From Saprospiraceae bacterium (GTDB taxonomy: Bacteria > Bacteroidota > Bacteroidia > Chitinophagales > Saprospiraceae): a DNA stretch of 64,000 nt. The notes under the pieces are model-generated. The model did no database searches. It was not told the origin of the DNA and saw only the letters and a list, made by a program, of their open reading frames with translations. The DNA lies in assembly GCA_016713025.1 (NCBI GenBank), contig JADJPZ010000003.1, positions 576,774 to 640,773 of the forward strand, read 5' to 3'. The position numbers were made by a program, and so were the translations under genes. The number at the start of each line of letters is the position of its first letter. Within the stretch, counting starts at the first letter, position 1. Shown here piece after piece: positions 1 to 64,000 of the stretch.

Positions 1-260
1 AAGGTGGCTTAATGACTTCCAAGCAAGATATAATCGATGCTACAAAAAGAAATATTTGTGGCAAAGTAACCAGAGAACTTGTAAAAGGCAGTATTGAAGT
101 ATATCCGATAAAAGGTTTTGGAGCTATTGAAATAGGTTTGCACAAATTTTATAATAATCAAGAACCTGTTGGTACACCTTCAAAAGTTGGGCGATTTATG
201 GTTATTTGGCAAAATAAAAACAATGAATGGAATATAACAAGAGTTGTGAGTTTACATTAA
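1..260 (+). CDS. 3' part of a small NTF2-fold (SnoaL/DUF4440-like) protein; 5' end probably outside the window
   Basis: ORF 12..260; its frame stays open back to nt 3; tail GRFMVIWQNKNNEWNITRVVS resembles DUF4440/SnoaL C-termini (weak, from memory). Confidence 0.4.
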   Translation, partial: GGLMTSKQDIIDATKRNICGKVTRELVKGSIEVYPIKGFGAIEIGLHKFYNNQEPVGTPSKVGRFMVIWQNKNNEWNITRVVSLH

Positions 261-415
261 TTATTGAATAATTAAGCTAAAGTCGCAGTTGGTTTTAATT
301 CGCAGCTAATTTGATATGTATTTATGTGGAAAGGCAAACAAGGATTTAGAGATCACCACCAAATAATGCATGATATGATGGTGATAAGTAGTGAATAATT
401 AAGATCAGGCTTTTC

Positions 416-578
416 TAGTGCTCTGTCCAGATAAAAAGTTAAATTAAAATGGCCTTTATTTTTTCTAAGATCAAGGCAAAAAACGCAGCCATAGCAATAG
501 CTACTGCAAGTATTCTTAACGCAGATATTAGGAAAAAGAACAACATTTCATTAAGTTCTTTATCTGGACAGAGCACTA
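416..578. repeat. perfect 20-bp inverted repeat TAGTGCTCTGTCCAGATAAA (416..435 / 559..578) enclosing 123 bp
   Basis: read directly; right arm contains the last codons and the TAA stop (562..560) of the LytTR regulator gene. Confidence 0.9.
439..546 (-). CDS. possible 35-aa hydrophobic peptide (MLFFFLISALRILAVAIAMAAFFALILEKIKAILI) inside the IR-bounded segment
   Basis: ATG at 546..544, TAA at 441..439, one TM-like stretch; no other support. Confidence 0.2.
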   Translation of the reverse strand: MLFFFLISALRILAVAIAMAAFFALILEKIKAILI

Positions 579-1282
579 ATCCTAATAAATTCTTCAACAT
601 CAGTCTTATACTTTCTTCCAACAGGAATTTCAAAATGATCAAACTCAATTCCCGAAGAAGTCAAATTTTGAATTTTATTTTTGGATATGATAAATGATTT
701 ATGCACATGCAAAAAATCAACCTGCCCAAGCAGGTCCAACATGACATTCATGGTACTTCTTACTACGTGTCTTTCATTACCACAGTAGATCATCACATAA
801 TCTTTCAACCCTTGTAAATGAGTTATACTGATTTTGTTGATTAAGATCTTCTTGGTACCGGTCTTGATTAATATTCGAGAATCTGAGACACTTTCACTTT
901 CGATGACAGATTGTAGCGATTGCAATTTTAAAAAATCAACAGCTCTATTAACAGCAATTCTAAAACGCTCTTTCCTTATAGGTTTTACCAAATAATCTAT
1001 CACTCCAAGCTCAAATCCATCCAAAGTATAGTTTAAATAGGCCGTGGTAAAAATTGTGATTGGTTTTTTTTGGATGCTTTGCAAAAAGTTTATACCATTC
1101 TCTTCTGGCATTTCTATATCCAAAAACAAAATATCTACTTTATTTGATGCAATATATTCCCTGCATTCTTGTGCAGAATAACAATGTTTGACTAATTCCA
1201 AATTTTCATACGATCCGATATGAGATTTTAATACCGAATGAGCTAAGGGTTCATCATCAGTTATGACACATGTATACTTCAT
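560..1282 (-). CDS. LytTR-family two-component response regulator
   Basis: N-terminal receiver (ITDDEPLA, phospho-Asp context ILFLDIEMP) plus C-terminal LytTR-type DNA-binding half; 4-nt overlap with upstream kinase gene. Confidence 0.9.
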   Translation of the reverse strand: MKYTCVITDDEPLAHSVLKSHIGSYENLELVKHCYSAQECREYIASNKVDILFLDIEMPEENGINFLQSIQKKPITIFTTAYLNYTLDGFELGVIDYLVKPIRKERFRIAVNRAVDFLKLQSLQSVIESESVSDSRILIKTGTKKILINKISITHLQGLKDYVMIYCGNERHVVRSTMNVMLDLLGQVDFLHVHKSFIISKNKIQNLTSSGIEFDHFEIPVGRKYKTDVEEFIRISALSR

Positions 1283-2307
1283 GCCAGATTAATTTGAAGA
1301 TTCACTAAAAAGGAATCGCTTTTTCTTTCTATTACTAGTTCATGACGATTGGCATAAAGTAAATTAAGTCTTTTTTTTACATTGTCTATGCCTATGCCAT
1401 GCGATTGTATGGCAATAGTATTATTTACTGGTGGAAGGTTATTTTCAATAGACAAATTAAGTAATTGTTCTTTTGTACTAATTTGAAGATGAATAAATCC
1501 GTTTTTTGATACAGTGTTCAGGCCGTGCTTAAAAGCGTTTTCAACAAAAGGAAGCAATAGCAAAGGAGTAATTTGCAAACTGTCATTCGTATTAGATTTA
1601 GTAAATGTAACATTAGCTTCAGGGGTTCGCAATTTCTCTAATTCGATATAATTTTCAAGGAGTTGCAGCTCTTTTTTCAGTAAAACTTTATCCTGATTAC
1701 CTTCTCCTATTGTGTATTTTAATATATCTGCCAATTTCAACACACATTCTGCGCTTTTATCTGATTTCTCGATGATAAGGCCATATAAATTATTAAGTGT
1801 ATTGAACAGAAAATGTGGATTAACCTGTGCCTTTAGGAAATTTAGCTCTGTCATGGCTTTTTCCAGTTCAATTCTTTTCAATTCTTCTTTTTGTTCAAAA
1901 TAATCTACTGTAATTTGAAGCATAAAAGCTGTTAATACATATCTTATTGCCATTGTAAATTGTCTTATAAAATATAAAGTGCCTAGTGTGCTAATCTCTC
2001 TTCCTTTAATTTCTAATACAAACAACTCCAACTTTGCATTCACATATGCGGCTAAAATGGTAATCAAAATCAAACAAAAAGTATAGATAAAATATCGTTT
2101 CGCACCAAATAAAGTAGGATATAAGTACAGAAGGTTGAAGTAAACTAAGATCATCATCACAGCGGTCTTAGAAAAAAGATAAAATATGAAGTATATCTTA
2201 TCCACATGATACAGCTCACTCTGATCAAAACAAAGTGAAATCATTAAAATCATCCATAGAATGATGTGGAAAAAATACTTCCTTGTAAAATCAAATCTGA
2301 TTGCCAT
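1279..2307 (-). CDS. LytS-type (His_kinase PF06580-like) membrane sensor histidine kinase
   Basis: multi-TM N-terminus, H-box LKAQVNPHFLFNTLNN, N-box ENAFKHG, G-box HGIGIDNV. Confidence 0.9.
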   Translation of the reverse strand: MAIRFDFTRKYFFHIILWMILMISLCFDQSELYHVDKIYFIFYLFSKTAVMMILVYFNLLYLYPTLFGAKRYFIYTFCLILITILAAYVNAKLELFVLEIKGREISTLGTLYFIRQFTMAIRYVLTAFMLQITVDYFEQKEELKRIELEKAMTELNFLKAQVNPHFLFNTLNNLYGLIIEKSDKSAECVLKLADILKYTIGEGNQDKVLLKKELQLLENYIELEKLRTPEANVTFTKSNTNDSLQITPLLLLPFVENAFKHGLNTVSKNGFIHLQISTKEQLLNLSIENNLPPVNNTIAIQSHGIGIDNVKKRLNLLYANRHELVIERKSDSFLVNLQINLA

Positions 2308-2500
2308 AGCTCAAAAGTAAGCCAATAATTATAAACAATTTGGTTATTCGTCTCAATTATTTGCAGTTTGTCGCATAAACAGATTTAAATGCAACTTTGC
2401 ATCCTTTTTGGGCGTCATTAATGGAGAACGAAATATATTATTGATACTTCAAACAGTAATTTTATGTTCCTTCTTTTTAAAAAATATAAATAAATGTACT

Positions 2501-3967
2501 ATGCTTAATTTAAAATTTAAAACCCTATTGCTAAGCTTATATTGTATATCGGCTTTTACTGCTAACGCACAAATATCTACAAAAGAACTTCAAACTTTTC
2601 TTGAAAGCGAAATAGTCAACAAAAGAACTAAAGGAATTGTTGTCGGTATTATTGATGCAAATGGAGGAAAACAAATTATTAGCGCTGGAAAACTAAGCGA
2701 CAATAACTCAAAAAAACCTGACGGAAACACACTGTTTGAAATTGCTTCGGTAACTAAGCTCTTTACTACTTTAGCACTAGCAGATTATGCCAACAAAAAC
2801 GAAGTCAGTTTGAAAGATGGTATCTCTAATTATTTGCCAAAAAAAGTTAAAACTCCCGTTTTCGATAATCAAGAAATTACTTTATTGCATTTGGCAAGTC
2901 ATACTTCTGGCCTTCCAAGATTTCCTTTTAATCAATTTCCGAACAATCCAGTAGATAACTATTCTGTCGAAGATTTATATTATTACTTATCGGAGTTTAA
3001 ACCAAACAAAGCGTTTGGGACAGCTTTTAAATACTCAAATACTGGAATGGGATTAATTGGTCATATTCTTTCTTTACAAGCCAAACAGCCTTTTGATGCT
3101 ATTGTTAATGAAACAATTTGTAAAAAGTTAAAACTTAACAATACTACTTTTTCTCCTACTAATCAACAAAAACTAAATATAGCCAGCGGACATTTACCTT
3201 ATGGACAAAAAACAGCACACTATCATGAAAGCGAAGGCATGAAAGGTGCAGGTGGATTATACTCTTCGGTAAATGATTTACTAAAATTTGCAGCCTTGGG
3301 CCTAGATCTTGAACAGAATGAATTATCATCAGCCATGCAATTGACTCAAACTAAAGTGGGTAATTTGGGCTATGAAATGGGTTATGATGCCGAAATACTT
3401 TATGACTATGGTATGGGGTGGAATATTTGGACTAAAAATGGCAGAACCATTCATTGGAAAGATGGTACTAGCTTTGGATTTCGGTCATTTATATGTTTAG
3501 ACAGAGAAAAGAAAAAAGGTGTAGTGATTTTATCTAACAGCTTCAATCCTATTAACGATATTGGTTTGCATTTAATTGATGCCACATATCAATTAAAGCC
3601 ATATAAATACCAATGGGGTTTGATTGATTCATTAAAAAAAACTTATACCAAGGCTGGTATTGATCGGACAATTGATAAGTATCTGGACTTAAAAAAAAGT
3701 GCAAATAAAGAAATTATCTTTCATGAAGAAGTCTTATACTATCTCGCAAAAGAATTATCGCTAATGAAAAAAAATGACCACGCTATAAAGCTGCATCAAT
3801 TAAATATTGATGAATACCCAAAATCTTCTATGCCCTTAGAAAGTATGGGTAATTTATATTTTGAAATGGGAAATAAAACAAAAGCCTTAGAATATTATAC
3901 TAAAGCACTTGTTATAGAGCCAAAAAATCTGCATTTTCAATGGGTTATTGATCAATTGAAAAAATAA
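2501..3967 (+). CDS. beta-lactamase-fold serine hydrolase (class C-like) with C-terminal TPR-like tail
   Basis: signal peptide from Met 2501 (ORF track start 2408 looks too early), SxxK = ASVTK, YxN = YSNTG, tail LYFEMGNKTKALEYYTKALVIEP. Confidence 0.85.
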   Translation: MLNLKFKTLLLSLYCISAFTANAQISTKELQTFLESEIVNKRTKGIVVGIIDANGGKQIISAGKLSDNNSKKPDGNTLFEIASVTKLFTTLALADYANKNEVSLKDGISNYLPKKVKTPVFDNQEITLLHLASHTSGLPRFPFNQFPNNPVDNYSVEDLYYYLSEFKPNKAFGTAFKYSNTGMGLIGHILSLQAKQPFDAIVNETICKKLKLNNTTFSPTNQQKLNIASGHLPYGQKTAHYHESEGMKGAGGLYSSVNDLLKFAALGLDLEQNELSSAMQLTQTKVGNLGYEMGYDAEILYDYGMGWNIWTKNGRTIHWKDGTSFGFRSFICLDREKKKGVVILSNSFNPINDIGLHLIDATYQLKPYKYQWGLIDSLKKTYTKAGIDRTIDKYLDLKKSANKEIIFHEEVLYYLAKELSLMKKNDHAIKLHQLNIDEYPKSSMPLESMGNLYFEMGNKTKALEYYTKALVIEPKNLHFQWVIDQLKK

Positions 3968-3974
3968 GAAAACG

Positions 3975-5087
3975 ATGAAAATAGTATTAAATAACAAGAC
4001 AATTAAGGGAATTGCCGTTGGGGGAATGAAAGTATTATCTTTTATTTTATTGACCTTTTCATGCTTTGCTCAGATTAAAAATATCACAACTATAAAAGGC
4101 AATAAGATACTTGTAAAGGACTTAGACAAATTTATCATTTCGCAATTGGATAGCTTGAAGGTTCCAGCCATTTCATTGGCAATAATTAATAAAGGTAGAC
4201 TTGTACATTACAAAAACTATGGTGTAAAAAATCTTGACACCAAAGAAGCTGTAAATCAGAAAACGATTTTTGAGCTTTGCTCCGTTTCCAAACCCGTATT
4301 TGCTTATTTTGCATTAAAGCAAGCAGAGAAAGGAATTTTGGACTTAGACAAACCCCTTTATGAGTATTATATTGATCCGAAAATTGACACTGCACATGGA
4401 TTTTACAAACTCATCACAGCCAGAATGGTCTTAAATCACTGCTCAGGTTTTCCAAATTGGCGGGAAAATGAAGACTTTAAGAACACTTTATTTTTCAAAA
4501 ATAAACCAGGAATGACATATGGCTATTCTGGTGAAGGTTATCAATATTTAGCAAGGGTTTTAGGAAAAATTCTAAATAAATCAGACGTAGAACTGAATGA
4601 TTACTTTCAAGAAGAAGTTGTAAAACCATTAAAAGTGAAAAGCATGAATTTTACTTGGGATAATAAACTACGACCCTTTAAAGCTTATTCGCATAGGAAA
4701 GGGAAACCTACGGATAATGGGTCGCAAGGGCCACCTGATTGGTTTGGTTCAGCAGGTAGCCTACATTCTAATGCGGGAGACTACGCTTTGTTCCTTCTTT
4801 CTCTCATGAATAAAAACACACCAATTAATCATCAACTTATAAAATTAAATACAGATCTTCCAAAAGAACCTGACGGACTATTTCGCAGTTTTGGCTTTCC
4901 TTATAAAATGGCAGATGGTAAAGTACGCTACTATCATTCGGGCAATAACAGTGACGCTCAATCTTACTGTCATTTTTATAAAGAAGAGAAAATGGGATTA
5001 GTCATGTTTGTCAATAGTGACAATTTCTTTAAGTCAGGACTTGCTCAGAAGGTGTTGGTATTTTTGGAAGAAGAGTTTACGTATTAA
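3975..5087 (+). CDS. beta-lactamase-fold serine hydrolase
   Basis: signal/TM N-terminus, SxxK = CSVSKP, GYSGEGYQYL block; 7 nt after previous gene. Confidence 0.8.
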   Translation: MKIVLNNKTIKGIAVGGMKVLSFILLTFSCFAQIKNITTIKGNKILVKDLDKFIISQLDSLKVPAISLAIINKGRLVHYKNYGVKNLDTKEAVNQKTIFELCSVSKPVFAYFALKQAEKGILDLDKPLYEYYIDPKIDTAHGFYKLITARMVLNHCSGFPNWRENEDFKNTLFFKNKPGMTYGYSGEGYQYLARVLGKILNKSDVELNDYFQEEVVKPLKVKSMNFTWDNKLRPFKAYSHRKGKPTDNGSQGPPDWFGSAGSLHSNAGDYALFLLSLMNKNTPINHQLIKLNTDLPKEPDGLFRSFGFPYKMADGKVRYYHSGNNSDAQSYCHFYKEEKMGLVMFVNSDNFFKSGLAQKVLVFLEEEFTY

Positions 5088-5177
5088 ACCCACATTTTGT
5101 AACCCAAACTCATTCATCAACGTATTTAAATAAGAGAATTAAAAAAGGTTTTAACAAAAATAAAATAGTCTGTAAAA

Positions 5178-6116
5178 ATGGAAATTAAAGTAATTAGAAC
5201 AATGACAAATACTAGGATTACTAAATGTATTCTGTTTGAAAAAAAACTATGGATCGCCTGTACGATGATCTTATATATAACCAACTTAATTTTTGCAAAC
5301 AATCCAAAAATCATTTCTAAAAATGTGAAATTTACAAGTGAAGGAGTCACGTTGTCAGGTACGATTATAAAACCTAAAAATCCAGTGGCAGCACTTGTTA
5401 TAGTTCATGGGTCTGGACAAGAAAAAAGAATGATGGAATTTGCGACGAATTTGTCTCACAATGGTTTTGCTGTACTAACCTATGATAAACGAGGAGTTGG
5501 CGAATCCGGTGGCGTATATGCTGGCCCTGAAGTAGGCACAAATAATGTTGATTCAACAAATCTCAATCTCTTGGCTTTGGATGCGAGTGCAGCCACAAAC
5601 ACATTGATGGCTGATATTGCTACCAAGCATATAAAAATGGGACTTATCGGTTGTAGTCAGGCAGGTTGGGTCATACCTCTGACAGCTCAAAAAAATGAAA
5701 ATGTCAATTTTATGGTTATATTCAGTGGTCCACTTATCACGGTCAAAGAACAATTGAGATTTCAATTTTACACAAACAATGACGACAATTTCTGGGAGAC
5801 ACATACAGAAGATGATGCAAGATTTCATATAGCCAATGATGAGGATAGATATCAATTCATTGATGTTGACCCTCGTGTTGCACTTTCTACATTGGCCATA
5901 CCATGCTTATGGATTTATGGACAAAAAGATATTCAAGTTCCTGTGAACCTATCTATTGAGCGCCTTGAAATTCTAAAATTAAAGAACAACCGATACCATC
6001 ATCAGTTATATCCTGATCTAGGCCATAATACTGCTTTCACCGATTCTACGGAGCCAGTTGAAAATGCCGTTAAATGGATAAGATCCATGATATCATCAAT
6101 GCAAAACAAAAAATGA
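5178..6116 (+). CDS. alpha/beta hydrolase
   Basis: VHGSGQE oxyanion-type block, nucleophile elbow GCSQAGW, C-terminal DLGHN; start codon choice uncertain. Confidence 0.75.
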   Translation: MEIKVIRTMTNTRITKCILFEKKLWIACTMILYITNLIFANNPKIISKNVKFTSEGVTLSGTIIKPKNPVAALVIVHGSGQEKRMMEFATNLSHNGFAVLTYDKRGVGESGGVYAGPEVGTNNVDSTNLNLLALDASAATNTLMADIATKHIKMGLIGCSQAGWVIPLTAQKNENVNFMVIFSGPLITVKEQLRFQFYTNNDDNFWETHTEDDARFHIANDEDRYQFIDVDPRVALSTLAIPCLWIYGQKDIQVPVNLSIERLEILKLKNNRYHHQLYPDLGHNTAFTDSTEPVENAVKWIRSMISSMQNKK

Positions 6117-6258
6117 TTATTTTATTTCATAAGTAGTTTTAGCCCATCTTTATTTACATGTTTTCTTCTTAAAACTAAAACTCTTTGATTCACAACCCAT
6201 AATTACAGAAATCAAAGAAACTAGGTAAATTTTACAAAACTGATCCATTGGTTATACA

Positions 6259-6831
6259 TCATTTAATTTTAAATCCAGCACCTAATTCCAGGCTTGCATT
6301 CTCTATAAATACCCATTTGCCATCAAATAAAGGAGCATATATTCTGCTTGAAAAGTAAGTATCTCTACGCCCGATCTTTAGATTATACATAAGCCCTTTA
6401 TCAAAGGAAAATGTGTTGAATTTAGTCTTAACATTATCTTCTAAAGCCGGATTTACTATTTTGGCTGAATATGAAAAATATTTACCTCCACCCATAATAA
6501 ATAGCGTATGTGAGCAATGTTTGGAATATATCGATGTTCCAATGCCAAACTTTTGGAAAGTTGTGACGCTATATTTTACATCTATATTTCTAAAAGCTTT
6601 AAAACTATTGATATCAAATGAAAATGCCGTGTGGGAAGCAAAAGAAAATCTATTGTTGATCTGGTATTGCACCAGCCCTGCCACTTGTATATCTACCAAA
6701 CCAAAAGCGGAGCTTACTCTGAGACCAATTGTGGGCTCTATGGATAATTTTCTTTTTGGATATTTTTCTTCCTGCCCATAAGAAAACATAATAAAGACAA
6801 ACATAAAAAGTAAAGTTATTGGTAGTTTCAT
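6259..6831 (-). CDS. hypothetical secreted / outer-membrane beta-barrel-like protein
   Basis: signal peptide MKLPITLLFMFVFIMFSYGQ, alternating beta-strand-like pattern, C-terminal aromatic-rich end. Confidence 0.6.
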   Translation of the reverse strand: MKLPITLLFMFVFIMFSYGQEEKYPKRKLSIEPTIGLRVSSAFGLVDIQVAGLVQYQINNRFSFASHTAFSFDINSFKAFRNIDVKYSVTTFQKFGIGTSIYSKHCSHTLFIMGGGKYFSYSAKIVNPALEDNVKTKFNTFSFDKGLMYNLKIGRRDTYFSSRIYAPLFDGKWVFIENASLELGAGFKIK

Positions 6832-6833
6832 GG

Positions 6834-7670
6834 CTATAAATTTTTAAAGTAGTATTCCAAAGCTTTCTTTATGTTTTCATCTTTGCTACCGTTATGACCT
6901 TTGCCGGGGATTATACACAATTCAGTTTTTGTGTCAGGATAATATTTCTTGATGCGATTGTATAAAAGTTCTATTGGGGGCACCATATTGGGTTCTGTAC
7001 CACCAACTCCAAAATAGACCCATTGCTTTTGAGATTTGATTTTAGCTCTTGTTTCCTGTTCATATTGCAAAATAATTTCATTGTCATAAATCAAACTAGG
7101 GCTGAGTAAAAAATATTTTCCAAAAGCTTCATTGTGTTTTACGAAGGCAAAAGCTCCACAGAGTCCACCTAATGAGTGACCAATCAATATGCGTTGCGTT
7201 CTATCCGGCAATACACGATACTCCATTTAAACTTTTGCGATGAGCTCTTTTTTTATAAAATTCATGAATTTTTCACCTCCACCTTCGCCGGAAAATCCGG
7301 AAGTAGAATATTTGGTCGGAGTATAATCAATTTCGCGATAGTCTCCATGGCGAATACCTATTACAACTACATCTTGCTTTTTATAAAGTCGACTCAATTC
7401 TTTACATTTTTTTGATATATAGAAGAAATTTGAATTACCTTCTGCACTTTTATCATCAGGATCAAGAACGTATACTGTGGGATATTTTTCTGCACTTTTG
7501 TTGTATTCTTCTGGCAGCTGTACCCATATTCTGTATGTTTTACTTTTCTCTTGGGAATCAATAAAAAATTCATGTGTAAGGCTGGAATCTAAATCACTCA
7601 ACACTTCTTGTGCACAAGAGATTAGCGTCAAGATAACAATCAAATTTGTAACACTTTTTTTTAGCATCAT
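6834..7670 (-). pseudogene. putative esterase (PF00756-like alpha/beta hydrolase) interrupted by one in-frame TAA
   Basis: lipoprotein-like start MMLKKSVTNLIVILTLISC at 7670; N-half ends ...KELIAKV, TAA at 7229..7227, next codon ATG continues MEYRVLPDRTQRILIGHSLGG (catalytic Ser) in the same frame. Confidence 0.7.
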
Positions 7671-7878
7671 TTTGCTCAATATTTTAGTAAGATTGCAAAG
7701 ATAAGGTGAGAGCAACATAAATCTGTGTCTGAAAGATAGACGCAAGGAATCACATGACCAAAAGACTATTTTATCAATAATCATTATTTGGTAGGTCAAT
7801 AATACCTATTGGTCAAGTAAAAATTCAATTTTGGCAACACCATTATGTTAATATAAAATAGTAATTTAAATTTATACC

Positions 7879-8946
7879 ATGAATCCATTTATAGATTATT
7901 TTATTAGTTTTCATCATAGACACAGAGCCGCAACTCATGTGGTATTCTGGACATTGTTGTATGGTCTAGGTCTTTTTACTGATACTTCACATCTTCAGCA
8001 ATTAAGTACTGATCAAAATATTGTTTTGTATTTGATGATGATGATTTCTAAAATTCCTATTGCCTACTTTGTTGTCTATTTTGTCATTCCGTTATACTTA
8101 GATAGAAAAAAATATTTATCGGCACTTTGTCTTTTCCTTATATTCTACTACCTCAATTTTTGCTTATCAACTCTATTTAAAATAAACATTTATCCGTTAT
8201 TCCAAATGTATGTTATTAAGGATTTTGAAGAGTTTAGCCCTAGTCATTATATTAAAGACTACTTTATTTCAAACTTGGGAGCCACCGCATTATTAGTTCT
8301 AATAAAATTGTTTTTGAATAAAAGTGAAGTACAACAAAAAGCACTTCTGCTGGATAAACAAAAATCAGAAATTGAACTTAAGTTATTAAAATCTCAACTA
8401 AATCCACATTTTTTATTCAACACTCTTAACAATATCTATACTTTATCAATATTAAACTCACCGAAAACTTCTGAGTCCATTGCTAGATTGTCAGATATTC
8501 TGGATTATATGTTGTACAGGTGCAATTTAGTGGAAGTACTTCTAAAAAACGAAATCAAGCTTATTCAAAACTATATAGAATTAGAGAAAATTCGGTATGA
8601 CGACAGACTAAAAATTACATTCATTGAGCATATTCAGTATGATGTTCAGATTGCCCCTTTGATATTATTGACATTGGTAGAAAACGCATTTAAGCATGGA
8701 GCTAGCGAAGATGCTGGTAGTCCTCAGATTAATATCGATCTGAAAGCCACAGAGAAAGTCATTGAATTTAAAATCCAAAATTCAATAACGCCACCTACAC
8801 CTGATGAAAAAGTATCCTTAGGGATTGGCCTGTATAATCTGCAAAAGCAATTGGAGTTGATTTATAGCAACGGGTACAAATTAGAAGTTTCTAATGATAA
8901 AAAACATTTTAGTGTGTTATTAATAATAAATATCAATTCTAAATAA
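7879..8946 (+). CDS. LytS-type membrane sensor histidine kinase
   Basis: multi-TM N-terminus, LKSQLNPHFLFNTLNN, VENAFKHG, GIGLYNL. Confidence 0.9.
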   Translation: MNPFIDYFISFHHRHRAATHVVFWTLLYGLGLFTDTSHLQQLSTDQNIVLYLMMMISKIPIAYFVVYFVIPLYLDRKKYLSALCLFLIFYYLNFCLSTLFKINIYPLFQMYVIKDFEEFSPSHYIKDYFISNLGATALLVLIKLFLNKSEVQQKALLLDKQKSEIELKLLKSQLNPHFLFNTLNNIYTLSILNSPKTSESIARLSDILDYMLYRCNLVEVLLKNEIKLIQNYIELEKIRYDDRLKITFIEHIQYDVQIAPLILLTLVENAFKHGASEDAGSPQINIDLKATEKVIEFKIQNSITPPTPDEKVSLGIGLYNLQKQLELIYSNGYKLEVSNDKKHFSVLLIININSK

Positions 8947-8956
8947 AAAGTGAAAA

Positions 8957-9664
8957 ATGAAGATTCATTGCATGATCATTGATGACGAACCACTTGCTGT
9001 TCAATTATTAGAAAATCACCTTGCCCATTTAGAAAATTTCGAAGTTGTTGCTACAGCTAATAATGCCATCAAAGCAATTGAAATATTGAGATCAAAGCAG
9101 ATTGATTTGCTTTTTTGTGATATAAAAATGCCCAAACTATCTGGTATTGACTTACTAAAGACACTCAAGAATCCTCCTAAAACCATCATTACTACTGCAC
9201 ATAGGGAATTTGCTTTGGAAGGATTTGAATTGGAAGTTTTAGATTATATACTCAAACCTATCACTCTTGAAAGGTTTTTGAAATCTATCGAAAAGTTTTT
9301 AAGAAGTAAAGAACATTTACCTATGCAGCACATTGATAAGAAAGATGACAAGGTTATAATAGTAAAATCCAATAATGTATTTTATAAAATCAACATAAAT
9401 TCTATCTTTTATATTGAGAGCCAAAAAGACTACTGTAAATTGTTTCTCGAAGAAAAAGAAATTATTTGTAGGTATAAAATAAGCGAATTTGAAAAAGAAT
9501 TGGCTGAATATGGATTTTTGCAGATCCACCGCTCATTTTTAATCAATACAAAACACCTTCATTCTTATACTGTTTCTAATGTTACTGTTGGAACGCATAC
9601 TGTTCCAATTGGCCAAAATTTTAAGGAGTTAAGTTTGAGATATTTTGATAGTAAAAATAACTAA
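8957..9664 (+). CDS. LytTR-family response regulator
   Basis: receiver IIDDEPLA...LLFCDIKMP plus LytTR C-terminal half (IHRSFLIN). Confidence 0.9.
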   Translation: MKIHCMIIDDEPLAVQLLENHLAHLENFEVVATANNAIKAIEILRSKQIDLLFCDIKMPKLSGIDLLKTLKNPPKTIITTAHREFALEGFELEVLDYILKPITLERFLKSIEKFLRSKEHLPMQHIDKKDDKVIIVKSNNVFYKININSIFYIESQKDYCKLFLEEKEIICRYKISEFEKELAEYGFLQIHRSFLINTKHLHSYTVSNVTVGTHTVPIGQNFKELSLRYFDSKNN

Positions 9665-9849
9665 AATGAGATTTGTAGTAGTGCCTTTGGTCGATAGCGA
9701 CAATTATTTTTCGTCCAGGATTTCTAAAAAAATGTTAGCTTCTTTTGATACAACGTTTGTTTGCTAATTTAATCAGTATTTTGGAATACCAAAAGGGATT
9801 TCGATTTAATAAATATTTTATTTCGGTAAGTAAATAAAAATAATGCTTT

Positions 9850-9935
9850 CTCCTTTCACCGATACTAAAGAGCCGGTTGAAAATGCCCTTAAATGGATAG
9901 GATCCATGATATCATCAATGCAAAACAAAAATTAG
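9850..9935 (+). pseudogene. displaced, diverged copy of the last ~28 codons of the alpha/beta hydrolase gene 5178..6116
   Basis: 86 nt align without gaps to 6031..6116 with about 10 mismatches (by eye), including the stop position; residual 31-codon ORF 9843..9935. Confidence 0.85.
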
Positions 9936-10133
9936 TTTGTTAAAAAATAACACGTTATTCAGTTTAGTATAGTCTTATTTTGAAAAGCTATCCTTAACAA
10001 ATAAGCTTATCATCCCATTACCAAATAAGTTGATCAATCACTCCAGGCAATTCGATTTTCAAGCTATTTTTATGATTAATTCGAAGGTAGAACTACTCAA
10101 TAAGTATTATTTAACATAAAATTAACATATATA

Positions 10134-10176
10134 CTAATGAATTAGTAGTTATCCTAATAAATTAGTAGTACCTTTG
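10134..10176 (+). promoter_or_regulatory. candidate BlaI-type operator pair plus -7 box
   Basis: two CTAAT-N2-ATTAG palindromes (10134..10145, 10154..10165) spaced 20 bp, followed by TAccTTTG (10169..10176), 17 nt before ATG 10193. Confidence 0.4.
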
Positions 10177-10192
10177 CTTGAAATATTTTGAG

Positions 10193-10555
10193 ATGATAAA
10201 ATTAGCCAAAAGAGAAGAGCAGATCATGCAGGTGTTTTGGGATCTTAACAAAGCCTTTATCCGAGATGTCATTCCACTCTTACCCGATCCTAAGCCACAT
10301 TACAATAGTGTAGCAACCATCGTCAAAATTCTGGAAGATAAAGGATTTATTGACCATGAAACCGTTGCAAATATGCATTGCTACTTTCCCGTGATAAGCA
10401 GAGAAGCTTATCAGCAGTTTGCTATGAAAGACATTGTAAGCCAGTATTTTGATAATTCATATCCCAGAATGCTGGCCTTTTTTGCCAAAGAACAAAACTT
10501 GTCAGATACTGAGTTGGATGAAATTGTTAAACTCATTAAAAAAGAAAACCAATGA
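10193..10555 (+). CDS. BlaI/MecI/CopY-family winged-helix repressor
   Basis: ~120 aa, N-terminal L.KREEQIMQVFWD pattern; ATGA overlap with the downstream M56 gene; ATG 10193 preferred over TTG 10178. Confidence 0.8.
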   Translation: MIKLAKREEQIMQVFWDLNKAFIRDVIPLLPDPKPHYNSVATIVKILEDKGFIDHETVANMHCYFPVISREAYQQFAMKDIVSQYFDNSYPRMLAFFAKEQNLSDTELDEIVKLIKKENQ

Positions 10556-12861
10556 TACCTTATATCGTATATACTGCAATCATTATTGCTGCATTTCTTA
10601 TTTTTTACAAAGCACTGTTACAAAAGGAAACCTTCTTTAGACTCAACAGATATGTGCTTCTTACCTGTATGACGCTGGCCTTTGTCATGCCAATAGTCCC
10701 TGTACCACAGCAATTCTCATTCAGGCAAGCACCCGAAAATCTTACTATACCAAATATAAATTCAGTAACTCCCAAAGAGGACATAAGCATTACCCAAACT
10801 GAGATTACACCTCCACCCGTTGAAACCGATTTACGTCAAACTTTCAATACAGATTCTGTTGTACAATGGCTGATTTATCTCTATTGGTTTGGAGTGATCA
10901 TTTTTGGTCTCAATTTTTTGCTCCAAATAGTCATATTACTTTTCAAAGCATTTTCAAAGCCTGCCATCCTTGACGGCAAATTCAGAATTGTAGAGGTACC
11001 AGAAGATAAAGCTCCATGTTCTTTTGCCAATATCATTTTTATCAATCCTGAAAAATATGACTGGGAGACATACCATCAAGTCTTGTTGCATGAAAAAATT
11101 CATATTGAAGAAAAACACACGTTTGATCTCTTATTGACTGAATTGATGCTCATTTTTCAATGGTTCAATCCTTTCGCGTGGCAATGGCGCAAAGAGCTCG
11201 AAAGCAACCTTGAGTATTTTACGGATGCCCTTATGCTGCAAAATGATGAAGTCAGCAAAGAGCATTATCAGATGAGTCTCCTACGAGTAGCGGCTCCAAA
11301 TATTCCCTTAAGTATTACCACCAATTATAATCAATCACTTCTTAAAAAAAGACTAATCATGATGAATTCAAAAAAATCAAATTTTCACACAATCTGGAAA
11401 TATTTTTTTCTTCTGCCCATTATTGCAATTTTCATTTGCTCATTCAACGAGCCATTTTCACAAAGCCAAAGTAAATTATCAATCACCAATGTTGATACTA
11501 AAAATGAGAATGACAATGGAATGAAAAACACAGGATACTGGTTTGCTACCATCAAAAATGATCAGGTAAATATTCAGTTTAAAAATGACGATGATGAAGA
11601 TAATAATAATTCAAGCGGTACCACCTTTCTAGTCAGCGAATTGGGCACTCTACCTATGGACAAACAAGGTACATTTTCTGTAAAAAGAGAAGCAGGTACC
11701 ATGGAATTTACAGGCAAATTTGAGGGTAATAAAGGTATGGGCAATTATAAGTTTGTACCCAATAAGGGCTTTGTAGGAGATATGCAAAAAGAAGGAATAG
11801 ATCTGAAAGAAGATACGGATTTGTTGGTCTTCTTTATGATCAATATCAAGGAATCTTATGTCCAAATGCTCAAAAAGACTGGATTCAAAAAGTTGGACAA
11901 GGACGACTTGATACCTTTGGCTGCATTAAAAGTTGATGAAGCCTATATTAACTCCCTCAAAATGGCAGGATTGAGTGATCTTAAACCAGGTGATTTAATT
12001 CCATTGAAATCGCTGAACATTGATAAAAAATACATTGAAGAAATTCGTAGTTCTGGATATAAAGATGTGACAGCTGACAAATTGATATCACTAAAATCTA
12101 TGGACATTGATGGTAAATATATAGCTGATTATAAGTCAAGCAATAAGCACAGAACTGATGAGATTACAAGTAACAATATAAGTAATCGGACCAACGATGG
12201 CGGAAATGAAGACGATGATATCATTGCTTTCAAATCAATGGACATAGATAAATCATACATCAATTCGATCAAAGAAAATGGTTATGATAATATCGCCAAT
12301 AGTGACCTGATAGCCATAAAATCTATGGGTGTAACTCCAGAGTATATTAAAACTATAAAAAATTCAGGATATCCTAACATTGAAATAAGCGACTTGATTG
12401 CAGTAAAATCTATGAGTATAACTCCGGAATATATTAAGAGTGTTAAAAATGCAGGATTTCCAAATATAGAAATCAGTGACCTTATCGCAGTAAAATCACT
12501 CAACATAACACCCGAGTATATCAAAAGCATCAAAAGTGCAGGTTATCCAAATATTGAAATGAGTGATTTAATAGCAATGAGTTCGCTTAAAATAGATGAG
12601 GATTATATCAAAAACTATCAAAATGTGGGTTATGGTAATATAGAGGTCAGTGATATGATTGCATTAAAATCATTAAACATAACAACTGCTCTCTTTAAGG
12701 AATACGAAGATCTTGGGTTTAAAGATCTCGATATTCAAGAAGTAATATCCGCTAAATCCACGCGTACGACTCCGGCATTCATAAAATCTATGCGCGAAAA
12801 AGGGCATAATCTCAAAAGTCTTGAAAAGTATGTGACTTTAAGGTCGGTCTTAGAAAACTAA
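10552..12861 (+). CDS. BlaR1-like M56 peptidase signal transducer with non-canonical repeat-rich C-terminal domain
   Basis: N-terminal TM helices, zinc motif HEKIH (LLHEKIHIEEKH), further TM, then a tandem 29-aa repeat array instead of a penicillin-binding sensor domain. Confidence 0.8.
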   Translation: MIPYIVYTAIIIAAFLIFYKALLQKETFFRLNRYVLLTCMTLAFVMPIVPVPQQFSFRQAPENLTIPNINSVTPKEDISITQTEITPPPVETDLRQTFNTDSVVQWLIYLYWFGVIIFGLNFLLQIVILLFKAFSKPAILDGKFRIVEVPEDKAPCSFANIIFINPEKYDWETYHQVLLHEKIHIEEKHTFDLLLTELMLIFQWFNPFAWQWRKELESNLEYFTDALMLQNDEVSKEHYQMSLLRVAAPNIPLSITTNYNQSLLKKRLIMMNSKKSNFHTIWKYFFLLPIIAIFICSFNEPFSQSQSKLSITNVDTKNENDNGMKNTGYWFATIKNDQVNIQFKNDDDEDNNNSSGTTFLVSELGTLPMDKQGTFSVKREAGTMEFTGKFEGNKGMGNYKFVPNKGFVGDMQKEGIDLKEDTDLLVFFMINIKESYVQMLKKTGFKKLDKDDLIPLAALKVDEAYINSLKMAGLSDLKPGDLIPLKSLNIDKKYIEEIRSSGYKDVTADKLISLKSMDIDGKYIADYKSSNKHRTDEITSNNISNRTNDGGNEDDDIIAFKSMDIDKSYINSIKENGYDNIANSDLIAIKSMGVTPEYIKTIKNSGYPNIEISDLIAVKSMSITPEYIKSVKNAGFPNIEISDLIAVKSLNITPEYIKSIKSAGYPNIEMSDLIAMSSLKIDEDYIKNYQNVGYGNIEVSDMIALKSLNITTALFKEYEDLGFKDLDIQEVISAKSTRTTPAFIKSMREKGHNLKSLEKYVTLRSVLEN
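11812..12858 (+). repeat. about 11 tandem 87-nt (29-aa) coding repeats, consensus DLIA.KS..ITPEYIK.IK..GY.NIE.S
   Basis: read from the translation; nucleotide copies differ mostly at synonymous-looking positions. Confidence 0.85.
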
Positions 12862-12950
12862 GTAAAAGTCTTAGCCTTCACTTTAACCCAAATTTTGCAT
12901 GTGACTACGTTGCGAGCACTGAAATACCAATAAATGTGGGTTTAAGAATA

Positions 12951-12984
12951 AATATCAACTGGCATGGCCTGTTGATATTTTTTA
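12951..12984 (+). terminator. rho-independent terminator after the blaI/blaR1-like operon
   Basis: stem AATATCAAC / GTTGATATT with 11-nt loop followed by a T-run. Confidence 0.6.
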
Positions 12985-13021
12985 AATCATTTCTTTTTTC
13001 GTCTCTTCAATTTAAATAAAT

Positions 13022-13938
13022 ATGCAAAAATTTATTGCTAAAACATTATTTTGCTTAGTTATTATACAAACACAAGCACAAACCAATAAATTATCTAACA
13101 ATGATATTGTAAAAGATAAAATTGTATACTTGCTCAATCAAGGCGATTATAGAGGTGTTTATAATTTAGCCGCATCAAACTTCAAGAAAAATATTTCAGA
13201 AGATCAAATCATCAATCTACTTCAGGGAACAGCAGATTTTGGAGACATTTTAAAAACAGAAATACTCAGTACGAATAAGGGTGGTGTATCAAAATACAGA
13301 CTTGTTTATGAGAAAAAATCTTTGCATCTAGAAATGAAAGCGACAAAAAAATTGACATTTGAAGTTTTCGGTTTAAGCTTTTATACTCTACCGATCGTCC
13401 CTACACGGAAAGTATTTCTAAATGACAACATGATGAAAACTAAGTTGGACAGCTCTGTTCAAAGAGCAATTACGGCTTATATGAGCAATGAAAATGTCTC
13501 AGGTCTTTCAGTTGGCATAATTCAAAATGGTAATATGTTTACATATAATTTCGGAGAAACAAAAAAGGGGAGCAAGCAATTACCAACATGTGAAACAATT
13601 TATGAAATTGGATCAATTACAAAAACTTTCACAGGAATCATTTTAGCAAACAATGTACTAGAAGGTAGATTAAATTTGAGTGACGATATCCGAATGTATC
13701 TGGATGGAGATTTTCCTAATCTTGAATATAACGGGAAGCCTATCCAACTCGTACATCTGAGCAACCATACTTCAAGATTGTTATCACAACCTAAGATAGT
13801 TGGTACAAGGAAGGATCCGTTTGACCCATCACAGTTATTTTCTGAAAAAATACTATCCGATATTTTACATAATATAAAAATCGATACAATACCTGGTCAT
13901 AAAATTGAATATTCTAACTTTGCAGTTTCTTTATTGGG
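13022..13938 (+). pseudogene. 5' part of a serine hydrolase (N-terminal DUF3887-like domain + beta-lactamase fold) disrupted by an IS
   Basis: SxxK = GSITKTF, YxN = YSNFAVSLLG then IS left end. Confidence 0.85.
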
Positions 13939-15238
13939 GTGTGTATAACAAATTGCACAAAAATAAAAAAAGTATTAAATTTGCCACACCTGAGTATTAT
14001 TAACCAATAAAAAACGAAACGATGGACACTAAAGATCAAATCTTAGAATCCATCCTGAGAAGTGTTAGAACCGAAGTTAGTTCATTTTTAGATCAAGAAT
14101 CGGGAATTAAATGCCCAATTGAGTATGAGTTAAAGCTCATAGAAGTAAGTAGGAATTTTGCTAGAACGTTGCTGGATAAATCACAAGGTAAAATTCCAAA
14201 GAGTAGAAACTCAAAAAAAAAGTAATCACCTATTTTGGTAAATTAGACTTGAAGAAGGATCACGTTCTGTGTAGCGGCACCAAAAAGTTTGCCATTACGC
14301 GATACTTACAGGTGCTGCTTTGTTTATTGGGGCAAAGTAAGGTATTTGAAGAAGCTAGTGAAATGCTTGAGAAGCTTGTAGGGCTTAAAATCAGCGGCAT
14401 GCAAATACAAAGAGTAAGTGAGTATTACGGAGATCAATTAGATCCTGCCATCGATCGCAATATCGAGAGTTGTATCCCTAAGTTAGAAGATGTTAAAAAA
14501 GAAGATGCTGTATATGTAATGGCAGATGGAAGTATGCTACTTACACGGGATGAAAAATGGAAAGAGGTAAAACTTGCTAGAATATTCACGCACAATAACA
14601 TATTGAAAGTAAGTGATAAAAGGTCAGAAATTAGAAATTCGGTGTATGTAAGTCACATGGGGGGAGTAAGCGTATTTTTACCAAAATTAGAACGTCATTT
14701 AATAGGATATCAAAATAAGGTTATAATCGGAGATGGAGCTAAATGGATATGGAACTGGGCGGAAGACAATTATCCGGCAGCGACGCAAATACTAGACTTT
14801 TTTCATGCCAAAGAAAAATTAGTACTCTTAATAAAATTATTTTTAAAAGAGCAAGAACGGCAAAATTGGATCGACATTCAATGTAAACTTTTGATGGAAG
14901 ATAAGGTACATCAAGTGATAGAGAATATAAAAAGGCTGAGGTGTAAAAGCGAAGAATCAAAAAGAAATAAAAGAAAAAAACGCTCCATTATTATGAGGAA
15001 CATGAAGAAAGGATGTTTTATAAAACATATAGGGACAGAGGTTTACTAATAGGTTCAGGCCCAATAGAAGCAGCCCATAGGAGTGTATTACAATCACGAA
15101 TGAAACTCTCGGGACAAAAATGGAGTATAAAGGGTGTAAATGCGATAGCCAACTTGAGATGCTTATACAAGAGCAACTCATGGCATATTCTTGAAAAATT
15201 TGTTAATGCGGCCGCTTAGTGCAATTTGTTATACACAC
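13939..15238 (+). mobile_element. 1300-bp insertion sequence, ISKra4-like (tentative family)
   Basis: perfect 20-bp terminal inverted repeats GTGTGTATAACAAATTGCAC (13939..13958 / 15219..15238) and perfect 9-bp target duplication TTTATTGGG (13930..13938 / 15239..15247). Confidence 0.9.
14022..15219 (+). CDS. DDE transposase in three ORF segments joined by two -1 shifts at A-runs
   Basis: motifs GDGAKWIWNW, QILDFFHAKEKL, LLIGSGPIEAAHRSVLQSRMKLSGQKWS; shifts at A AAA AAG (14216..14222) and A AAA AAA (14974..14980). Confidence 0.75.
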
Positions 15239-15758
15239 TTTATTGGGATATATTTTGGAAAAAGTAAATAACTTGACCTATGAAGAATTACTCAATAAAT
15301 ATATTTTCGTACCAACAAAAATGACACATTCAAAAATATCATTTAGCACCAATGACTTCCTAAAATATGCTCAAGGCTATACTCTGGGAGGTGATACAAC
15401 CGGATATTGGCGAAATAAATTAGCTGAACCGGCAGGTGGCATTCGGGCTACTTCGAAGGATATGCTTTTATATATCAGCGCACAATTGGAAGCAAAAAAG
15501 GGATCTCCTTATTGGTTGTCACATCAACTTACAGCTGGCACCAATCTACGCGGGAAAGGATTAAATTGGGGAATTTCAACTACTAAAAAGGGATATTTAC
15601 TACTATCGCATGATGGGGGAACAAGTGGTTTTTCATCTTTATGCTTAATCTATCCGGAGTTAAAATCTGGCATTATTTTACTGACGAATAACGGCAATCA
15701 TAATGACGAGTCTTTCTATGACATTGGAAAATTAATTTATTCGGATTGGGTAAAGTGA
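15239..15758 (+). pseudogene. 3' part of the IS-disrupted serine hydrolase
   Basis: reading resumes LLGYILEKVNNLTYEELL... in the frame expected after removing IS and one TSD copy. Confidence 0.85.
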
Positions 15759-15839
15759 ACTTAAAAAATTCATACGACCCATACACTGGCAACTTCAATC
15801 AAAACAGTTTTCCATAATAAATACATTTCAATCAAACAA

Positions 15840-17582
15840 ATGGTAAAATTCATTCAATTATTGACATTGGCGCTGATCAGCAGCAATATTTTTTGTCAAC
15901 AAACTTTAGGCTCTGAAAAGGAAAGTAAATATACCGAATATCTAATTCAAGACAGTGTTATGATTAAAACACGAGATGGTGCAACTATTTCGGCAATAGT
16001 AGTTCGTAAAAAAGGAGACCAAAACCCAAAACCAGTCATACTTCAATATACAATTTACGTTAGGGATAAAGGTAGAGACATTAGAACAACAAAAGAATCC
16101 GTTGACAACGGCTATGTAGGTGTAATTGCATACACAAGAGGTAAACGTTTTAGTCCTGACGAAATATTTCCTTATGAGAATGACGGTAATGATGCGTATG
16201 ACGTTATAGAATGGATTAGCAAACAAAAATGGTGTAACGGAAGTGTAGGTATGTTTGGCGGTAGTTACAATGGCTTTACACAATGGGCAGCTTGCAAAAC
16301 GTTGCACCCAGCACTTAAAACAATTGTACCTTATGTGGCGGCAAGACCAGGACAGGGCTTACCTGTGGAAAATAATATTTTTGTAAACCCAAACTACGAA
16401 TGGGCATTTTTCGTTGGCAACAATAAATATTTAGACACATTAGCAGGAAACGACAGACAGCGTTTTAGAAATATGCAGAACAAATGGTGGGAAACAGGAG
16501 TTGCTTACAATAAGTTAGACAGCATTGATGGCACACCTAACAAGTGGTTTCAACGATGGATAAGCCATCCTTCTTTTGACAATTATTGGCAAAATATGAC
16601 ACCATATAAAAAGGATTTTGCTCAAATAAAAATACCTGTGTTGGCATTTGACGGTTACTACAACGACGGACAAAGTTCAGGCTTGTATTATTTGAGAGAA
16701 CTGCAAAAATATAGCCCAGAAACACCTGCATATCTTATTATTGGACCGTATGGACACTTTGGCACTCAAAAAGGTGGAGAAGCTGTTTTGTATGATTATA
16801 AAGTTGACTCTGTTGCATTATTTGATATTACCAAAGTTACTTACCAATGGTTTGACTATATTTTAAAAAATGGAAGTAAACCAGCAATGCTGAAAGACAA
16901 AATCAATTATGAAGTTATGGGTGCAAATGAGTGGAGAAGTGCATCCTCACTTGACAAAATGAGTAATAGCTTTCTAACTTTGTATTTGACAAATAACAAA
17001 TCGGGGAATTTTTATTCTGCAAGTTCTAAAAAGCCAAGTAAGAAAAATTACCTCTCACAAGAAATAGATTTTGCAGACAGAGAAAATAGTAATAACGATT
17101 ATTATCCAGAACCCATTATACGCAAAGAAGTAGATACAAGCAATGGCTTCTTATTTATTAGCGACCCAATTAAAGAACCTACTATAATCAATGGTGCATT
17201 TTTAGGACAAATTAAAGCAAGTATCAATAAAAAAGATATGGACTTCGGTGTTACCTTATACGAAGTAATGCCGAATGGTGAATATTTTCATTTATCCTAT
17301 TTTATTGGTCGTGCCAGTTATGCACATGACATTACAAAAAGAAAATTGCTAAAACCAAATACTATAGAAACAATACCATTTTCAAATACACATATGATAA
17401 GCAAAAAAGTAAGCAATGGAAGTAGATTATTAGTAGCAATAAACGTCAATAAAAATCCTTTTTCACAACTGAACTATGGAACCGGTAAAGAAGTAAGTAC
17501 AGAATCAATAAACGACGCCAAAGAACCACTAATAGTTAAATGGTTTAATGACAGCTTTGTGAAAATTCCAGTATGGAGATAG
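15840..17582 (+). CDS. CocE/NonD-family (S15 X-Pro dipeptidyl-peptidase-like) hydrolase
   Basis: signal peptide, nucleophile block MFGGSYNGFTQW, ~580 aa with C-terminal beta-sandwich-length tail. Confidence 0.7.
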   Translation: MVKFIQLLTLALISSNIFCQQTLGSEKESKYTEYLIQDSVMIKTRDGATISAIVVRKKGDQNPKPVILQYTIYVRDKGRDIRTTKESVDNGYVGVIAYTRGKRFSPDEIFPYENDGNDAYDVIEWISKQKWCNGSVGMFGGSYNGFTQWAACKTLHPALKTIVPYVAARPGQGLPVENNIFVNPNYEWAFFVGNNKYLDTLAGNDRQRFRNMQNKWWETGVAYNKLDSIDGTPNKWFQRWISHPSFDNYWQNMTPYKKDFAQIKIPVLAFDGYYNDGQSSGLYYLRELQKYSPETPAYLIIGPYGHFGTQKGGEAVLYDYKVDSVALFDITKVTYQWFDYILKNGSKPAMLKDKINYEVMGANEWRSASSLDKMSNSFLTLYLTNNKSGNFYSASSKKPSKKNYLSQEIDFADRENSNNDYYPEPIIRKEVDTSNGFLFISDPIKEPTIINGAFLGQIKASINKKDMDFGVTLYEVMPNGEYFHLSYFIGRASYAHDITKRKLLKPNTIETIPFSNTHMISKKVSNGSRLLVAINVNKNPFSQLNYGTGKEVSTESINDAKEPLIVKWFNDSFVKIPVWR

Positions 17583-18046
17583 TCGTTTAAAAGGTATTTA
17601 AAAATGTCTTATCTATTAACAAATAAGCTGAACATAAAACAAGAATAAGGCTCTAAAATCACCCCAAATACTGCTATGACATTTTTAGTGTTTTCCCTTT
17701 AGAATTGATAGACAAAAACTTTAAAAAAGAAAAAAGATCTCATTTATTTTTTTCTCAAAACAAAGCTATTTTCTGTAATTTCGGTCATTTGTCAAAAAAA
17801 AAGCAATAGAGAAAATGAACGAAGAGAAGTACAAAGCACCAAAGGCAAGCCTTTGCTGTAGTGAACAGTTTATGGGCTTTGGACGCGGACTGCTTTGATA
17901 TTATGGTTTTGTGAACCAATAAAGGGACTAAGACGATCCACCTTTTCTCGCAACTCATCCTCCATATTCCACAGTTCGGTAACATGTTTTTGCTGCGATC
18001 TTAGATTGCCCATACTTTTGTCCTATCAAATTAAAAACACAGATCA

Positions 18047-18460
18047 ATGAAATACATTTTTACCACAATTGCAATTTTCCTGAGTATAGTGACTTATTCT
18101 CAAACCAATACGCTCACAGTCACTGTAACAAACTTTAAAAACAATGAAGGTAAAGTGATGGTAGCCATTTACACGGGTCAGGATAATTTTATGAAAAAGG
18201 CAACTTTTAGAAAATCAGCCATTATCAAAACCAACACAGCTAAAGTCGTATTTGAAAGTGTCCCTGATGGTGATTGGGCGATTTCGCTCTTCCATGACGA
18301 AAATGACAACAATAAATTGGACAAAGGTTGGTTTGGTATTCCAAAAGAAGGATATGGATGCTCAAATGATGCCAAAGGAAACATGGGACCACCAAAATAC
18401 GAAGATGCTAAATTCCAACTGACCGATCATAAAAGCATGACCATTAAAATCAATAATTAA
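18047..18460 (+). CDS. DUF2141-family secreted protein
   Basis: signal peptide; FHDENDNNKLDKGWFGIPKEGYGCSND...GPPKYEDAKF pattern; TActTTTG box about 26 nt upstream of the ATG. Confidence 0.75.
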   Translation: MKYIFTTIAIFLSIVTYSQTNTLTVTVTNFKNNEGKVMVAIYTGQDNFMKKATFRKSAIIKTNTAKVVFESVPDGDWAISLFHDENDNNKLDKGWFGIPKEGYGCSNDAKGNMGPPKYEDAKFQLTDHKSMTIKINN

Positions 18461-18511
18461 ACATTAACTAATTTTTTAAACAATTCACTATTAAACATTA
18501 AATAAACAAGA

Positions 18512-19130
18512 ATGAAACATTTAATCGTATTATTAATCCTTACTTTAAGTATCTCTCTATCAGCACAAAGCGCTTACGAAAAAGGCATGCAATCTGCTAT
18601 GGGACTTTGGTCTGAAGGCAAAAACAATGAAGCCGTTGCCATGTTCGAAAGAATAGCAGCTGCCGAAAAAGACAACTGGTTGCCCAATTATTACGTGGCT
18701 CTTGTAAGTACAACTACGGCATTTGCTACCAAAGACAAAACCCAAATCGATGCCATGCTTAAAAAAGCTCAATCTGCATTGGATAAAGAACTAAAAAAGC
18801 AGCCCAATCATCCCGAATTACTTGTGATGCAAGCTATGATTCACACAGCATGGATAGCATTTGATCCCATGACCAATGGAATGAAACTCTCCGGAATAGT
18901 CATGGAGATCTATGGAAAAGCTGAAGCCATCGCTCCTGAAAATCCAAGGGTTGTACTTGGCAAAACAGAATTTGAAATGGGATCAGCCAGTTTTTTGGTA
19001 CCGATATCAAACCTTTGTGTGCAAAAGCAGAAAAAGCAGTCGAACTTTTACTACTTTTAAGCCCGAAAGTGGTTTTCATCCTAATTGGGGACAGGAAAGG
19101 GCGCAAGCAATCGTAGCATCCTGTCAGTAA
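18512..19130 (+). pseudogene. secreted helical protein with two apparent -1 frameshifts at T-runs (or two sequencing errors)
   Basis: frame A to ~18996 (T6 run), plausible continuation FGTDIKPLCAKAEKAVEL in the -1 frame, then ...FTTFKPESGFHPNWGQERAQAIVASCQ in the next -1 frame to stop 19130. Confidence 0.55.
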
Positions 19131-19154
19131 TTATTAATCTTCAGAACGATCATT

Positions 19155-20510
19155 TTGGCAAAGGAAATCCAATATATTACTAAAATAATTCTCACCGGAG
19201 TGACGGTTGGGATCGGCGTTGCTGTGATCATAATGACTCTGGAAGCATTATTTGGCAGGACTTTCCATTGGGACCAGGAGATGTTGCAAGCGTTTATTTA
19301 TGATGTATATTTTGGATTAGTCTTGACTATCATTAATGCCGGTTTTTTTGATTATTTAAATTACAAAGTCAGTTGGCCATCTGGCAAGGATTATTACAGG
19401 ATAATTGCTGGCTTTGTAGGGAGTATTCCTTTGACTCTTTTTGGTGCATGGCTGGTACGGCTGACCATTGCTGTTGGTATTGAAAATCAATCTTTTGACA
19501 CATTTCTAAAGGAACAATCATTTCAAAGTTATTTAGGAACGCTTATCATTACTTTTGTTGTTTCACTTGTCTTTCATGCTATCTTTCTTTACCGAAAATT
19601 GCAGGAAACCAAGGTCAAAGAACAGAAAATCATAGCCGGTAATGCATCTGCACAGTTTGAAACGCTCAAAAATCAAATCGACCCACATTTTCTCTTTAAT
19701 AGTCTTAATGTATTGAGTTCCCTGATAGAAGAGAATCCGGAAAATGCCCAAAAATTTACCACTTCGCTTTCCAAAATATACAGGTATGTGCTGGATCAAA
19801 AGGATAAAGAGCTAGTGCCTTTACAGGAAGAATTGAATTTTGCAAAGACCTATATGAAATTGCTGACTATGCGGTTTGAAAATTGTTTGACCTATCGTCT
19901 ACCGGATACACCGATTGACGAAGATGCCAAAGTAGTACCATTATCATTGCAGCTGCTGTTAGAAAACACCATCAAGCACAACATCGTGAGTGATATGCAA
20001 CCTTTACATATTTCAATATTTGTAGAAGGCGAAAATCTTGTAATATCAAACAATCTTCAGAAAAAAGAAGTCTTACAAAGTGGGTCAGGTGTAGGCTTAA
20101 AAAACATTGTAAATAGGTATGCCATCTTGACTAAAAAGCCTGTCTTGGTCGAGTCAGATGACGCTAATTTTGTAGTAAAAATACCTATACTGACCAAAGA
20201 AATAAATTTAATCAAAAATAAATCGTACAACGAAATGGATGCTTATCTAAAAGCTAAAAAGCAAGTCAAAGAAATCAAAGAATTTTATAGCAGTTTAATA
20301 TCCTATTGTATAATTATACCGCTGCTTGCATTTATTAATTATAAAACACACTGGGATTTTAAGTGGTTTTTGTTTCCTATGATCGGATGGGGAATAGGAT
20401 TGTGTTTTCATGCATTTTCTGTCTTTGGTTATGGTAAAACCTGGGAAGAAAGAAAAATAGAAGAATTGATGGCAAAACAAAATAACACTAATCAACGTAA
20501 ATGGGAATAA
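19155..20510 (+). CDS. LytS-type sensor histidine kinase with an extra C-terminal 2TM domain
   Basis: TM N-terminus, LKNQIDPHFLFNSLN, LLENTIKHN, GVGLKNI, then YLKAKKQVKEIKEFY + two TM helices + WEERKIEELM. Confidence 0.85.
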   Translation: MAKEIQYITKIILTGVTVGIGVAVIIMTLEALFGRTFHWDQEMLQAFIYDVYFGLVLTIINAGFFDYLNYKVSWPSGKDYYRIIAGFVGSIPLTLFGAWLVRLTIAVGIENQSFDTFLKEQSFQSYLGTLIITFVVSLVFHAIFLYRKLQETKVKEQKIIAGNASAQFETLKNQIDPHFLFNSLNVLSSLIEENPENAQKFTTSLSKIYRYVLDQKDKELVPLQEELNFAKTYMKLLTMRFENCLTYRLPDTPIDEDAKVVPLSLQLLLENTIKHNIVSDMQPLHISIFVEGENLVISNNLQKKEVLQSGSGVGLKNIVNRYAILTKKPVLVESDDANFVVKIPILTKEINLIKNKSYNEMDAYLKAKKQVKEIKEFYSSLISYCIIIPLLAFINYKTHWDFKWFLFPMIGWGIGLCFHAFSVFGYGKTWEERKIEELMAKQNNTNQRKWE

Positions 20511-20827
20511 TCATGAATAATCCTGAACAGGAAATGGCTTACGAAGCCGCACAAAAGAGAGTTAAAAAATTAAAGGGTTTTTATATACACTTATTGGTTT
20601 ATATTGTGATCAATGTAATGATCATTTATGCTAATTATTCCTATTCAAAAACATCAGCTTCACTTTTTGAATTTAAAAATTTCTCCACAGCTTTTTGGTG
20701 GGGAATAGGATTGATGGCTCATGCTTTCAATGTCTTTATAGCAGATCTTTTTCTTGGTAGAAATTGGGAAGAGCGCAAGATCAGAGAACTGATGGATAGA
20801 GAAAAAGAGAAAAATGATTTTGTGTAA
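20501..20827 (+). CDS. stand-alone 2TM-domain protein (paralog of the kinase tail)
   Basis: AQKRVKKLKGFY + two TM helices + WEERKIRELM; start 20501 or 20513. Confidence 0.75.
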   Translation: MGIIMNNPEQEMAYEAAQKRVKKLKGFYIHLLVYIVINVMIIYANYSYSKTSASLFEFKNFSTAFWWGIGLMAHAFNVFIADLFLGRNWEERKIRELMDREKEKNDFV

Positions 20828-20839
20828 AACCCACGATAT

Positions 20840-21589
20840 ATGACCACCATCATCATAGAAGACGAAAAGCCCGCAGCACGTATGTTGCAACGCAAACTCG
20901 AGAAACTCAATATTCCAGTTCAAGTAATGTTACATTCCGTCAGGGAAGCTGTAGAATGGTTTCAGCAAAATCCACATCCTGATTTGATCTTTTTGGATAT
21001 ACAGCTATCCGATGGATTGTCATTTGAAATCTTTGAAAAAGTATCCATCCAAAGTCCGATCATCTTTACAACAGCGTATGATGAGTATGCACTCAGAGCT
21101 TTTAAACTCAACAGTATTGACTATCTACTAAAGCCCATAGACGAAGACGATTTGGAAGTTGCCGTCGAAAAATATAGGAAGTTGATCAGCCCGAAGCCTG
21201 CCATCGATATGCAGATGATCCGCCAGCTATTTACTTCATCCAAAGCGCCGGAATACAAAAAACGATTCAGCATCAAAGTGGGTGATCACATCAAAGTCAT
21301 ACCCATCGAAGATGTAGAATTGTTTTACAGTGAATTTAAAGGGACTTTTTTGTTCACAACAGAAGGTCGGAACTACCTGTTAGACACAACCCTGGAGTCA
21401 TTGGAGAAAGAGCTGGAGCCTTCACAGTTTTTCAGAGTGAGCCGCAAGTTTATCATTGCCAATATAGCATTGAAAGATATCGTCGTATATAGCAATTCGC
21501 GACTCAAATTGAACCTGAAAACCTACAACAAAGAAGAAGTCATCGTGAGCCGAGAGCGCGTGGGAGATTTTAAGGAGTGGTTGGGGTAG
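20840..21589 (+). CDS. LytTR-family response regulator
   Basis: receiver IIEDEKPAA...LIFLDIQLSDG, LytTR C-terminal half. Confidence 0.9.
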   Translation: MTTIIIEDEKPAARMLQRKLEKLNIPVQVMLHSVREAVEWFQQNPHPDLIFLDIQLSDGLSFEIFEKVSIQSPIIFTTAYDEYALRAFKLNSIDYLLKPIDEDDLEVAVEKYRKLISPKPAIDMQMIRQLFTSSKAPEYKKRFSIKVGDHIKVIPIEDVELFYSEFKGTFLFTTEGRNYLLDTTLESLEKELEPSQFFRVSRKFIIANIALKDIVVYSNSRLKLNLKTYNKEEVIVSRERVGDFKEWLG

Positions 21590-21602
21590 TATCCGAGCCT
21601 TG

Positions 21603-22170
21603 TTAATCATGCTTTTCTGCTCCAAAAACCAGCGTCGGGTTATCAGGATACATAGTGGATCTCCCAACCCTGTAACTATCTATTATCGCCGGTAGAAAGA
21701 CTGGATCTGCTACTTGCATCCGCTATGCCATCAATATATAACCATACTCCTCCACTCGAAGCCTGACGGGTCACTGCGATATGATGCCAAACACCATCAT
21801 CCACTATAGTATTACCTACCACGCCTCCGTGCCCTAGATTACTTCTATGTACTCCTACTACTATCCTTCTGTTGCATCATACAATTCAATAATCACCATA
21901 ATCACCATTGCCAAAATACCATTCATTTGGGTTACAGCCATTAGCATTGTTATCTCCGGATTTGGCCTTCATCCAGAATTCTATTGTAAAATCCATTGCT
22001 ACATTTACAGGCTTTCCAGGATTGCCCAGTGGAATTACTACAAGATCTATATCAGGATTGGCAGCACTACCTGATGCCAAAGACTGTAAAGAATACTCCT
22101 GTGCAGGACTTAAAAAAGGCAGGAGCAATAAAAAAGATATTGGCAGTTTGACAAGAAATCTGTATTTCAT
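21603..22170 (-). pseudogene. LamG/concanavalin-like secreted protein, multiply disrupted
   Basis: signal peptide MKYRFLVKLPISFLLLLPFLSPAQ; open frame stops at 21886; LamG hallmark DDGVWHHIAVTRQASSGGVWLYIDG and tail YPDNPTLVFGAEKHD are readable only across two TGA stops and at least one further frameshift. Confidence 0.7.
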
Positions 22171-22380
22171 GAATAGATGTATTAACGATACAAATTGACC
22201 TGAAATTAATGTTGCAAATATAAATGAACTTTTGGCTACAAATAATAGAGATTCCCCTGATATTGGTGATAACACTAATTCACAACAATTTCTTCCGTTT
22301 TCACTACATCTCATGATAAGGTCATAAAAAACACAAATACCTTTGTTTCATTATATTCACCATTTTAAAAAAATAAAGTT

Positions 22381-23823
22381 ATGCGTTTCATATTTTTAGT
22401 AATGTTTATTGTCTTTTACCTTGACTCAACAGCACAATTTGACAAAATCAAAAAGTCTGTCTCTAATGCTGCGAATGTAATTTCAAATACAGGCAAAGAT
22501 GTTAAAGAAGTAAAAGAATCGGCTGCACAAAAGGAAACAAAACCTTCCACAGGACAGAACACAGTAAAATCCTCTAATGAAATACAAAATTCTGATGGTA
22601 ATCACTACTACATTCGACCTGATGGGAAAGGCAAAGATGCTACGAAAGATGCTCCTGCCAAAGATATTGCAGCTATAGCAATGCAACTTAAAGCAGGTGA
22701 TGTAGTACATGTGGCTGCTGGTGTGTATACAAGCAAGGCTGATCAATCATCTGATGTCTTTTCTGTTCCCATATCAATTATTGGCGGTTATAGCTTAGAT
22801 TTTACCATGAGAGATCCATGGGGTAAATACAAAAGTGTATTCAGTGGCTCCAATGATATCAGTAAAGGTTTGACCACAGAGAGAGTCGGAATTCTGACAG
22901 ACAAGGGCTTTAAAGACTGGAAAGGAGAAATTGTCATTGATGGTATCATCGTAGATAACGGAGCCAGAAACTATTATACAGATACAAAGGAAGAATTTAT
23001 CAAAAGAAAAGCCAGCCCCGAAAAAGGAATGAATCCAACGCCCAATACGCCAGGTATAAAAATAAGAACCGGGAGTGGCACAAAAGTCATCATTAGAAAT
23101 TGTGTGGTTACTAATACTGCTCCCACTCAAGGTGCCATAGATGTGCAGGTAGGTAAAGACGGGAAGGCCATTATCGAAAATAATCTGGTGGTAAATAATA
23201 CTGGAGAAGGCATCATGTGCAAAAGTAATCACCATGGATCCAGCGGGCACCCTTCATACGAACTGAGAAATAATACCATACTTTTTACCTGGAAATATGA
23301 TGCTATTGCCAGTTTCGGAGGAAATAGTCTGATGTTTGATAACGCACTCACCCTTGTTGCTGAAAATAATGTATTTGGATTCAGTGATTTTGGTGGCGTC
23401 AATAATGTAAAACAATGCAAAACAGTCACTCTGAAGAACAATCTCTTTGTTGGCCATAAGAAGTATGATTATCAGGAATTTGGTACGGGACTCAAACTGG
23501 ATGAAATGGAAGACTATGCCAATTTCATAACCAAACAGTCAACCAATAACTACTCCAGGGAAATAAAACTTTATATTAATAAGTCATGGGCTGAAAAGTA
23601 CTTCAACAGAGTAGAAATTTCCCGCGCAGAGGTTGATGCCGCAGCAAAAGTATCCAATAGCGGAACCAATCAACTCAGAGCTATGTTTGGACTGCCGTTA
23701 CAGGCAAGTGCAGTAAAGATGGATGCCAGCATCTGGCTTCATAGAATGTCACTGGATGATGCTATAAAACTCGGAATTACACCATATGGCAACAATGCCG
23801 GATGTTCAGTTCCGACAAACTAA
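22381..23823 (+). CDS. secreted right-handed parallel beta-helix (DUF1565/pectate-lyase-like) protein
   Basis: signal peptide, HYYIRPDGKGKDATKDAP...AGDVVHVAAGVY entry motif, repeated N-rich turns (IRNCVVTN, IENNLVVNN, LRNNTILF, AENNVFGF, LKNNLFVG). Confidence 0.7.
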   Translation: MRFIFLVMFIVFYLDSTAQFDKIKKSVSNAANVISNTGKDVKEVKESAAQKETKPSTGQNTVKSSNEIQNSDGNHYYIRPDGKGKDATKDAPAKDIAAIAMQLKAGDVVHVAAGVYTSKADQSSDVFSVPISIIGGYSLDFTMRDPWGKYKSVFSGSNDISKGLTTERVGILTDKGFKDWKGEIVIDGIIVDNGARNYYTDTKEEFIKRKASPEKGMNPTPNTPGIKIRTGSGTKVIIRNCVVTNTAPTQGAIDVQVGKDGKAIIENNLVVNNTGEGIMCKSNHHGSSGHPSYELRNNTILFTWKYDAIASFGGNSLMFDNALTLVAENNVFGFSDFGGVNNVKQCKTVTLKNNLFVGHKKYDYQEFGTGLKLDEMEDYANFITKQSTNNYSREIKLYINKSWAEKYFNRVEISRAEVDAAAKVSNSGTNQLRAMFGLPLQASAVKMDASIWLHRMSLDDAIKLGITPYGNNAGCSVPTN

Positions 23824-23921
23824 CAATCCCCAATTTTAACATCTCAAAAGACTTCCTATATGGAAACTCCGAAGTCAGCCGGCTCCGGGTTTGATTTATT
23901 AAACATTAAAACATATCAAAA

Positions 23922-24854
23922 ATGAAAAATTTAATTGTCTTATTAATTTTTACTCCTATTATCATTTTTTCTCAATCTTTTCCATCTGACACAAAGGTAC
24001 TGCAGGATGTAAAAAAGTATCATGGTAAGATATCTACAGCAGAAGTACAAAATGACTGGAAGCTTGAGCAGGAATCCGGATATAATTTTAGCAATATGGC
24101 TAAAAGAGTGGTGTCAGGTACTACCATAAGAGAAAATGGTACATCCAAAAAAATTATTGGTTTAGCGATTTATATACGCGGCGGTGCGGGTGAAGCATGG
24201 AGCTTTTCGAGATATTTTGTGACAAACAGTGAAGTGGTAGGTGCTGTATCACTGACTGTAAATGATCTTGTAGAGCAAACAAAAGCACTTGCAAGAAAAA
24301 ACTTTGAAAAAGCATTGTTCGCCTTGCGCAAAGATATCGTTTGGATTTACAATATATCTTTTCCGGGCTCAACTCCGGATCATACAGATCGCACTGGTGA
24401 TATTATTTATAAAGGAAGTATAGAATATGAATATAAATTTAATAATTCAGAAGGCATCACACTTCCAAATTATCCATTTGAAGCTGGAATAAGAAGACAC
24501 ATCACACCTATTGAAGCTTATGTTAGATTGGTTGATGGTCAAATGAAGGTAGATTATGTTGCTAGCGGATATAGCGAACCTTTGAATGAAAAAATGATGA
24601 GTCGAAAAGATTTTGAAGCATTGCCCATTATTACAGAAAAGAATTTTGACCAGCATTATGGACCTGAATGCCCGTTTTTAAAATCAAAAGGATCTGAAAG
24701 TATTAATGCTAAAGATAAAAACCAAATAGATAATTCTAACAATACAGATGGAATATCAGAAAGCAAAACTGAAAAAACTTCAGAAAAGAAAAAAATTAAA
24801 TTTGGTCTCCCCAAAATAAAGATAAAAGGATCAGGAAATCGATATAAAAAATAA
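23922..24854 (+). CDS. hypothetical secreted protein with Lys-rich C-terminal tail
   Basis: signal peptide; no motif recognised. Confidence 0.6.
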   Translation: MKNLIVLLIFTPIIIFSQSFPSDTKVLQDVKKYHGKISTAEVQNDWKLEQESGYNFSNMAKRVVSGTTIRENGTSKKIIGLAIYIRGGAGEAWSFSRYFVTNSEVVGAVSLTVNDLVEQTKALARKNFEKALFALRKDIVWIYNISFPGSTPDHTDRTGDIIYKGSIEYEYKFNNSEGITLPNYPFEAGIRRHITPIEAYVRLVDGQMKVDYVASGYSEPLNEKMMSRKDFEALPIITEKNFDQHYGPECPFLKSKGSESINAKDKNQIDNSNNTDGISESKTEKTSEKKKIKFGLPKIKIKGSGNRYKK

Positions 24855-24969
24855 TCAGCTGAATAAATAACATAAGTACAAAACTTTTTATGTTTTCTAT
24901 TTTCCACTACATTGCATCCCATCTTTAATAACTGGAATGGTTTTTATTAGTTTTAACGTTTAGACAAAT

Positions 24970-27090
24970 ATGCAGCAAAGTCATTTTAAGTCAGCACTTT
25001 GGGTTATTTTGATTGGATTGTGTGGTACGCTTTTCAGTCAGGAGAAGTCATATTTTGAATCAAGAACACTATATTTTAAAGATAATTTTGCTAAAGGTAA
25101 TATTCTGGCAAAAAAATCTGATTTGTTAGTGGCCTTAAAATTCAAAGATAGTTTGTATAAGATTAACAGAAGTGATCTGCTGGCAGAACACATGCTCACA
25201 GTTGGGAAAATGTATCAAAGAATGGGTCAGATGACCAGTGCAGAAGGTGCTTTTCAAGCAGGCTTGAGATTGGGCAGGAATAGTAAAGATAGCATCTGGG
25301 TTGCGAAAGCATATTCCAGAATAGGAGGTTTTTACGCATTGGAAAACAGAAATTTTAAAGCTTTAGATTATCAGATGAAATCACTTTCTCTTTTTGAAAA
25401 ATTTGCAAAAGAGAAAATTTATTTGCCCGATGTGTACAATGAAATTGCAAATGCCTACATTCAGATGGGAGAACTCAAAACAGCAGAACAATACCTGGAG
25501 AAATCACTAAAATTAAAAAAGGAGTTGAAAGATACGCTGAGATTGGGGATAATCAATAACATGTATGCTGACATATACAGACAAAGAGGGGATTATGCAA
25601 AAGCAGAGCAATTTTATCTGAAAGACCTGCCCAAAAGAGAAAAACAAAAAAACTATGAAGGTGCGATATTGAGCTACCTTGGACTTGGAGACACTTATAT
25701 TGGATGGAAGAAGTATGAAAAAGCAGAAAGCATATATTTGAAAGCGCTCAGTTTTGCGGATACCATCAAAAGACCACGATTTATCGGAATTTCTTTGGTG
25801 AAACTTGGTGAATTATACCTAAATATTGGGAGAAAACCAGATGCCGAGCGGGTATTTAAAAGAGCAATTAATGAATGTACTCAGGTGGATTCACGTATCT
25901 ATCAACTAGCGGCATATAAATCTATGTACATACTGTATAAAGATAACTCTCAACTCAATGAAGCTATCTATTATCTTGAAGAGTATCTGGAAATCAATCA
26001 AATATACTCCGATGAAGCATTTGAACACAAGGCAGAAGACATGACGGCTGCTTATGAGCTAAGGCAAAAAGAAGAGGATCTTTCGCGACTTACAACAGAA
26101 AATAATAAAAACGCTCAAATTCAAAAAATACTTACTTTAGGTCTGGTGCTTTTAATTGTGTTATCTTCCTTTTTAATATTTTTGTATTCAGGCCGGAATA
26201 CCGCTTTAAAAAAACTTTTTCAAGAACAGCAAAATACAAACAACCTCTTAAGAGAAAAAGAGATGTTACTTGAAAACCTTGAATCTTCTCATCATCAACT
26301 CGTCCATAGCGAAAAAATGGCTTCTATTGGAGTCATGACTGCCGGCATTGCTCATGAACTTAATAATCCTGTAGGCTCCATCCATGCCAGCGCTGAAGCA
26401 TTAAAGATGGATTATGACGATTTAGTCCCACTATTTAAGGTTTTGGATCACATTAAAAAAACGAATGATCAAGCCCATTGGGATAATCTGCTGTACCTTT
26501 TAAAGGATATTGACATAAAATATCTTTCTGCAGAATTGGAAACCTTACTAAATACAGTGATGAATGGCTCCATGAGAACATCTCAAATCATTCAAGGATT
26601 AAAAACATTTACCCGGGATAGTGGCGATACAAAGGAACCTTACTTTATAGAAGATGGTCTAGATGCAGCGCTGACCCTACTCCACCACAAATTTAAAGAT
26701 CAGATTACTATAAATAAACAATATGAATTCGGAAAAACATTACTATGCAACGGCAGCAAATTAAATCAGGTTTTTCTCAATGTCTTAGACAATGCCATTC
26801 AGGCATTGGCAGGAGCAGGAATCATCAGTGTAGCAACCAAAGAAGACAATAATTATTGCATTATAAAAATATCAGACAATGGACACGGAATGGATACCAC
26901 GACTCAAAAATCTATATTTCAACCTTTTTTTACCACTAAAGAAATAGGAAAAGGTACGGGTTTGGGCTTAGCCATAAGTTATGCAATAGTTAAAGATCAT
27001 CAAGGTGAAATGCAAGTGATCAGCGCACCTGGACAAGGCACTACAATTACCATTTCCATTCCAATCCAATCCAATGAAGCTGTATGCTAA
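24970..27090 (+). CDS. TPR-repeat sensor histidine kinase (HisKA + HATPase_c)
   Basis: signal/TM, ~300 aa of TPR-like repeats, TM ILTLGLVLLIVLSSFLIFLY, H-box MTAGIAHELNNP, N-box LDNAIQA, DNGHGM, GKGTGLGLAISY. Confidence 0.9.
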   Translation: MQQSHFKSALWVILIGLCGTLFSQEKSYFESRTLYFKDNFAKGNILAKKSDLLVALKFKDSLYKINRSDLLAEHMLTVGKMYQRMGQMTSAEGAFQAGLRLGRNSKDSIWVAKAYSRIGGFYALENRNFKALDYQMKSLSLFEKFAKEKIYLPDVYNEIANAYIQMGELKTAEQYLEKSLKLKKELKDTLRLGIINNMYADIYRQRGDYAKAEQFYLKDLPKREKQKNYEGAILSYLGLGDTYIGWKKYEKAESIYLKALSFADTIKRPRFIGISLVKLGELYLNIGRKPDAERVFKRAINECTQVDSRIYQLAAYKSMYILYKDNSQLNEAIYYLEEYLEINQIYSDEAFEHKAEDMTAAYELRQKEEDLSRLTTENNKNAQIQKILTLGLVLLIVLSSFLIFLYSGRNTALKKLFQEQQNTNNLLREKEMLLENLESSHHQLVHSEKMASIGVMTAGIAHELNNPVGSIHASAEALKMDYDDLVPLFKVLDHIKKTNDQAHWDNLLYLLKDIDIKYLSAELETLLNTVMNGSMRTSQIIQGLKTFTRDSGDTKEPYFIEDGLDAALTLLHHKFKDQITINKQYEFGKTLLCNGSKLNQVFLNVLDNAIQALAGAGIISVATKEDNNYCIIKISDNGHGMDTTTQKSIFQPFFTTKEIGKGTGLGLAISYAIVKDHQGEMQVISAPGQGTTITISIPIQSNEAVC

Positions 27091-27799
27091 TTATTTGATT
27101 TCATTGACTTATTTTGCCATTTTCCTCACTATAGCTGCATCATATATAGATTTGAATAATTGGCTGTTTAACAAATCAATTATTGAGGATGGATTAAGTC
27201 AATGCTTCAGATTCGGCAGGACAGTTTTGATCACCTATTTAGTTTGGATGACCAGTGAAAAAAAATTGTGCTTAAGAAGTAATTTACTTCTTTTGGCATT
27301 TATAATTTGTTCCATCGCAGATGCCTTTTTGATTTTACTCCATAGATTAGACATTGGTATCTTTTTTTTCACCTTGATGCAGATCGTACTGATCGTCAGG
27401 CACGCACCTGATTTGAATTCTTTTTCAAAAAATAAAGGAGAGGCTATTATAGCATTTGTAGCTGCAATATGCTTTTATTTGATTTTCTTGGTTCTATTAT
27501 TTTGGTTTATGTCACAAAATCAATTGTTTATTCATGTGATTGTATATGGTTTTCTATTGGTTATGTCCTGCTTGTTTGGCTATTTTTCTAGATTCAAAAA
27601 TGATCATATCACGCGTCTTCAATCTGATTTAATATTCTGGGGTATGATTTTATTTTTATTATGTGATATTACAGTATTACTTCCGGTGATGTTTCCAAAT
27701 CAGGATTTTGCTCAAATCGCCAGAGCATTTACAGGTGTTTTTTACACTCCTTCACTTTTATTACTGGCTTGGTCTGGCGTAAAAAATGAATCATTTTGA
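27074..27799 (+). CDS. polytopic membrane protein, possibly a divergent YhhN (lysoplasmalogenase-like) family member
   Basis: about 8 hydrophobic helices; blocks CSIADAFLIL and LFLLCDITVLL sit where YhhN proteins (compare 35519..36178) carry GDxFL and SDxxI; overlaps upstream kinase gene by 17 nt. Confidence 0.5.
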   Translation: MKLYANYLISLTYFAIFLTIAASYIDLNNWLFNKSIIEDGLSQCFRFGRTVLITYLVWMTSEKKLCLRSNLLLLAFIICSIADAFLILLHRLDIGIFFFTLMQIVLIVRHAPDLNSFSKNKGEAIIAFVAAICFYLIFLVLLFWFMSQNQLFIHVIVYGFLLVMSCLFGYFSRFKNDHITRLQSDLIFWGMILFLLCDITVLLPVMFPNQDFAQIARAFTGVFYTPSLLLLAWSGVKNESF

Positions 27800-28551
27800 A
27801 GGCTTTAACTGGTTTTCGAGGTTTAATTTTTAATGCCGTCCTTTTTGGATTGGTTTTTTTATTGAGTTCGTTTTTAGAAAAAATGAATGTAACAAAGGAC
27901 AATTTTATTTTACCCTTGTATATTTCAGTATTAGGTATAGTATTGCTTCCATTTGAATACCGAGCGAATATATATTTACTTGCCACAGAGTTTCAAATCA
28001 TGACTGCCATGCAAAGGCTCTTGTGGAGAAAATTTATAAAAACATGGTATTTTGGCATATTGATATTGATGGTCATCATTTGGCGTACTTATTTCAAAAT
28101 GGAATTGATTTTAATGCCAGTTTGGTATGCTGCTTATGATTTTATAGGACTCAATTACCAAAAAATGAGTTGGAAAGGTAAATTGCCAGTTTACCTAAGT
28201 GGAATAACTATATTTTATTATGAATGTCTGCTTATAGGACATACCTTGATACCTGGAGAAGCTAAATACAAAGAAATTAAAGTATGGTTTTCAAATCTGA
28301 TTGTGCTGCTTTTTATGACCTTTTTTACTACTGGTCTGATAGCTGTTTTTCAGAAAGAGTTTATAGGAATGACTGTAAATAACCTATGGCCATATATTCC
28401 CATTTCTTTGATAGTCTTTACATTTTTTTATGTTCCTTTACGTTGGGTTGAAGTCATCTCTGACATGATAGATTGTCAAAATATTTGGCAACTTTGGTTG
28501 TTTTGGATCAGTACTTTTACAGGGATGATTTTGATGTTTATAAAAACATGA
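27796..28551 (+). CDS. polytopic membrane protein, unknown family
   Basis: 7-8 hydrophobic helices; ATGA overlap with previous gene. Confidence 0.6.
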   Translation: MKALTGFRGLIFNAVLFGLVFLLSSFLEKMNVTKDNFILPLYISVLGIVLLPFEYRANIYLLATEFQIMTAMQRLLWRKFIKTWYFGILILMVIIWRTYFKMELILMPVWYAAYDFIGLNYQKMSWKGKLPVYLSGITIFYYECLLIGHTLIPGEAKYKEIKVWFSNLIVLLFMTFFTTGLIAVFQKEFIGMTVNNLWPYIPISLIVFTFFYVPLRWVEVISDMIDCQNIWQLWLFWISTFTGMILMFIKT

Positions 28552-28676
28552 TTGAGGAAAAATTTAAAACTGCAGACCAGCATTTGCCCGTTTTACTTCA
28601 ATAATTTACCGTTTTACTGCGATATACTTTTAAACAACATTCCAAACAGTAACTTTGATAGAAAATTAGATTTACA

Positions 28677-28979
28677 ATGGGTATTCTTCTTATGTTTTTC
28701 ATGGTTTGTCTTATTATTTATGCAGTATTGGTGACTCATGGTATCTATTTTCTATCCAATATGGTCATCATCAAATGGCTGGGATTAGCAATGTCACAAA
28801 AACTACTTTGGATCGTTGTTAATACCTTATTGTGGCTTTTCTCCATTCGTTTTATATATTTCCTGCTACTGGATTCCAAAGGTGGTACCCCAAATATGGA
28901 AGCTATTTGGAAGTTTTATATGGTAATTGCTACCGTCTTATTTTTAATTGTATTTTTGTTGGGATATAAATCCAAGTAA
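28677..28979 (+). CDS. small 3-TM membrane protein
   Basis: three hydrophobic helices; stop 3 nt before the next gene. Confidence 0.5.
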   Translation: MGILLMFFMVCLIIYAVLVTHGIYFLSNMVIIKWLGLAMSQKLLWIVVNTLLWLFSIRFIYFLLLDSKGGTPNMEAIWKFYMVIATVLFLIVFLLGYKSK

Positions 28980-28982
28980 ATT

Positions 28983-29987
28983 TTGAGTCAAACATCCATT
29001 TTATATCTTGACGATGAAGATGATAATCTGATTGCCTTCAGGGCTGTATTCAGGCGATCGTATACAGTCTATACCACTACTTCAGTAGCTGAAGCCAGGG
29101 AGTATTTAAAAAACTATTCTATACAAATCATCATTAGCGATCAAAGAATGCCTGGTATGACAGGTGTGGAGTTTCTTACAGAAGTATCAGTAACATATCC
29201 TGATGTGCTCAGAATGATCATGACTGGTTATACTGATATGCAATCTATCATTGACGCCATCAATAAGGGTAAAATTTATTATTATATCTCTAAGCCCTGG
29301 AAATTTGAAGAACTAAAGATTATTCTTGAAAACGCCATTGAAACTCAAAAACTGAGAGATCAAAATATTACATTGATCCAAGAGAATCATGATTTGATCA
29401 AAAAGTCCTTGGAATTTGAAAAATCGCAGCTACAGGCCCAACTCGAAGTACTCAAAAATCAGGTCAATCCGCATTTTTTGTTTAATTGTCTGAATACACT
29501 CGCATCTTTAATTACTTCTGATCCGGACGCAGCCGTACGTTACACCACCAAATTCTCAAAACTGTATCGTATGTCTATAGAGCATAGTGATGAAAAGCTA
29601 ATCGGCCTTGAAAAAGAATTGGAATTTTTAAATGCATATATTTTTCTTCAAAAAATCAGGTATAATGAAAATCTTAGAATCCTTTTCGATATCAATAACC
29701 CACAATCTTATTTTATCCCACCTTTTGCATTACAACTTTTGGTAGAAAATGCTCTAAAACATAATGTAGTTTCAAAAGAGAAACCATTGGAAATTTTTAT
29801 AATTCAAAAGAATGATAAAATAGCCGTTACAAATGAAATTCAAAGGAGACAATCGAGCGAACCATCTACGGGAACCGGCTTGAAAAACCTTATGGAGCGC
29901 TTTACACTACTAACTGGAAAAGGAATACAAGTCAATAATGACGGTCAAAAATTTGAAGCAATAGTTCCACTAATTTTAGAGATTTAA
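28983..29987 (+). CDS. soluble hybrid: receiver (REC) domain fused to a LytS-type histidine kinase core
   Basis: REC: ILYLDDEDDN, IIISDQRMPGMTG, YISKPW; then LKNQVNPHFLFNCLN, LVENALKHN, GTGLKNL; no TM segment; apparent TTG start. Confidence 0.8.
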   Translation: MSQTSILYLDDEDDNLIAFRAVFRRSYTVYTTTSVAEAREYLKNYSIQIIISDQRMPGMTGVEFLTEVSVTYPDVLRMIMTGYTDMQSIIDAINKGKIYYYISKPWKFEELKIILENAIETQKLRDQNITLIQENHDLIKKSLEFEKSQLQAQLEVLKNQVNPHFLFNCLNTLASLITSDPDAAVRYTTKFSKLYRMSIEHSDEKLIGLEKELEFLNAYIFLQKIRYNENLRILFDINNPQSYFIPPFALQLLVENALKHNVVSKEKPLEIFIIQKNDKIAVTNEIQRRQSSEPSTGTGLKNLMERFTLLTGKGIQVNNDGQKFEAIVPLILEI

Positions 29988-29990
29988 ACC

Positions 29991-30752
29991 ATGAGCACCA
30001 TTAAAGTATTGATTGTAGAAGACGAAATTCCAGCTCAGGATCTCCTTGTGAGAACATTAAAAATAGTGGAACCATCCATAGAAATCGTGGGCAAAGCAGA
30101 TAGTATTCAAACAGCGGCTGAATGGTTAAAATTAAATTCGGCAGATTTAATTTTTATGGATATTCAATTGAATGATGGGCTTAGTTTTTCTATTTTTGAG
30201 CAGGTACAAATACATACACCTGTGATATTTACAACCGCTTATGATGCTTACGCTATTAAAGCTTTTAAGGTAAACAGCATAGACTATCTTTTAAAACCGA
30301 TTGATGAAGACGATCTCAGAATAGCAATCAACAAATACAAAAATATCACCAATTCTACATTGATACTAAATATTTCGGATCTTAAGAAAACACTGAGTCT
30401 TTCAGAAAAAACTTATCAGCAAAGATTTATAGTGCATCGGGGAGAAAAATTATTGAGTGTCACGGTGGATCAGATAGCTTACTTCGAAGGTGAAGACAGA
30501 TATGTATATTTAGTGACTAAAGATGCTAAAAGATTCATCATTGACTACAAATTGGCAGAGGTGGAAACGGTTTTGGACCCTAAGTCTTTTTATCGATTAA
30601 ACCGAAGTTTTATTTCCAGGTTTGAGGCCATCGACGGCATGATCAATCTCAGCAAAAGTCGTGTTAAAGTCAGCCTGAATCCACCTGCAAAAAGAGATGT
30701 AATCGTAAGCAGTGAAAATAATCAGGATTTTAAAAGATGGTTAAACTCATAA
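29991..30752 (+). CDS. LytTR-family response regulator (close paralog of 20840..21589)
   Basis: receiver LIVEDEIPA...LIFMDIQLNDG, LytTR half. Confidence 0.9.
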   Translation: MSTIKVLIVEDEIPAQDLLVRTLKIVEPSIEIVGKADSIQTAAEWLKLNSADLIFMDIQLNDGLSFSIFEQVQIHTPVIFTTAYDAYAIKAFKVNSIDYLLKPIDEDDLRIAINKYKNITNSTLILNISDLKKTLSLSEKTYQQRFIVHRGEKLLSVTVDQIAYFEGEDRYVYLVTKDAKRFIIDYKLAEVETVLDPKSFYRLNRSFISRFEAIDGMINLSKSRVKVSLNPPAKRDVIVSSENNQDFKRWLNS

Positions 30753-30767
30753 TAATAAAGTTAGGTT

Positions 30768-31493
30768 TTGAAAAATATTCAATATTCTTTATTTCTTGAA
30801 AGTACTGACGGCTTATTTAAAATATTAGGCTTGTTTTTACTATTAATCACGTTATACATATACCCTAAAATCCCCGGTAAAGGTCAAAAAGCAGAAGATT
30901 TCATCCCAAAAGGATATAAAATCATAAAACAGGTCAAAGGGCATCTAAACGGAGATAACATCATAGATCAGGCTGTTATTATCGAATCTCAAAAATGTAT
31001 CGACGGGCTTAAAGAGACAGATCACACACAAAAACCAAGGATACTTTTTGTAGTCACAGGTACGAAAAAATCGGGTTACATGCTTAGTGTTCAATCCAAT
31101 GAATCTGTCATGCTCGATGATGATGGTGGTTTACTAGGTGACCCGCTTGAAGACATGTATATTTTGGACAGCAATCTGCACATCACTTATTATGGTGGCA
31201 GTCGTGAAAGGTGGTTGTATGATTACAAATGGAAATTGCATGGTGAAAAATGGTTGCTGGCAGGTGCTGCATATACTACAATGGACCCTGTAGAAAATAT
31301 AAAAACAAGCTTTAATTTTAATTTTATAAAAAGCACCGGAGAAAAAACGGAACAGCAATACTTGGAAGATGATGAAGTTAAGCCAAAAACAAAACCAATA
31401 ATAAAACGCATCAGACCAGAAAAAAAAGAACTTATGATGCTGGACAATTTTCGATTTGGACAAAATATGGTCTATAAAGAAGTATATTTTTAG
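30768..31493 (+). CDS. hypothetical membrane-anchored protein
   Basis: N-terminal TM LFKILGLFLLLITLYIY; no motif recognised; TTG start in ORF track. Confidence 0.55.
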   Translation: MKNIQYSLFLESTDGLFKILGLFLLLITLYIYPKIPGKGQKAEDFIPKGYKIIKQVKGHLNGDNIIDQAVIIESQKCIDGLKETDHTQKPRILFVVTGTKKSGYMLSVQSNESVMLDDDGGLLGDPLEDMYILDSNLHITYYGGSRERWLYDYKWKLHGEKWLLAGAAYTTMDPVENIKTSFNFNFIKSTGEKTEQQYLEDDEVKPKTKPIIKRIRPEKKELMMLDNFRFGQNMVYKEVYF

Positions 31494-31496
31494 GTT

Positions 31497-31721
31497 ATGA
31501 AAGTATTAGCAGAAAGCAACTGGGATTATATCCTGGAAGAAGATCATGAATACAATTTATTTTTTGAAGTGGTATGTGGTACAGTAGCTATTTACACCAT
31601 AAAATTTATATTAAATGATATTGAAAGAGAAATTTGGTATAAGGAAGGAACCACTGGGTTAAGGCATCTGGCGTATGATGTTAGGGATTATCCGGATAGG
31701 TATTTATGCAGAAAAATATAG
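31497..31721 (+). CDS. small hypothetical protein (74 aa)
   Basis: ORF 3 nt after previous gene; last gene of the co-directional run. Confidence 0.5.
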   Translation: MKVLAESNWDYILEEDHEYNLFFEVVCGTVAIYTIKFILNDIEREIWYKEGTTGLRHLAYDVRDYPDRYLCRKI

Positions 31722-31893
31722 ATTGTTAAAAGCTCTTCTTTAATACCGTCACTGAAGTTTATTTCATTTTAGCATTTGAAAAAGAAATATTCTTGTATAA
31801 ACAGGATTTTATCAATATTTTACTAACAGGCAAATTGTAATTGAAAGTTTTAATGTGCGATGAAAATTGCATCGAATATCCTTATTCGATAAA

Positions 31894-32961
31894 TCATTCA
31901 AACTGATACTTATCTATCGGATATTTTTTGCGATTTTCGGATGTGCCGTAAGATATTAATGTTTGGAAGTCACGTTGTGTAATCGTTTTGTCTTTATTTC
32001 CATCATCGGAGTCAGGCGAATTTAAAAAGATTTTCTTGTAGGGAAATCTTAAGTTTAGCTTGATCTTTATATCATAAAAATCATTTAAATCCTGACCTTT
32101 AGCTGTTTTGGTGTAGATTGGAAGACCTTTACGATGGAGCGTGGACATATCTGGCAGTAACCTTGGATATAAACTGTCTCCATATACCACAAATTCTCTT
32201 TTTAGTAAAACTTTTCCGCTAGGCATATAGGCTTTGTCCGTCCACCATATATCCTTGACAGCATTCATAGCTGCAGCAGTTTCATCCATATTTTCTACAG
32301 GAATTAGTTGCAGCAGTTTCTTGTTTAGAATCTTAGTCACAGCATCATTATAAGGAAGATCACTTCTGATTGCTTCCATACCTACATGCGCACCCATAAG
32401 ATTGGAATAAGCATCTTCAACAGAAAAAGCTGAATATCCTTCTGAAATAAATGGTAAGAAAGAGTTGCCATACCAAGTAGCGATTTCATGCCAAACAGAA
32501 ATATCATAAGCTATTTTACCCGCCAGTATTATGGCATCATCATCAGTAAATTCCTTTGGTATTTTTAATATCAGTTTTTTGGTACCGCCTTCTTTTCCTA
32601 ATTTTAATTCAAAATGGGGATTTTCTTCCTTTTGTGCTTTATTTATCAAATTGTACACATATGCAGTCCAATCAGCAACATCCCGAACATGTGCTATATC
32701 GACAAACCCTCCATGTTGTGTATATATAATCCCATTCATCTCAGCTTTATCGCCCAGGTATTTGTGACTGCCCAACTGATCATAAGAAGTGATATCTGTA
32801 AATTTTATAAAAGACAATGCGAACATTTTTACCTCATGACCAAAGGAGCAACAGGTACGAATGATTTTGGGTGGTGCCGACTTCAAATCAATATCAGATA
32901 ATTCCGGTGATTTACCAAAAAGTGATAAAGGAAGTAATAGAAAAAAAATTATATTTTTCAT
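31894..32961 (-). CDS. hypothetical secreted protein (possibly DUF4056-like)
   Basis: signal peptide; RTCCSFGHE motif near the N-terminus recalled from DUF4056 proteins (low certainty). Confidence 0.6.
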   Translation of the reverse strand: MKNIIFFLLLPLSLFGKSPELSDIDLKSAPPKIIRTCCSFGHEVKMFALSFIKFTDITSYDQLGSHKYLGDKAEMNGIIYTQHGGFVDIAHVRDVADWTAYVYNLINKAQKEENPHFELKLGKEGGTKKLILKIPKEFTDDDAIILAGKIAYDISVWHEIATWYGNSFLPFISEGYSAFSVEDAYSNLMGAHVGMEAIRSDLPYNDAVTKILNKKLLQLIPVENMDETAAAMNAVKDIWWTDKAYMPSGKVLLKREFVVYGDSLYPRLLPDMSTLHRKGLPIYTKTAKGQDLNDFYDIKIKLNLRFPYKKIFLNSPDSDDGNKDKTITQRDFQTLISYGTSENRKKYPIDKYQFE

Positions 32962-33082
32962 AGACCTAAATAACGGTCATTTCAATTATTTGTTTTATTT
33001 TTATAAATAATTGACATTTAGTTGACGTTTCAATTTTACTTTTTTTTTGGTCAACAGTAAATGTTTCATGATGATACTTATA

Positions 33083-33180
33083 GTATACAGAAAATATTCT
33101 GTGAAATATTTAAATCATAATGTATTGTAAATTAAATAATTATGACAGTATATTTTCTCAATCAACTTTCTGTTTGGTAT
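33083..33180 (-). repeat. ~98-bp palindromic intergenic element, copy B
   Basis: reverse complement aligns to 39989..40086 at roughly 85-90 percent identity by eye; termini ACAGAAAAT / ATTTTCTGT. Confidence 0.8.
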
Positions 33181-33309
33181 AAAAAATTGATATCAAATTA
33201 TTTTAGGACGGAATTGCAAAACTCCTTTTGCAGCTAATCTGTTGATATGTTCAGGGGGTATGTAGGGGTGCAATTCCCCTGTGTGACTCGATTGTTGAAC
33301 AAGCTTAAA

Positions 33310-34095
33310 ATGAAACAGACAGCTATCAAATTTCTTTTTTTGTCAAATTTTTTGTTTACGCAAGGAGACAAAAAATTCCTGACTGACTTTATGTTAGGAA
33401 GGGAATTATTGCCTGAAAATGTTTTGGACAAGTATGTGAAATATGATTTCTCAAATATTTGGCTGAAAACCGAGAACAGTCAAATTTACGGGATAATCGG
33501 AGATGATCACCAAAGAATCAGAATAAAAATATTGACTGTAAAGAAAAATTCAGAAAATACCTCTGAATATTTAGTTGTTGGAAAGTCAAATGTAAAGGAA
33601 ACAATTTGTGATTTTCAGGGTATAATAAATTTGTCTGAAATTTATGAAGTCAAGGAATTGCACTTTGGAGTTGATGATTATGTAGCCAAAGGAATTAAAT
33701 CACAAGGCGTATTAATTGCTGATTACGAGTTTAAAGAGAATATGGAACAAAATCATAGCGGAACTTTTAAGGGTGAACTTTACACCAAATGGTATTTGAA
33801 CTCAAAAAATCAGATAGCGTATGACAATATTGAATTCATTTCAGACGGATATTTTAACAATGCTTTTGTTGGGAAATGGCAAAGTAATTCAACAGGTAAT
33901 AAGAAGACATGTAATTGGGCTGATTATAGAATTCCAAATGCAAATAAAGACTTTGATATTGGGGTTGGTGAATTTTATGTGTCCGAGAAATATAGGAATA
34001 AAGGCTGGTTGGACATAGCGTTGAAAAATCAAGCCCCAAATCACGCCATTAAACGAAAAAAAAGCTTAGGGAAATCGAAAGAATGGTGGGAGTAA
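33310..34095 (+). CDS. hypothetical secreted protein
   Basis: signal-like start MKQTAIKFLFLSNFLFTQ at 33310 (ORF track start 33247 less likely). Confidence 0.6.
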   Translation: MKQTAIKFLFLSNFLFTQGDKKFLTDFMLGRELLPENVLDKYVKYDFSNIWLKTENSQIYGIIGDDHQRIRIKILTVKKNSENTSEYLVVGKSNVKETICDFQGIINLSEIYEVKELHFGVDDYVAKGIKSQGVLIADYEFKENMEQNHSGTFKGELYTKWYLNSKNQIAYDNIEFISDGYFNNAFVGKWQSNSTGNKKTCNWADYRIPNANKDFDIGVGEFYVSEKYRNKGWLDIALKNQAPNHAIKRKKSLGKSKEWWE

Positions 34096-34299
34096 AGCCG
34101 GTTGCTGACAGTATGTATGTGGCGTTAGGGGGTGTAGTAGCAAGAAGGTCAAGTTTAAAACAGCTTTAATCAAAAGCAACAGTCAGGAGTGTCGGGGCAT
34201 CTACTAGAATTGAAGTTATTGGAATGAGCGATAAAGAATTTGAACATTTACTCCGGAAGCGATTGAAAAAATAATTGATTTTTTAAAAACACAAATGCC

Positions 34300-35022
34300 A
34301 TGATAGATTCTAAAGTTAAAGAAATCAGAGCCTTTTGCGAATCCAACATCAATGATGAAATTATAAAAAAGTATTCACGGTATTTCAAGGAAGGATATGA
34401 TGGTTATGGAATTGATGACAAAATTTTCAAAGAGCAGATTGATAAATGGATGGAGCAATGGAATGACGAAATGACGATTGAAAGTTACTTGTCTTTAGGT
34501 GATGAGTTAATGAAAAATGGAAGATTTGATGAAAAGCACGTTGCTATAAATTTTTTAATATCACACAGACAAGAATTTTCAAAGGATACTTTTATCCGGA
34601 TTGGCCATTGGTTTGATAGTGGCATTAATAATTGGGCAACTACAGATGTTTTATGCATGACTGCTTTATCAAGTCTATTATTGGATAAAGTCATCGGCTT
34701 TAATGATTTAAAAACATGGATTGATTCTGAGTCAGAATGGAAACGTAGAGCCGTGCCTGTTGCACTTGTTGAACTAGATAAGTTAACGAACGATTTAAAT
34801 CCTGTTGAAGCAATAGAATTGGTTGGACCATTGATGCTTGATGATTCTGAATACGTTCAAAAAGGGATAGGTACTCTATTATGTGGAATGTGGAAAAAAC
34901 ATCCATCGCAGATTGAAGATTTTTTATTGAAATGGAAAGACAAGTGCGGAAGATTGATTATTCAGTATGCCACAGAGAAAATGGATAAGGAATATAGAAA
35001 GAAATTCAGTAAAACTAAATAA
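34300..35022 (+). CDS. DNA alkylation repair (AlkD-like HEAT-repeat) protein
   Basis: KYSRYFKEGYDGYGI, NWATTDVLC, WKRRAVPVAL, YVQKGIGTLL blocks typical of PF08713 (from memory). Confidence 0.6.
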   Translation: MIDSKVKEIRAFCESNINDEIIKKYSRYFKEGYDGYGIDDKIFKEQIDKWMEQWNDEMTIESYLSLGDELMKNGRFDEKHVAINFLISHRQEFSKDTFIRIGHWFDSGINNWATTDVLCMTALSSLLLDKVIGFNDLKTWIDSESEWKRRAVPVALVELDKLTNDLNPVEAIELVGPLMLDDSEYVQKGIGTLLCGMWKKHPSQIEDFLLKWKDKCGRLIIQYATEKMDKEYRKKFSKTK

Positions 35023-35083
35023 AGTACGGAAATGTTAACGACGTAATTTTACAATCATCACTTTTCAACTAAAATACTAACCT

Positions 35084-35407
35084 ATGGCTTCAGACCAAAA
35101 TTTTGTGGACTTTGTTATAGAACAAATCAAAGATGCAGGAGAAATAACCGCTAAAAAAATGTTTGGCGAATATGGCATTTACGCTGACGGAAAATTGTTC
35201 GGACTGATATGTGACAACAAATTATTTATCAAACCCACCATTTCGGGACGAGAATTTATCGGTAAAGTGGTTGAAGCACCACCATACGTTGGAGCAAAAC
35301 CAAGTTTCCTTATAGAAGAAAAAATGGAAGACAGTAATTGGTTAAGTGAACTAATCAGAATTTCACTCAAAGAATTACCACCACCGAAACCAAAAAAGAA
35401 GAAATAA
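35084..35407 (+). CDS. TfoX N-terminal domain protein
   Basis: FVDFVIEQI...KKMFGEYGIYADGKLFGLICDNKLFIK. Confidence 0.7.
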   Translation: MASDQNFVDFVIEQIKDAGEITAKKMFGEYGIYADGKLFGLICDNKLFIKPTISGREFIGKVVEAPPYVGAKPSFLIEEKMEDSNWLSELIRISLKELPPPKPKKKK

Positions 35408-35518
35408 ACCCCAAATGAAATGAAACATCAGAAAATAGTTACTCCGAAACTTAATTTATTTTTGCATATTTTTACCGTTTAACCTGCTTAAGCTTAAAAA
35501 AATTATCTTTGCTCCAAA

Positions 35519-36178
35519 TTGTATCAAGTGCAAAAATATAAAGCCTTCACCCTCTGGTTTCTGTTTATTATTGTCGCCAATCTGGTATTTCTTTCATGGC
35601 ATACAGAATACAGGATGGTGAGCAAGCCGCTGATCATGGGAAGCTTGATCGGGTTTTACATTGCCCATGTGACAAAACAGTCTCCTTTATTTATTTTGGC
35701 ATTGATATTTGCATTGCTGGGTGATGTCTTCCTGATGTTTGATGGTGAAACTTTTTTTATGATAGGGTTGGGTTGTTTTATGGTGATGCAAATCCTGTAT
35801 ACGACCATGTTTCTGAAAGACAGGTCTTCTGATCTAAAAATGAATTTCATCAAATCACTTCCTGTTGTTCTTTTGGCAGGTACGATGATATTCCTGCTCT
35901 GGGAAAGTTTGGGCTCGATGCGGATTCCTGTAGCAGTATATACCATAGCTATAGCTGCGATGGTCATATCAGGGGTCATACGCAGGCAAAATATCAAGTG
36001 GTATATTCCTGTGATCGCAGGTGTCGTATTGTTTATGATCTCAGATGCCGGTATTGCCATCAATAAGTTTGCAGCACCGTTTTCAGGAGCGGATTATTTT
36101 ATCATGAGTACATATATGGTAGCACAATATCTTATTGTGAGAGGGGTAGTGGAAAAAGAATTATACCTAAATATCTAA
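35519..36178 (+). CDS. YhhN-family (lysoplasmalogenase-like) membrane protein
   Basis: FALLGDVFLM and LFMISDAGIAINKF blocks, 7-8 TM; last 4 codons and stop lie inside the 189-bp repeat. Confidence 0.75.
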   Translation: MYQVQKYKAFTLWFLFIIVANLVFLSWHTEYRMVSKPLIMGSLIGFYIAHVTKQSPLFILALIFALLGDVFLMFDGETFFMIGLGCFMVMQILYTTMFLKDRSSDLKMNFIKSLPVVLLAGTMIFLLWESLGSMRIPVAVYTIAIAAMVISGVIRRQNIKWYIPVIAGVVLFMISDAGIAINKFAAPFSGADYFIMSTYMVAQYLIVRGVVEKELYLNI

Positions 36179-36353
36179 AATGAGATTCGTAGTGAGAGCT
36201 TCAAATACAATAAAATCAGCACTTTTAGCGACAAATCATACTGTGTGCAGCAAAGCTGTAGTCACCATTATGGTGCGAAGCTAAAAGTGAGCAACGCGAC
36301 TGATTTTGAAGTATTTGGAGGTCGTAATAGATTATCATTTTAGATTTTTAGGT
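36165..36353 (+). repeat. 189-bp palindromic MITE-like element, copy 1
   Basis: near-identical to the reverse complements of 52203..52391 and 59908..60103; ends ACCTAAATATCTAAAATGA / TCATTTTAGATTTTTAGGT. Confidence 0.9.
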
Positions 36354-36432
36354 TATACTCAAAATAAATTGGTCTGCAAAAAATTCCTAAGTTAATTTAC
36401 TGATTTTGAGTAGAATGAAGACATAATTTTTC

Positions 36433-37602
36433 TTAAAGAAAATTATCGTCTTTATATCTCAAGGCTGACAATCTTTCTCCCGCCAGATCCAAAAGCTTTT
36501 CAGTTTTGGCAAAGCAGAACCTGATGTGCCTTAGATCTGACTTTTGAGAGTAAAAAACAGATAGCGGAATGGCTGTGACTCCTATTTTTTCAGTCATCCA
36601 TTTTACAAAGGAAATATCATCTTCATTGCTTATCGACGAATAGTCCACCACCTGAAAAAAAGTCCCCTCGCTCTTCAATGGTTTTAACGGGGTATTTTTG
36701 ATGGTTTCTAAAAAAAAATCCCTTTTTGCCTGATAAAAATCCGAAAGATATTCATAATGCGCGGGTTCATTTAGGTATACCGACAGGGCATCCTGCATGA
36801 TGCTGTTGACACAAAACACATTCCACTGGTGTATTTTACGAAATTCCTTCATCAGGTAATCCGGCCCGATGATATATCCTATTTTCCAGCCTGTAGCATG
36901 GAAGGTTTTACCAAAAGAAAATACAGCCAGGCTTCTTGAACACAATTCAGGGTACTTCAATACACTCTGATGTTTAGCCCCATCAAAAATCAGATGTTCG
37001 TACACCTCATCACTGATGATGATGATGTCAGTACCGTGGACTACACTTTGGAGAGATACCATATCATCGTCATCAAGTATGGTCGCAGAAGGGTTGTGCG
37101 GACTATTGATGATGATCATTTTTGTTTTGGGGCTGATCATGGATTTTACATGATTCCAATCTATCCTGAAATCTTCACCCACCATGGTGTAAACGACACA
37201 TTTTCCACCTGCGATTTCCACAGAAGGTTTGTAAGCATCATAGGCAGGCTCAAAGATAATCACTTCATCTCCGGAATGTATAAAAGCTGTGATGGCGGTA
37301 AAAATAGCTTGTGTTGCTCCGGCAGTGATGGTTATCTCTTTCTCAGGATCAACATAGGTGCCATATGATTTCATAATTTTTCTTGAAATAGCTTCACGAA
37401 GTTTGTAGTTGCCTGGCATAGGGGCATATTGATGTATATCCTGAAAGATATTTTGATGTATGAGGTGCAATAAATTTTCCGGTGGGTTGTAATCAGGAAA
37501 CCCTTGTCCCAGATTGATGGCATTGTGTTGGAGTGCCAGGGCGGACATTTCGGTAAATATTGTGACGTTTTGGGACGTAAGTTTAGAATTTATTTGCTTC
37601 AT
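36433..37602 (-). CDS. class I/II PLP aminotransferase (methionine/kynurenine aminotransferase YbdL-like)
   Basis: NLGQGFPD, Y.P..G, ITAGATQA, FEPAYD, INSPHNP, PLP-Lys block SFGKTFHATGWKIGY. Confidence 0.85.
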   Translation of the reverse strand: MKQINSKLTSQNVTIFTEMSALALQHNAINLGQGFPDYNPPENLLHLIHQNIFQDIHQYAPMPGNYKLREAISRKIMKSYGTYVDPEKEITITAGATQAIFTAITAFIHSGDEVIIFEPAYDAYKPSVEIAGGKCVVYTMVGEDFRIDWNHVKSMISPKTKMIIINSPHNPSATILDDDDMVSLQSVVHGTDIIIISDEVYEHLIFDGAKHQSVLKYPELCSRSLAVFSFGKTFHATGWKIGYIIGPDYLMKEFRKIHQWNVFCVNSIMQDALSVYLNEPAHYEYLSDFYQAKRDFFLETIKNTPLKPLKSEGTFFQVVDYSSISNEDDISFVKWMTEKIGVTAIPLSVFYSQKSDLRHIRFCFAKTEKLLDLAGERLSALRYKDDNFL

Positions 37603-37807
37603 GATCTGCTTTTCTGTAATATAATAGGGTCAATTGGTTCAAAATCTAATAAATATCAATCACTAAATTTGTTTTTTTTACTATAAATTTTACTTTTGTG
37701 GCCTTTATTGATTTTTGGAAAAAGTATATTTAAGTTTCTTTTTTTGAAATTACTAAATTTATTTTTCAAACAATATTTTTAATTATTAACGACAATCACA
37801 AATTTTT

Positions 37808-39973
37808 ATGGGACAAAATTTAATTTATTTAATTCCTGTCTTGGGTATTTTGTCATTACTTTTTACCTACTGGAAAAGCAGCTGGGTGGCAAAACAAGAT
37901 GTAGGAACAGAAAAGATGGCAAGGATTGCCAAAAGTATTGCTGAAGGTGCAATGGCCTTTTTGAAGGCAGAATACAAGGTTTTGGCTATATTTGTTGCCG
38001 TAGTTGGTATCTTAATGGCAATCAGTGGCACAACAGAAGGATCTTCTCCTATAGTAGGTCTCTCATTTATAATTGGTGCTTTTTGTTCTGCTCTGGCAGG
38101 ATTCATAGGCATGAAAGTAGCTACCAAAGCCAACGTCAGAACCACTAATGCTGCCCGCACAAGTCTGGGTAAGGCACTCGAAGTAGCTTTTGCCGGAGGA
38201 TCTGTGATGGGAATGGGAGTAGTGGGTTTAGGCTTATTGGGACTCGGTACATTATTTATAGTATATACCAATATGGGTTGGGATATCAACAAGGTAATTA
38301 CTGTACTTACCGGATTTTCATTTGGTGCTTCATCCATTGCATTGTTCGCACGTGTAGGAGGCGGTATCTATACCAAAGCTGCTGACGTAGGAGCAGACCT
38401 CGTAGGAAAGGTGGAGGCTGGTATACCGGAAGATCATCCGCTCAATCCTGCCACTATAGCAGATAATGTAGGAGACAATGTAGGCGATGTCGCAGGTATG
38501 GGAGCTGACCTTTTTGAGTCATATGTAGGAGCCATAGTCGGTACAATGGTACTTGGGGCTGTTTTTGTCGGTATTACAGGTTTTGAAAGCACCAATGATT
38601 TCGGTGGACTAAATGCTATTTTGCTTCCATTGGTACTTTCAGGGGTAGGTATTTTGACATCGATTCTGGGTACATTTTTTGTAAAGGTTGTAGAAGGTGG
38701 AGATCCGCAAAAAGCACTCAACAGAGGTGAATTTATATCAGCAGGATTGATGTTGGCAGCCACATTTTTTATAGTAAAATGGATGCTTCCTGAATCATGG
38801 TCAGATGCTGCAGGAGTTACATTTACTTCAATGGGAGTATTTTGGGCAGTCATTATAGGTCTTGTGGCCGGTCTTGCCATAGGAATCATCACAGAATTTT
38901 ATACAGGAACAGGTACAAAACCCGTAAAATCCATCGTCAACCAGTCTATTACAGGGGCAGCAACCAACATCATAGCAGGTCTGGGAGTTGGTATGATGTC
39001 TACAGCATTACCTATCTTGGTATTGGCTGCCGGTATTATAGGTGCGCATTATTTTGCAGGCTTGTACGGTATCGCCATTGCTGCAGTAGGTATGCTCTCC
39101 AACCTTGGTATTCAGCTTGCTGTAGATGCTTATGGTCCTATCTCTGACAATGCCGGAGGTATAGCAGAAATGGCTGATTTGCCTAAAGATGTACGACAAA
39201 AAACAGATAAGCTCGACGCTGTAGGAAATACTACTGCAGCTATCGGCAAGGGTTTTGCGATAGGCTCTGCTGCCTTGACGGCACTAGCACTTTTTGCGGC
39301 TTACATGACCACTACCGGATTGACATCTATAGACGTTGCAAATCCTGTCGTTATGGCAGGACTACTGATAGGATCTATGCTGCCATTTTTGTTTTCAGCT
39401 ATGGCGATGAATGCGGTAGGTCGTGCAGCTATGGACATGATACAGGAAGTGAGAAGACAATTTGCTGATATTCCTGAGTTGAAAGCAGCACTTGCAGTCA
39501 TGAAAAAGAATGACGGCTCAGAATATAAGACCTGGTCTGATAGCGACAAATCCACATTTGATGCCGCTGATGGCAAAGCAGAATATGGCAAGTGTGTGGA
39601 AATATCCACAAATGCTTCGATCAGAGAGATGGTGTTGCCAGGATTACTTGCTGTAATTTCGCCTGTGATCATCGGATTTGCAGGAGGTGCAGAAATGCTC
39701 GGTGGATTATTGGCTGGTGTTACTTCTTGCGGCGTGCTGATGGCTATCTTCCAGTCAAATGCAGGAGGCGCATGGGACAATGCTAAAAAAATGTTTGAAG
39801 AGGGAGTAGAAATTCAGGGTAAAATGTATTACAAAGGGTCAGATCCGCATAAAGCCACTGTAGTGGGAGATACGGTAGGGGATCCGTTTAAGGACACATC
39901 AGGACCATCACTCAATATCCTTCTTAAGTTGATTTCTGTAGTAGCTTTGGTATTGGCACCACTGCTTTCTTAA
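37808..39973 (+). CDS. hppA: membrane-bound ion-translocating pyrophosphatase
   Basis: [76 protein letters not shown]. Confidence 0.95.
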
Positions 39974-39988
39974 GATAAAACATTTTTT

Positions 39989-40086
39989 ATACCAAACAGA
40001 AAATTGATTGATAAAATTTATAATCATAATTATTTAATTTGCAATACATTATGATTTAAATTTTTCGCAGAATATTTTCTGTTCAC
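39989..40086 (+). repeat. ~98-bp palindromic intergenic element, copy A
   Basis: see 33083..33180 and 53804..53901; starts 16 nt after the hppA stop. Confidence 0.8.
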
Positions 40087-40097
40087 TTTAAAATATC

Positions 40098-40142
40098 AAA
40101 AGCCTTCTGTAGTTCAATTATGGAAGGCTTTTTCTTTTTTTT
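40098..40142 (+). terminator. rho-independent terminator of hppA
   Basis: stem AAAAGCCTTC / GAAGGCTTTT followed by a long T-run. Confidence 0.65.
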
Positions 40143-40144
40143 GA

Positions 40145-40282
40145 GTGTGTATAACAAATTGCACTTTTTCAGTGTTCTTTTTAATAAATGGTAGAAACGT
40201 GGTTGAATTGGGCGGGTCGTCCCTTCAGGGATTGAGGGTAGCGATTAAGGAAATTTTAATTCGTGCAGTTTGTTATACACAC
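40145..40282. mobile_element. 138-bp MITE carrying the IS terminal repeats
   Basis: GTGTGTATAACAAATTGCAC at 40145..40164 and GTGCAGTTTGTTATACACAC at 40263..40282; flanks TTTTTTTGA / TTTTTTTAA (8/9 match) look like a 9-bp TSD. Confidence 0.85.
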
Positions 40283-40364
40283 TTTTTTTAAGTATTTCAC
40301 AGCATTTCAAACTTTTTGATGTATTTTTGTTTAAAAATATAACTATCACCATTTTCATTCTGAT

Positions 40365-41177
40365 ATGCATGTAATATTTAGAATATCATTTTCAGTACTC
40401 TTCGCGATGTTTTGTCTTTTAGATGCATCGACTCAAAAGTCGTTTCAACCTAAACAAGTGGAATTCGAATGGAAAGGAATCGTATACAGAAATGAAACTA
40501 CGCTAAAAGGGACACTACACACAAATGGATATAGTATAGCTTACAATAAAGGCAAAATAAAATCTTACTATAAAACCAACTATTATCACATTGAACTCGG
40601 GCATATTTCTGATCCCAGAGAACAAAAGCAAAATAAAAATATACCTTATCAGTTCAGTAAAATCAGCAGATCATTTAAGTTTGGCAAACAAAACAGTCTT
40701 TATGTAATTCGAGCCGGCAAAGGGACAAAAACCCTTCTCACAGACAAAACAAAAAGAAAAGGGGTAGCAATCGGTTATAATTATGAAGCAGGACCAGCAA
40801 TCGCCATTCTGAAGCCATATTATCTGGAGTTGATTTATGGAGTAGAGCGGAATGGGAAATTCCTCAATGAACTTAAAGAAGAAAAATTGAACGACTCCAA
40901 TGCGGACAAGTTTCTTGATTATAACTTTATTTTTGGAGGTGGATCGCCTGGCAGTGGTTGGAAAAATATAAGTGTAGCACCCGGAATTCAAGGGAAACTC
41001 GGTCTGTTTTTTTCACTCGGTGCTTTTGAACAATATGCAAAATCAATTGAAGTAGGCATCATGGGAGACATCTATACCCGGAAAATTCCAATTATGGTTG
41101 AAACAGAAGCCATAAGCTCCAAGCCCTACTTTATAAACTTTTATGCAACTATAGAGTTTGGTAAGAGAACAAATTAA
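40365..41177 (+). CDS. hypothetical secreted protein (beta-rich)
   Basis: signal peptide; TAttTTTG box about 35 nt upstream. Confidence 0.6.
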   Translation: MHVIFRISFSVLFAMFCLLDASTQKSFQPKQVEFEWKGIVYRNETTLKGTLHTNGYSIAYNKGKIKSYYKTNYYHIELGHISDPREQKQNKNIPYQFSKISRSFKFGKQNSLYVIRAGKGTKTLLTDKTKRKGVAIGYNYEAGPAIAILKPYYLELIYGVERNGKFLNELKEEKLNDSNADKFLDYNFIFGGGSPGSGWKNISVAPGIQGKLGLFFSLGAFEQYAKSIEVGIMGDIYTRKIPIMVETEAISSKPYFINFYATIEFGKRTN

Positions 41178-41219
41178 TTTTTGATTAAAAGTTTAAATCC
41201 TCTAAAATAGCCTTCTATT

Positions 41220-42104
41220 GTGATAGAATTACCTATAATTTCTGAATTGCCTTCAATTGCTCAAAAGAAGTCAAAAAAACCCGATTGGTTACGGGTTAAA
41301 TTACCTATAGGCGAAGATTATCGCAAAGTCAGGACTCTGGTCGATCAATATAAACTTCACACCATATGTCAGAGTGGCAATTGCCCCAATATGGGAGAAT
41401 GCTGGGGAGCGGGCACCGCTACATTTATGATTTTAGGCAATGTATGTACACGCAGTTGCTCGTTTTGTGCTGTTAAAACAGGTCGTCCCCCTGAATATGA
41501 TGAGGACGAGCCACGCAGAGTTGCAGAAGCTATCTTTCTTATGGGTGTAAAACACGCCGTCATTACCTCAGTCAATAGAGACGAGCTCAAAGACAGAGGT
41601 GCTGAAATCTGGCACCAGACGGTCGTGAAGGTAAAAGAAATATCGCCCGAAACCACTATAGAAACCTTGATTCCCGATGTCAAAGCAAGCTGGGATGCCC
41701 TGGAAAGGATGATCAGTGCCGGACAGGAAGTAGTATCTCACAATATGGAAACCGTACAGGAACTATACCGGAATGTTCGCCCGCAGGCAAGATATGAGCG
41801 CTCACTGGAACAGATCAGCCGCACGAAAGCATACGGCAAAAGGACAAAATCTGGCATTATGGTGGGATTGGGAGAAACCAGAGATCAGGTATACAAAATT
41901 ATGGATGATCTGGTAGCCCATGGCTGTGATGTTTTCACTATAGGACAATACCTTCAACCAACAAAGATGCACATCGAGGTAGCGGAGTTTATACATCCTG
42001 ATATATTTGCCATGTACAAGGAAGAAGGACTGAGCCGTGGATTTATGTATGTAGAAAGCAGTCCATTAGTGAGGAGTAGTTATCATGCTGAAAGACATTT
42101 GTAA
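41220..42104 (+). CDS. lipA: lipoyl synthase
   Basis: [13 protein letters not shown] and radical-SAM [10 protein letters not shown] cluster motifs; GTG start. Confidence 0.95.
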
Positions 42105-42134
42105 AAGTTTTTCATGAAAAAATCATACAATTAA

Positions 42135-42165
42135 TTGCGAAGTTAAACGAAGAATTGTACATTTG
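42135..42165 (+). promoter_or_regulatory. Bacteroidota-type promoter for tRNA-Asn
   Basis: TTG (42135..42137), 20-nt spacer, TAcaTTTG (42158..42165); tRNA starts 51 nt downstream. Confidence 0.45.
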
Positions 42166-42215
42166 CACCGCATTTGAAAAAAATATAAAGATATTACCAG
42201 AACTCAATCTCAAAT

Positions 42216-42289
42216 GCCTCCTTAGCTCAGTCGGTTAGAGCGACGGACTGTTAATCCGCAGGTCCCAGGTTCAAGTCCTGGAGGGGGCG
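42216..42289 (+). tRNA. tRNA-Asn (anticodon GTT)
   Basis: acceptor GCCTCCT / AGGGGGC (one G-U), D-arm TAGCTCAGTCGGTTAGAGC, anticodon loop CTGTTAA, T-arm CCAGGTTCAAGTCCTGG; CCA not encoded. Confidence 0.9.
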
Positions 42290-42290
42290 C

Positions 42291-42330
42291 AAAGCCTGAT
42301 CGATATTTTTCGGTCAGGCTTTCTTGTTTT
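42291..42330 (+). terminator. rho-independent terminator after tRNA-Asn
   Basis: AAAGCCTGA...TCAGGCTTT hairpin followed by CTTGTTTT. Confidence 0.6.
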
Positions 42331-42436
42331 ATAGCTGGTTATTTTATTGTTTCTTACTTTAGAGCGTGAGAAGGAAACACGTCAGGGGAAGACCCATTGT
42401 TGGGAATAATTAGGGTCTGCTGAATATGTCTTAAGA

Positions 42437-42898
42437 TCATCCGATTGCCTGAACCATCTGGGACCGCCCAGCGTAAAACGATAATAAAAATTGATTTGTC
42501 TGCAAGTTACAATTTTGCTTCAAAGCACTTAGTATGTTTTGTATCAGGCAATACAGTGCTACCCCAGCCAACTTGACCAGGTTGAGCACCAGTATGATGG
42601 TGGAAATCCATGATTCACTCGTTGAAGTCAGCATGGCTCTTATCTTGTCAAAACCATAACCCCGCTTTGCCTGACCAAACTTGCCCTCTATGGGATTTCT
42701 TTCTCCGGGTCTTACTTGATTTGACAATGCCTTCGGTCTTCCTAATGGTTTTGCTCGTAACTCTATGCCCTGCTCTTTTAGAAAGTTTCGGAATTGATGT
42801 CCGAAACTTATATGAAAACGGTGGAATGGTGCATTGTGTGACTCAGCAACAACCACAATAAAGAAGTAGTGTGCTAAAAAAGCAGAATCATATACCAA
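42437..42898 (-). pseudogene. C-terminal remnant of an IS5/IS1182-like DDE transposase
   Basis: only the tail is recognisable: FLKEQGIELRAKPLGRPK...ERNPIEGKFGQAKRGYGFDKIRAMLTSTSESWI; no N-terminal DDE region upstream. Confidence 0.6.
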
Positions 42899-43245
42899 CT
42901 TTCTCCAGTCAACAGGAAGATGTGAAGAATATCATGAAATGAATAATAGCCTTGGCAAATAAAAAATCTTAAACCTGATAACTATGCATAGAACCAAAAT
43001 ACAAATTTATGGTTAACTATGAATGCATTTCATTTTTTCGTCCTTTGCTCGACTTCTTATCAAGTTTCGTTTGTACATCGTATCTACGATGCAATGTACT
43101 CAGGCATCATGTCTGAATTGCGAAATAAAAAAATGATGATGATTACTGTGAAGCAAAAAAATGAAATACACCCTTAACTATTAACCGTTTACTATTTTAA
43201 GGGAAAGTCGTACATTGTGCCTTCATAACAGCACGACCCAAATTT

Positions 43246-44220
43246 ATGGCATCAGAGCTTGATAAAATAAAAGAACCAGTCAAAGCAGAGCTTGAAGATT
43301 TTGAAAAATACTTTAAAGACTCCATGAAAAGCTCAGTGCCACTGCTGGACAAAATCACTTACTATATCGTCCAGAAAAAAGGGAAACAGGTCAGGCCGAT
43401 TCTCGTTTTTCTGTCAGCAAGGATGTTTGGTAGAACGTCCGAATCAACAAGCGTAGCTGCTGCCTTGATAGAGCTATTGCACACTGCAACATTGGTTCAT
43501 GATGATGTAGTAGATGATTCTTATCAAAGAAGAGGTTATTTTTCAGTCAATGCATTATGGAAAAATAAGATTGCTGTTTTAGTGGGAGATTTTTTGCTGT
43601 CGCAGGGTATGAATATAGCCCTGGAATCCGGCAATTATCAACACCTTCATACAGTATCCAAAGCCATAAAACAAATGGCTGAGGGCGAACTTCTCCAGAT
43701 TGAAAAAGCCAGAAAACTGGACATCGACGAAAAAGTGTACTATGAAATTATCCGACAGAAGACTGCTACCTTGATAGGTGCTGCTTGTTCTGCAGGTGCA
43801 GCATCTGCCACTGAAGATCAGGCAATAGTCAGAAAAATGTGGACTTTTGGGGAAAAACTGGGTATAGCCTTTCAGATAAAAGATGATCTGTTTGACTACG
43901 GTGATGAGTCAATAGGTAAACCCCGAGGCATAGACATCAAGGAAAAAAAAATGACATTGCCCCTGATATATGCCTTGAACAAAGCGGAAAAATCATTAAA
44001 AAATAAAATCATCCATCACATCAAAACTGATAGTACCAATGAGTCCAAAATCAAGGAAGTGATTGACTTTGTAAAATCTATGGGCGGCCTGGAGTATGCT
44101 CAGGAAGCCATGATAAGATATCAGAATGAAGCTTTGGAAATCATCCAATCATTTCCTCAAAGTGAAAGCAGAGATCGTATGGTTGATTTAGTGTACTTTT
44201 TTACTAACAGAAAATCATAA
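43246..44220 (+). CDS. polyprenyl diphosphate synthase (IspB-like)
   Basis: first DDxxD LVHDDVVDD, second FQIKDDLFDY, KT block RQKTATLIG. Confidence 0.9.
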   Translation: MASELDKIKEPVKAELEDFEKYFKDSMKSSVPLLDKITYYIVQKKGKQVRPILVFLSARMFGRTSESTSVAAALIELLHTATLVHDDVVDDSYQRRGYFSVNALWKNKIAVLVGDFLLSQGMNIALESGNYQHLHTVSKAIKQMAEGELLQIEKARKLDIDEKVYYEIIRQKTATLIGAACSAGAASATEDQAIVRKMWTFGEKLGIAFQIKDDLFDYGDESIGKPRGIDIKEKKMTLPLIYALNKAEKSLKNKIIHHIKTDSTNESKIKEVIDFVKSMGGLEYAQEAMIRYQNEALEIIQSFPQSESRDRMVDLVYFFTNRKS

Positions 44221-44223
44221 TCG

Positions 44224-45096
44224 ATGCATCATACTATCCAAAATGACTTTTTGAAGGTGGAGATTGCAGAAGAAGGAGCTGAACTGCAAAGTATCATAGT
44301 CAAAAATACAGGTAAAGAACATCTGTGGCAAGGTGACACCACTTTCTGGCCAAGACGAGCACCGCTGCTATTTCCGATAGTAGGCAGATTGAAAAATGAT
44401 ACTATGACTTTCAAAGGAAATGAGTACAATATGCATCAACATGGTTTTGCCAGAGACCTGCATTTCAGTGTTGAAAAAATGACAGATCAAAGTATCCTCT
44501 TAACAAGTGCAAGTAGTCCGGAAACAAGACAAAAATATCCCTTTGACTGGAAGTTGGATTGTAGTTATGAGCTCGATGGCAACATGCTGAAAGCTTCTGC
44601 ATCAGTAACAAATACTTCTTCTTCAGATTTGATGTATTTTAGCATTGGATTTCATCCGGGGTTTGTATTGCCTATGGATGGAGGATTGACTTTTGATGAA
44701 TATCAGTTGTATTTCAATAAAGATCACTCAGCCAAAAGGTGGAAAATCGAAGGAGCACTGATCGGTGACGAATTATCAAACAACACCATCAATGACTATC
44801 ATATACAATTGTCATATGCTTTATTTGAGACGGACGCACTCGTTTTTAAAGGCTTAAAGAGTGATGAGATCATCATTAAAAACTCAAAATCGGATTCAAG
44901 ACTACATTTTACCTTTCAAAATTTCCCTTTTTTGGGTATCTGGACGAAGCCCGAAGCACCTTACCTTTGTCTCGAGCCCTGGCACGGGATTGCAGACAGC
45001 ATATGTCACAACGGGGATTTCACCGTCAAAGAAGGTATCCAGACACTTGATCCCAACAATACTTTTCAATGCGGGTATGGGGTGGGTTTCCATTAA
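44224..45096 (+). CDS. aldose 1-epimerase (galactose mutarotase-like) family protein
   Basis: LLFPIVGRL...HGFAR, GFHPGF, LCLEPW blocks. Confidence 0.75.
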   Translation: MHHTIQNDFLKVEIAEEGAELQSIIVKNTGKEHLWQGDTTFWPRRAPLLFPIVGRLKNDTMTFKGNEYNMHQHGFARDLHFSVEKMTDQSILLTSASSPETRQKYPFDWKLDCSYELDGNMLKASASVTNTSSSDLMYFSIGFHPGFVLPMDGGLTFDEYQLYFNKDHSAKRWKIEGALIGDELSNNTINDYHIQLSYALFETDALVFKGLKSDEIIIKNSKSDSRLHFTFQNFPFLGIWTKPEAPYLCLEPWHGIADSICHNGDFTVKEGIQTLDPNNTFQCGYGVGFH

Positions 45097-45259
45097 TTCA
45101 ATGTGTTTCAATGAAGTTCAAAGAGTTCAATGAAGGAAGTAAACGATATGATGTATCAAAAACTTTATTGTTGATCTGAAGAACCGAAAATTCGCACAGT
45201 ACTTGGTATTCTGAACTAAATTTTACCTTATTTTATTATTAATTTTAAACCAAATAAAT

Positions 45260-45445
45260 ATGGTAGAAGGTATAGTTTATATAACCGACGAGAAGGCAGA
45301 AAAGAAATTTGTACAAATCGATCTTGAAAAATATGGTGATCTGTGGCCAGATTTTTTAGACATCATAATCGCCCACTCCCGTAAAAGCGATAAGAAAGTA
45401 GCATTTAATGATGTGAAAAAACTTGTACTTGATGGTTCTTTATGA
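45260..45445 (+). CDS. small antitoxin-like protein (61 aa)
   Basis: its stop overlaps the start of a RelE/ParE-like N-terminal fragment (ATG 45432), the typical TA operon layout; the family itself is not recognised. Confidence 0.45.
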   Translation: MVEGIVYITDEKAEKKFVQIDLEKYGDLWPDFLDIIIAHSRKSDKKVAFNDVKKLVLDGSL

Positions 45446-45542
45446 AATTGTCTTTAGTGAGGGTGCTGTAAAAGACTTGTATATCTTTAATCTAAATTAT
45501 TTTCTATGCCCCATTCGTAATTCACTCATTCGTAATTCGTAA
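45432..45542 (+). pseudogene. truncated RelE/ParE-like toxin (only about 16 N-terminal residues recognisable)
   Basis: MVLYEIVFSEGAVKDL matches the usual M.YEI.FS..A.KDL toxin start, then degenerates into repetitive CATTCGTAATT sequence and stops. Confidence 0.45.
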
Positions 45543-45549
45543 TTAAACC

Positions 45550-45711
45550 TCAATACCTCCCATCCTTAATAAAAGGCAGCTTCTCCATCTTGCTCACTTC
45601 CAGATCGCAAAGCCAAAACCATCCACTACCTTGCCTAGTACGGCATAGCAACCTTTGCCCTGAAATGCATAAGCTTTCAGGCTCGGAGGGAAATGTACGG
45701 TGGCAAAGAAG
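45550..45711 (-). pseudogene. decayed duplicate of the last ~54 codons of the DnaE2-like gene
   Basis: aligns to 49097..49259 with about 22 mismatches and one 1-nt deletion (frameshift); starts at the same TCA (stop) position. Confidence 0.9.
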
Positions 45712-45785
45712 CATTTTCACAAAAGCAAACGGTAAAATTTTAAAAAATTCTCAATTAATTAAAAAAATACCCTTATCTTTGCATT

Positions 45786-45798
45786 ATCAATACCTCCC
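45786..45798 (+). repeat. 13-bp direct repeat ATCAATACCTCCC, left copy
   Basis: identical to 49096..49108, which spans the KAP stop / dnaE2 stop junction; 12 of the 13 nt also occur at 45550..45561. Confidence 0.8.
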
Positions 45799-45863
45799 GG
45801 ACCTCTCTCGTCTTTGACGATGATGTGCATTTTTGGGGGGTTTTCTTTTTTTATACTTTTGTG

Positions 45864-46802
45864 ATGGCAAAGCAAAATAAACTATCATACAATAAGCTAC
45901 CCAAATCCTTTGAAAATCAGGTAAAACTACTAAAGTCAAGAGGACTTCATTTTGAGAATGAGAAGAAAGCGGAATAGATTCTGCAGTTTGTCAGTTACAA
46001 TAGGTTAAGTAATTATTGGTATCCGTTTTTAGAAGAACCAAAGACGGAAGAAGTATTCAAACCCGAAACTTCATTTGAGTCGATATTTAGTATTTATCAA
46101 TTTGATAGTGAATTACGAACACTAACATTTCAAGCTATCGAACAAATAGAAATTGCTGTAAGAACACAAATCATTTACCATTTGTCACATAAATATAATT
46201 CCGGCTTTTGGTATGAAAATTCCGGAGCATTTAAAAATTATCCTCAATATGTAAACTTTCTTTCAAAGATTACCATCAACACTGAGGAGTCAAAGCAGGA
46301 ATTCATTTTAAAATACAAAGACAAATACCAACAATTTCTGCCACCATCCTGGAAAGCTTTTGAAATAGTAACTTTTAACTCACTACTCTTCATTTTGAAA
46401 AATGTAGCAGATTTTAAAGATATTATCCCTGTGGCCAGAAGCTTTGGATTGAATCATGAAGTTTTCATTTCATGGGTAGAAACTTTAGTGTATATCCGGA
46501 ATATTTGTGCGCATCATAGTCGATTGTGGAATATAATTTTGACGATTAGTCCTACATGGCCAAAAAGCACATCAAAAAATTGGGTAGATAGATGGGAAAA
46601 TATTCCATCGAAAACTAACACAAGAGACAAGGTGTTAAAAACATATGCCGTATTCTGTATGATAGCATATTTGCATAGTCACATTAATCCATATAGTAAT
46701 TTCAAAGCTAAGTTGAAAAAGTTAATTGAAGAATTTACAGAAGTAGATATTAAATATATGGGATTTCCAGAAAATTGGGAAACACAACCTTTATGGAAGT
46801 GA
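45864..46802 (+). pseudogene. Abi_2 (AbiD/AbiF-like) abortive-infection protein with one in-frame TAG
   Basis: ATG 45864, TAG at 45975..45977 (codon 38), same frame continues ILQFVSYNRLSNYWYPF... into ORF 46182..46802 with YIRNICAHHSRLWN. Confidence 0.8.
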
Positions 46803-46828
46803 ATTTTAGAAGTTACATAACCATTAGC

Positions 46829-49096
46829 ATGAACTTTATAAAAAAATATTTCCCAAATCTAATTGTAATATTGCTCCCATTTTTGTTAGAGCAAAAGTCA
46901 TTGTATACATTTGTTTATTGGGTCTGGGTGAAGCCAATATCGCAAAATATTTTGGATAATATCTGTATATCTGCGCTACTAATTTCAGTTATAAGTTATC
47001 TTTATTGCATCGGCTTTTTTCAACGAAAGTCTAAACTTTTGCTTACTGCTCTTTTGACTGTGATTATTATAATGGCACAGACTTGGAACTATTGGGAATT
47101 TAAGGGATATTATTGGACTATGCCATTTCTACTTTTAATCATTTATACTATTTCTGAAATAACAATTAAAAAGAAATATGAGAAAACGTCTATAACAGAT
47201 GAGTTAAATCGAGATGGTTTTGCAGCGTCAATTTTGGAAGATATTAAGTTAAAAAAAGATATTGAACGCTCTTATAATTATGGTTTAGTTGGTGAATGGG
47301 GCTCAGGCAAATCATTTTTGATGGAAATGATGTATGAAAAAATGAAAAATGAGCCTAAAACATTCATTACTTACTATTTCAAACCTTGGGAAACACCCAA
47401 TGAAAAAGAATTTGCTATACAAATCCTGAACGGAATCAAATCAAAATCCGAAAATTATGAATTTGAAACCAAGATCAACAAATTTCTTTCGAAGATAGAA
47501 ACCGATTCAAGCGACATACTTACTAAAACATTCACAACGTTCTTCTCTTGGCTCATTTCTGATGACTCGAGTATTGATGACATTAAAAAAGACCTTTCAA
47601 ACTACCTTAAAAAGAACGATAAAAGATTAGTTGTATTTTTAGACGATTTGGATAGGTTGGACCAATCAGAGATAAAAGAGTTGCTAAGATTGATGCGTAA
47701 TACTTTTGATATACCATATTTGTTTTTTATTGTTGGGTATGACAGAGAATATTTAGCAAGAACCTTACGTCTTCCTTCAGTTAAGTTTGATAACTATATT
47801 TCTAAGTTTTTTCAGGTAAGAGTTGATATTCCATTATTAAATAAAGATGATCTTTTCAAGAAATATTATAGAAATGACTTATGTCTTGTTATGGACTTTG
47901 ATGCAAATGACTTGGATGAAGAAAAAAAGAATAAAGAATTGATCTCGTCATTTTTTTTGGATAAAATCCAAACGCCAAGGGATTATGAAAATATTATATC
48001 TTCGTTTGACGTTGCCTTTCGAAACCTACGCGATAACTGTGATTGGTTTACATTATTTCAACTTGAGATACTAAGACATAAAGAGTACGACAAATATATC
48101 GAAGCGAAAAGTGGGAATTATAATTATACAGGATCAGAAGTCTTGAAACAAGCATATGGAAAGTATCCAATAAGCGATATAAAGTATCGTCACAAGTACT
48201 TTTCTTTGGTCAATGCAGCTTATGAGATTGACCAAAGAGAACTTGATAAAATCCTTTCAGAGAATGACTTAACCATTGTTGAAGAAAAATTTGAAAAATG
48301 GCTGAAGGATGGGAAATATGATGATTTAGATAAAAAATTAAAGTACTACTTTAACAATTCTGACAATTTTATTGACCCTGACTTACTTCTACTCATAGAT
48401 AGTAAGATGGCAAGTGGACCTTATTCACGACATAGTGTATATAATCCTATATTAGAATATTTACTACGAATTTTAAAACACTTAAATATACCTGATTTTC
48501 ATTACATTGCAGGAATTCATAGTAAGTTAGACAATGCGAGTAAGTTAGACAATGCCAATATTAGTCGCAATATTTCATATTTTTTAGTAGATCATATTTA
48601 TAATAATGAATTGTGTAATGAAATTATTGAAAAGTTTAACTCACTAATAGTGACAAATCAATATTATGATAATCAACTTTTTTACTTTTTACAAAATGTT
48701 GAAGTTATGCAACAAAACTTTATTGATAGAGATATTTATAGAGAATCTTTCGAAAATTATTTGAATTTCAAAAATAATTTCAAAGGAAAAATTGATCCAA
48801 TTTTAACTAATTTTGCTAGAACCGATATAGTAGAATTTCTTCAAAATTTTAGTGCGCCCATACCAAATCCTCGTGGCCCTCTATACTCCATTTATGATGA
48901 TCTTGTACCCAAATTGATCAGTTATGATGATGTTTTAAAATTGCTTATTAAAGAAAAACAAACTGATTCAGTTAAAGAATTAGTTGATTTTGTTTCAAAG
49001 TTAAAGCAGGTTGAATTAGATTATCCTCAAGGTTATTCTGTTTTTGTCCAAAACTTTACATTTAGACATAACGAAAAAATTATTGATAAATCTTAA
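46829..49096 (+). CDS. KAP-family P-loop NTPase with N-terminal membrane helices (755 aa)
   Basis: 3-4 hydrophobic helices, DELNRDGFAASILEDI, Walker A GEWGSGKS, Walker B VVFLDDLDR; 18-bp tandem duplication at 48521..48556 (SKLDNA x2). Confidence 0.8.
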   Translation: MNFIKKYFPNLIVILLPFLLEQKSLYTFVYWVWVKPISQNILDNICISALLISVISYLYCIGFFQRKSKLLLTALLTVIIIMAQTWNYWEFKGYYWTMPFLLLIIYTISEITIKKKYEKTSITDELNRDGFAASILEDIKLKKDIERSYNYGLVGEWGSGKSFLMEMMYEKMKNEPKTFITYYFKPWETPNEKEFAIQILNGIKSKSENYEFETKINKFLSKIETDSSDILTKTFTTFFSWLISDDSSIDDIKKDLSNYLKKNDKRLVVFLDDLDRLDQSEIKELLRLMRNTFDIPYLFFIVGYDREYLARTLRLPSVKFDNYISKFFQVRVDIPLLNKDDLFKKYYRNDLCLVMDFDANDLDEEKKNKELISSFFLDKIQTPRDYENIISSFDVAFRNLRDNCDWFTLFQLEILRHKEYDKYIEAKSGNYNYTGSEVLKQAYGKYPISDIKYRHKYFSLVNAAYEIDQRELDKILSENDLTIVEEKFEKWLKDGKYDDLDKKLKYYFNNSDNFIDPDLLLLIDSKMASGPYSRHSVYNPILEYLLRILKHLNIPDFHYIAGIHSKLDNASKLDNANISRNISYFLVDHIYNNELCNEIIEKFNSLIVTNQYYDNQLFYFLQNVEVMQQNFIDRDIYRESFENYLNFKNNFKGKIDPILTNFARTDIVEFLQNFSAPIPNPRGPLYSIYDDLVPKLISYDDVLKLLIKEKQTDSVKELVDFVSKLKQVELDYPQGYSVFVQNFTFRHNEKIIDKS

Positions 49097-49108
49097 TCAA
49101 TACCTCCC
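49096..49108 (+). repeat. 13-bp direct repeat ATCAATACCTCCC, right copy
   Basis: see 45786..45798. Confidence 0.8.
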
Positions 49109-52036
49109 ATCCTTCACAAAAGGCAACTTCTCCATCTTGCTCACTTCCAGGCTCGCGAAGCCGAAGTCATCGACTACCTTGCCTAGTACGATGTAGCAAC
49201 CTTTACCCTGAAATGCGTAAGCTTTCAGACTAGGTGGGAAGTGTACCGTGTCAAAGAAGTGTCCATCTACGTCGGTCATCGTACCGAAATTCATGAGATC
49301 GCCTTTGGAGGTGGTGACCCACTTGCGACAGACGTAGTAGCCGACCATACGGACGGTCTTGCCGATGTAGTCTTTCATTTGGGTGGCTCTGATGTCTCCG
49401 CGGAACTTCGTCTGGAGCAGGTCAAAGGGATTGCAGAGCGGAAATCCGAGCAGCTCTATCTCGTCGAAAGATTGCTCGTGCTCGGTCTCTGAGAGTATAG
49501 GTAGCGTGAAATTTTCCATCTCTGTGTCGAAGAGCATCTCCCCGGCATAGGCGTGTTTGATGAGCGGATTGTGGACAGCATTTTTTTCCCACATAAGTTC
49601 GTACTTGTTCATCCCTGTGAAGCGGAAAGCACCGATGCGGATGAGGATTTCGAGTTGCTCTTTGGAGATATTGATGCGATGGGTAAAGTCCTTGAGGCTG
49701 CGGTAATCGCCATGTATCTGGCGCTCTTCGACGATGGCGTGGGCGAGTTTTTGCTCCAGGTTGGCGAGGTGGACGAAACCAATGTAGATCGTGGTACCAT
49801 AGATATTGGTGAGGTAGGTAGAGTTATTGACGCAGGGTGCTTCTATCTTGGCACCACACATACGGGCTTCGTGGACGTACTGCTCCGTACTGTAGAATCC
49901 ACCAAAATTATTGATCACGGCGGTCATAAATTCGAGCGGAAAATAGGTCTTGAGATAGAGACGTTGGAAAGACTCTGCCGCAGAACTCGCCGAGTGCGCC
50001 TTGCAGAAGGAATAACCACTGAAACTCTCGATCTGCCGCCACACTTCCTTGCTGAGTTCGTCGGGATAACCACGCTCTTTGCAGTTTTTAAAATATTTCT
50101 CTTGTAGTCGATAGAAGGTGTCCGAACTCTTCTTTTTACCGGTCATGATACGTCGTAGCACGTCTGATTCATCAAGATCGAGACCCGAGAAATGGTGGAC
50201 GATCTTCATCACGTCTTCCTGATAGACCATGACACCATAGGTCTCGCCGAGATGCTCCTCAAATACCGGATGGAGATACGTATAGCTGTCCGGCTTATGA
50301 AAACGCTGTATGTACTCGCGCATCATACCCGACTGCGCTACGCCCGGGCGTATGATGGAGCTGGCGGCGACGAGATGTACGTAGTTATCGCATCGCAACT
50401 TGTGTAGCAGTCCACGCATGGCGGGCGACTCGATGTAAAAGCAGCCGATGCAGTGACCGGATCGGAGCTGGGTTTTGACGTTTGGGTCTTCTTTGATCTG
50501 TGCCACATTGTGTACGTCGATAGCCTTGCCCTGATTTTGTTTGACGAGATCAACGGCATCTTTGATATGGCCGAGACCACGCTGCGAGAGCACATCGTAT
50601 TTGTGGTATTCGAGATCTTCAGCTCCGTACATATCGAAGTGTACGATGGGAAATCCCTTGGGCATGAGTTGTAATGCCGTGTGGTAATTGAGTGGTTTTT
50701 CGCTGATGAGTATACCGCCGGCGTGGATAGAGAGATAATTGGGAAACTTTTCGATCATCTTGCCATACTTAAAGATGTGTTTGGCAAAAGGATGATGTTT
50801 GTCCACGGCCATAGGTTCGTCCACGATGGTGTCTATGTCCGCTTTGGGTAGGCCAACCACTTTGCCGAGCTCACGGATGATGGACTTGCCCTTGAAGGTA
50901 TTGTATGTGGCGAGCAAGGCCGTATGTTCTTTGCCATATCGTTTGAAGATGTAGTCGGTGACATCATCACGGTTATTCCATGAGAAGTCGATGTCAAAAT
51001 CCGGTGGTGAAGACCGATGTGGATTGATAAATCGCTCAAAATACAGGTCCAGCTCCAGTGGATCTACGTCGGTGATATTGAGATTGTAGGCTACGATAGA
51101 GTTGGCTCCTGATCCGCGACCTACGTGGAAGTAACCTACAGAGTGTGCATACCTTACGATGTCCCACGTGATGAGAAAATAAGCACAGAAGCCCATCTGT
51201 TGTATGACTTTGAGTTCACGAAGTGTACGCTCCATCGCTTTTTTATGCTTATCTCCAAAGCGTCTTTTGCACCCACTGACAGCGAGTTTGGTCAGAAGTT
51301 TGAAGTCATCCGTCTCATCACCAGTGAAAGTACGACGATTGTGGAGCTTTGTTGCCTCCATCTCTGTATGGCAAGTATCCAAGATACGTTGTGTGTTGGC
51401 AATGATGTGTGGATACTGTTGGAAGACATTTTCGAGATGACCTTTTGGGTAAAATATCTCAGATGACTTGGCACAATCTTTAGGGTCAAGCTTGCCGATG
51501 ACGATGTTGAGATCGATACAACGCAGCAGCTTGTGCGCCTTAAATCCATCCTCATCTGCGAAAGTCACCGGACTGAAGATGACGAGTTTGTCGGGATAAT
51601 TTTTGAGATAGGATGAGTACAGATGATTGACTTCTTCGGGTCTGATGCCAGCATATTCGTAGTCACGGAGCAGCTCCACACCTTTGGGTAGTTTGCGATA
51701 GATGATGTAGCAATGGTGAAGTTCGGGAGCTTCCTTGGGCAGTGGTTCGCCTGTAAGTGAGGACTCTGTGAGCAGGGAACAAAGCTCGCGCCATCCTTCA
51801 TCGTTTTTGGCTATGCCGAGATATAGAAACTCATTGTCCTGACGAAATTCTATACCAAGGATGGGTTTTATACCTTGCTCGCGACATGCACGTACAAACT
51901 GAAAAGCAGCGGAAGTATTGTTGATATCAGACATGACGAGACACTCCACGCCATAAGACTTAGCGATGCCAGGCAACTCTTCGGGAGCGAAGGTGCCGTA
52001 GCGGAGGCTGAAGTAGGAGTGACAGTTGAGATACAT
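49097..52036 (-). CDS. dnaE2: short DNA polymerase III alpha-type protein (error-prone DnaE2/ImuC-like, 979 aa)
   Basis: PHP start MYLNCHSYFSLRYGT, catalytic PDFDIDFS, FCKAHS; shorter than replicative DnaE; visibly GC-richer than neighbours. Confidence 0.7.
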   Translation of the reverse strand: MYLNCHSYFSLRYGTFAPEELPGIAKSYGVECLVMSDINNTSAAFQFVRACREQGIKPILGIEFRQDNEFLYLGIAKNDEGWRELCSLLTESSLTGEPLPKEAPELHHCYIIYRKLPKGVELLRDYEYAGIRPEEVNHLYSSYLKNYPDKLVIFSPVTFADEDGFKAHKLLRCIDLNIVIGKLDPKDCAKSSEIFYPKGHLENVFQQYPHIIANTQRILDTCHTEMEATKLHNRRTFTGDETDDFKLLTKLAVSGCKRRFGDKHKKAMERTLRELKVIQQMGFCAYFLITWDIVRYAHSVGYFHVGRGSGANSIVAYNLNITDVDPLELDLYFERFINPHRSSPPDFDIDFSWNNRDDVTDYIFKRYGKEHTALLATYNTFKGKSIIRELGKVVGLPKADIDTIVDEPMAVDKHHPFAKHIFKYGKMIEKFPNYLSIHAGGILISEKPLNYHTALQLMPKGFPIVHFDMYGAEDLEYHKYDVLSQRGLGHIKDAVDLVKQNQGKAIDVHNVAQIKEDPNVKTQLRSGHCIGCFYIESPAMRGLLHKLRCDNYVHLVAASSIIRPGVAQSGMMREYIQRFHKPDSYTYLHPVFEEHLGETYGVMVYQEDVMKIVHHFSGLDLDESDVLRRIMTGKKKSSDTFYRLQEKYFKNCKERGYPDELSKEVWRQIESFSGYSFCKAHSASSAAESFQRLYLKTYFPLEFMTAVINNFGGFYSTEQYVHEARMCGAKIEAPCVNNSTYLTNIYGTTIYIGFVHLANLEQKLAHAIVEERQIHGDYRSLKDFTHRINISKEQLEILIRIGAFRFTGMNKYELMWEKNAVHNPLIKHAYAGEMLFDTEMENFTLPILSETEHEQSFDEIELLGFPLCNPFDLLQTKFRGDIRATQMKDYIGKTVRMVGYYVCRKWVTTSKGDLMNFGTMTDVDGHFFDTVHFPPSLKAYAFQGKGCYIVLGKVVDDFGFASLEVSKMEKLPFVKDGRY

Positions 52037-52202
52037 CGACGATAAGGTTGAGATTAAGATTGAGACTAAGAATAGGGTGACAAAATTCAGCCTAATTTTA
52101 CACTTAGCTTCAAAATGTCGACTTAAACGTCAATATAATGACGATAAATCTGGCAAAGATAACAATTGCCATTAATTTATCAAATGTGAAGGATGAAATA
52201 TT

Positions 52203-52391
52203 ACCTAAAAATCTAAAATGATAATCTATTACGACCTCCAAATACTTCAAAATCAGTCGCTTTGCTCACTTTTAGCTTCGCACCATAGTGGTGACTACAG
52301 CTTAGCTGCACACAGTATGATTTGTCTCTAAAAGTGCTGATTTTCTTGTATTTGAAGCTCTCACTACGAATCTCATTTTAGATATTTAGGT
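52203..52391 (-). repeat. 189-bp palindromic MITE-like element, copy 2
   Basis: reverse complement nearly identical to 36165..36353. Confidence 0.9.
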
Positions 52392-52417
52392 ATTACAAAT
52401 TTACTAATATCAACATA

Positions 52418-53338
52418 CTAAATTCTGCCATCTTTTTTACTCAACGGGTGATATTTTATCATAGTCTCTCTAAGGTAATTTCTGTCCAGATGAGTGTAGA
52501 TTTCTGTAGTCAGTATGGATTCATGACCCAACATTTCCTGAACAGCTCTGAGATCCGCACCTCCTTCTACCAGATGGGTTGCAAAAGAATGTCTGAAAGT
52601 ATGCGGGCTAACCGACTTTCTGATTCCTGCTTGTGTTGCATATTGTTTGATCAGTGTAAAGACCATCACTCTGGTGAGACCTTTCCCTCTTCTGTTGAGA
52701 AAGAGCGTATCTTCATGATTTTTGGCAATGACGGGCAGAATTTTTCGTTCAGTATCTAAGTATAATAGAATATGTTTGATAGCTGAAGTGCCAATAGGAA
52801 TTAATCGTTCTTTATTGTTTTTCCCCAGTACTTTCACAAATCCCTGATCAGGAAAAAAATTACTTATCTTTAGTGTGATCAATTCAGAAACCCTCAAACC
52901 ACAGGCATAAAGAGTCTCCAGCATGGCGCGGTTACGCTGACTATGTGGCAGTGACATATCTATACTTCCGATCATATGGTCTATTTCCTCATAGCTCAAC
53001 ACATCTGGCAATGCACGCTGCAATTTGGGTCCTTCCAGTAATGAAGATGGGTCATTTTCAATAATGTCTTCCATCATCATATACTTGTAAAAAGCCCTGA
53101 TTCCCGAAATGATGCGAGCCTGACTTTTGGGCTCGAGGCCAAGATCATTGATATAATAAATAAAAGATGTCAGGTGGTCAGTTGTCAATTTATCAGGCGT
53201 AAGATCTATCTTGCTGATAATCACATATTCCATTAGTTTTTCAGCATCACGGATATAAGCCTCGATGGAGTGTGCCGAAAGTGACTTTTCAAGCAGTAGA
53301 TAAGCCTGGAAACCTTTCAAAGTGCTGTGCCAATCCAA
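52418..53338 (-). CDS. xerD: tyrosine site-specific recombinase XerD
   Basis: N-terminal SAM-like FQAYLLLEKSLSAHSIEAY, R...HTFRHSFATHL...LGH....TEIYTH catalytic set. Confidence 0.8.
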   Translation of the reverse strand: MDWHSTLKGFQAYLLLEKSLSAHSIEAYIRDAEKLMEYVIISKIDLTPDKLTTDHLTSFIYYINDLGLEPKSQARIISGIRAFYKYMMMEDIIENDPSSLLEGPKLQRALPDVLSYEEIDHMIGSIDMSLPHSQRNRAMLETLYACGLRVSELITLKISNFFPDQGFVKVLGKNNKERLIPIGTSAIKHILLYLDTERKILPVIAKNHEDTLFLNRRGKGLTRVMVFTLIKQYATQAGIRKSVSPHTFRHSFATHLVEGGADLRAVQEMLGHESILTTEIYTHLDRNYLRETMIKYHPLSKKDGRI

Positions 53339-53385
53339 ATATGTTAAGTATTTATAGAGTTAAACTTTTCAGTATATAATCTTAA

Positions 53386-53441
53386 ACCTAAATATCTTTA
53401 TGAATTCCGTTATGAAGATCAAAAGTACAATAAAATAACAC
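53386..53441 (+). repeat. truncated, diverged left end of the 189-bp element
   Basis: ACCTAAATATCTTTATGAATTCCGTTATGAAGATCAAAAGTACAATAAAATAACAC parallels the first 56 nt of copy 1. Confidence 0.6.
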
Positions 53442-53655
53442 TATCAATCGACTTAAATTAAAATTTCACCAAAATACACATCTAATCAATTGATTATCAA
53501 TAACCATTGTTTGTACAACACTATAGAACACCCCTTCATATGTAGCTACCCTTACTTTTAAAATATTTATATTGTGCAAAGGTGAATTGATAGCTTTCAT
53601 TCTTTTTGAAAAAATCAAAAAAGGTCAGCACATTTGACATTGAACACTAGGTTGA

Positions 53656-53685
53656 ACCTAAATATCTATAATGAGTTCCGTAGTG
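53656..53685 (+). repeat. second fragment with the ACCTAAATATCT.TAATGAG.T.CGTAGTG end motif
   Basis: read directly; diverges after about 30 nt. Confidence 0.55.
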
Positions 53686-53803
53686 GGGTCAACCTGCACG
53701 ACGTTTCGGTGAGGCAGGCTAAAAGCACAATTGAACCCGATGGATACATACCTTACAGGGTAAAAGCAGCATTTTGGACGACATATTCTATTATGTGATG
53801 CTT

Positions 53804-53901
53804 ATACCCAACAGAAAATGATTTGCAAAATTTATAAATCACAATTATTTGAAAATCTATAACTTGTGATTTAAATTTTTCGCACAATATTTTCTGTTCA
53901 C
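53804..53901 (+). repeat. ~98-bp palindromic intergenic element, copy C
   Basis: same termini (ACAGAAAAT / ATTTTCTGTTCAC) and core TGATTTAAATTTTTCGCA.AATATTTTCTGTTCAC as copy A. Confidence 0.75.
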
Positions 53902-54076
53902 TATTAGTTGAAGCACTGCTACTGCAAGACAGCACAAGTTAATTTGGTTGATTTCGGATTTTAATACAGTTTTAACATTTCTTAAATCAAATAATATTGT
54001 ACTTTTGAAGTTTAATAGTAACTTTACCAGCATTTTTTTAAAGGGACTTTTTTATACAATTAGTAAAAAATAAAGC

Positions 54077-56716
54077 ATGATCTTGCGTCAAAGTATAATT
54101 CCGGTTATTATTTCTGTTTTTTTTGTACACTTTTCTATAGCACAAAGTGCTTTTCACAGGACTTATGCTTCAGATAAAAACAAGGATATCGTGAGCATCG
54201 GTGGTATTCAGACCAAAGATGGCAATTACGTTTCGCTTGAACTCGAAGTAGAAAAAACACCGGATAAGTCTTTCAGATCAGATACCCTCATTGTCACGAG
54301 CTACATGCCAAAAGGAGACATCAACTGGTCCACAGCCATAGCCATAGATACTGCTTTCGGCCGACTCCAGCAAGCATTGGGTAACATCATTCAGGGAGAC
54401 AGGGATAGTCTGTTTTTCAGCCTGATCACTACGAAATCAAATAAACCATCAAAAATTATAGGCTCACTGGATATCGGTGGGAAAAACGGATGGATAAGGG
54501 CATACACTACTCAGGCAAACAGAATGGCAGACGGCACCGCTTTCAGTCATCTTTTGGCAAATCATAACAGATCCTTATTTTCCACTCATGTGGGTGGTAG
54601 CAGTACAGACCACGACATTGCACTCAGTAGAAAAAATTATGCCGGCAATAATATCTGGTCGAAACTTTTATCCGCAAAAGATGGAGCCGGTAGAAACATA
54701 ACTGAAAGAGTGGCCCATCTTTCTTTTGAAAAAGACAGCTCGCTGTTGCTTGCCGGCATAGTAGATACCTCCAATCTTACTGCTTTCATTGCGGTCACAG
54801 ATACTTTTGGCAATCTCAGGTGGAGCAAAAAGTACCGGACAGCCAATCCATCTCTTGATGGAAGATTGCATGGATATGGTGCTTTAAGACTTGCTGATTC
54901 CACTTATATTCTTACCGGAGTTTTGGCCAGAACCGGTCAAAAAGACAGAGGTTTTATCTTGAAAACCAGAAAAAACGGCGACGTGGACTGGGGTAGAACA
55001 ATCATGTTTAAAGCTCTTGACAATACCATCATCTCTCAAATCACTTTAGATACAAAAAACGATATCATCCTATCGGGTATCAATATGGACTCTATCGCTA
55101 AAAAGACTTTTATTTTTGTCATGAAAATAAAGCAGGATGGAAGCCTGGTATGGAATAAAAAATATACCAGAGTCGGTGGCAGATCTGAGTTTACCGGTAA
55201 CTTATTTGCCACAGCAGACGGAGGTTCAGCTTTGTTTTCATCTGCTATAGAGAGCCAGATGACAAAATCATCTTTTATCAAACTAAATGCCAATGGCAGT
55301 TCTACCTGTGAAGAAAATGTATCTGAACAAGTCCTTACCGCTGCATCATTTTTTGCGGATACATTGATCTGGACGACAGCAAATGCCGGAACAGTGGATA
55401 CCGTCACTTTTAAGACTAAACCCAACAATTATGATGTACCGGTATTGGCACTGAATGTCCGTCCCTTCTGCCCTAATGAACCGATTGACTGGACTTTCAA
55501 GGCAGGTACAAAAGGTGCCATTTTTTACGAGTGGAGTACCGGAGAAAAAGGACCAACTCTGGATACCTTAAGAGTATTTAAAACCGGAAAATATTCAGTC
55601 ACTGTGACTATAGGCGAAAAAGTATGCTTCATGCTATGCGATACTGTTGAATTAGCCAGATATGATAAGCCCCAGGCAGGTATGAATCTCGGATTGGGAA
55701 GCTTTTGTACTACAGGAAGACAAACCTTGGCTTTTTCTTATACACCTGGACATCCTCAGGTAAAATCAGTTGCCTGGAGCACAGGACAAAATACAAATAC
55801 TATAGAAATCGCCCAGCCTGGAAATTATTCTGTGACAGTAACGGACCAATGCGATGAAAAAGCTCCGGCTTCGACTTCAGTAGGTACTTTCCCGACAAAA
55901 ATTACAGCTGCTACCATAGCTCCCACCATATCTGTAGACTGTTTTACCGGACAGGCGACCGGAACCCTTACAGCAAATGGTAATTCTACAGGCCTCGGAC
56001 CTGAGACGTACAGATGGAGTACTGGCCAGGCAACAAAAGCCATTTCTATCAATAGTGCTGCGATCAGAACCTTTACCGTTACCATCACTGACGCGTGTGG
56101 AAGCACTGCCGCAAGTACCTACAATATGGAGCTGAAAGGACCCGGAATCACAAAAGCCAGCATAAGTATCAATAAAGATGGCATTTGCCAAACGAAAAAT
56201 ATTCGGTTAAATGCTTTGGCCGACAAGGTCGGTCAACTTAGATATGCCTGGTCAAACAGCACTTCTGCTGAAAGTATCAATGTCAATCAAACCGGAACAT
56301 ATTCTGTTACAATCACAGATGTCTGTGGAAATACAGGCACCGCAAGCGCAACGATTAAAGAGTCCGATCTGACACCACAGGATTTGATATATGCCAATGT
56401 ATTTTTCCCTGAAGGAGTCGGTGCCAGGTTTGAATCAGGGACAGATTCACTTGCCTGGAATGCTTTGAAATTAAACCGTACATTTGGTCCGGTCAATAAA
56501 CCGGAATTCTGCATAGACATTATTTCTGCCTATGAATTTTATGTATTCAATCGCTGGGGTCAGCAAGTCTTTGAGTCCAAAAATATAAAAAATGAATGGG
56601 ATGGCCGTATAGGCGAAAAAGATGCACAAAGCGATACCTATATCTGGGTAGTAAAATACAACATAAACGGATTTGAAAAAAAGCTCAAAGGCGATGTCAG
56701 TTTGATAAGGCAATAA
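54077..56716 (+). CDS. large secreted protein with Ig-like repeats and T9SS type-B (gliding-motility CHU_C) sorting domain
   Basis: signal peptide; four G.YSVT.TD.CG-type repeats; C-terminal YEFYVFNRWGQQVFESKN...WDG...YIWVVKY block. Confidence 0.85.
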   Translation: MILRQSIIPVIISVFFVHFSIAQSAFHRTYASDKNKDIVSIGGIQTKDGNYVSLELEVEKTPDKSFRSDTLIVTSYMPKGDINWSTAIAIDTAFGRLQQALGNIIQGDRDSLFFSLITTKSNKPSKIIGSLDIGGKNGWIRAYTTQANRMADGTAFSHLLANHNRSLFSTHVGGSSTDHDIALSRKNYAGNNIWSKLLSAKDGAGRNITERVAHLSFEKDSSLLLAGIVDTSNLTAFIAVTDTFGNLRWSKKYRTANPSLDGRLHGYGALRLADSTYILTGVLARTGQKDRGFILKTRKNGDVDWGRTIMFKALDNTIISQITLDTKNDIILSGINMDSIAKKTFIFVMKIKQDGSLVWNKKYTRVGGRSEFTGNLFATADGGSALFSSAIESQMTKSSFIKLNANGSSTCEENVSEQVLTAASFFADTLIWTTANAGTVDTVTFKTKPNNYDVPVLALNVRPFCPNEPIDWTFKAGTKGAIFYEWSTGEKGPTLDTLRVFKTGKYSVTVTIGEKVCFMLCDTVELARYDKPQAGMNLGLGSFCTTGRQTLAFSYTPGHPQVKSVAWSTGQNTNTIEIAQPGNYSVTVTDQCDEKAPASTSVGTFPTKITAATIAPTISVDCFTGQATGTLTANGNSTGLGPETYRWSTGQATKAISINSAAIRTFTVTITDACGSTAASTYNMELKGPGITKASISINKDGICQTKNIRLNALADKVGQLRYAWSNSTSAESINVNQTGTYSVTITDVCGNTGTASATIKESDLTPQDLIYANVFFPEGVGARFESGTDSLAWNALKLNRTFGPVNKPEFCIDIISAYEFYVFNRWGQQVFESKNIKNEWDGRIGEKDAQSDTYIWVVKYNINGFEKKLKGDVSLIRQ

Positions 56717-56976
56717 GAGTATGTTTGAACTTTTATCATTTGGTTCCAAGTGGCAAATTTAATTTTAGCCAGCGTTATATTTTTCGCCGTACCGCGTCAT
56801 GCTAAACTTGAGCTTCCGGATAGATTCAGTATTCGCTGCGAGCCGTTGTTCGCAGTTCATTCATTATTGAGTAAAGTATTTTACTCATTTCTCGTCAAAG
56901 ACGAGACCATTCAATCATCTTGTCCAAAATAAAATTTCCTCACTTTCACTCAAACGTAAAAATTTAAACATACTCT
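56716..56976. repeat. 261-bp element with 19-bp terminal inverted repeats
   Basis: AGAGTATGTTTGAACTTTT (56716..56734) vs AAAAATTTAAACATACTCT (56958..56976), 17/19 complementary; three internal hairpins. Confidence 0.65.
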
Positions 56977-57254
56977 AAGTAGTGCTGCATAAAACTAAAA
57001 ATTCAAAAGTCGCTGTTTTCCTTTTTGAAAATTAAATTGATTATGTCGATGGCAGATTCAATGTTCATTTTTACGTTTCTAAAAAATGATTTTCCAGTTT
57101 AACCTATTTCGCACATCCATCACACATTACCTTTCAGGTCATTTCTTTTCTTACAACCTACACTTCCGATCTCCATTCGACAGATTTATTTTATTTTTCG
57201 TCGATAAAAACTATGTGTTTGTATATAGTACCTGCTTAAAGATAGTACTATGTA

Positions 57255-57285
57255 TTGCATGGTACTATAAAATGTTATATCTTTG
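57255..57285 (+). promoter_or_regulatory. Bacteroidota-type promoter for padR-pspC operon
   Basis: TTG (57255..57257), 20-nt spacer, TAtcTTTG (57278..57285), 37 nt before the ATG. Confidence 0.45.
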
Positions 57286-57322
57286 TGTCGTTATTGCAAT
57301 TGAATCAAATATATAATATGAC

Positions 57323-57673
57323 ATGGAATTAAAAATTGAAAATACAAAAGCGCAGATGCGCAAAGGCGTACTCGAGTTATGTGTGTTGGCTATCATTGCA
57401 AAGGAAGAAGCATATCCTACCGATATCATCAATAAGCTGAAGGAATCCAAGCTCATAGTGGTAGAAGGTACGCTCTATCCTTTGCTCAACAGACTCAAGG
57501 ACGCCGATCTTTTACAATATACCTGGAAGGAATCCAAGTCAGGTCCTCCCAGAAAATATTACCAGATCACCACCCATGGCAATGAGTTTTTGTCAGGACT
57601 CAGGGAAACCTGGGAAGAATTAAATCACGCTGTAAATCAATCACAAAACAATACTAAATCAAATAAGAAATGA
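57323..57673 (+). CDS. PadR-family transcriptional regulator
   Basis: GVLELCVLAII....YPTDII..L........EGTLYPLLNRL....L...W......PPRKYY.IT..G. Confidence 0.9.
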   Translation: MELKIENTKAQMRKGVLELCVLAIIAKEEAYPTDIINKLKESKLIVVEGTLYPLLNRLKDADLLQYTWKESKSGPPRKYYQITTHGNEFLSGLRETWEELNHAVNQSQNNTKSNKK

Positions 57674-59874
57674 ACAAGACCTTTAATATTAATCTCGGAG
57701 GATATCCATTTGCGATAGATGAGGATGCTTTCGAATACATACAAAATTATCTGGGTACGATCAGACGTCATTTTTCCGCATCAGAAGGATGTGAAGAAAT
57801 TTTGTACGACATAGAAGTCCGTATGGCCGAGCTTTTTCAGGAACACCTTAAAGGCAGAGCCATCATCAGCATGAAGGAAATCGATGAAGTAATCATGATT
57901 ATGGGTAAACCCGAAGATTTTGGAGCAGAGCCTATGTCAGAACAATACACCAGCAACACCAGGGGTAAGAAATCTGATACCAAAATCAATACAGGTAAAA
58001 AACTTTTCAGGGATCCGGATGATAAAAAACTCGGTGGAGTTTGCTCCGGTGTTGCCGCATATCTCGGAATTGAAGACCCGTTATGGTTAAGGATTTTCGT
58101 AGTTCTTACTGCGATTTTTTCAGGAGGATTTGTCTTCGTGGTATACATGGTTCTGTGGTTTTTAGTACCTGAGGCGGCGTCTGCCAGCGACAAACTCGCT
58201 ATGCGCGGTGAGCCGGCAACTATCAGTAACATTGCCAAAGTAGTGGAGGAAGAACTCAACGAACTTGGTGATAAAATTACTGAGTGGAGCAAAGATTTTG
58301 ACGGTACTAAAAAAAAAAGTGGTGATACATCATCAGGAACACACCAATTTAAAGCAAAAGCTATCCTTGCAGAAGGAATCAATATTTTTGGAAGTGTAGC
58401 CTCTGGTATTATTCCTGTTTTCAGGACTATTTTGAAACCCATATTTATAACCATTGCTATCATAGCGATGGCTGCATTAGGCATATCATGGGCAGCTTCT
58501 TTTGTCGGATTGTCTTTTGCTTCACCTGTGCTTCATGCTGTGGGACCTGATTCTGGATTTGTAAGCTCCCTTGGTATTGGATCTTTATTTTTTACTTTTG
58601 GTCTGCCTGTTCTGGGAGCAATGCTGTTGTTGGCCAGACTTGCTTTTTCTTATAGAATCAATAAAAATGTAAATACCGGCTTATGGACAGTGTGGTTTTT
58701 GTCTTTATTTACTACCATGTTTGCCGGGATGAGTACTATCAAGGAGTATCAATCCCATCATGTGACCACTGCTATCTCTGACTACAACATCGGATCGTCG
58801 GATATCAGGATCTCAATGCCGGAAGAGAATCTGGATCATTCTATGGGTGTTTTTTTAGACAAATTTTTTGCAGACAATGGCAAACAATGGGCTATACGAG
58901 ATGTAAATATCCAACTCGAAAAATCCAAAGATGCGTTTGTCCACGTCGAAAAGAAAATTACATCAAGGGGCGAACAACTTTCTGATGCTCAGCAAAATAC
59001 GCTTTTTGTAGGTAATGATATCAAAGTAAATGATAGCGAAATTTCTATTTCAAAATATCTCACCATACCAAAAGAACGAAAATACCGAAACCAATCCGTA
59101 GACTATACGATCTTCATCCCCGAAGGCAAAAATATCATTTTGGACAATAGTGTCAGGGGAAGATTAAGACATTCGGAACTGATGAATTGGGAGCAAGTAT
59201 ACTCCAGCGAAGACAACATGAAATGGACTGTAAAAGGAAACGGCGTTTTTTCAAAGGAATATGATGAAATCCATCACTTCAAAAGGCAGATTGCCACAGG
59301 CAATTACAACAAAATAATTATAGAAAACGGTTTTGACGTCGTCATAAAAAAAGGAGAAAAGTCATCTGCCAATTTTTCCGGGAATAAAGAACTGGTAGAA
59401 AAACTTACGTTTAAAAACCTGGATGGAACATTGACTATAGATGTTCAGGACAATGAATCCATCGAAGATGTTACCATATATATTGAAACCCCATCTTTGG
59501 AACTCGTACAGCTTCACGGTGTAAAATCAGCCACTATTGAAGGTTTTAATCAGGATAATTTTAAAGTACTGGCCAAAGACACAGAAGGTGGATTTTATAA
59601 TAATGAAATCAAAATATCAGGTAACATTAAAAATCTTGACATCTCCATGGATGGTAACCAAAATCTGCATTTGACGGGAAGTGGCGAATCAATAAGTGCA
59701 GTCATCAATGATGGTGCCAATATAACTGCGGATAAATTTATAGTCAATAAAGCGATAATATCTGGCAACCACACTCACGAATCCAGTTTCTATGTCCAAC
59801 AACAACTGAAATGTGAATTTCCTGATCAGATTGACTTTAAAATTTATGGTAATCCAAAAAAGGAAAAACTTTGA
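57670..59874 (+). CDS. PspC-domain membrane protein with long C-terminal beta-rich domain
   Basis: KKLFRDPDDKKLGGVCSGVAAYLGIEDPLWLRIFVVL PspC block, several TM helices; ATGA overlap with padR. Confidence 0.85.
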   Translation: MNKTFNINLGGYPFAIDEDAFEYIQNYLGTIRRHFSASEGCEEILYDIEVRMAELFQEHLKGRAIISMKEIDEVIMIMGKPEDFGAEPMSEQYTSNTRGKKSDTKINTGKKLFRDPDDKKLGGVCSGVAAYLGIEDPLWLRIFVVLTAIFSGGFVFVVYMVLWFLVPEAASASDKLAMRGEPATISNIAKVVEEELNELGDKITEWSKDFDGTKKKSGDTSSGTHQFKAKAILAEGINIFGSVASGIIPVFRTILKPIFITIAIIAMAALGISWAASFVGLSFASPVLHAVGPDSGFVSSLGIGSLFFTFGLPVLGAMLLLARLAFSYRINKNVNTGLWTVWFLSLFTTMFAGMSTIKEYQSHHVTTAISDYNIGSSDIRISMPEENLDHSMGVFLDKFFADNGKQWAIRDVNIQLEKSKDAFVHVEKKITSRGEQLSDAQQNTLFVGNDIKVNDSEISISKYLTIPKERKYRNQSVDYTIFIPEGKNIILDNSVRGRLRHSELMNWEQVYSSEDNMKWTVKGNGVFSKEYDEIHHFKRQIATGNYNKIIIENGFDVVIKKGEKSSANFSGNKELVEKLTFKNLDGTLTIDVQDNESIEDVTIYIETPSLELVQLHGVKSATIEGFNQDNFKVLAKDTEGGFYNNEIKISGNIKNLDISMDGNQNLHLTGSGESISAVINDGANITADKFIVNKAIISGNHTHESSFYVQQQLKCEFPDQIDFKIYGNPKKEKL

Positions 59875-59907
59875 TCCGGGCAGCTGAAAGTATCGTAACT
59901 ATTTATT

Positions 59908-60103
59908 ACCTAAAAATCTAAAATGATAATCTATTACGACCTCCAAATACTTCAAAATCAGTCTCCGCCGCGGCGGATCACTTTTAGCTTCGCACCATAG
60001 TGGTGACTACAGCATAGCTGTACACAGTATGATTTGTCGCTAAAAGTGCTGATTTTCTTGTATTTGAAGCTCTCACCACGAATCTCATTTTAGATATTTA
60101 GGT
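59908..60103 (-). repeat. 189-bp-family element, copy 3 (196 bp variant)
   Basis: as copy 2, but GCTTTGC replaced by the perfect 14-bp palindrome TCCGCCGCGGCGGA (59964..59977). Confidence 0.9.
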
Positions 60104-60218
60104 ATTAAGTAGCTCAGTGTAAAGTTTAGATGCTACACTAATTTGTGCAAGAATTTTATTGGATACAAACGTTTTCACAATCGTTTGTATCCAATTATTT
60201 TTTTTGAACCATATTCAC

Positions 60219-60959
60219 TCAATTTGCCATAAGCCAGAAATTATTCAAGCCATCTCCCTGTATCAGTGACACCTGTTGCAGGTTCAACAGTTCGAGCAAA
60301 GCAATAAAAGTCACAACGGCATGTATGCGGTTTTCGAGCTGTAAAAATATTTCGGTAAAGTTGACTTTGCGGCCTTTGGGCAATCTGTCCATGATGTATG
60401 ATTGCTGCTTCTCCACAGTATATTCAAACCTTACGATCTGATGTTTGGGTGTGTTGATATCATCATTGTACCTCTGGATAAGATGTTGAAATGTTTGGAG
60501 CAATTTAAATAGACTTAGTGATTCGAGCTCTACATCGACCAAAGCCTTTTCTGCGATTTGTTTCAGTTCATCGGTCACATTACCTCTTGTATGTCTGAAA
60601 TGCCTGTTATCTTCGAGTGCTCCCATCTCATCGAGTATCGCCTTATACTTACGGTATTCCAGGAGTTTTTGTGTCAACTCTTGTCTTGGATCTATTTCAT
60701 TGCCGTCATCATCCATCTCCTTTCTGGGTATGAGCATTTTTGCTTTGATGCGCATGAGTGTTGCCGCAACCAGAATAAATTCACTGGCTATGTCTATATC
60801 CAGAGATTTCAGATGTTTGATATAGTCCAGAAAATCTTTTGTGATTTTGGCGATCGGGATATCATTTATGTCCAGTTCGTCTCTTTCTATAAAGAAGAGC
60901 AACAGATCAAAAGGACCTTCAAACTGCTGAATTTTAATAGTATATGATTCCATCGCCAC
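60219..60959 (-). CDS. scpA: segregation and condensation protein A
   Basis: FEGPFDLLLFFIERDELDINDIPIAKIT, ATLMRIKAKMLIP. Confidence 0.85.
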   Translation of the reverse strand: MAMESYTIKIQQFEGPFDLLLFFIERDELDINDIPIAKITKDFLDYIKHLKSLDIDIASEFILVAATLMRIKAKMLIPRKEMDDDGNEIDPRQELTQKLLEYRKYKAILDEMGALEDNRHFRHTRGNVTDELKQIAEKALVDVELESLSLFKLLQTFQHLIQRYNDDINTPKHQIVRFEYTVEKQQSYIMDRLPKGRKVNFTEIFLQLENRIHAVVTFIALLELLNLQQVSLIQGDGLNNFWLMAN

Positions 60960-61014
60960 AAAGATAATAAAAGTTAGACATTTCTATTTTTTCATTCAGC
61001 CAATGTGTGTATAA

Positions 61015-61188
61015 CAAATTGCACAAATTCATATTTTCTTTCCCGCTACTCCTGCCCGGACTACGTAGGCAGGCAGTCTTATTCCCTAAAGAGCCTGTCA
61101 AGCTATGCTTGAGACGAGCCACCCAATCCACCCACATTTTTACCGTCTATTAAGAATAATACTGAAAACGTGCAATTGTTAAACACAC
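61015..61188. mobile_element. 174-bp MITE of the same family as 40145..40282 (opposite orientation)
   Basis: GTGTGTATAACAAATTGCAC at 61015..61034, degenerate GTGCAATTGTTAAACACAC at 61170..61188; flanks TCAGCCAAT / TCAGTCAAT (8/9); interior shares ...CCCAAT.CA.CCAC.TTT.TACC.T.TATTAA.AA.A.ACTGAAAA with the other copy. Confidence 0.8.
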
Positions 61189-61253
61189 GTCAGTCAATAT
61201 ATAAAAACATATGTTTATATTGCTGTGAATCAAGATATTTAAAGTGTTTTTAC

Positions 61254-61284
61254 TTTGTAAAGATGGATAAAAAAGTTATCTTTG
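61254..61284 (+). promoter_or_regulatory. Bacteroidota-type promoter for gyrB
   Basis: TTTG (61254..61257), 19-nt spacer, TAtcTTTG (61277..61284), 30 nt before the ATG. Confidence 0.5.
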
Positions 61285-61311
61285 CACCCCAATAAAATAT
61301 ATATAAATTAA

Positions 61312-63276
<1,965 letters not shown>

Positions 63277-63361
63277 TAAACCGGATTCAGCACAAGGGTA
63301 TTGATCAATTAGTATATTTTTTTTGTTTAAAACCTAAATATCTAAAAAATAGAAGTCAGAT

Positions 63362-63688
63362 ATGATCAAAATAGGATTTGGAGGAAAAGCAAAACCAAAA
63401 AGTTTTGACTACAAGCCCCGATATTATGACGAGGCAAAAGAAGAATTGCAGGAAAGGATAAAAAAGTATAGTCCAGCCGAAGATAGCGAACTTTCAGTAG
63501 AAAACATGAAAAATCGGGTAAAATCGGGGCTTAGGATGAAATCATATGGCGACCAAAATACCAGAGCCAAAGCAGAGAGGCAATCCAATATCAGACTATT
63601 GCTTATCATCGGTGTATTGTTACTTGCAATTTATGTCATCATGTCATCCAACAAAATTGTCACACTTTTAGAGTCGTTTTCGAAGTAA
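63362..63688 (+). CDS. small conserved hypothetical protein with C-terminal TM helix
   Basis: 108-aa ORF, charged N-half, LLLIIGVLLLAIYVIM helix. Confidence 0.55.
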   Translation: MIKIGFGGKAKPKSFDYKPRYYDEAKEELQERIKKYSPAEDSELSVENMKNRVKSGLRMKSYGDQNTRAKAERQSNIRLLLIIGVLLLAIYVIMSSNKIVTLLESFSK

Positions 63689-63700
63689 AAATCCTATTTG

Positions 63701-64000
63701 ATGCCTGATATCATACAGCTACTTCCGGATAGTATCGCAAATCAGATAGCTGCAGGCGAGGTGATACAACGACCGGCATCCGTTGTGAAAGAATTGATGG
63801 AAAATGCTCTCGATGCCGGGAGTTCATACATCAGACTGATCCTCAAAGACGCCGGAAAAACAAGTATTCAAGTCATAGATGATGGCAAAGGTATGTCAGA
63901 GACCGATGCGCGTATGTCATTTGAACGGCATGCCACCTCCAAGATAAGATCAGCTCATGACCTCTTCAGCATCAAGACTATGGGGTTTCGTGGAGAAGCA
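63701..64000 (+). CDS. mutL: DNA mismatch repair protein MutL, first 100 codons (runs off the window)
   Basis: [36 protein letters not shown]...DDGKGM...RHATSKI. Confidence 0.9.

What the first reader, a model, noticed from the sequence alone, without database searches (positions are those of the whole stretch)
45864..49096. Abi_2 gene plus an N-terminally membrane-anchored KAP P-loop NTPase: candidate two-gene defence islet
Seen in the sequence:
- 45864..46802 encodes an Abi_2-type protein (VSYNRLSNYWYPF near the N-terminus, YIRNICAHHSRLWN block).
- 26 nt downstream on the same strand, 46829..49096 encodes a 755-aa protein with the KAP layout: DELNRDGFAASILEDI, Walker A GEWGSGKS, Walker B VVFLDDLDR.
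- In this KAP protein, 3-4 hydrophobic helices precede the P-loop and none lies between Walker A and B. The last ~450 aa carry no motif I recognise.
- Both genes look much more AT-rich than the flanking dnaE2-like and epimerase genes, and they sit in a repeat-bounded insertion next to a dead toxin-antitoxin module.

Established knowledge:
- Abi_2 (AbiD/AbiF-like) proteins are abortive-infection effectors.
- KAP NTPases were defined by TM helices inserted inside the NTPase domain (Aravind et al. 2004) and recur in defence neighbourhoods.

Inference: the pair is one functional module in which a membrane-tethered NTPase acts as sensor or switch for an Abi_2 effector. I know of no named system with this pairing or with this KAP topology.
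Basis: partly seen in the sequence, partly recalled or inferred. Interest (0 to 1): 0.75.

Follow-up and report, generated by a model that had tools for sequence, protein, structure and literature searches.

The report
Two adjacent anti-phage genes, not one system
A small AT-rich insert at the end of a DNA-polymerase gene in a Saprospiraceae bacterium carries two anti-phage genes of known kinds, a broken AbiF-type RNase toxin and an intact membrane-anchored KAP NTPase, and the evidence favours two separate defences sharing a hotspot over a new two-gene system.

Summary
45864-46802 is an Abi_2/AbiD-type gene (Pfam 1.6e-48; PADLOC AbiD 2.3e-70; PDB 8VZ6 PbAbiF 1.8e-58) broken by one AAG-to-TAG change at codon 38. 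46829-49096 is an intact 755-aa KAP NTPase with about four N-terminal membrane helices and none between Walker A and B. The islet (45713-49096, GC about 0.30) lies between 163-nt direct repeats of the dnaE-like gene's 3' end.

The interpretation as one module is poorly supported.
- The pairing occurs only in one orthologous locus of closely related Saprospiraceae (DnaE 95-98% identical).
- In that same locus, Abi_2 is replaced by other defence genes (L004, L008), truncated (L012) or stopped (window), while the KAP reading frame is complete where the contig covers it.
- None of 29 more distant KAP loci has an Abi_2 gene, and none of 73 Abi_2 loci has a KAP gene.
- Abi_2 relatives sit in restriction-modification operons and carry their own conserved leader hairpin, as expected for AbiF-type RNA-antitoxin modules.
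- Stand-alone TM-KAP proteins with unknown C-terminal regions were shown in 2026 to defend as single genes.
- The N-terminal-TM layout is common: 88 of 100 related cluster representatives.

The KAP C-terminal helical-repeat domain is mosaic between alleles (31-62% identity). Verdict: new members of known kinds.

The parts
45550..45712 (-). Left direct repeat: decayed copy of the last 54 codons plus stop of the dnaE-like gene, with a 1-nt indel
   Evidence: tblastn shows the same kind of remnant in L001, L004, L005 and L012
45774..45781 (+). TATCTTTG, which fits the Bacteroidota -7 promoter box TAnnTTTG. The consensus is from my own knowledge; promoter function is inferred.
   Evidence: conserved position upstream of related Abi_2 genes
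45792..45853 (+). Conserved leader hairpin (outer stem 45792-45798 / 45835-41) followed by a U-tract. Putative AbiFr-like antitoxin/terminator RNA.
   Evidence: analogy to RCd22/AbiFr; no Rfam RF03085 match
45864..46802 (+). Abi_2/AbiD/AbiF-type HEPN RNase gene. It is a pseudogene through Lys38 AAG to TAG at 45975-45977. HEPN motif RNICAH at 46497-46514.
46829..49096 (+). Intact 755-aa membrane-anchored KAP NTPase gene. A possible upstream GTG start at 46799 overlaps the Abi_2 stop.
46829..47170 (+). N-terminal membrane region of the KAP protein, residues 1-114, about four TM helices
47255..48013 (+). KAP NTPase plus lid, residues 143-395. Walker A at 47291-47314, Walker B at 47630-47656.
48074..49093 (+). 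C-terminal all-alpha helical-repeat domain, residues 416-755. Mosaic and hypervariable between alleles.
49097..49260 (-). Right direct repeat: the functional 3' end of the dnaE-like gene, abutting the KAP stop codon with 0 nt between
49097..52036 (-). 979-aa DnaE-like polymerase gene. It is the insertion target and anchor of the islet, not part of the defence genes.

Best explanation
The islet holds two self-sufficient anti-phage modules that share an integration hotspot at the 3' end of a chromosomal dnaE-like gene in a Saprospiraceae bacterium.

Module 1 is an AbiF/AbiD-type type III toxin-antitoxin-like unit.
- It consists of a promoter, a conserved leader hairpin with a U-tract, and the Abi_2 HEPN RNase.
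- The leader is inferred to be an AbiFr/RCd22-like RNA that terminates transcription and neutralises the toxin.
- In this genome the toxin is dead: Lys38 has become a stop codon.

Module 2 is an intact single-polypeptide KAP NTPase.
- It has a four-helix membrane anchor, a cytoplasmic NTPase with lid, and a C-terminal helical-repeat domain.
- The C-terminal domain is swapped and diverged between alleles.

Inferred mechanism for module 2:
1. The variable C-terminal domain recognises a phage product.
2. The NTPase switches or oligomerises. Its nearest solved fold is the RdrA ring ATPase, followed by ORC/Cdc6 and NLR NB-ARC.
3. The output is exerted at the membrane, as in PifA-type permeability lesions.

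Shown: domain identities, topology, the pseudogene state, the repeats, the distribution of the linkage, and the allelic mosaicism.

Inferred: RNA antitoxin function, the sensor role of the C-terminus, the membrane effector step, and independence of the two modules.
For: Identities:
- Abi_2: Pfam 1.6e-48, PADLOC AbiD 2.3e-70, and PDB 8VZ6 (the PbAbiF-ncRNA complex) at 1.8e-58 over the full length.
- KAP: Pfam 1e-33, with a partial PADLOC PifA match at 4.3e-31.

Independence of the two genes:
- Abi_2+KAP adjacency was found only next to a DnaE that is 95.5-98.5% identical.
- Where Abi_2 is missing, other genes fill the slot. L004 has PD-T4-10_B-like and PDC-M21A-like genes. L008 has AbiLi/AbiLii.
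- In L004, homology to the window begins 6 nt before the KAP start codon.
- Abi_2 is stopped in the window and C-terminally deleted in L012, while KAP is intact in both.
- None of 29 distant KAP loci has an Abi_2 gene within 8 kb.
- None of 73 Abi_2 loci has a KAP gene within 5 kb.
- Abi_2 relatives lie in type I or type IIG restriction-modification contexts. This matches PMC3710099.

Abi_2's own leader RNA:
- The leader is conserved upstream of Abi_2 relatives at about 58-68% identity, in unrelated genomic contexts.
- Its 7-bp stem is 100% paired in 9 sequences and shows compensatory changes.
- A covariance model finds it just upstream of two Abi_2 genes of 31-33% identity, at E about 0.05.
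- AbiF biology is described in PMC12373285 and PMC12737573.

KAP as a single-gene defence:
- PMC13552941 shows this for TM + KAP + unknown C-terminus proteins. Both Walker B and the C-terminus are required.
- The structure model has pLDDT 81, and its top PDB hit is RdrA.
- The C-terminal domain resembles only generic helical repeats.
- The C-terminal domain is 31-62% identical between alleles and the NTPase core 80-91%. P0004 combines a window-like N-terminus with a P0008-like C-terminus.
- dN/dS is below 1 in all segments.
Against: - The adjacency is kept in five diverged lineages of the locus, with a 26-nt gap or an overlapping upstream start and no terminator between the genes. The two genes are therefore probably co-transcribed.
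- KAP-type ATPases do work with separately encoded effectors in RADAR (RdrA-RdrB) and Qat.
- The leader does not match Rfam's abiF motif, and its fold energy alone is unremarkable (z = -1.5).
- No experiment exists for this KAP subfamily.
- The C-terminal domain could be an effector rather than a sensor.
- The neighbour surveys cover tens of loci, not the whole family.
Confidence: 0.68

Rival explanations
1. Abi_2 and KAP form one two-gene system. The membrane-tethered KAP NTPase senses infection and switches on the Abi_2 HEPN RNase, by analogy with RdrA-RdrB or QatA and its partners.
For: - The same-strand, tightly spaced or overlapping junction is conserved in the window, L001-3, L005-6, L007 and L012.
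- The nearest solved fold for the NTPase is RdrA, which partners a separate effector.
- No enzymatic effector domain is recognisable in the KAP protein.
Against: - The linkage is confined to one orthologous locus.
- KAP alleles occur with other upstream genes.
- Abi_2 has been lost twice while KAP stayed intact.
- 29 distant KAP loci and 73 Abi_2 loci show no linkage.
- Abi_2 has its own leader RNA and its own usual partners, the restriction-modification systems.
- Single-gene KAP defences are documented.
Confidence: 0.12
2. The islet is a decaying remnant with no current function. Abi_2 is already a pseudogene, and KAP is an intact-looking passenger on its way to loss.
For: - A nonsense codon interrupts Abi_2.
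- No recombinase lies within the islet.
- In L013 the KAP gene is disrupted by an IS element.
- The repeat copies have diverged.
Against: - The KAP ORF is full length with intact Walker motifs.
- dN/dS is 0.12-0.36 across all KAP segments against three alleles.
- The Abi_2 defect is a single recent substitution in a gene otherwise under purifying selection (dN/dS 0.08-0.17).
Confidence: 0.12
3. The TM-KAP protein is not a defence protein. It is a membrane-associated NTPase with a housekeeping or signalling role, and it happens to sit next to an Abi gene.
For: - No enzymatic effector domain is recognisable.
- PifA's primary function has been questioned (PMC13552941).
Against: - The family is sparse and patchy: only 30 word-sharing homologs were found.
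- The gene has low GC and lies in an island.
- Allelic neighbours are defence genes.
- It matches PADLOC PifA, PDC-S20 and QatA models.
- The C-terminus is mosaic and hypervariable, as is typical of arms-race genes.
Confidence: 0.05

Closest known systems
AbiF/AbiD (Pfam Abi_2) type III toxin-antitoxin-like abortive-infection modules: PbAbiF-AbiFr (PDB 8VZ6) and AbiFCd-RCd22 of C. difficile
   Same: - Full-length homology to 8VZ6 (E 1.8e-58) and to the PADLOC AbiD model.
- HEPN Rx4H motif present.
- A promoter-proximal conserved hairpin with a U-tract lies between promoter and ORF, like the terminator-bearing antitoxin RNA.
- Relatives are embedded in restriction-modification operons.
   Different: - The ORF carries a premature TAG.
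- The leader does not match Rfam abiF motif RF03085 and has one hairpin rather than two abiF motifs.
- RNA-protein binding is untested.
Stand-alone KAP P-loop NTPase defence proteins (EF_KAP and three metagenomic KAPs, PLoS Biol 2026, PMC13552941)
   Same: A single polypeptide with TM helices, a KAP NTPase and a C-terminal region of about 320-340 aa with no known domain. The C-terminal regions are diverse.
   Different: - EF_KAP is modelled with one N-terminal helix and one helix inside the NTPase domain. This protein has about four helices, all N-terminal.
- Sequence relatedness to EF_KAP could not be tested.
- There are no functional data for this subfamily.
PifA of the F plasmid (T7 exclusion)
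   Same: - The KAP NTPase plus lid module is shared: 23% identity over residues 127-416, E 3e-17.
- PifA is membrane-associated and causes permeability lesions (references within PMC13552941).
   Different: - PifA has no N-terminal TM region: Walker A is at residue 53 and no hydropathy peak exceeds 1.3.
- The C-terminal halves are unrelated.
- There is no pifC-like repressor neighbour here.
RADAR RdrA and Qat QatA (KAP/STAND-like ATPases that work with separately encoded effectors)
   Same: - RdrA is the best Foldseek PDB hit (8hr8, E 6.7e-5).
- QatA models give weak hits to the P-loop region.
   Different: - No RdrB or QatBCD genes are present.
- The QatA equivalog scores 35.7 bits against a cut-off of 600.
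- No partner gene is conserved across homologs.
- RdrA and QatA lack the N-terminal TM bundle (this last point is from my own knowledge).
[quoted passage not shown]
   Same: A membrane-embedded P-loop NTPase acting as a single-gene defence. It is triggered by a phage protein and has a membrane or ion-flux output (PMC13001434 abstract).
   Different: - It belongs to a different NTPase family (YobI, not KAP).
- Its TM helices follow Walker A rather than preceding the domain.

Membership tests
Pfam Abi_2 / AbiD-AbiF HEPN RNase toxins | Abi_2 domain above the curated threshold | tested here: met
   165.9 bits against a cut-off of 25.6, covering the full profile 2-184; PADLOC AbiD 2.3e-70; 8VZ6 at 1.8e-58
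Pfam Abi_2 / AbiD-AbiF HEPN RNase toxins | HEPN catalytic Rx4-6H motif | tested here: met
   RNICAH at residues 212-217. It aligns with the R210/H215 region of PbAbiF (alignment; residues named).
Pfam Abi_2 / AbiD-AbiF HEPN RNase toxins | Intact coding sequence | tested here: not met
   TAG at codon 38, where four relatives have AAA or AAG. A sequencing error cannot be excluded.
AbiF type III TA (RNA antitoxin) | Cis-encoded structured ncRNA with a terminator upstream of the toxin gene | tested here: inconclusive
   - A conserved hairpin plus U-tract is present, with compensatory changes.
- There is no RF03085 match.
- Binding and antitoxin activity cannot be tested with these tools.
KAP P-loop NTPase (Pfam PF07693) | KAP_NTPase domain with Walker A and Walker B | tested here: met
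   117.3 bits against a cut-off of 20; GEWGSGKS and VVFLDDLDR present
KAP P-loop NTPase (as defined by Aravind et al. 2004) | Two or four TM helices inserted inside the NTPase domain | tested here: not met
   No hydropathy peak lies beyond residue 113. The helices between the Walker motifs are not hydrophobic. The same holds for 88 of 100 related representatives. The original paper was not available.
PifA (F plasmid) system | Full-length homology to PifA | tested here: not met
   BLASTP aligns only the NTPase and lid, at 23% identity. The PADLOC PifA model is matched over positions 157-341 of 720.
PifA (F plasmid) system | pifC-type repressor gene adjacent | tested here: not met
   F has pifC directly upstream of pifA. 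No such gene lies in the window islet.
Stand-alone TM-KAP fusion defence proteins (PMC13552941) | TM helices, KAP domain and a required C-terminal region of unknown function in one polypeptide | tested here: met
   The architecture is shown. Whether the C-terminus is required cannot be tested here.
Stand-alone TM-KAP fusion defence proteins (PMC13552941) | Single gene sufficient for phage protection | not testable with these tools
   Only indirect support: the gene occurs without Abi_2 in L004, L008, L009, L011 and L014.
Two-gene KAP-ATPase + effector systems (RADAR, Qat, or the proposed Abi_2+KAP) | Partner effector gene conserved next to the ATPase across diverged homologs | tested here: not met
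   Abi_2 is adjacent only in one locus lineage. It is absent from 29 distant KAP loci, and KAP is absent from 73 Abi_2 loci. The QatA equivalog scores far below its cut-off.

The most novel reading that the evidence does not exclude
Within this Saprospiraceae lineage the AbiF-type RNase and the TM-KAP NTPase have become functionally coupled. One version: KAP, on sensing a phage product through its variable C-terminal domain, releases or activates the RNase from its RNA antitoxin. Another version: both genes are gated by read-through of the same leader terminator. Either would be a membrane-sensor-to-HEPN-effector pathway not described for AbiF or for KAP proteins.
Probability: 0.12. Interest if true: 0.6.

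Novelty: new member of a known kind. Interest (0 to 1): 0.3.

Why it matters
The value is modest.
- It is a worked example of a tight, apparently conserved gene pair in a defence islet that reflects shared ancestry of a single hotspot, not functional coupling.
- The locus offers a natural allelic series. Near-identical flanks and NTPase cores carry swapped C-terminal helical-repeat domains. This could be used to map what sets phage specificity in the newly recognised single-gene TM-KAP defences.
- The conserved leader hairpin extends the AbiF RNA-antitoxin idea to a subfamily of Abi_2 genes, seen in Saprospiraceae and in environmental metagenomes, that the Rfam abiF model does not detect.

Tried and rejected
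- Rfam searches of the whole window, the islet and the 200-nt leader found no abiF motif or other family. The only hit was a tRNA at 42216-42289.
- The sigma-70 promoter and intrinsic-terminator scan was uninformative: 30 promoter-like sites against 20 expected, and 0 terminators. Bacteroidota promoters are not covered by that scan.
- tblastn of the KAP protein gave only weak NTPase-domain hits on plasmids, and nothing in phage records or IMG/VR.
- Foldseek of the C-terminal domain alone found no PDB match better than E = 0.05.
- The Aravind et al. 2004 paper was not available.
- I considered the XerD-like recombinase (52418-53338) as the integrase for the cassettes. I rejected this because it is absent next to dnaE in L001, L005 and L007.
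- I considered the DnaE-like gene as a third component, since it is always adjacent. I rejected this because the duplicated 3'-end remnants explain the adjacency as an insertion-target relationship, and the genes are convergent.
- I rejected PifA orthology.
- I considered positive selection as the sole cause of C-terminal divergence. I rejected this because dS is also elevated or saturated there, and alleles are mosaic.
Full report
**Observation**

The Abi_2 gene:
- Frame 1 of 45864-46802 gives a 312-codon protein with a single in-frame TAG at codon 38.
- With that codon masked it matches Pfam Abi_2 over the whole profile (1.6e-48) and PADLOC AbiD (2.3e-70).
- It also matches the solved 'Abi family protein' 8VZ6 end to end (1.8e-58). 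A review identifies 8VZ6 as the PbAbiF-ncRNA complex (PMC12737573).
- The HEPN motif RNICAH is present at residues 212-217.
- Four relatives have AAA or AAG (Lys) at codon 38, so the window carries a single AAG-to-TAG substitution.

The KAP gene:
- 46829-49096 encodes an intact 755-aa protein.
- Pfam KAP_NTPase scores 1e-33 over residues 143-395. Walker A is at 155-162 and Walker B at 268-276.
- Hydropathy peaks occur only in residues 9-113.
- An AlphaFold2 model (pLDDT 81, pTM 0.64) shows five N-terminal helices, a P-loop core with lid, and an all-alpha C-terminus.
- Positive charges after helices 2 and 4 (QRKSK, KKKYEK) fit an N-in, four-TM topology with a cytoplasmic NTPase. This is read from the sequence and is inferred.

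Composition and repeats:
- The two genes have GC 0.32 and 0.29, against 0.36 for the window and 0.49 for the dnaE-like gene.
- The islet proper (45713-49096) lies between 163-nt direct repeats, 45550-45712 and 49097-49260.
- These repeats are the last 54 codons of the dnaE-like gene. The left copy carries a 1-nt indel.

**Where the pairing occurs**

Only 30 homologs of the KAP protein were found by the word-indexed search, and about 11 of them are close.

Within the close group:
- The contigs with an intact Abi_2 gene immediately upstream (L001-3, L005-6, L007) all carry the same 979-aa DnaE-like gene convergent 3-6 bp downstream.
- That DnaE is 95.5-98.5% identical to the window's, and Abi_2 is 89-94% identical.
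- The species-representative scan places the close relatives in Saprospiraceae MAGs from activated sludge (L012, L013). These also share the neighbouring xerD gene with the window.
- All Abi_2+KAP cases are therefore one orthologous locus in a group of related species (dS of dnaE about 0.85).

Within that same locus the Abi_2 slot is variable:
- L004 has a PD-T4-10_B-like wHTH protein and a PDC-M21A-like protein upstream of KAP. Homology to the window starts 6 nt before the KAP start codon.
- L008 has a divergent AbiLi/AbiLii pair.
- L012 has an Abi_2 gene missing its last ~80 codons.
- L013 has the KAP gene disrupted by an IS element, next to hsdM fragments.

Outside that locus:
- More distant proteins with the same TM-KAP-C-terminus architecture (P0012-P0015, 23-32% identity) have no Abi_2 neighbour.
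- None of 29 further KAP loci from named genomes has one within 8 kb.
- In the other direction, 73 metagenomic loci encoding Abi_2 relatives (22-68% identity) contain no KAP gene within 5 kb.
- The informative Abi_2 loci lie next to type I HsdM/HsdR (L043), between HsdM and HsdS (L051, L054), or on relaxase-bearing elements before Eco57I/MmeI-type enzymes (L046, L047). This agrees with the published association of Abi2 HEPN proteins with restriction-modification operons (PMC3710099).

**Abi_2 as a self-contained module**

- AbiF-family proteins are now described as type III toxins. An upstream ncRNA that carries a terminator neutralises them (PMC12373285; PMC12737573).
- Upstream of the window's Abi_2 there is a TATCTTTG box (45774-45781). 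It is followed by a hairpin (stem 45792-45798 / 45835-45841) and a U-tract ending 10 nt before the ATG.
- The same element precedes Abi_2 relatives at about 58-68% identity in unrelated contexts (L043, L046, L047, L048, L056).
- The 7-bp stem is paired in all 9 sequences. One pair shows a C-G to G-C exchange and one pair shows three pair types.
- A covariance model built from these finds the element in two further loci not used for the model (L049, L057). At E about 0.05 it also finds it just upstream (about 30-40 nt) of two Abi_2 genes of 31-33% identity (L059, L061).
- The element does not match Rfam's abiF motif, and its folding energy alone is unremarkable. I therefore treat it as a probable, not proven, AbiFr-like leader.

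**KAP as a self-contained module**

- A 2026 study showed that single KAP proteins protect against phage. These combine TM helices, a KAP domain and a roughly 320-aa region with no known domain. Both Walker B and the C-terminal region were required (PMC13552941).
- The window protein has that layout.
- It is not a PifA ortholog. F PifA aligns only over the NTPase and lid (23% identity). PifA has no N-terminal TM region, and its C-terminus is unrelated.
- The topology is not unusual. A profile search found 23,750 KAP-type cluster representatives, 1,510 of them at E <= 1e-30. Of 100 full-length top hits with a recognisable Walker A, 88 have at least two hydrophobic segments before Walker A and none after it.
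- Foldseek places the NTPase nearest to RdrA of RADAR, then ORC/Cdc6 and NLR NB-ARC domains.
- The C-terminal 340 residues, modelled alone (pLDDT 77), resemble only generic helical repeats, with E > 0.05.

**Allelic variation**

- Against the window, the NTPase core is 80-91% identical, the TM region 53-87%, the lid 52-61% and the C-terminal domain 31-62%.
- The C-terminal domains fall into at least two groups. P0004 combines a window-like N-terminus with a P0008-like C-terminus.
- Nucleotide similarity to most alleles stops near 47860-48090.
- dS is about 0.2-0.65 in Abi_2 and the NTPase core, but 1-2 or saturated in the lid and C-terminus. dN/dS stays below 0.4.
- This pattern points to exchange of old, diverged domain alleles rather than only fast point evolution. 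It fits a recognition role for the C-terminus, which is an inference.

**Insertion site**

- dnaE 3'-end remnants also lie to the left of the islets in L001. There are two each in L004 and L005, and three in L012.
- The site has therefore taken up cassettes repeatedly.
- No recombinase lies inside the islet.
- The outer flanks differ between lineages.

**Verdict**

The sequence observation is confirmed. The islet is best read as two neighbouring defence modules of known kinds, one of them dead, in a chromosomal hotspot. A functional Abi_2-KAP partnership is not excluded, because the genes are probably co-transcribed, but it has no support from independent lineages. I give it about 0.12.

Noticed in passing
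window 45774-45853; also L043 4918-4990, L046 2926-2997, L047 4921-4992, L048 123-199, L049 344-415, L056 25-107, L057 1266-1348: A conserved leader lies upstream of this Abi_2 subfamily. It has a Bacteroidota-type -7 box, a hairpin with compensatory changes and a U-tract. Rfam RF03085 does not detect it. The inner mini-hairpin (45804-45817 in the window) is present, replaced or deleted in different relatives.
   Followed up: partly
window 49097-52036 (-); L001, L004, L005, L012: - The 979-aa DnaE-like gene is compositionally odd: GC 0.487 against 0.361 for the window.
- It scores below NCBIfam cut-offs for both DnaE1 and error-prone DnaE2.
- Its 3' end is a repeated insertion site. Up to three decayed 3'-end copies occur in a row (L012 1182-1272, 4719-4808, 6944-7107), with no integrase in the cassettes.
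   Followed up: partly
window 45864-47870 vs L005: dS between the window and L005 is 0.18 for Abi_2 but 0.87 for the adjacent dnaE. This suggests recent exchange of the left part of the islet between lineages by recombination.
   Followed up: partly
L004 4393-5927; L008 3921-5975; L013 1-6100: The slot upstream of KAP in allelic loci holds other defence-type genes. L004 has PD-T4-10_B-like/Csa3-like wHTH and PDC-M21A-like genes. L008 has AbiLi/AbiLii. L013 has hsdM fragments plus an IS transposase that cuts the KAP gene.
   Followed up: partly
Neither has a Pfam, PADLOC or NCBIfam hit. A 75-nt stretch of the 61-aa ORF recurs in L012 (1386-1460).
   Followed up: partly
window 45513-45544: A short repeated motif, ATTCGTAATTC, occurs three times just outside the left dnaE-3' repeat. 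It lies in the stretch that is still shared with L001 (homology starts at 45504).
   Followed up: no
window 42216-42289 and 42437-42898: A tRNA gene (69.8 bits) lies next to a 153-aa minus-strand ORF that looks like the C-terminal fragment of an IS transposase. The transposase resemblance is by eye only.
   Followed up: no
L009 8543-13896 / L010 2726-8079: A distant TM-KAP homolog (P0013, 29% identity) sits convergent to a cluster that encodes a DCD-domain protein, two unknown proteins, an IetA-like AAA ATPase and a Thy1-domain protein.
   Followed up: no
window 40083-40144: The leader covariance model gives a weak hit here (28.5 bits, E 0.01), in the AT-rich spacer after the pyrophosphatase gene. 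It is probably an ordinary terminator hairpin.
   Followed up: no
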